Assembly: GCA_052168235.1 (NCBI GenBank)
Contig: JBQLZK010000078.1
Span: 1 to 26,108 of the forward strand
Origin: Thainema sp.
GTDB taxonomy: Bacteria; Cyanobacteriota; Cyanobacteriia; Phormidesmidales; Phormidesmidaceae
Direction: 5' to 3'
DNA length: 26,108 bases
This document shows positions 1-26,108 of the stretch, in pieces. Below the pieces are notes generated by a model, which did not search any database, was not told where the DNA came from, and saw only the letters and a list, made by a program, of their open reading frames with translations. A program made the position numbers and the translations under genes. Numbering within the stretch: the stretch's first letter is position 1; the number at the start of each line of letters is the position of its first letter.

Positions 1-529
1 GCTGGATTTGGACTTAGCACTCTCAAGTCTCTATTTAGAATGCAATAGCCCTGACTCTGTGCAGGTAAGAACCATCAGCAAGCGTTGTCCCATGCTGGTT
101 TCACTCAGTGTTCTTGATTTTGGATATTACTTTAGGCTGATTTTTTATATTCACAATTATCGTAGCAAATTGACATCTAAAAATTGAGATGAATGGATTG
201 GCTACTTGCTTGGCCATAAAATTGAAACGGGTTCAATAAATAATTGGCTTTATTTAATTAAGTTCACGCTATGTCGTTTAATTAGTTAAACATTAAGAGA
301 ATCACAAGAAGATGCAACATAATGATTGCAATGATTAATTTTTGAAGCTTTGGGTATCCCCTCCCCCCGCATTTACCAGCCTAAAATCTAGTGATAGCGT
401 TATCAAGATAGTGATGGAATTCCCGCAAGATTGGGAAGCACTGATAGTTTCTTGTCTGCTTTTTACTTGGGTTTTCACCGCAGCCATCTCAAAAAGCAGT
501 TACGTTGTCTTTAATATTTAGGATGAATT

Positions 530-1438
530 ATGACTAGACTAAATGCTTTAGTGCTAGTAGGAGTAGTTAGCCTAGCGCCGGGTCTCTTGCTGGGTTGTGC
601 AAGCCAAACATCAGAAGGAGACGGTGCAGAAGACACCACAGCTGCCGATGTGTCTAGTGCAGCAGATCCGTCAGAGAGTGCGACAGAGGCTGGCGAAACG
701 AGCGGCACGGGTACACTACTGGTGCGGGCTAATGGCGAAGACTTTGTGCGCCAGGGATTTACGACCAAGGACGGATGGGAAATTAGCTTTGATAATGTCT
801 ACGTCAATTTGGCTGATGTGAAAGCGTATCAAACCGATCCCCCCTACGATCCGAGTATGGGAGCAGAATTGAAGGCACAAGAAACAGTGGATGTGGCTGC
901 TGCGCAAACTGTCGATTTGGCCGCAGGTGATGAGAACGCCGATCCAATCTTAGTGGCTGAACTGCCCAATGTACCTGCGGGTCGCTACAACGCCATTTCT
1001 TGGCAAATGAGTCCGGCAACCGACGGGCCAGCCGCAGGTTATACGTTGGTAATGGACGGGACAGCTCAAAAAGATGGGCAAACCGTTGACTTCGTCATTA
1101 ACTCGGCACAGACGATGGCCTATACCTGCGGGGAATATGTCGGCGACCAGCGCAAGGGCATTCTGTCGGATGGGGAACAAGCTGATTTGGAGGCAACGTT
1201 CCACTTCGACCATATTTTCGGTGATGGTGAGGCACCCAGCGATGATCCGATTAATACCGGAGCATTGGGATTTGAGCCATTGGCAGCGCTGGCCGAGAAT
1301 GGGCAGCTAGAAACTGATTTGGAGCAACTCCAGTCGTCCCTCTCTGCCGAAGAGTACGCAACGCTGGAAGAAGCGATGCAGGGCTTGGCTCACGTGGGTG
1401 AAGGGCACTGTGAGCAAACGTCAGCTCCAACGACTTAA
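530..1438 (+). CDS. Periplasmic lipoprotein associated with Ni/Co ECF transporter (DUF4382-like)
   Basis: 302-aa ORF; signal peptide with lipobox LLGC, acidic linker, His-containing motifs HFDHIFGD and HVGEGHC; AGGA upstream of the ATG; lies upstream of cbiMQO. Family name is from recall, not a search. Confidence 0.75.
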   Translation: MTRLNALVLVGVVSLAPGLLLGCASQTSEGDGAEDTTAADVSSAADPSESATEAGETSGTGTLLVRANGEDFVRQGFTTKDGWEISFDNVYVNLADVKAYQTDPPYDPSMGAELKAQETVDVAAAQTVDLAAGDENADPILVAELPNVPAGRYNAISWQMSPATDGPAAGYTLVMDGTAQKDGQTVDFVINSAQTMAYTCGEYVGDQRKGILSDGEQADLEATFHFDHIFGDGEAPSDDPINTGALGFEPLAALAENGQLETDLEQLQSSLSAEEYATLEEAMQGLAHVGEGHCEQTSAPTT

Positions 1439-1875
1439 ACGCTATAGTTAGACGCCACAGGAGGAAACACGAACTGAAGCCTGAATTAAAGGCGCTGGAT
1501 GAGGTGCGATCGCACCTTGTCACAGCCCTATTAGCTCTACCTGATAAGTCTCTATGCCTATTATTGAGATCTAAGATTAATCAGACTCTAATTCTACTGA
1601 TTTAATTTATGCCTCTAAAGCAATCTCAAAGGATAGAGAAGATCACGCCCAAAAGCATTTAATCTAGATGTTCAGTTCGTGTTCATCAATCTCTCACAGA
1701 TTGCACATAAACGGTCTACTTCTTTTCACCTATTTTATCTAGATAGATGGCTGCAAGTATTCAGTCTATGTGCTCAATCTAAACCTCTAACTCACCTCTT
1801 TGTCACACTTAAAATTACAGCCTAGAACTATTTAGACCTGTAATTTGCCTCTTAATTCACCCATCCAACGTTCAC

Positions 1876-2379
1876 GTGTTACAGAACATCAGACCATCAA
1901 AATATATGGCTTCAGCATTTTGGGCATCCGGATTGCCAACTGCATTACTGCTAACATTTGGCTGGCAGGCCGCTAGTCAAGCCCACGGTGTCGTTATCGA
2001 TTACACTCCCGTTTCGGCAGTTCAGCTCACTGCCACCTATGACAACGGTGACCCGATGGCAGAAGCGCAGGTCAATGTCTATGCACCTGAGAATCCTGCT
2101 GAAGCGTGGTTGACGGGACAAACCGACGAGCGAGGCCAGTTCATCTTCACGCCCGACGCAGCCCAAGCTGGTAACTGGGAAGTACAGGTGCGTCAGGCGG
2201 GACATGGTGATATTGTCAATATTCCGGTCAACACAGAAGCCGATGGCTCTGTTCAGGTTACCGATGCGATCGCAAAACGCACCAGCAATGGCTACAGCAC
2301 TCCGCAGATTGTGCTGATGGGAGCTGCTGGTATTTGGGGATTTGTGGGTACGGCACTGTTCTTTTCGCGAGAGAAATAA
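1876..2379 (+). CDS. NikL/CbiL-like accessory protein (carboxypeptidase-regulatory-like domain, C-terminal TM helix); ATG at 1906 is an alternative start
   Basis: Signal peptide ending ASQA-H, motifs YDNGDPM, GQTDERGQF, GNWEVQVRQAGHG, C-terminal hydrophobic helix; stop codon directly abuts the cbiM ATG (TAAATG). Confidence 0.8.
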   Translation: MLQNIRPSKYMASAFWASGLPTALLLTFGWQAASQAHGVVIDYTPVSAVQLTATYDNGDPMAEAQVNVYAPENPAEAWLTGQTDERGQFIFTPDAAQAGNWEVQVRQAGHGDIVNIPVNTEADGSVQVTDAIAKRTSNGYSTPQIVLMGAAGIWGFVGTALFFSREK

Positions 2380-3021
2380 ATGCATTTGCCTGATGGATTT
2401 TTGCCTGCGCCAGTTGCGATCGCAGGTTATGCAGCAACCGGGTTCGTCACCTGGTATTCGCTGCGTAAAATCAAACAGTCCCCCAATCCCCAAGCCCAAG
2501 TGCCCAAGGCATCGCTACTCACAGCCGCATTTTTCGTAGCCTCTTGGATTCATGTCCCCGTCCCCCCCACCAGCGTTCACCTAATTTTGAACGGTCTATT
2601 GGGTACGCTACTGGGCTATTTTGCCTTTCCAGCCATCCTGATTGGACTGTTCTTTCAGGCCATTATGTTTCAGCACGGCGGCCTCTCCACACTGGGCGTC
2701 AACGCGATCATGATGGGCGTGCCAGCCCTTGTGGCCTACCACGTTTTTCAACTGCGCCACCTGTTCAAGCGCAGCAATCGCGTCTTATTAGCCACATTTG
2801 GCTTTTTGGCGGGAGCAATTGGGTTAGGTTTAGCCGCTCTTATCTTCTTTGCGCTACTCATGACAAACTTGCCCGCCGATCTCGATAGAGTAACGGAAGG
2901 CCAAGCTGTTTACGCTCTGACGCTGGCTCACATTCCGCTGATGGTCGTTGAAGGATTTTTTACCGCTTTACTCGTGCTGTTCTTCCATCAGGTGAAGCCC
3001 GAGTTACTGGAGGTCAAATAG
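2380..3021 (+). CDS. cbiM: ECF-type cobalt/nickel transporter substrate-binding membrane component CbiM/NikM
   Basis: N-terminal metal-binding MHLPDG, motifs PPTSVHL and FQHGGLSTLGVN, multiple TM segments. Confidence 0.93.
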   Translation: MHLPDGFLPAPVAIAGYAATGFVTWYSLRKIKQSPNPQAQVPKASLLTAAFFVASWIHVPVPPTSVHLILNGLLGTLLGYFAFPAILIGLFFQAIMFQHGGLSTLGVNAIMMGVPALVAYHVFQLRHLFKRSNRVLLATFGFLAGAIGLGLAALIFFALLMTNLPADLDRVTEGQAVYALTLAHIPLMVVEGFFTALLVLFFHQVKPELLEVK

Positions 3022-3026
3022 AACCA

Positions 3027-3788
3027 ATGAGACTGCGTTTAGACGACTATGCCCACCTCGATTCGCCGCTGCACCGTTGGGAACCGCGATATAAGCTAAT
3101 TGGCTTAGCGGCTCTGATTATCGCTTTTTCGAGTGTCCAGAATCTGTGGCTATTGCCAGCCATGCTGATTGTGACGGGGTTTCTATATTGGCTGTCGCGT
3201 TTGCCGGGATCGTTTTTGATTGAGCGGCTGAAGCTACCGGGCTTTTTTCTGTTGGGCATCGCCATCATGCTGCCGTTCTTCGCAGGGGATACCGTCTTAG
3301 TTCAGCTTGGCCCGCTAGCTATTCGCGAAGAGGGGGTTCTGTCGCTGATTCTGATTGCCACGCGGTTTCTGTGCATTTTGACCATCGGTATTATTCTGTT
3401 TGGCACCGTGCCCTTTATCCGCAACATTCGCGCAATGCGATCGCTCGGTCTTCCCTCTCTTCTCGCCGATATGGTGCTGCTGTCCTACCGCTATATTTAC
3501 GAAATTGGCGACTATCTTGGCACGATGCGGACAGCGATGAGATTACGGGGATTTCAGGCCCATCGCTTTAGTTTCCACAATCTAAAAATGCTGGCTTCTC
3601 TAATCGGCAGCTTACTGATTCGCAGCTATGAACAGTCCGAACAAGTCTATAAAGCGATGACGCTGCGGGGCTACGGGCAACCGCAGATGGCGCGGGTTGA
3701 GCAGTCGGCCCAAACCCAGGATTGGATAGCGCTGGTGGGAATTTGTGCGATCGCAGTTGGCTTTATTAGTGCAGAGCTATTTCTTTAA
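3027..3788 (+). CDS. cbiQ: ECF transporter T component CbiQ/NikQ
   Basis: DSPLHRWEPRYKL N-terminus, LSYRYI, AMRLRG and AMTLRGY Arg motifs; 5 bp after cbiM. Confidence 0.93.
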   Translation: MRLRLDDYAHLDSPLHRWEPRYKLIGLAALIIAFSSVQNLWLLPAMLIVTGFLYWLSRLPGSFLIERLKLPGFFLLGIAIMLPFFAGDTVLVQLGPLAIREEGVLSLILIATRFLCILTIGIILFGTVPFIRNIRAMRSLGLPSLLADMVLLSYRYIYEIGDYLGTMRTAMRLRGFQAHRFSFHNLKMLASLIGSLLIRSYEQSEQVYKAMTLRGYGQPQMARVEQSAQTQDWIALVGICAIAVGFISAELFL

Positions 3789-3791
3789 GTA

Positions 3792-3816
3792 ATTTTGGAT
3801 TTTGGATTTTGGATTT
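3792..3816 (+). repeat. Heptamer tandem repeat (ATTTTGG)x3.5, STRR-like
   Basis: attttgg attttgg attttgg attt immediately after the cbiQ stop. Confidence 0.8.
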
Positions 3817-3933
3817 AATACTTTAGATTTACGCTTTTATAACGAAATAACCCTGAATACTCTCTTAAGGTAGGCATTAAGCACTCAAATTTTCGCTACT
3901 ACTAATTATTACGTCCTCTTGGATCTCCCTGCT

Positions 3934-4707
3934 ATGCAATTTCAGGTTCAAACTTCGCCTCAGACCACGACACAAAGCGTGATGCAAATCAGCGGCTTGT
4001 GCTATTCCTATCCCGATTGTCCCAACGTTTTGCAGAACGTTAGTCTCTACATAAAAGCGGGCGAACGTGTGGGCATTGTCGGGCCAAATGGTGCGGGCAA
4101 AACAACGCTGTTTTTGTCCATGTGCGGCGTATTGGAACCGAGTAGCGGTGAGATTATGCTGTTTGATCGACCCGTGCGCCCCAACGAATTTCGGCCTGAA
4201 CTGGGCTTCGTGTTTCAAAATCCTGCCGATCAGCTTTTTTCGCTGTCGGTACGAGACGATATTGCCTTTGGCCCGATGAATATGGGACTGTCAGAACCGG
4301 ACATTGAAGCGAGAGTTCATCGCGCTCTGACGCTGACTGGACTGCTTGAACTTGCGGATCGTCCACCGCATCACCTATCTGGTGGACAGCGCCGCATGGT
4401 GGCCATTGCCAGTGTCCTGGCCATGCAGCCGCAACTGGTGATCTACGACGAACCCAGCGCCAATCTGGATATTCGCGCCCGCCGCCGCCTGATTCAGTTT
4501 TTGCAAAATTCTGAAGAAACGCTGCTGGTTTCCTCTCACGATCTCGAACTGGTACGCGAGGTTTGCGATCGCATTATCGTCCTCGACGAAGGCCGCATCA
4601 TCACCGAAGGCGAAACTGACGAGATTATGAGTAACGAAGAATTAATGGAAACTCACGGACTGGAAGTTCCCCACTCTCTCCGCTTCCACCGCGATCAGCA
4701 TCATTAA
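3934..4707 (+). CDS. cbiO: ECF transporter ATPase CbiO/NikO (start uncertain: TTG 3919, ATG 3934 or ATG 3982)
   Basis: Walker A GPNGAGKT, Q-loop FQNPADQLF, signature LSGGQ, Walker B IYDEP, SHD. Confidence 0.92.
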   Translation: MQFQVQTSPQTTTQSVMQISGLCYSYPDCPNVLQNVSLYIKAGERVGIVGPNGAGKTTLFLSMCGVLEPSSGEIMLFDRPVRPNEFRPELGFVFQNPADQLFSLSVRDDIAFGPMNMGLSEPDIEARVHRALTLTGLLELADRPPHHLSGGQRRMVAIASVLAMQPQLVIYDEPSANLDIRARRRLIQFLQNSEETLLVSSHDLELVREVCDRIIVLDEGRIITEGETDEIMSNEELMETHGLEVPHSLRFHRDQHH

Positions 4708-4861
4708 ATGGCGACTTCTCACACTGAATCTCACACTGATCGGTTGCGGCTACATCCCCAAATGCAAACGGATGTGACAATGTTCGCAGCGATCAATACC
4801 GTTGTACTGTTGTCTGAAATAATGGATAAATAGCGCGATCGCACCCTAAATCTCCACTATT

Positions 4862-5719
4862 TTGGCTCTCTCTACCTCTCCCACCCCAACGGTTTCTACA
4901 ATTCCGCCCCAGCCCTTTCTGAAATGGGCTGGCGGCAAAGGTCGCCTACTACCGCAGTACGAAGCGTTTTTCCCAATAGACTACACCACATATCACGAGC
5001 CATTCTTGGGTGGGGGAGCGGTATTTTTTCATCTCCAGCCCCCCCAGGCCATTCTCAGCGACGTTAATCCCGCCTTGGTCAACGTCTACCGCTGCATCCG
5101 CGATCAGGTAGACGCTGTGATTGAACGCCTCGCCGAGCATCAACAGCAGCATAGTAAAGAACACTATTATCAAGTGCGATCGCAACACAGCGGCTCCGAT
5201 ATCGACCAAGCCGCTCGTCTGCTTTACCTCAACAAAACCTGCTTCAACGGTTTGTATCGGGAAAATTCCAGAGGCGAATTTAACGTCCCTATCGGTCGCT
5301 ACAAAAATCCCACCATCTGCAATCCGACCTTACTCCGTGCAGCTTCTCAGGCCCTGCAGCGAACTGAGATTCAGGAACAGTCATTTGAAGCAGTTTGCGA
5401 TCGCGCCCAGTCCGCCACCGATTTTGTCTATTTCGATCCGCCTTATCACCCCATCAGCACCACCAGCCGCTTCACCTCCTACAGTCGCTACTCATTCCAC
5501 GTTGAAGAACAAATTCGCCTGCGCGATGTCTTCGCCGAACTCGCCCAGCGCGGCGTCCAGGTCATGCTCTCCAACTCTGACTGCGACTTTATTCGCGATT
5601 TATATCAGGGCTTCGAAATCCACACCATCTGGGCCGCCCGCATGATCAACTCCAACGCCCGCCGCCGCGGCAAAATCCGCGAAGTCCTCGTCACCTCATA
5701 CCCAATTGCCCAACCCTAA
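4862..5719 (+). CDS. dam: Dam-family (D12 class) N6-adenine DNA methyltransferase, probably GATC-specific; no partner endonuclease in window
   Basis: PFLKWAGGK, motif I EPFLGGGAVF, YLNKTCFNGLYRENSRGEFNVP, motif IV DPPY, MLSNS; TTG start. Confidence 0.9.
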   Translation: MALSTSPTPTVSTIPPQPFLKWAGGKGRLLPQYEAFFPIDYTTYHEPFLGGGAVFFHLQPPQAILSDVNPALVNVYRCIRDQVDAVIERLAEHQQQHSKEHYYQVRSQHSGSDIDQAARLLYLNKTCFNGLYRENSRGEFNVPIGRYKNPTICNPTLLRAASQALQRTEIQEQSFEAVCDRAQSATDFVYFDPPYHPISTTSRFTSYSRYSFHVEEQIRLRDVFAELAQRGVQVMLSNSDCDFIRDLYQGFEIHTIWAARMINSNARRRGKIREVLVTSYPIAQP

Positions 5720-5803
5720 TCGGTTACACATGCAGCACCCAAAAGTGAGACGAGGCGTGAGGCGTGCAGCGTGAGACGTAAGACCAATTCCATTTCCATC
5801 AGC

Positions 5804-5852
5804 CCCAGCACCCAGTACCTCGTATCCAGCACCCAGTACTTAGCACCTTGCA
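5804..5852 (+). repeat. Degenerate heptamer tandem repeat (consensus CCYAGYA) x7, preceded by a degenerate CGTGAGR run at about 5745-5784
   Basis: cccagca cccagta cctcgta tccagca cccagta cttagca ccttgca. Confidence 0.75.
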
Positions 5853-5978
5853 TCCCGCCCTACAAGATCGCAAATTTCTTCGGAATTAATCAAGAGACTA
5901 GATCCAGAATCGCTAGAATAGAAATCACTAGTCCGCTCTGCTAGCGGCCCAATTGCAGACGTTTTTGACCATTGCCCT

Positions 5979-7145
5979 ATGACATCAGCCGTTACTTCTC
6001 AGTCCACGCCTAACATGGATGAATCTAAGCGGGGTTTACCCGTTACTATCATCACTGGATTTCTCGGCAGCGGCAAAACAACCCTGCTAAATCATATTCT
6101 GACCAATCAAGAAGGCTTGAAAACCGCCGTTCTGGTCAACGAGTTTGGTGAAATCGGCATTGATAATGACCTGCTCATTAAAACCAACGACGACATGGTG
6201 GAACTGAGCAACGGCTGCATTTGCTGCACCATCAATAACGACCTGATGGAAGCGGTATACAAAATCTTAGAGCGGCAAGATCAAATTGATTATCTAGTAG
6301 TTGAAACGACAGGAATTGCCGATCCGCTGCCGATTGCGCTCACATTCTTAGGTACAGAGCTGCGCGATCTGACTCGACTCGATTCCATCGTCACTGTCGT
6401 TGATGCCGAAAACTTCAGCATTGACTTATTCAATAGTCAGGCCGCCCAAAACCAAATCGCTTACGGCGATATCCTGCTGCTGAATAAAGTTGATCTGGTA
6501 GACGAAGCCGATGCCGATCTGCTAGAAACTCGACTCCGCGACATGAAGCCCGATGCCCGGATCATTCGCACCTCTCAGTCACAAGTGCCCCTACCGCTGA
6601 TTCTCAGCGTTGGCCTGTTCGAGTCAGACAAATACTTCGGCGCGGACTCAGCCGACGCGCATGATCACGAGCATCATGATCACGAGCACGGCCACGATCA
6701 CGATCATTCAGCTCATGCTGACGATGCCCACGCGCATGATCATCACGACCATGATCACCATGATTGCGGCCACGACCATGATCACGAACATCACCATCAC
6801 CACTCGAATCACCTAGAGCAGGACGGATTCACATCGGTGTCTTTCCAGACCGATAAGCCGCTAGCGATTCGGAAGTTCCAGCATTTTCTGGATAACCAGT
6901 TGCCGTCCACGGTATTCCGGGCCAAGGGGATTCTCTGGTTTGATGAAAGTCCCAAGCGTCATATCTTCCATCTCAGCGGCAAGCGCTTCTCCTTGGATGA
7001 TGATGAATGGGGCGATCGCACTCCTAGCAATCAACTTGTCCTCATCGGTCAAAACCTCGATCATGACCAGCTAAAGCGGCAGTTAGAGGACTGTGTCTGC
7101 AAAGTATCCAGCGCTAATCGCGGTAAGGGATTTGTGCGCGCGTAA
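5979..7145 (+). CDS. COG0523 (CobW-family, G3E) P-loop GTPase metallochaperone with His-rich insert
   Basis: Walker A GFLGSGKTT, NEFGEIGID, GCICC metal motif, ETTG, NKVD, His-rich tract, C-terminal FRAKG and LVLIG motifs. Confidence 0.93.
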   Translation: MTSAVTSQSTPNMDESKRGLPVTIITGFLGSGKTTLLNHILTNQEGLKTAVLVNEFGEIGIDNDLLIKTNDDMVELSNGCICCTINNDLMEAVYKILERQDQIDYLVVETTGIADPLPIALTFLGTELRDLTRLDSIVTVVDAENFSIDLFNSQAAQNQIAYGDILLLNKVDLVDEADADLLETRLRDMKPDARIIRTSQSQVPLPLILSVGLFESDKYFGADSADAHDHEHHDHEHGHDHDHSAHADDAHAHDHHDHDHHDCGHDHDHEHHHHHSNHLEQDGFTSVSFQTDKPLAIRKFQHFLDNQLPSTVFRAKGILWFDESPKRHIFHLSGKRFSLDDDEWGDRTPSNQLVLIGQNLDHDQLKRQLEDCVCKVSSANRGKGFVRA

Positions 7146-7184
7146 GTAGGTATAGGGTCAACGTAAACAGCAAGCTCAGGTTGA

Positions 7185-7421
7185 ATGGCGATTCAAGTTC
7201 ATTTTTTACCGGATGATGTCACTGTTGAAGCGGAGGCAGGTGAACCCCTGCTCCAGGTTGCAGAACGGGCTGGCATCTCAATCCCAACTGGCTGCTTGAT
7301 GGGTTCCTGTCACGCTTGCGAAGTTGAGATGAATGGCGAAGATGTTTGCTCCTGCATTACAGCAGTGCCAGAAGGTCGATCGCGAATCACGATCGACCTA
7401 TTTGTTGATCCAACCTGGTAA
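7185..7421 (+). CDS. Small 2Fe-2S ferredoxin-like protein
   Basis: C-x4-C-x2-C (CLMGSCHAC) plus distal VCSC; 39 bp after the COG0523 gene. Confidence 0.85.
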   Translation: MAIQVHFLPDDVTVEAEAGEPLLQVAERAGISIPTGCLMGSCHACEVEMNGEDVCSCITAVPEGRSRITIDLFVDPTW

Positions 7422-7796
7422 ATCCAACTTGGTAGACCAAACGCAGAGTTTGTCAACATCATCTAACAAAATCATCCCGCCAAGCAAAAAAGAATAGAGA
7501 GTATATATCTCAAGAGGCATATCGTAGGAACTATATCTTCCTACGATTAAGTCATTATGATTGAAAACGTCGAGTTCCTTATTTGGGGCCTTATTCTCAC
7601 AACGGACTCCCAATAAGCTCAACAAACCTGTTTTCCGTTTGTTTAAGAGTATCCGCAGGTGCATCGATCGCAGATAGTCAGTTCAAGCCAATTGCTGCAA
7701 TAGCGGGCCAAAGAGGCAAACAGCAGAGTTGTGCGTTTACCTAAAGTCTTGAACTGGACTGGATTTCAGATCTCAGTAACAGGACGGACACTAAAC

Positions 7797-8624
7797 ATGT
7801 ATTACCTAAAGTGGCTGCTTGCTTTGACTGTTGTAGGAACTGTCAGCACGGCTCTATCAGGTTGTCAGGACATCTCGGGAAATGAGCTGGTTACGTCAAT
7901 TGCTGAGTTGACGTTTGCCAACAATGACAAGCCAGAAGAGGAAGAATCAGCCGATTCGTCTTTTCCAGAAGTTTCAGCCCAAGTATTCGATAACACGCCG
8001 AACGGGGTGGTAAATGTGGTGATGGATGCCATCAACCACGGCGATGCAGCTACTTTGGCTAAATATATGGCAAAAAGTAGCGATGATCCGATTCAAGCAG
8101 CGGAAGCTGCGATCGCAGATTACCAAACCTACTTTCTCAACAGTCGCCTAGTTGGGTTTCAACCCATTGATGCTGCTGATGCCGCTGCCGCAACTGGAGC
8201 GGATAGCACATCGCGTTATGAACTAATCAGTGAAGCTGGCCTGACCAAAGAGATTACCGTTATTCAGCAAGCCGATCAGATTCAGGTATCGGATGAGTTT
8301 CTGGATTATTCAGGGATGGCAAAAGCGCGGATGTCCAGCTTTGTCGGAGCGCTCCAGAACCAGAATGCGGAACAACTTGCAGCCGCCTTGTCTACGCCTC
8401 AAGCGACCTATTCAACGGCCTGGGCTGAACGTGCGATCGCCCTGTACCAAGACCGGATGAATTTGGATACGTTGGCGTTTAAGTTTGTTGATCTAGAGCC
8501 CTTTACCCAGCAGTTTACCTATAGCGTTGTGTCTAAAACGCCTGAAGGCTATGAGCTTACTCATGATGTCACCGTCACCTTTGGTGATGGACAAGTTGAG
8601 ATCCAAGACTCGTGGATTCCCTGA
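7797..8624 (+). CDS. Hypothetical lipoprotein with two tandem ~115-aa repeats (ORF track start GTG 7731; ATG 7797 preferred)
   Basis: ATG 7797 gives a signal peptide with lipobox LSGC; internal duplication visible by eye. Confidence 0.7.
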   Translation: MYYLKWLLALTVVGTVSTALSGCQDISGNELVTSIAELTFANNDKPEEEESADSSFPEVSAQVFDNTPNGVVNVVMDAINHGDAATLAKYMAKSSDDPIQAAEAAIADYQTYFLNSRLVGFQPIDAADAAAATGADSTSRYELISEAGLTKEITVIQQADQIQVSDEFLDYSGMAKARMSSFVGALQNQNAEQLAAALSTPQATYSTAWAERAIALYQDRMNLDTLAFKFVDLEPFTQQFTYSVVSKTPEGYELTHDVTVTFGDGQVEIQDSWIP

Positions 8625-8660
8625 CGGGAGCAGGTTGCACCACTACATATCTCGTTCGAG

Positions 8661-8693
8661 TTTTACACCAACTGATGTTTTACACCAACTGAT
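8661..8693 (+). repeat. 16-bp direct repeat TTTTACACCAACTGAT x2 spanning the ABC ATPase stop codon
   Basis: Identical copies at 8661-8676 and 8678-8693. Confidence 0.85.
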
Positions 8694-9420
8694 ATAGCGC
8701 CTGAATCATCTCCGAGGACACCGACTCAGATGGCGCATCAAAGACAATTTCGCCTTGCCGAAGACCAACCATCCGCTGGCAGTGGCTAAAGGCAAATTCA
8801 ATGTCGTGCAGGCTGATAACCAGCGTTTTATTTGTGGTTTCGCACAGATGACGCAGCAAATCCATCAGATCCCGCGATCGTTCTGGGTCAAGACTGGCGA
8901 TCGGCTCATCGGCCAAAATAATTGCCGGATCTTGGACGAGTACTCGCGCCAGCGCCACCCGCTGCTGCTGACCACCGGAAAGCTGATCGGTGCGAGCATA
9001 GAGCTTTTCCGGAATACCCACCTGGGCCAGTGCGTGACTGGCTGTTTTCACATTTAACGGTCGAATCAGCGACCAGGCCGCCTGCCCAATCGACCAGCGG
9101 CCCAAATTTCCAGCGTTGACGTTGTGGATCACCCGCAGATTCGGCACCAGATGATGCTGTTGATAAATCGTGCCAATCTGCCGCTGCAGCCGTCGCCGCT
9201 GCTGTCCAGTCGCCACCGAAAACGCCTGACCAAACGCCCACACTTCGCCCGCAGTCGGACATAGCGAACCATTCATCAAGCTCAGCAAGGTACTTTTCCC
9301 CGCCCCACTGGAACCAACCAAGGCGACTCGCTCTCCCGGCTGGATCGTTAAATTAATATCCGATAGCGCTTGAAAATCACCAAATCGCTGCTGAATATTC
9401 TGGAGCTGCAAAATTGGCAT
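8680..9420 (-). CDS. phnC: PhnC-like ABC transporter ATP-binding protein (phosphonate/phosphite/selenate-type family); no permease or binding protein in window
   Basis: Walker A GSSGAGKST, LSGGQQQRVALAR, ILADEPIASLDP, SLHD; starts 1 bp after the aroF stop. Confidence 0.8.
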   Translation of the reverse strand: MPILQLQNIQQRFGDFQALSDINLTIQPGERVALVGSSGAGKSTLLSLMNGSLCPTAGEVWAFGQAFSVATGQQRRRLQRQIGTIYQQHHLVPNLRVIHNVNAGNLGRWSIGQAAWSLIRPLNVKTASHALAQVGIPEKLYARTDQLSGGQQQRVALARVLVQDPAIILADEPIASLDPERSRDLMDLLRHLCETTNKTLVISLHDIEFAFSHCQRMVGLRQGEIVFDAPSESVSSEMIQALYQLV

Positions 9421-9421
9421 T

Positions 9422-10279
9422 CTAACTCACCTTCGATAACTGCCGCTGCGGCACCGCATGAATCGGTACCCGTCGTCCCACTGCCTGAGCCACGGGCACC
9501 AAACTCTGCACCAGCTCCACCATCTCGTCTAGCGATAGCGCCTGCCGCGCATCGGAAACGGACTTCTCGGGTTCCGGATGACATTCAATTAGTAAACCAT
9601 CTGCTCCAGCTGCGATCGCGGCTCGTGACAAACCCGCTACTAACTCCCGCTTGCCTGCCGCATGGCTGGGATCAACCAGTACGGGCAAGTGTGTTAACTG
9701 CTTCAGCGCCACCACTGCGCCTAAATCCAGCACGTTACGAGTGAATGAGTCGAAGCTGCGAATGCCCCGCTCACACAGCACAACCTGGCTGTTGCCGTGG
9801 CTGAGGATATATTCTGCCGCCATCACGAATTCTTCAATCGTGGCAGCCAGTCCCCGCTTCAGCAAAACGGGCTTGTTTGCTTGACCGACCGCTTTTAGCA
9901 AATCGAAATTCTGCATATTGCGGCTACCGATTTGCAGCATGTCCGCACTATCTGCGATCGCATCAATCTGCGAAATCGCCATCACTTCAGTGATCACGGG
10001 TAAACCGTAGGTTTTGCTCACCTGGGCCAAAATATCGAGTCCGGTTTGGCCTAGACCCTGGAACGAGTAGGGCGACGTGCGCGGTTTGAATGCACCACCA
10101 CGCAGTGCCTGCACCGATCCGGTCAGATGATGCGCCACCGCTTCCATTTGCTCCAGATTTTCGACGGTACAGGGGCCACCGACAATGAATAGATCCTGGT
10201 CGCCAATCGTGGCTCCGGGCAGCGTGACGACGGTTTCGTGATCGGCGTGGGATTTAGAGGCGAGTTCAGCGTGAACCAT
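9422..10279 (-). CDS. aroF: 3-deoxy-7-phosphoheptulonate (DAHP) synthase, class I-beta, short form without N-terminal regulatory domain
   Basis: GGPCTVE, RGGAFKPRTSPYSFQG, QIGSRNMQNF, LLKRG, CERGIR, DPSHAAG; SD AGGAG 7 nt upstream of the ATG. Confidence 0.95.
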   Translation of the reverse strand: MVHAELASKSHADHETVVTLPGATIGDQDLFIVGGPCTVENLEQMEAVAHHLTGSVQALRGGAFKPRTSPYSFQGLGQTGLDILAQVSKTYGLPVITEVMAISQIDAIADSADMLQIGSRNMQNFDLLKAVGQANKPVLLKRGLAATIEEFVMAAEYILSHGNSQVVLCERGIRSFDSFTRNVLDLGAVVALKQLTHLPVLVDPSHAAGKRELVAGLSRAAIAAGADGLLIECHPEPEKSVSDARQALSLDEMVELVQSLVPVAQAVGRRVPIHAVPQRQLSKVS

Positions 10280-10286
10280 TGTATTT

Positions 10287-10291
10287 CTCCT
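10287..10291 (-). promoter_or_regulatory. Shine-Dalgarno sequence of aroF
   Basis: Minus strand reads CT-AGGAG-AAATACA-ATG. Confidence 0.75.
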
Positions 10292-10336
10292 AGTTTCCTG
10301 ATACTTGGGCGTTATAACTTGGGCGTTTGCGTAATT

Positions 10337-10366
10337 AAAAAGCCCGCCACCTTAGAGGCACCGGGC
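10337..10366 (-). terminator. Attenuator terminator 2 (proximal to aroF)
   Basis: Minus strand GCCCG-GTGCC-TCTAA-GGTGG-CGGGC-TTTTT: 5-bp GC base stem, imperfect upper stem, U5 tract. Confidence 0.65.
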
Positions 10367-10389
10367 AGAGGTCGAGAATTGTCGCACCA

Positions 10390-10455
10390 TCAACTTACCC
10401 GGAGGATTGGCCGGAAAAAATAAAAGCTATAAAACCATCGAGCGCTGGCAATCAT
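10390..10455 (-). CDS. Aromatic-rich leader peptide 2, MIASARWFYSFYFFRPILRVS (21 aa)
   Basis: ATG ATT GCC AGC GCT CGA TGG TTT TAT AGC TTT TAT TTT TTC CGG CCA ATC CTC CGG GTA AGT TGA; 7 aromatic codons within 8 positions; followed by antiterminator and terminator. Confidence 0.75.
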   Translation of the reverse strand: MIASARWFYSFYFFRPILRVS

Positions 10456-10517
10456 AACGGGTAGGTTGAGGGTGACTGTTGATGTTGACAATTGAATAAC
10501 GAGTGAAAATGAGCAAT

Positions 10518-10546
10518 AAAAAAACCGCAGAGCCTTGTCTGCGGTT
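10518..10546 (-). terminator. Attenuator terminator 1 (distal)
   Basis: Minus strand AACCGCAGA-CAAGGC-TCTGCGGTT-TTTTT: perfect 9-bp stem running into a U7 tract. Confidence 0.85.
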
Positions 10547-10574
10547 CACTGAAAGTTTCCATCACAACGTGGAT

Positions 10575-10628
10575 TCACTTCCAGTGAACCTTGATAAACC
10601 AAAAATAAAAGCTTGAGCTGTATAGCAT
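10575..10628 (-). CDS. Aromatic-rich leader peptide 1, MLYSSSFYFWFIKVHWK (17 aa)
   Basis: ATG CTA TAC AGC TCA AGC TTT TAT TTT TGG TTT ATC AAG GTT CAC TGG AAG TGA; five consecutive aromatic codons FYFWF; its 3' end is the 5' arm of a 14-bp antiterminator. Confidence 0.8.
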   Translation of the reverse strand: MLYSSSFYFWFIKVHWK

Positions 10629-10684
10629 GGCTTGAAGCTGCCGGGAGTCCCGGTCGCGTGTTGTGAATGGATTTCTATTTGTCA

Positions 10685-10713
10685 ACGCTAACAGGGGAAA
10701 ATCCTGCCGTCAA
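10685..10713 (-). promoter_or_regulatory. Predicted sigma70-type promoter for the leader-aroF-phnC transcript
   Basis: TTGACG (-35; 10713-10708), 17-nt spacer ending TGT (extended -10), TAGCGT (-10; 10690-10685); predicted TSS near 10678. Confidence 0.6.
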
Positions 10714-10782
10714 GTACCTATTCGGGTGATGGGGCCAAAATCACGCCCAAAGGTCATCAAATCTAGTTTTTTATACACCACT

Positions 10783-10810
10783 GTAGGGGCGAATGGCCAT
10801 TCGCCCCTAC
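10783..10810. repeat. GTAG-type REP-like perfect palindrome
   Basis: GTAGGGGCGAATGG-CCATTCGCCCCTAC, 28-bp perfect inverted repeat 25 bp downstream of the ridA stop. Confidence 0.8.
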
Positions 10811-10835
10811 GGAATCTGCATTGATGACAAAAGTG

Positions 10836-11231
10836 TTAATTAGAAATCACCGCAATACACTCAATCTCGACTAGAACATCTTTGGGCAAACGCGCCACCT
10901 CTACGCAGGCGCGAGCGGGAGCCTGTTCATCACCAAAATGCTCTGCGTAGACGGCATTCATCGCCGCAAAGTCGTTCATATCCTTCAAGAACACACTGGT
11001 TTTCACCACGTCGTCGAGACTTGCTCCGGCTGCGTTCAAGATGGCCGTCAAATTTGCGATCGCTTGCTGCGTTTGCTGCTGAATATCCCCTTCGCCCACA
11101 ATTGTGTTCGTCACTGGATCTAAGGGAATCTGCCCCGCCACAAACAGCATCTGACCGGAAGCTGCGATCGCTTGATTGTATGGCCCCACCGGAGCCGGAG
11201 CCTGATCGGTTCGAATGACATGACGTGACAT
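10836..11231 (-). CDS. ridA: RidA/YjgF/UK114 family reactive-intermediate deaminase (ATG 11231 preferred to the ORF-track start 11246)
   Basis: [47 protein letters not shown]. Confidence 0.92.
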
Positions 11232-11282
11232 TAATCTATTCCTCACCCAAATTACTCGTGCATCGCTAAATCACGTAACCAG

Positions 11283-11372
11283 TAGACTTTATTGGAAATT
11301 GTTTTGTAGCGCGGCGGAGCCGCGCTACAAAACAATTTCCAACCCCAAAAACTTTATTTCCAATAAAGTCTA
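11283..11372. mobile_element. Putative 90-bp MITE / small dispersed repeat with 17-bp terminal inverted repeats and an internal 24-bp perfect hairpin
   Basis: TAGACTTTATTGGAAAT (11283-11299) / ATTTCCAATAAAGTCTA (11356-11372); inner arms 11292-11315 and 11319-11342 with GGA loop; begins and ends with TA. Confidence 0.65.
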
Positions 11373-11419
11373 GTGTAAATCTTACGTTGACCAGAGCCGA
11401 GCGTCTAGAACCGCTCAGT

Positions 11420-11848
11420 TTACAGGCGCGGACGCAACCCATAGCTCCGATAGGTCAAATAATCCCGCAACACTTGGTCGTGATCAAAACAAAGATTCTG
11501 AGGAATTTGCCACATATCAAATACCTCCAGGTGCTTAGCGTCATCTGCGGCTTGAGGAGTACCCGTAGCCGTGGCGATGAAGACTAGACTGATCGTGTGC
11601 TGACGCGGATCACGGTCGGGATCAGAATAAACGTGAAACTGCTCAACCAAGCTGACCTCTAGTCCTGTCTCTTCTTGAGCTTCGCGGCTCGCTGCGGTTT
11701 CCATCGATTCCCCATAGTCTACAAAACCACCCGGAATTGCCCATCCATAGGGTGGATTTTTGCGCTCAATTAAGACAATCGGACGATGAGGCCGATCCAC
11801 AAGTTCGATGATGATATCAACGGTTGGACTGGGATTTCGATGAGTCAT
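11420..11848 (-). CDS. NUDIX hydrolase (ADP-ribose pyrophosphatase-like)
   Basis: Nudix box [31 protein letters not shown] and FDH motifs. Confidence 0.92.
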
Positions 11849-12029
11849 AAACGCGATGAATTTGGAAAAAACACTAAAGTTGGCATCTCATTAAGCTTAT
11901 CGAACAAGTTGTTGAGAACCTTCTGCCAAAGATGATCCCATCGCAACTTTACTTCTAGACTGATCGTGATAGAGTCTAGGCAACTTAAGGCTTTACCCAA
12001 CTGATTGCTGTTCACTAGTTTGTCTTTTT

Positions 12030-13541
12030 ATGGATCTTTCTCGTTCTTGCGGAGTTCTACTACACCCCACCTCCTTTCCCAGCCGATTTGGCATTGGTGA
12101 CCTGGGGGAAGCCGCCTATCGCTTCGTTGATTTCTTAGCGGAAACTGGACAGCAGCTTTGGCAAGTTCTGCCACTGGGTCCGACCGGATACGGGAACTCG
12201 CCTTATTTGTCATACTCCTCAATGGCGGGAAATCCAGTCTTGATTAGCCCAGATGTGCTGATTGGACATGGTTTGTTAAATCATGATGATTTGACCGATG
12301 CGCCAGGGTTTCCGACTGACCATGTGGATTACGATAAAGCGATTCGCTACAAAATGACTCTGCTGGAGAAAGCGGCTGAGCGATTCAAGCATCAACCCAA
12401 TCCAGAAGCGCACCAAGCCTTCGCCAAATTTTGTGAAGACCACGACTTCTGGCTGAATGAATATGCGTTTTACATGGCGCTCAAGCAAGCCCATGGTGGC
12501 AGCAGTTGGTATGAATGGGAAGACGGTTTAGCCCGCCGGGATCCAGAGGTTATGCAGCAGTGGCAAGTAAAGCTATCTGGTGAAATTCTCTATCACAAGT
12601 TTCTCCAGTTTGAATTCTTCCGCCAGTGGGTCAACCTCAAGATCTACGCTAATGATCGCGGCATTGCCATTATTGGTGATATGCCCTTTTATGTCGCGCA
12701 TGACAGCGTTGATGTTTGGGCCTTTCCACACAACTTCTTACTTGATCCAGAAACGCTGCAGCCGTCCAAGATTGCCGGTGTTCCACCCGATTACTTCAGT
12801 GAAACGGGCCAACTGTGGGGTAATCCGGTCTACGACTGGGATGCATTACGAGAGCGAGATTTTCGCTGGTGGCTCCAGCGGCTCCACGCGATGCTCGACT
12901 ATGTTGACCTAATTCGGATTGATCATTTCCGAGGCTTTGAAGCCTATTGGGCTGTTCCGGGCGGTGAAGACACGGCTATCAACGGTGAATGGGTCAAATC
13001 CCCTGGAAAAGAGTTCTTTAAGGCGGTGCGAGCCGAGTTGCACAGCCTACCCATTCTGGCAGAGGATTTGGGATTGATTACGCCAGAGGTAGAAGAACTG
13101 CGGGATATGTTTGACTTCCCAGGCATGAAAATTCTCCATTTTGCCTTTGGCTCTGGCCCCGGAAATCCATACCTCCCGTTCAACTACGTCCGCAACTGTA
13201 TGGTCTACACCGGCACCCACGATAACGACACAACTGTAGGTTGGTGGGAAAAACTGTCTGAGCATGAAAAAGGCGGTGCTCTGGCCTATTTGGGCGCAAT
13301 CAGTCCAGAAGGAATTCAATGGGATTTGATTCGACTGGCTTTTAGTTCAATTGCCGATTATGCCATTGTGCCGCTCCAGGATTTACTAGGATTGGGTTCA
13401 GAAGCCCGCATGAATACCCCTGGCCGCGCAGAAGGCAACTGGTCTTGGCGCTATCGAGCTGAAGATTTGACTGAAGAACTGCGCGATCGCATGCGTAACC
13501 TGACCGTTACCTATGGTCGGGCACCGTCTCACTGGTATTAA
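12030..13541 (+). CDS. malQ: 4-alpha-glucanotransferase (amylomaltase, GH77)
   Basis: GVLLHPTS, WQVLPLGPT, GVPPDYFSETGQLWGNP, RIDHFRGF, AEDLG, YTGTHDNDT, RMNTPG. Confidence 0.96.
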   Translation: MDLSRSCGVLLHPTSFPSRFGIGDLGEAAYRFVDFLAETGQQLWQVLPLGPTGYGNSPYLSYSSMAGNPVLISPDVLIGHGLLNHDDLTDAPGFPTDHVDYDKAIRYKMTLLEKAAERFKHQPNPEAHQAFAKFCEDHDFWLNEYAFYMALKQAHGGSSWYEWEDGLARRDPEVMQQWQVKLSGEILYHKFLQFEFFRQWVNLKIYANDRGIAIIGDMPFYVAHDSVDVWAFPHNFLLDPETLQPSKIAGVPPDYFSETGQLWGNPVYDWDALRERDFRWWLQRLHAMLDYVDLIRIDHFRGFEAYWAVPGGEDTAINGEWVKSPGKEFFKAVRAELHSLPILAEDLGLITPEVEELRDMFDFPGMKILHFAFGSGPGNPYLPFNYVRNCMVYTGTHDNDTTVGWWEKLSEHEKGGALAYLGAISPEGIQWDLIRLAFSSIADYAIVPLQDLLGLGSEARMNTPGRAEGNWSWRYRAEDLTEELRDRMRNLTVTYGRAPSHWY

Positions 13542-13674
13542 TGGCAGGATTCGCCGCATTTGGCGTTATATGAGCGTGGGATCAGTTTTTTCGGGTGCAG
13601 GGATTGGGCTTGGAAGATACACTTGAAATTACCCAAACTGTCCATCTTATTGACTGCTCTATCCTCATCTATAC

Positions 13675-15360
13675 ATGCCAGCTAGCGCCAATTTTGTTGC
13701 CTTATGCCAAGCTCAGTTGAATCTCCTAGTCGATGGACTGGGAGCGGCGGCTAGCGCTGTTTATTTGGCAGAAGAAACCGCCACGGGTCAGGACATGGAA
13801 CTGACACCCGTGGCTAGCTATCCAGCGGACGCACTGCAAACATTGCGATCGCACAATGAATCGTTATTTACTCCCCAGCTACCGGATGCGGCGAATCAGC
13901 CACTACCCAGCTATGGCTATCTAGCAGAATCGGCAACAGCAAAGCAGGTAGAGGAGTTTCCCAGACGCGATCGCACAACAGAGCGCATCACAGAACTTGC
14001 GCCTGAGGCGGAAACTCGCGATCAGCACCGGTCATCCTACTCAGCTCAGTCTGAAACTGCTGAGGGGCCAAGAACTGTTAATCCATTTACCGACTCATTT
14101 GCAACCTCAGATGCTGACTTTGAATCCACCGTTGAAGCTAGGGTCGAAGCCGATAGCTGTCCGCTGCCGCTGATTAATCAGGTGGTCATTCCACTGATTC
14201 ATGATGAGTTAGTGATGGGTATTTTGGTCGCTGCTCGCCCGGAGCAAACCTGGAGCGCATCCGAAAAGAAACAGCTCAATCACATTGCCGATACGCTGGC
14301 TATTGCCTGCATTATGGATCGGCAGGAACACTGGATGCAGGACTACAGCCAGGTTCAATACCAGCGCGAGGTGCAACAACATGAAGTTGCCCACGATTTT
14401 CTACATCAGTTCCGCAATCCGCTGACAGCTATTCGGACGTTTGGCAAGCTCTTGCTCAGGCGGATGCAAGCGGATGATGCCAATCATTCCGTCGCTGAAG
14501 GGATCGTGCGGGAAAGCGATCACCTCAGGGATTTGTTTGAAGAATTTCGCCAGGTCGTCGATCAAGAGCATGAAGACTGGCTGAAACAAAATCTACCCCG
14601 GCGGAACCAAACCTCTGCCCTGCCCGCTGCGGACTCAGCGGCATGGGTCTCGGCGGCATCCAACACTGCTTCTCCAGAGCGAGCCGCTGCACCAGATCAG
14701 CCACCGTTAGCTTCGCTTCATTTATTGCCGCCCAGTCCCTCTCGCCTACATCCCAGCCTGTGCTCGTTGATGGATGTGATTGACCCGCTGCTGGTGACTG
14801 GATCTGCGATCGCACAAGAACGCAATCTAGACTTCTGGACAGAATTGCCCAATACCGATCCCGTTGTCTGGGCGGATGCCAAAGCGCTGCGGGAAATTCT
14901 AGGCAACATTCTCGACAATGCACTGAAGTATGCGACACCAGATGCGGCCATCCTGATCCAAATTCCGCCGCTGTCAGCCATTTCATCCATGACAAAGCCA
15001 GCTGGTGACGACGCAACGCACATTGCCGATCAGCTCCAGCAACAGCAGCAGGCCATCCTCATTGCCGATACGGGGCCAGGAATTCCCGTTTCGGATCTAG
15101 AGCATGTGTTTGAACGGCATTATCGAGGGGTTCAAACCCAAACAGATATCCCCGGCACAGGGTTAGGACTTGCGATCGCGCATGAGCTGATTGAGCAAAT
15201 GCAGGGCGCGATCCAGGTTTATAGTCCCTTATCGGCTTGCCCAATTCAATCCCAGCGCTTCCGTCAACTTGCAGCCTCGACAACACCAGAGTATCCCGGT
15301 ACGGCCTTTGTCGTTTGGCTTTCAACAATGGCACCCCAACCTGCGGTTTACGGTGTATAG
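13675..15360 (+). CDS. hik2: GAF-domain sensor histidine kinase, Hik2 / chloroplast sensor kinase (CSK) family
   Basis: N-terminal FVALCQAQ...LGAAASAVYL, H-box HQFRNPLTAIRTFGKLLLRR, N-box NILDNALKY, DTGPGI, FERHYRG, GTGLGLAI. Confidence 0.85.
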   Translation: MPASANFVALCQAQLNLLVDGLGAAASAVYLAEETATGQDMELTPVASYPADALQTLRSHNESLFTPQLPDAANQPLPSYGYLAESATAKQVEEFPRRDRTTERITELAPEAETRDQHRSSYSAQSETAEGPRTVNPFTDSFATSDADFESTVEARVEADSCPLPLINQVVIPLIHDELVMGILVAARPEQTWSASEKKQLNHIADTLAIACIMDRQEHWMQDYSQVQYQREVQQHEVAHDFLHQFRNPLTAIRTFGKLLLRRMQADDANHSVAEGIVRESDHLRDLFEEFRQVVDQEHEDWLKQNLPRRNQTSALPAADSAAWVSAASNTASPERAAAPDQPPLASLHLLPPSPSRLHPSLCSLMDVIDPLLVTGSAIAQERNLDFWTELPNTDPVVWADAKALREILGNILDNALKYATPDAAILIQIPPLSAISSMTKPAGDDATHIADQLQQQQQAILIADTGPGIPVSDLEHVFERHYRGVQTQTDIPGTGLGLAIAHELIEQMQGAIQVYSPLSACPIQSQRFRQLAASTTPEYPGTAFVVWLSTMAPQPAVYGV

Positions 15361-16103
15361 CCCGCTAGCGCGAGTTCTTCTTGCAAAACATCCCAATAAA
15401 TATCCGGCAGCGCACTCGTCATCGAATTGCTTTCGATGCCATAGCCCAAGCTCGTCCAAGTGCCGGAGAGCAGTTCCAGCACCTGATAAATCTCTCCCTG
15501 TTGCAGCAGGGCCGAAATGTCATAGCCGCCCCAGGCGTAGGGGTCGCTGAGCCACGCATAGACGACCTGGTCTTGGTATTCCGGTTCGAAACTGTAGGTG
15601 CTCCAAGGGGTATACCAGGCGGGGGGTTGGGGATGATACAGCTCAGCCTTTTCTTTCCAAGTGGTGGTTAAAAACTGATAGCGTCCTGCCGCTGTGGTGC
15701 AGTTGCCGATGTTTGGCCCCACTGCAATCGTTAAGCAGCGATCGGGATGGTGATTAAAGTTTTGAATCAGATCGCCCCCGTACAGCATGGCATAGGGCTG
15801 ATCGCTGTTCGATTCGCTGGCCGAAATCGTCCGCATCAACGCCCGGATGTAAGGATCTCCCCCCTGCATGGCGAGCGGTAAAGGACGCGAAACCGGATTA
15901 GCCGTAAAGAAGCGCTGGACGGCTTTGGATTTGAGAGCTTCGGGTGAAGGAGGGGATGTGTAGAGAAATGCCAACAGACCACCTACCACCAAAATGAGAC
16001 TGCCCGTCAAAAACCGACGACGCTCTAGCTGGCGCTGCTGGCGGCGACGAACTCGGCGTCGAGATGGATAGGAAGACGGATTGACGGAGTGCGGGGATGT
16101 CAC
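15348..16103 (-). CDS. Membrane-anchored lambda-lysozyme-like muramidase / lytic transglycosylase (GH24/GH104-like)
   Basis: Basic N-terminus plus one TM helix; YIRALMRTISASES, TAAGRYQFLTTTW, FEPEYQD, WTSL motifs; GTG start; 3' end overlaps hik2 by 13 bp. Confidence 0.82.
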   Translation of the reverse strand: MTSPHSVNPSSYPSRRRVRRRQQRQLERRRFLTGSLILVVGGLLAFLYTSPPSPEALKSKAVQRFFTANPVSRPLPLAMQGGDPYIRALMRTISASESNSDQPYAMLYGGDLIQNFNHHPDRCLTIAVGPNIGNCTTAAGRYQFLTTTWKEKAELYHPQPPAWYTPWSTYSFEPEYQDQVVYAWLSDPYAWGGYDISALLQQGEIYQVLELLSGTWTSLGYGIESNSMTSALPDIYWDVLQEELALAGYTP

Positions 16104-16391
16104 AGAGGCTGAATGGTTAAGGGGCTAAACCGTGTATTCTAAAGCATTGCAGTTATGCCGATGGTCGATTTAAGCGATGCGATCGCACCTGAGCACCATG
16201 ACATAACTTAAAACTCAACGTTCATCTTTATACCCATATTGCACCACTGCGCTCCTAGAATAGCAGACGATCCCCATTTCGCACTTGCCATTCATTGGAC
16301 TTTGGACTAATGCTTTGTCAAGTGTGTTTTGAGGGGTAGAAGCATTTTGAAAAAGATGACTCGGGTTCTTCTAGTCGGATTTGGGATGAGA

Positions 16392-17318
16392 TTACTGGGA
16401 TATAAACGGCGTGAAATCGATTTTAGCGACTTGATTTTCAATGTAAGCTCGCTGATCGGCGTTAAATAGCTGGGTAAACTTGGTGGAATTCTGGTTTTGA
16501 ATCGGCTGATGTACACTAGTTTTCCAACGTTCAGAGCTAAGCCTAACCTGCTGAGCCGTTTCACGATAACCATCTAGCATGGTCGATTCATAGACTATGC
16601 CGATGCGCTGACAGAGGGTTTCTAGAACTTGGGCGGGGTTCGCAACTAAGTCTTCATAGCGAACAAAGTGGTGATTAGGTCGCCCCTGATACCGCAGACT
16701 AATGCGGAGATCGCGTAGCCAGCGAGCCGTACAGAGCTTAACATCGGCAGGTTCGTCCGGCCACTGATCAGGATAGCGCTGGCGCACGTCATACAGCGAT
16801 GCCACTACATCGGTGCCGTTGCGCGCAAGGTGAATAAACTGCGCATCCGGCACCTGCTGCACGATATAGTCAAGATAGTACAAATGCTGAGGCGTTTTCT
16901 CTAGCCAAATTGGCTGCTGCTGCCGCTGGGCGACTTGATCGAGGACATGAAAAAAGGCCTGCGTATACTGCCGTTTAGTTGCGATCGCAGCTTTGGGCAA
17001 CTCCTGCTCTAGATCAGGCTGGTTGATGTCCTGGAGAAACTGGCGCAGGTGCGATCGCAATCGGGCTAACGCCATGCCAAAGATTAACTTTCGTGCTGCC
17101 AGCTTAAACAGGGGACGAGTCAACGCTGTTTCAAACGGCCAGTCAGTAAACTGCTGCGCCTTGTCGGCACTGAACAAATAGAGAAAAAATTGCGATTCTG
17201 GAAACGACTGCACTTGAGAATGGCTGGCCAGCAGGCTCTGGAGCAGTGTCGTACCCGAGCGGGGACAGCCGACAAGAAACAGCCGTTTTTGAATTGATGA
17301 CTCAGATCCGTTTGCCAT
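16392..17318 (-). CDS. Sulfotransferase (PAPS-dependent, Sulfotransfer_3-like); ORF open to 17348
   Basis: 5'-PSB loop FLVGCPRSGTTLL, WLEKTP, HLARNGTDVVAS, VRYEDLV. Confidence 0.9.
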   Translation of the reverse strand: MANGSESSIQKRLFLVGCPRSGTTLLQSLLASHSQVQSFPESQFFLYLFSADKAQQFTDWPFETALTRPLFKLAARKLIFGMALARLRSHLRQFLQDINQPDLEQELPKAAIATKRQYTQAFFHVLDQVAQRQQQPIWLEKTPQHLYYLDYIVQQVPDAQFIHLARNGTDVVASLYDVRQRYPDQWPDEPADVKLCTARWLRDLRISLRYQGRPNHHFVRYEDLVANPAQVLETLCQRIGIVYESTMLDGYRETAQQVRLSSERWKTSVHQPIQNQNSTKFTQLFNADQRAYIENQVAKIDFTPFISQ

Positions 17319-17405
17319 AAGTGCCTTTCGTGGGTGAGCATGGCCCACCTTCTAGTACCGATATGAATCTATGTGAGAGCCAACACGAGCGCTAACTCTC
17401 ATACG

Positions 17406-18311
17406 TTACAGTCGCCGTCGAACCGCTTTCCACACTAACGCTGGGGAAAAGAAGAATGCCTGCACCAGTAAATAATAAGCAAACAGCGGCTGGCAATTTG
17501 CTTCCCGTAGTTTACGGGCAATATTCATTGACCAGCGGCTTTTGGCGGTGTGGCGCAGATGCCGATAGGGTTTTCCTTCTGGCGTGTCGAGAAAACTGTC
17601 AACCGATTGAATAACTTCTTTGGCATAGAGCCGAATGTTTTGGGTCAGCCCATCCGCTTCTTGGACTCGGATCACGAGCGCTTCTGGGACATGCACGTAG
17701 TCGCCATAGGCCAGCAGGCGCAAATACAGCTCGCGATCGTGGCAAATTTTGAGCGCTTCGTTCAACAGCCCGGTTTGGAGCAGACAGCGACGCCGTGCGA
17801 CAACCAACGACATTGTCCAAATCAGCGGACTCATCAGCATATGCTGCGTCGCATCGGTATACATCGGCCACACTTTTGACGATACGACCACCTGTTCCAC
17901 TCCAGCTTCACCACTTTGATTTGCACCAATTTGATTCATGACATCACAGGCACTCAGCGCGGCATCGGGATGAGCAGCCAGTGCGTTTGCATGGGCTTCC
18001 AGAAAACCGGGCAACCACTGATCGTCAGAATCCAAAAACGCAACCCAGTCTCCTTGCGCCTGCGCGATCGCAACATTACGCGCCCCAGCAGCCCCCCGAT
18101 TGTGCGGTAAGGCAATCACCTGAAGTTGGGGATACTGCGCGGCAGGATAGGTGTCATGTAGCCATTCCACCGTGCCATCGGTTGAGCAATCATCGGCAAT
18201 TAGCAGCTCGTAGTCCTGCACAGTTTGCTTGAGGACACTTGCGATCGCAGTCGGCAAGCAGCGTCGCCGATTGTAGGTGGGCATGATGATTGAGAACTTA
18301 GGAGCCGCCAT
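17406..18311 (-). CDS. Glycosyltransferase family 2
   Basis: SIIMPTYNR, ADDCSTDGT, GAAGARN, AFLDSDD. Confidence 0.92.
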   Translation of the reverse strand: MAAPKFSIIMPTYNRRRCLPTAIASVLKQTVQDYELLIADDCSTDGTVEWLHDTYPAAQYPQLQVIALPHNRGAAGARNVAIAQAQGDWVAFLDSDDQWLPGFLEAHANALAAHPDAALSACDVMNQIGANQSGEAGVEQVVVSSKVWPMYTDATQHMLMSPLIWTMSLVVARRRCLLQTGLLNEALKICHDRELYLRLLAYGDYVHVPEALVIRVQEADGLTQNIRLYAKEVIQSVDSFLDTPEGKPYRHLRHTAKSRWSMNIARKLREANCQPLFAYYLLVQAFFFSPALVWKAVRRRL

Positions 18312-18343
18312 GGTGGGTTTCTGGGTTAATTCGATGGGTGGGG

Positions 18344-18413
18344 TGTTGGGTGCTAGGTATTGGATGCTGAGAATTAAGAATGGAAAATTAAGAATGGAGA
18401 ATTAGGGACTGGG
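18344..18413 (+). repeat. Compound degenerate heptamer tandem repeat x10, STRR-like
   Basis: tgttggg tgctagg tattgga tgctgag aattaag aatggaa aattaag aatggag aattagg gactggg. Confidence 0.75.
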
Positions 18414-18461
18414 ATTAATCTTCAGGCAGTGAGAGGCTCTAACAGGACGATAGTACTCCTA

Positions 18462-19649
18462 TCAGGGCAATATTATTTCTCTGCGATAAAGTTGCTTAAG
18501 GAGGAGTGCTTCGATTTGACTGACTGTTTGATTGAGGCTGAAGTGGTGGGCAACGTGTTGACGAGTGCGATCGCACAGGTTGGGGTCGTGATCTCGCCAG
18601 TCCAGCCAGTTGATGATTCGCTGTGCTAGTGCTGCCGCATCGCCGGGAGGAAACAGTCCGGCTGCAAATTCGCCAGTCAGGATTTCAGGAATGCCGCCGA
18701 CATGGCTACCTAGGGCTGGGGTGCCGCAGGCCATTGACTCGATTAATGTCCGACCAAAGGGTTCGGCGTAGGTGCTAGGTAAAACCGTTAGGTCGCTCTG
18801 CTGATAAATTGTCAATGGCTGAGACTCAAACGGACGAAATTTTACAACTGACGCGAGTCCTAAACGATCGGCTAGTACTTGCAGCGATTCAATATATGCG
18901 GCTGCGGCTGCGGGCGAGGGGTGCAGAACGGGCCGACCAATAATCCAAAGCTTGAGAACGCGATCCGGTTGCGCTTGAACGACTTTGGCCACAGCTTCGA
19001 TGAGCGTCTCCAGACCTTTGCCCGGATCGAGGCGACCCAGGTAGGTAATGATGCGCGTCTGGGGAGATAGCTCAGCTTGCTGTTGGATTTGAGCCGGATC
19101 ACCAGGAGTAAACCGCTCCACATCAATGCCATTGTGGATGACTTGGATGCGATCGCAGTCTAAACCAGCCTGGCTCCAGTCCTGCTTCATCTGCTGGGAT
19201 ACGGTGATGTATTGCTGGAAGCGGCGCATCGGCCAGCCATACTGGTGGGGCATTGGCTGCACGACGGGCTGCCGAATGTGAAATACCACGGGCCAGTTTC
19301 CCCATCGCCCCAGACCATACGCAAACAGACTGAGCATGTGATCGTCGATATACAGCACGGTAGGGTCTGCATCTGTTCTGCCCTGCCGAAGAGCTTTCAT
19401 CGTCTGGCGCAGGCTCTGGCCAAACTGTAGAACCGACTGCCAGCCCTTGCTCTTGTTAATATCGTGAGCCTGCACCTGAATCAGCCGACGACAAAACGCA
19501 GCGTAGGACTGGCGCAGATCGCCATCTTTCAAGAACAGCAGGTCAATGGTGTGGTTGCGATCGCACAGGCTGCGACAGACATCGAGCATCGACCGCTGCT
19601 TGCCACCGCGTGAGACATCTAATTCCGTCGTAAAGGCAACAATCCGCAT
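18462..19649 (-). CDS. Glycosyltransferase family 4 (GT-B, retaining)
   Basis: VIHNGID, YLGRLDPGKG, EPFGRTLIESMACGTP, VGGIPE. Confidence 0.92.
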   Translation of the reverse strand: MRIVAFTTELDVSRGGKQRSMLDVCRSLCDRNHTIDLLFLKDGDLRQSYAAFCRRLIQVQAHDINKSKGWQSVLQFGQSLRQTMKALRQGRTDADPTVLYIDDHMLSLFAYGLGRWGNWPVVFHIRQPVVQPMPHQYGWPMRRFQQYITVSQQMKQDWSQAGLDCDRIQVIHNGIDVERFTPGDPAQIQQQAELSPQTRIITYLGRLDPGKGLETLIEAVAKVVQAQPDRVLKLWIIGRPVLHPSPAAAAAYIESLQVLADRLGLASVVKFRPFESQPLTIYQQSDLTVLPSTYAEPFGRTLIESMACGTPALGSHVGGIPEILTGEFAAGLFPPGDAAALAQRIINWLDWRDHDPNLCDRTRQHVAHHFSLNQTVSQIEALLLKQLYRREIILP

Positions 19650-19653
19650 GGCA

Positions 19654-20601
19654 TCAGGGCTTCCGCAACCGCCAGCAAATCCACGGGCTGATCACGCTTC
19701 CCCAGTGAAACGCCAGTTCTGTGCGCAGAGCAATATCTTGATAGGTCTGGTAGCGATGAGTCAGCAGCAGCAGCAGCGATCGCTTCAAACCACCCAGCAC
19801 GGTTCGCAGCATGATTTTGGGTGCTTGAGCCGCAGTGGCAGTTACCAGTCGCAGTTGGCAGGTCGCTAAGCCGCAGGCATAGGCTAGACGAATCAAGTAA
19901 TCGCGCTCAAATCGCTGGGCCGATAGCTGGTGATGAGTTTGTAAATCGGGCGTGTACCAAATTTCCCAGCCGGCTTTGTGCAAATAGAGCAGCGGCTCAT
20001 AGTCATCCCCTTGGACAAAGAAACCAGGCCGCTTGCCGCTCAGCGTCGGCAGTTTAGGAACGCTCTCAATCCAGGCTTGTTTACGAATTACTAGCGAGGC
20101 CGCTGGCGGCAGCAGCAGGTTATCTGGATCAAAGGCACAAGGCTGATGACCGTGATCACGAATCGCTAGGTAAATGGCAATCCGATTAAAGTCAGACGGC
20201 ACTGAGGCATCCGTCGCGAGACGAATCCGACCACTAAATGCGCCGAGCCGAGGACGATGATGGCGAAACTGAGCAGCAACGCTCAGCCAATTTGGTTCCG
20301 GCCAGTTATCGTCGTCCAGAAAGCCAATCCACTCGCCATTCGCCGCACCAATTGCCGTAAGGCGCGCATAGGCGGCTCCCTGTTGCGGTTCAAAAGCATA
20401 GCGAATCGGCACTGGAAACGTTGCGTCTGCCTGGTACTGCTCGACAATCTGGCACGTGTTATCCGAACTATTGTTATCGACGATCAAAATTTCCCAGGCA
20501 AGCTGATCCACCTGGGTTTGCGATCGCAATTTTTCTAATAGGGCCGGAATGCGATCGCCACCGTTATAGGTCGGAATGGCGATCGTGAAATCTAGGGTCA
20601 T
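19654..20601 (-). CDS. hpsE: HpsE-like GT2 glycosyltransferase (hormogonium polysaccharide family), paralog 2
   Basis: DFTIAIPTYNG, VDNNSSD, QGAAYAR, GFLDDDNWP, LLPPAASLVIRKQAW, GDDYE. Confidence 0.8.
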   Translation of the reverse strand: MTLDFTIAIPTYNGGDRIPALLEKLRSQTQVDQLAWEILIVDNNSSDNTCQIVEQYQADATFPVPIRYAFEPQQGAAYARLTAIGAANGEWIGFLDDDNWPEPNWLSVAAQFRHHRPRLGAFSGRIRLATDASVPSDFNRIAIYLAIRDHGHQPCAFDPDNLLLPPAASLVIRKQAWIESVPKLPTLSGKRPGFFVQGDDYEPLLYLHKAGWEIWYTPDLQTHHQLSAQRFERDYLIRLAYACGLATCQLRLVTATAAQAPKIMLRTVLGGLKRSLLLLLTHRYQTYQDIALRTELAFHWGSVISPWICWRLRKP

Positions 20602-20629
20602 TCACTTAGGTTGGGTACTGAGCTAGCAC

Positions 20630-21613
20630 TTAATTCTGTCGTCTTAGCACCAGTTTGCCCCAAATGTACCAGGGACTCATCAAGCAGGCGATTAAGAATT
20701 GAGTCTCACAAGCAGCCACAAGGTCAGTGAATGAACGTCGCCGATAGCACAGCAGATGCCAAATTAATTTTTGTAAATCGCTCAGCCAAAACAGTAGGAC
20801 AAATACGGGCCGCTGCCATACGGGAATGCTGAGCATGCGCGTTACATGTCGGCTCAGTCCCGTGCCGCGCATAAAGGGGATTAAATACTGCCGATTCAGT
20901 CGCCAGCGGGGAATCTGATGCACAATTTTCATCGCTGGATTGTGCCAAACTTCCCAGTTGTGGCACTGGAAATGGGCCAAAACCTCCAGGTCTTCGCCTG
21001 TTAACATGCTGGTTTTGGTGCGCCCAGTCAAAACGGCTCGCTTGGGAGTCGATTCCAGCCAAGCCTGTTTCCGCACCACGAGTCCTGCCGACGGCGGCAG
21101 CAATCGCTGATGCCGCCAATAGGGACGGGGTTCGGTTCCTAAGTTGGTAATCGCCAGAAACGGCTGAATCCGACCAAATTCTGGTGGCGGGGGAATTTCG
21201 TAATTACCGTCGATGTGGCTACCATAGGCTCCCACCTGGGGATGCTGCTGAGCAAAGGTGTAGGCAGCGGCAATCCAATGCGGGTCGGGATGATTGTCGT
21301 CGTCCAAAAAGCCGATCAGTTCGCTGTGGGCGTTTTGGACGGCGGTTTTACGGGCGTAGGCCGCGCCCTGACAGGTTTCACAGATGTAGCGAACGGTGCA
21401 GTTGGGCGTGAGCTGAGGCTGGTACTTCTGAACAACGGCGGCAGTATCGTCAGTGCTGTTGTTGTCAACGACCAACAGTTCCCAATGCAGATGTTCGATG
21501 CCCTGCTGCGATCGCAGTTTTTCCAACACGGCGGGTAGGCGCTGTGCGCCGTTATAGGTTGGAATCGCAACTGTAAAATCAACCTCGTGATGCTGTTCAT
21601 GAGGGGTAGACAT
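20630..21613 (-). CDS. hpsE: HpsE-like GT2 glycosyltransferase, paralog 1 (start ATG 21613 or 21643; ORF open to 21715)
   Basis: DFTVAIPTYNG, VDNNSTD, QGAAYAR, GFLDDDNHP, LLPPSAGLVVRKQAW, GEDLE. Confidence 0.85.
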   Translation of the reverse strand: MSTPHEQHHEVDFTVAIPTYNGAQRLPAVLEKLRSQQGIEHLHWELLVVDNNSTDDTAAVVQKYQPQLTPNCTVRYICETCQGAAYARKTAVQNAHSELIGFLDDDNHPDPHWIAAAYTFAQQHPQVGAYGSHIDGNYEIPPPPEFGRIQPFLAITNLGTEPRPYWRHQRLLPPSAGLVVRKQAWLESTPKRAVLTGRTKTSMLTGEDLEVLAHFQCHNWEVWHNPAMKIVHQIPRWRLNRQYLIPFMRGTGLSRHVTRMLSIPVWQRPVFVLLFWLSDLQKLIWHLLCYRRRSFTDLVAACETQFLIACLMSPWYIWGKLVLRRQN

Positions 21614-21899
21614 GGGAATGGGGTCGGCCTGGATTAAGGTCATCTCAGCTTTAAGACCACAGCAGCAAATGGCACCTGCCAGAGTTGTAATTGCAAGAAA
21701 TATCGGCAACCTCAACTAGAGGAATCCGCTACTTGGCGGTTGCAAACTCGCTTAAAGCAAGCTTAGGTTACCCAATATTAGGTGCTAATTCCCGTTGGCG
21801 GATTTAGAGTTGTCAGAAATTCACAGGCAAGCGAATGCTTCTTAAACGATTCTTGAAGAAACCATGATGCGACTTGACAGGAACAATTTAAGTCTGGCA

Positions 21900-24785
21900 T
21901 CAATCTGCCGCCGACTGCAACTCTGCAACAAGCTGAATCTCTTCTAGGAACTGGAGTCGTCCATCTTCCAAGTCAACTGTAATTGTGCTGCCTTCGGTAA
22001 ATGAGCCTTCCAAAATCTTGGTGGCAATTGGATTCTCTAACTCCCGCTGTAAGACTCGCTTGAGCGGACGGGCACCGTATACCGGATCATAGCCAGCATC
22101 GGCCAGATGATTCTGTGCCGCAATCGACAATTCCAGCGTGATTTTCTGGTCGGCCAGCAGATTGTGGATGCGCTGGAGCTGAATTTTGACGATTTGGCGC
22201 AGTTCGCCCCGGTTGAGCGGGTGGAACAGAATCACATCGTCAATCCGGTTGAGGAATTCGGGCCGGAAGTGCGATCGCAAAGCATCCATCACCTGAGCGC
22301 GAATCGCCTCAAACCGATCCTGATCGGCTTTTTGCTCCGCCTGAGCCTGTAGCGCTTCACGGGCAGCGGCTTTGCCATTAGCCGGATTAGGTTCATCCTG
22401 CTCTTCATCCTGGCTATTGATCGCCGCATCGATCACGTCAAGGGCTGCTTGAATGGTGGGGTCAAGCTCCTCGCGATCCAGATATCCGCGACAGTTGGTC
22501 TTAAGTAGCTCTTGCAGCTTCTTGCGGGTTTCGCTATAGGGCTGAGCGGCGGTGGCAGCAGGTAAGTTCAAAATGCGATCGCTACCGATGTTGCTGGTCA
22601 TGACGATTACCGTGTTGCGGAAATCCACTGTGCGCCCCTGAGAGTCGGTGATCCGCCCGTCATCTAGCACCTGGAGCAAAATATTGAACACATCGGGGTG
22701 CGCTTTTTCCACCTCGTCAAACAGAACAACCGAGTAGGCATGACGCCGCACCGCTTCCGAGAGTTGCCCACCTTCCTCATAGCCGACATAGCCGGGAGGC
22801 GCACCAATCAGCCGCGAAACGGAATGCTTTTCCATGTACTCGGACATATCCAACCGAATCAGCGCTTCGTCGGTGTCAAATAGCGCTTCAGCCAAAGCTC
22901 TGGCCAGCTCCGTTTTACCGACCCCAGTTGGCCCCATGAACAGGAACGACCCGATTGGACGACCGAGATCTTTCATCCCAGCCCGTGCGCGGCGAATGGC
23001 GGCGGATACTGCCTCGACGGCATCTTCTTGACCAATTACCCGCTGGTGCAAATAGTCTTCCAAGTGCAGCAGCTTCTGCCGCTCGGACTCCATCAGGCGG
23101 TTGACCGGAATGCCTGTCCATTTAGCAACAATTTCGGCAATGTCGGCCTCCGTCACCTGCTCCCGCAGCAGCGCTAAGCCGTGGGACTGAATGTCCAGCA
23201 GACTCGCTTCTTTCTCCTCCCGCTCCCGCTGCACCGTTTCCAATCGACCATACTTGAGCTGTGCCGCTGTATTGAGGTCATACTTCCGCTCGGCCTGCTC
23301 GATCTGGAGCCGGAGCTGATCTTCTTCTTCCTTAAGGGTGTTAATTGCGCCGAGGATTTCCTTTTCGTTTTGCCAGCGGGAGTTGAGTTTTTCCTGCTTT
23401 TTGCGCAGCGCGGCAATCTCAGACGTGATTCGCACTAAGCGCTCTTGGGAATCGCGATACAGCCCACCTGCGGCAGGAGATGAACCTTCGGCCTCAATCG
23501 ACAGCTTTTCCATCTCCAGCTGCATCACCCGCCGATCGATATCTTCCAGTTCAACGGGTTTGGAGGTAATCTCCATTTTGAGCTTGGCGGCAGCTTCGTC
23601 CACCAGGTCAATCGCTTTGTCCGGCAAAAAGCGATCGCTAATATACCGATCCGACAGCGTAGCCGCTGCAACCAGGGCAGAATCGGCAATCTGTACACCA
23701 TGATGTACTTCGTAGCGCTCTTTCAGACCCCGCAGAATCGAAATTGCGTCTTCCACCGATGGCTGACCAACCAGCACCTGCTGGAACCGTCGCTCCAGTG
23801 CGGCATCTTTCTCAATATGCTTGCGGTACTCATCCAGCGTCGTTGCGCCAATACAGCGCAGTTCACCCCGCGCCAGCATTGGCTTCAGCAAATTCCCGGC
23901 ATCCATCGTGCCTTGACCGGCACCGGAACCGACAACGGTGTGCAGCTCGTCGATAAACAGAACAATTTGGCCGCCGGAACTGGTCACTTCTCGCAGAACG
24001 GAGCGCAGTCGATCTTCGAACTCGCCGCGATACTTAGCACCCGCAATCAGCGCTCCCATATCTAAGGAGATCAACTGCCGATTTTTTAGCGAATCTGGCA
24101 CATCGCCATTGACGATACGCTGGGCTAGCGCTTCTGCGATCGCAGTTTTACCCACCCCCGGCTCTCCAATCAGCACCGGATTATTCTTGGTGCGGCGGGA
24201 CAGCACTTGAATCACGCGGCGAATCTCTTCATCTCGTCCAATCACCGGATCAATCTTGCCGGAACGAGCCGCTTCCGTCAGATCGCGACCGTACTTGTCT
24301 AGCGCTTCATACTGGGCTTCTGGGTTCTGATCGACAACTTTTTGATTGCCGCGTACCGATTTAATCGCCGTTTGAATGTTGGCCACGTCCGTGTTGAGCG
24401 ATCGCATAATTCGTCGCCCGACTCGATCGTCTTCAGCGAACGCAATCAGCAGATGCTCAACCGAAATAAATTTGTCTTCCAGGTTTTGCCGCGCTGCTTC
24501 AGCTTTATCAAGCAGCAGATCTAGACCGCGCCCTAGATACAACTGGTCACTGTCGCGCACCTTGGGCTGACGACTGGTAAACAGTTCTAGCTGCTGCACC
24601 ACTTTTTCGGGATCAACTGCCGCTTTTTCCAGCACCGAAACGGCTAACTCACCCTGCTCTAGCAGCGAAATCATGACGTGTTCGACTTCGAGCTGCTGCT
24701 GTTTGAAACGTCGGGCGACATCTTGTGCTTTGACAATCGCGTCCCAGGCTTTCTCCGTAAACTTGCTGGAATCGGTGGGCTGCAT
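21900..24785 (-). CDS. clpB: ATP-dependent chaperone ClpB (cyanobacterial ClpB2 type) with ~80-aa insertion in NBD2
   Basis: MQPTD..KFTEKAW N-terminus, two Walker A motifs ([16 protein letters not shown]), middle coiled-coil, GYVGY loop, [18 protein letters not shown]. Confidence 0.96.
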
Positions 24786-25020
24786 GTTTTGAGGTTACTT
24801 CTACAAACTAAATAACGTGGACTGAAAATTGGGCTACGCCAGCAAGATAAACGTCTATTGCGCCGTTGAACGTTGGTGGCTCTGCCAACTTACAATTAAA
24901 GCCTAGCCAAACGGTCTATTAAACTGAAGATCCGGAAACCGAACAAGCGTTTCTTTAGTTTAAGGCTGAGTTGATGGATGTCAGCTAGCTTACTTACCTT
25001 TGACTGTATCTTTAAATCCT

Positions 25021-25389
25021 ATGACACCCCAAGAGTCTAAATCGTCTTCTGTTGAGCCGAAAGATACCGCAAATCCTAAGCCCAAAGATGGAGATAAAAC
25101 CGAAGATAATATCTCACCGCTACGCTGCTTCTCTGGGGCGCTGATGTCGGGTACATTAGCCATGTTGATGTATCGCATGATGAGTGCGATCGCAGAAACC
25201 TATGCTAACAAACCCATTCACTCGACTAACGTCACCGCCATTAATATTGCAGCAGCAGTGCGGACACTAGTGGTAGGCATCGTAGCCCTAGGCGCAGGCA
25301 TCTTCGGCATTGCGGCGCTAGGACTGACGCTGCTGGGGATTCAGGTTTTGGTTCAGAAGCTGTTTGCGGCAGGGAAAGCCGAGGGGTAA
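25021..25389 (+). CDS. DUF3082-like membrane protein (ORF open from TTG 25000)
   Basis: SPLRCFSGALMSG, INIAAAVRTLVVG, two TM helices; family assignment from recall. Confidence 0.75.
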   Translation: MTPQESKSSSVEPKDTANPKPKDGDKTEDNISPLRCFSGALMSGTLAMLMYRMMSAIAETYANKPIHSTNVTAINIAAAVRTLVVGIVALGAGIFGIAALGLTLLGIQVLVQKLFAAGKAEG

Positions 25390-25447
25390 GGGTTGTAGAG
25401 CACGTTGTCACTAGCCCAGATTCGTAGCACTAGAAACTTTTCTCCTC

Positions 25448-25942
25448 ATGACACCCACTCCCCCCTGGATTTATTTGGCTGGCCCGCTGTTTACGCAGGC
25501 GGAAATGGCGTTTAACCAGTCGCTGGCTGATGAGTTGCGATCGCACGGCTACCGCATTTATCTCCCGCAGCAGGAATGTATGGGCACAACTGACCCCAAG
25601 GAGCTGTATCGCCTCTGCATGGTGGGGTTAGAGCAAGCTTGTCTGGTGCTGGTGATACTCGATGGTACTGATGCGGATTCGGGGAGCTGTTTTGAGATGG
25701 GCTATGCCTATGCAAAAGGGCTGCCGATTGTTGGCCTGCGGACGGACTTTCGCGGCAGCGGCGAGCATCTGGGCCTAAACCTAATGCTGACCAATAGCTG
25801 CACGCACCTGATTTTGAGGACGACGGACACGAATCGAGCCGAGCTGGATACGGTGACGTATATCGGCATGGATGCCGATATCGCGGCTGAGGTACTGCTG
25901 CGGCTGTCCTACATTCCCGGTGCGGAACAGGCTAAAGGTTGA
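25448..25942 (+). CDS. Nucleoside 2-deoxyribosyltransferase family protein
   Basis: IYLAGPLF, YLPQ, DSGSCFEMGYAYA, RTDFR, NLML. Confidence 0.88.
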   Translation: MTPTPPWIYLAGPLFTQAEMAFNQSLADELRSHGYRIYLPQQECMGTTDPKELYRLCMVGLEQACLVLVILDGTDADSGSCFEMGYAYAKGLPIVGLRTDFRGSGEHLGLNLMLTNSCTHLILRTTDTNRAELDTVTYIGMDADIAAEVLLRLSYIPGAEQAKG

Positions 25943-25992
25943 TGGATAAATTCTGAAGCATGAATAGTTGCATGACAGTGTCGGTGGTTTTG

Positions 25993-26052
25993 CCCTCACC
26001 CTAAATCCCTCTCCCACAGGAGAGGGACTTCCGATCCGGCTCCTCTTCTCCT
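25993..26052 (+). repeat. Partial cyanobacterial dispersed palindromic repeat (CCCTCACCCTAAATCCCTCTCCC...GGAGAGGGACTT type)
   Basis: Hairpin TCCCTCTCC-caca-GGAGAGGGA (26006-26027) inside a C-rich unit recognised from filamentous cyanobacteria; the G-rich second half is missing. Confidence 0.6.
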
Positions 26053-26108
26053 GCCTAATCCTGTAGGGGTTTTGTACGAACCTATCAGAGAATCGCAGAT
26101 CCCTTGTT

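Follow-up and report, generated by a model that had tools for sequence, protein, structure and literature searches.

Probable tandem ribosome-mediated attenuators upstream of the short-form DAHP synthase gene in cyanobacteria

The leader of the short-form DAHP synthase gene (aroF) in the cyanobacterium Thainema sp. probably carries two ribosome-mediated transcription attenuators in series, which would sense the charging of the Phe-, Tyr- and Trp-tRNAs. On the minus strand of the 26,108-nucleotide stretch of DNA that we analysed (hereafter the window), we observed, in this order, a predicted promoter, leader ORF1, terminator 1, leader ORF2, terminator 2 and the gene for a 285-aa DAHP synthase. 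A first-pass annotation, made from the letters of the window, had placed the promoter, the two leader ORFs, the two terminators and the Shine-Dalgarno sequence and ATG of aroF, and our reading agrees with it to the base. Its interpretation of the arrangement as ribosome-mediated attenuators is supported by the matching anatomy, by conservation with covariation and by confinement to one form of DAHP synthase.

We propose that a ribosome would translate each of the 17- to 21-codon ORFs, which have a central run of Phe, Tyr and Trp codons. With all three charged tRNAs plentiful, it would reach the stop codon and mask the antiterminator strand, the terminator would form and transcription would end; with any one aromatic aminoacyl-tRNA scarce, it would stall upstream on the aromatic codons, the antiterminator would form first and RNA polymerase would read on. 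A transcript would have to pass both gates to reach aroF. Because the gates stand in series, we propose that read-through approximates the values of the two multiplied together; basal expression would then be low and the response steeper. That the leaders are translated, that the hairpins terminate transcription, that read-through responds to tRNA charging and that the gates multiply we infer from sequence, and the sharpening of the response by two attenuators, an idea of the first-pass annotation, would follow on the same footing.

The predicted sigma-70-type promoter (10685..10713, minus strand, as are all features below; read from the sequence) comprises TTGACG at 10713-10708, a 17-nt spacer and TAGCGT at 10690-10685. 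A consensus scan did not call it, because its -10 hexamer matches at just three of six positions; 74 of the 79 orthologous leaders, however, have TTGACN-N16-18-TANNNT at the same place upstream of their ORF1. The first leader ORF, ORF1 (MLYSSSFYFWFIKVHWK and a stop codon), occupies 10575..10628 (ATG at 10628, stop ending at 10575), and seven of its 17 codons are aromatic (Y3, F7, Y8, F9, W10, F11 and W16). Its 3' end, GGUUCACUGGAAGU (10590-10577, extending into the UGA stop as far as its U), forms 14 bp with 10556-10543 when the RNA is folded, and the resulting hairpin, antiterminator 1 (10543..10590), shares the GAACC of its 3' strand with the 5' arm of terminator 1. The latter (10518..10547), found by a consensus terminator scan, is an intrinsic terminator with a 10-bp stem (five G-C pairs) at 10547-10522, the loop CAAGGC and seven U residues, the T-run lying at 10524-10518 with its first three T's closing the stem; its pattern is unique in the genome.

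The second module repeats this layout. Leader ORF2, MIASARWFYSFYFFRPILRVS plus stop, runs over 10390..10455 (ATG at 10455, stop ending at 10390) and has seven aromatic codons among its 21 (W7, F8, Y9, F11, Y12, F13 and F14), so that our codon reading agrees with the earlier statement that each leader carries seven such codons covering Phe, Tyr and Trp. Folding gives two alternative pairings for regions 1 and 2 of the module (10396..10415): going by the window sequence alone, UCCGG (10415-10411) may pair locally with CCGGG (10402-10398), and CCGGGUA (10402-10396) can pair with UGCCCGG (10367-10361) in the 5' arm of terminator 2. This antiterminator 2 is 7 bp long in the window, including one G-U pair, and is weaker than its counterpart in module 1; the claim that the 3' end of each ORF can pair with the 5' arm of its terminator is thus correct for both modules. 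Intrinsic terminator 2, GCCCGGUGCC...GGUGGCGGGC followed by UUUUU, was recognised by its fold at 10337..10367, where the U at 10367 belongs to the antiterminator; the hairpin itself spans 10366-10342 (5+5 pairs in RNAfold) and is followed by TTTTT at 10341-10337. The consensus scan overlooks it because of an internal mismatch. Beyond it, read from the sequence, the Shine-Dalgarno AGGAG (10287..10291) lies 7 nt 5' of the ATG at 10279, and the gene, assigned by NCBIfam and Pfam to 3-deoxy-7-phosphoheptulonate synthase (DAHP synthase) of the type I-beta short form, 285 aa, extends over 9422..10279.

Across the 7.54-Mb genome, both strands together, there are 128 ATG-initiated ORFs of 10-30 codons with at least seven aromatic codons, an expectation of about 0.0025 for every 300 nt on a single strand. 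A pair of such ORFs at a distance of 173 nt, directly 5' of a DAHP synthase gene, lies far outside what chance would produce, and the question is settled by the comparative sequence data described below.

From cyanobacterial genomes we fetched 80 orthologous loci, of which 78 include at least 300 nt of upstream sequence (L034 and L060 are too short). Conservation of the short ORFs in orthologous leaders had been named in the first-pass annotation as a check on its proposal, and both ORFs, both terminators and the antiterminator pairings are kept, with covariation: all 78 loci contain both aromatic ORFs, both terminators and the terminator-1 core, counting L077, whose second ORF and variant second terminator escaped the automatic pattern; the ORF was taken from a separate analysis and the terminator was read from the sequence. 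The orthologues carry on average 6.5 aromatic codons in ORF1 and 8.1 in ORF2, and the full set of F, Y and W occurs in 76 of the 79 ORF1s and 76 of the 78 ORF2s. The core of ORF1, Y-F-Y-F-W-F/Y, keeps its aromatic identity despite synonymous TAT/TAC changes, and that of ORF2, W-F/Y-Y-x-F-Y-F-W, is likewise conserved. Tyr positions of the cores mix TAT and TAC freely (37/29, 34/26 and 49/17), replacements within the cores are mostly to other aromatic residues, and Trp is invariant at the anchor position. The aromatic core is therefore under codon-level constraint. No conserved gene neighbourhood extends beyond the leader and its gene in 14 representative loci.

The helices are conserved as well. 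In alignment A1, antiterminator 1 is paired in 96.8% of cells, with compensatory changes at five of its ten pairs (49 cells), values that none of 500 shuffles attained. Terminator 1 is paired in 99.7% of cells over 78 distinct sequences. In alignment A2, the end of ORF2 pairs with the 5' arm of terminator 2 in 94.3% of cells (antiterminator 2; three of nine pairs compensatory), and terminator 2 itself is paired in 98% (three of nine pairs compensatory, 32 cells). When the register was slid as a control, pairing fell to 12-63% for all four helices.

That the RNA helices carry the strongest conservation is what one would expect if the hairpins formed a switch like a riboswitch or TRAP, under the control of a ligand or a protein, next to incidental, untranslated ORFs; the leader ATGs of the window, moreover, have no clear Shine-Dalgarno sequence ahead of them in our reading, and some orthologous ORF2s lack an ATG, using GTG or, in one genome (G002), having neither ATG nor GTG in frame. 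We consider such a switch very unlikely, since the aromatic core is kept as codons, through the TAT/TAC changes and aromatic replacements described above, and not as structure, and the reading frames and stop codons are fixed relative to the antiterminator strand. The U-rich core also lies in no conserved helix, and no Rfam family matches: a search of window positions 9800-11300 gave no leader family at E-values up to 10; the window, L001, L003 and L103 gave no match at gathering level; and at E-values up to 1 the sole row of leader type for L012 (2000-2520) was the rnk leader of Pseudomonas, which scored 19.6 bits where the gathering threshold is 55. Rows for miRNA models fall on a 28-nt palindrome at 10783-10810, and we rejected them as sub-threshold chance matches.

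The ends of the ORFs bear on a further alternative, in which the leaders would sense free aromatic amino acids by arrest of the nascent peptide, comparable to TnaC, with ligand-induced stalling at the stop codon keeping the ribosome on the antiterminator strand and enforcing termination. ORF2 does close with a W-P-R-x-S-S-G-stop that is conserved, 68 of 73 sequences having the Pro, and the stop codon adjoins the antiterminator strand. This C-terminal peptide is lost, however, where the nucleotides stay: in the window the end of ORF2 is frameshifted relative to the consensus ...WPRxSSG and reads RPILRVS in the other frame, yet the nucleotides CCUCCGGGUAA are retained, and L001, L064 and L080 end in ...HPG or ...IPG. 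The C-terminus of ORF1 varies too (VHRE, VRPE, VHLG, VHWK), exactly at the stretch where the helix covaries. The ORF ends are thus constrained as RNA, not as peptide, and stretches with seven to eight aromatic codons characterise tRNA-charging sensors; we therefore regard peptide arrest as very unlikely and retain attenuation governed by tRNA charging as the preferred reading.

Modelling of ribosome occupancy on the window sequence of module 1 gave the antiterminator with the ribosome stalled at Y3-F9, a shortened antiterminator at W10, and the full terminator once the ribosome stood at F11, W16 or the stop codon. Among the orthologues, at least one modelled stall state breaks terminator 1 in 72 of 78 distinct sequences. 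Untranslated RNA of module 1 folds into the antiterminator in 62 of the 78, and there is no protector (1:2) hairpin. In E. coli trpL such a protector 1:2 hairpin exists, so that untranslated RNA terminates; the default state of untranslated module 1 is opposite to it. For module 2 the stop state yields the full terminator in all 76 orthologous sequences, of which 75 also have the terminator in the free RNA. A stall state disrupts terminator 2 at equilibrium in 47 of the 76 and none does so in 29, and in the window the terminator persists in the minimum-free-energy fold at six of seven modelled stall positions. Because the equilibrium folds of module 2 so often keep the terminator, the case for this module rests on the conserved pairing and on a kinetic argument: antitermination would need co-transcriptional kinetics wherever the terminator wins at equilibrium.

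The homologous locus L103:400-1900 is covered in 20 RNA-library runs from seven studies. A single contig spans both terminators into the gene in three of the four runs examined, and may include DNA carried over into the libraries. All 24 RNA runs were available as assembled contigs rather than raw reads, a form blind to 3' ends and to transcript levels. In two runs contigs end in the leader or just upstream of it, at L103:1431 and L103:1647, with 1648-1740 uncovered; as ends of assembled contigs, these cannot be taken for transcript ends.

The closest known systems, as far as the published accounts drawn on here describe them, are aroR-aroF of C. glutamicum and the tandem attenuators of Salmonella mgtCBR. 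In the former, according to a review (PMC11802643) summarising Neshat et al. (2014), the stalling of ribosomes under Phe limitation increases transcription. As here, the leader contains a small ORF with aromatic codons (in C. glutamicum Phe-Tyr-Phe), there upstream of the operon that includes the DAHP synthase gene; unlike here, the leader is single, the phylum is another, Tyr supply is without effect and the review's account names no Trp codon (PMC11802643). Our comparison is one of layout, and the cyanobacterial locus differs in having two serial leaders, each with 6-8 aromatic codons that cover Phe, Tyr and Trp. Both trpL and pheL of E. coli, as outlined in the same review, share with it a leader ORF rich in codons for the product of the pathway, an antiterminator hairpin and a terminator hairpin that exclude each other, and a decision made by ribosome position, but each answers to one amino acid and each operon has one attenuator (PMC11802643). 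The leader of mgtCBR contains tandem attenuators, with the ORFs mgtM and mgtP (Lee and Groisman 2012, PMC3641672). In that account each of the two ORFs has a signal of its own, ATP or proline-charged tRNA, and the signals act additively (PMC3641672), whereas here the same three kinds of codon occur in both ORFs, with a separate canonical intrinsic terminator after each. A further likeness, by description, is uORFC-13-1 of Acholeplasma, a predicted Phe-codon uORF beside an intrinsic terminator and located only upstream of aroF; as reported, it is a prediction from Acholeplasma and environmental DNA only, it is single, and at least one of its Phe codons derives from a U-run (Brewer et al. 2021, PMC8632094). 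Full-text literature searches returned no report of leader-peptide attenuation in cyanobacteria. The first-pass annotation had called the arrangement unusual, which holds as far as our searches reach; a single aromatic aroF leader is known in Corynebacterium and tandem attenuators in Salmonella mgtCBR.

The proposed mechanism needs ribosomes close behind RNA polymerase, and the conserved element would thus offer a direct handle on transcription-translation coupling in cyanobacteria. We know of no study that has established or examined in cyanobacteria the ribosome-RNA polymerase coupling that the model requires. If the two-stage gate exists as we describe it, it would be the first regulatory use of such coupling in the phylum and a test bed for how ribosomes follow polymerase, and two attenuators reading the same signal in series would be a simple natural route to less leakiness and a steeper response. 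A crude scan of the same genome for other leader peptides, which took ATG-initiated short ORFs with four of seven identical or five of seven aromatic residues followed by a hairpin and T-run, returned 161 rows; of the five that looked most promising, with runs of Cys, His, Thr and, in two cases, Trp, three lie inside long ORFs in another frame and two have no nearby downstream gene on the same strand.

The enzyme under this putative control is a bare catalytic barrel of the type I-beta short form, without an N-terminal ferredoxin-like or chorismate-mutase domain. Among NCBIfam models it matches NF006421 with 397 bits and TIGR01361 with 359 bits, its best solved relatives are DAHP synthases, and Pfam finds PF00793 only, with no PF18152 regulatory domain. 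Short archaeal forms of DAHP synthase are not known to be regulated. From the missing domain we conclude that the short-form enzyme is probably insensitive to feedback, and we read the leader as supplying end-product control because the protein has no N-terminal ferredoxin-like allosteric domain, the domain through which Phe or Tyr act on the Thermotoga maritima enzyme in the account we draw on (PMC5526877). Long forms of 351-352 aa occur in all four representatives of other cyanobacterial families, and PF18152 was present in both long forms scanned with Pfam (L111 and L112); it occupies residues 1-67 in the long forms of other cyanobacterial families and of non-photosynthetic relatives. None of the four representatives has an aromatic short ORF within 600 nt upstream of its long-form gene. 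The genome studied here encodes three DAHP synthases, the short form, a long form and one of AroFGH type, and inspection by eye of the sequence upstream of the latter two revealed no leader of this type. With two further isozymes in the genome, aromatic supply need not depend on the short-form gene. Under the control of its leader, the short-form enzyme would be a starvation-inducible isozyme, probably feedback-insensitive. RNA-level control tied to a missing allosteric domain would explain why some cyanobacteria keep an extra DAHP synthase, and in the engineering of aromatic compounds in cyanobacteria the cassette could serve as a biosensor of aromatic tRNA charging and as a source of a probable feedback-insensitive entry enzyme.

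In a sample of 401 genomes from the phylum, 64 contain a short-form orthologue, and every one of these has at least one module. A strict module-1 pattern occurs once each in 53 of the 64, in none of the 337 other genomes and not at all in a reversed-pattern control; of the 11 short-form genomes that it misses, nine carry variant sequences of both modules and two carry module 2 only. The device is thus exclusive to short-form DAHP synthase in the sampled genomes.

This distribution bears on whether each ORF-terminator unit is a gene in its own right, encoding a small hydrophobic peptide or a trans-acting small RNA, that merely neighbours aroF. A strong terminator in each unit would be expected to give short, stable transcripts, and attenuated leader transcripts that act in trans are known elsewhere, as with the rnTrpL RNA of Sinorhizobium. 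We give this explanation very little credence: in the sampled genomes the units stand only directly upstream of the short-form gene and on its strand while the other neighbours differ, a single promoter-like site precedes ORF1 and inspection by eye noted none between the modules, and a role in trans would add to attenuation in cis rather than replace it.

Returning to the serial attenuators, we can picture, at somewhat less than even odds, an allosterically blind isozyme whose sole end-product control is a two-stage gate for three amino acids, read by ribosomes, of which the proximal module is the older and the distal one was added later for a multiplicative, switch-like response. The gene-proximal module 2 is the sole module in the two genomes with a single one. 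Reciprocal nhmmer profiles of the two modules match one another at 7-13 bits (E-values of 2e-4 to 1e-2), centred on the aromatic codons, a similarity for which shared codons could suffice.

Among non-photosynthetic relatives, the 25 long-form loci of one family (f34) show no short ORF resembling either leader. A few F/Y-rich ORFs with a TTG or GTG start were seen at these loci. In five representatives of other non-photosynthetic families, four have no leader and one (G100) has a single leader. The YFYGFYF core of the gene-proximal module recurs, in a non-photosynthetic relative, ahead of a chorismate mutase-DAHP synthase operon, which is the ground for picturing that module as the older.

The leader of the DAHP synthase gene aroF holds two genuine and conserved leader-peptide attenuators, and its anatomy, together with covariation among orthologous sequences, makes attenuation a well-supported, though predicted, mechanism. 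The minus-strand sequence was re-read, and the coordinates and counts of the first-pass annotation all hold. The leader region is bounded upstream by a Rid-family gene (11246-10836, minus strand) and contains, all on the minus strand, a predicted promoter (TTGACG-17-TAGCGT, 10713-10685), the first leader ORF (ORF1, MLYSSSFYFWFIKVHWK, 10628-10575), terminator 1 (hairpin and U-run, 10547-10518, located independently by a consensus scan), the second leader ORF (ORF2, MIASARWFYSFYFFRPILRVS, 10455-10390) and terminator 2 (hairpin and U-run, 10366-10337), which has an internal mismatch and was seen on folding only. An AGGAG then precedes the ATG (10279) of a 285-aa ORF, a type I-β DAHP synthase (NF006421, 397 bits; TIGR01361, 359 bits; PF00793). 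The entire leader folds better than 100 of 100 shuffles (z = -2.9). Genome-wide (15 Mb, both strands counted), 128 ORFs of 10-30 codons start with ATG and contain seven or more aromatic codons; a pair separated by 173 nt in front of aroF is not a matter of chance.

Conservation of the short ORFs and of covarying stems had been set beforehand as the check on this reading. A scan for orthologues, one genome per species, yielded 80 cyanobacterial loci whose enzymes are 70-76% identical and whose record titles include Nostoc, Microcoleus, Leptolyngbya, Oculatella, Floridaenema and others; two have less than 110 nt of upstream sequence, so leader counts rest on the other 78. All 78 keep both terminators (the terminator-1 core likewise in 78/78) and homologues of both ORF1 (consensus M..NSYFYFWFrVVHRE) and ORF2 (consensus MTYFSSWFYGFYFWPRxSSG), a few of these ORFs starting with GTG, and the antiterminator helices covary. 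At one locus (L077) the second ORF was found and the second terminator is a variant, seen in the sequence itself. In 74 of 79 sequences a promoter-like TTGACN-N16-18-TANNNT lies upstream of ORF1, and the end of the -10 element usually lies 45-48 nt from the ORF1 ATG (56 nt in the window). No neighbour beyond the leader and its gene is conserved in 14 representative loci, and the two behave as a self-contained cassette. One contig titled as an Actinomycetota MAG (L005) has the double leader in its cyanobacterial form, together with an enzyme of 75% identity, and is probably a mis-binned cyanobacterial contig.

The first-pass annotation had proposed that the 3' end of each leader ORF can pair with the 5' arm of its terminator, and this pairing is kept in both modules (78 distinct rows aligned for module 1, ORF1 with terminator 1, and 76 for module 2, ORF2 with terminator 2). 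In module 1 the ORF1 end that extends into the stop codon, GGUUCACnnnGrGU, forms a helix with CnnnGUGAACC, and the final five bases of the latter begin the 5' arm of terminator 1. This antiterminator is 96.8% paired with compensatory changes in five of ten pairs, for example A-U to G-C in 16 rows, or another pair that is GC in 50, CG in 15 and UA in 6; shifting the register by one to three columns leaves 19-52% paired. Terminator 1 itself is nearly invariant (99.7% paired, three single compensatory changes). In module 2 the last codons of ORF2 (AGUUCCGGG, immediately 5' of UAA) are identical in sequence to the 3' arm of terminator 2, so that both compete for the 5' arm (CCCGGAACU); the ORF2-end pairing is 94.3% kept, with three of nine pairs compensatory, and for terminator 2 the figures are 98% and 32 compensatory cells. 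The ORF C-termini vary exactly at the covarying helix positions, and the end of ORF2 in the window differs in frame from the consensus yet keeps CCUCCGGGUAA, so the 3' parts of both ORFs are constrained as RNA. The aromatic cores, judging by the alignments, are constrained as codons: TAT and TAC are freely interchanged at Tyr positions, substitutions are mostly to other aromatic residues, and the anchoring Trp is present in every row that could be anchored. Core Phe codons in the two alignments are UUU in 71/72, 73/73, 65/68 and 69/73, against 66% UUU in the long ORFs of the genome, and a Pro codon follows the last Trp of ORF2 (CCC in 62/73).

To model a stalled ribosome, we masked the transcript as far as 12 nt beyond the first nucleotide of the codon in the A site. 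For module 1 of the window, stalls from Y3 to F9 are predicted to form a 14-bp antiterminator, with the terminator reduced to 5 bp at a distance from the U-run; an A-site W10 shortens the antiterminator, and F11, W16 or the stop codon in that site gives the full 10-bp terminator in the model. Of the module 1 orthologues, 72 of 78 have one or more aromatic stall states in which the modelled terminator is disrupted. For module 2, the full terminator is predicted at the stop state in 76/76 orthologues, and equilibrium folding shows it displaced by a stall state in only 47/76. Module 2 of the window shows predicted displacement at only one of seven stall positions (F11), where a 7-bp CCGGGUA:UGCCCGG helix competes with a local UCCGG:CCGGG hairpin. 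Given this weak displacement at equilibrium, module 2 probably relies on the sequence in which its structures fold as transcription proceeds. The modelled default also differs between modules: untranslated module 1 adopts the antiterminator fold in 62/78, and untranslated module 2 keeps the terminator in 75/76.

The homologous stretch of one orthologous locus (L103:400-1900) is present in 20 RNA-library runs from seven studies, all stored as assembled contigs; four of these runs were compared with it. In three, one contig begins upstream of the ORF1 ATG, or at most 36 nt from it, and extends across both terminators into the gene; the contig of the fourth begins within ORF2. Leader and gene are thus covered and bridged in RNA libraries, which speaks to coverage only, not to transcript ends, levels or DNA-free RNA.

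Which form of the enzyme is under this control was examined in a phylum sample of 401 genomes. At an orthologue cut-off of E up to 1e-95, 64 of them encode an orthologue, with identities of 67% or more and open frames spanning about 270-360 codons. A strict module-1 pattern matched once in each of 53 genomes, all among these 64, and had no match in the other 337; a reversed control pattern had none in the whole sample. Thirty pattern loci were fetched, and the 29 in which the gene is present all have both short ORFs and a 267-295-aa enzyme, module 2 in pattern-positive genomes being counted in fetched loci only (23 unfetched genomes left out). All 11 orthologue-positive, pattern-negative genomes were fetched, and nine carry both modules as sequence variants, one of them (G002) with an ORF2 that has no in-frame ATG or GTG. 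Two single-module genomes, G089 (L144, MAIATQTFFYGFYFWHGNSSG) and G228 (L146, MIPSQNWFYSFYFTWQPQRFRLN), have the short-form enzyme with module 2 only, behind a promoter-like site, and are natural single-attenuator comparators. From the 53 matches and the 11 fetched misses, one module or both accompany the short form in every sampled genome that has it.

Representatives of four other cyanobacterial families have a 351-352-aa form (about 51% identity) with mutually alignable N-termini; the PF18152 ferredoxin-like domain was found in both of those scanned with Pfam (two of the four), and no aromatic short ORF lies within 600 nt upstream of any of the four. A fifth representative, which has a small genome, gave only a match of 35% identity. 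In Thermotoga maritima DAHP synthase the ferredoxin-like domain is the site of Phe or Tyr inhibition, according to PMC5526877. The window's own genome (G000) has three DAHP synthases, namely the short form, an AroFGH-type I-α enzyme (TIGR00034, 513 bits; G000:C8:42980-43864, L152) and a long I-β enzyme with the ferredoxin-like domain (NF009933, 705 bits; G000:C4:108146-108874, L153), and no type II enzyme was found in it. No aromatic leader was seen by eye before the latter two genes, so the attenuators control an extra isozyme without the allosteric domain. We infer that this short-form isozyme is induced by starvation; it may also be insensitive to feedback.

Among non-photosynthetic relatives, 25 loci of one family have the long-form enzyme and no comparable leader was seen; four of five representatives of other such families showed none. 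In G100 (L160:610-1300) a single leader, MPARCTYFYGFYFGARIATER, stands behind TTGACG-17-TAGGGT and is followed by a strong terminator, a chorismate mutase-like ORF, which we take from its sequence to be of the AroH type, and a long-form DAHP synthase. Its YFYGFYF core is that of the cyanobacterial ORF2, and this match and the two single-module cyanobacteria suggest, from few cases, that the gene-proximal module 2 is older than the distal one.

The leader has no family match in Rfam, and the full-text literature searched, outside which most subscription journals lie, yielded no account of cyanobacterial control by leader-peptide attenuation. The element would work like the closest known cases: E. 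coli trpL and pheL; C. glutamicum aroR-aroF, with one Phe-Tyr-Phe leader (PMC11802643) where there are two here; a predicted uORF motif of Acholeplasma aroF (PMC8632094); and, closest in its tandem arrangement, the mgtCBR leader of Salmonella, in which each of the two ORFs senses a signal of its own (PMC3641672), whereas both attenuators here would sense the same one. It differs from them in that two complete same-signal attenuators, each covering Phe, Tyr and Trp, occur in a new phylum and are linked to an isozyme without the allosteric domain.

Downstream, an ABC-transporter ATPase gene (8680-9420, minus strand; its top hit, to the phosphonate PhnC model, scores 252 bits and misses the cut-off of 266) starts 1 nt past the DAHP synthase stop codon and is probably co-transcribed with it, which would place it behind these attenuators too; it is not a conserved neighbour across the 14 other loci compared. 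A perfect 28-nt palindrome without a U-run (GTAGGGGCGAATGG/CCATTCGCCCCTAC, 10783-10810) lies downstream of the Rid-family gene, ahead of the aroF promoter, and may be a terminator-like or repeat element; it gave rise to spurious sub-threshold miRNA rows in Rfam. Elsewhere in the genome, contigs C1, C16, C74 and C112 share a long palindrome, CCGGGGGAGCGC(C/T)CCTCCGGGGCGCTCCCCCGG with a T-run after it, which looks like a dispersed repeat shaped like a terminator.
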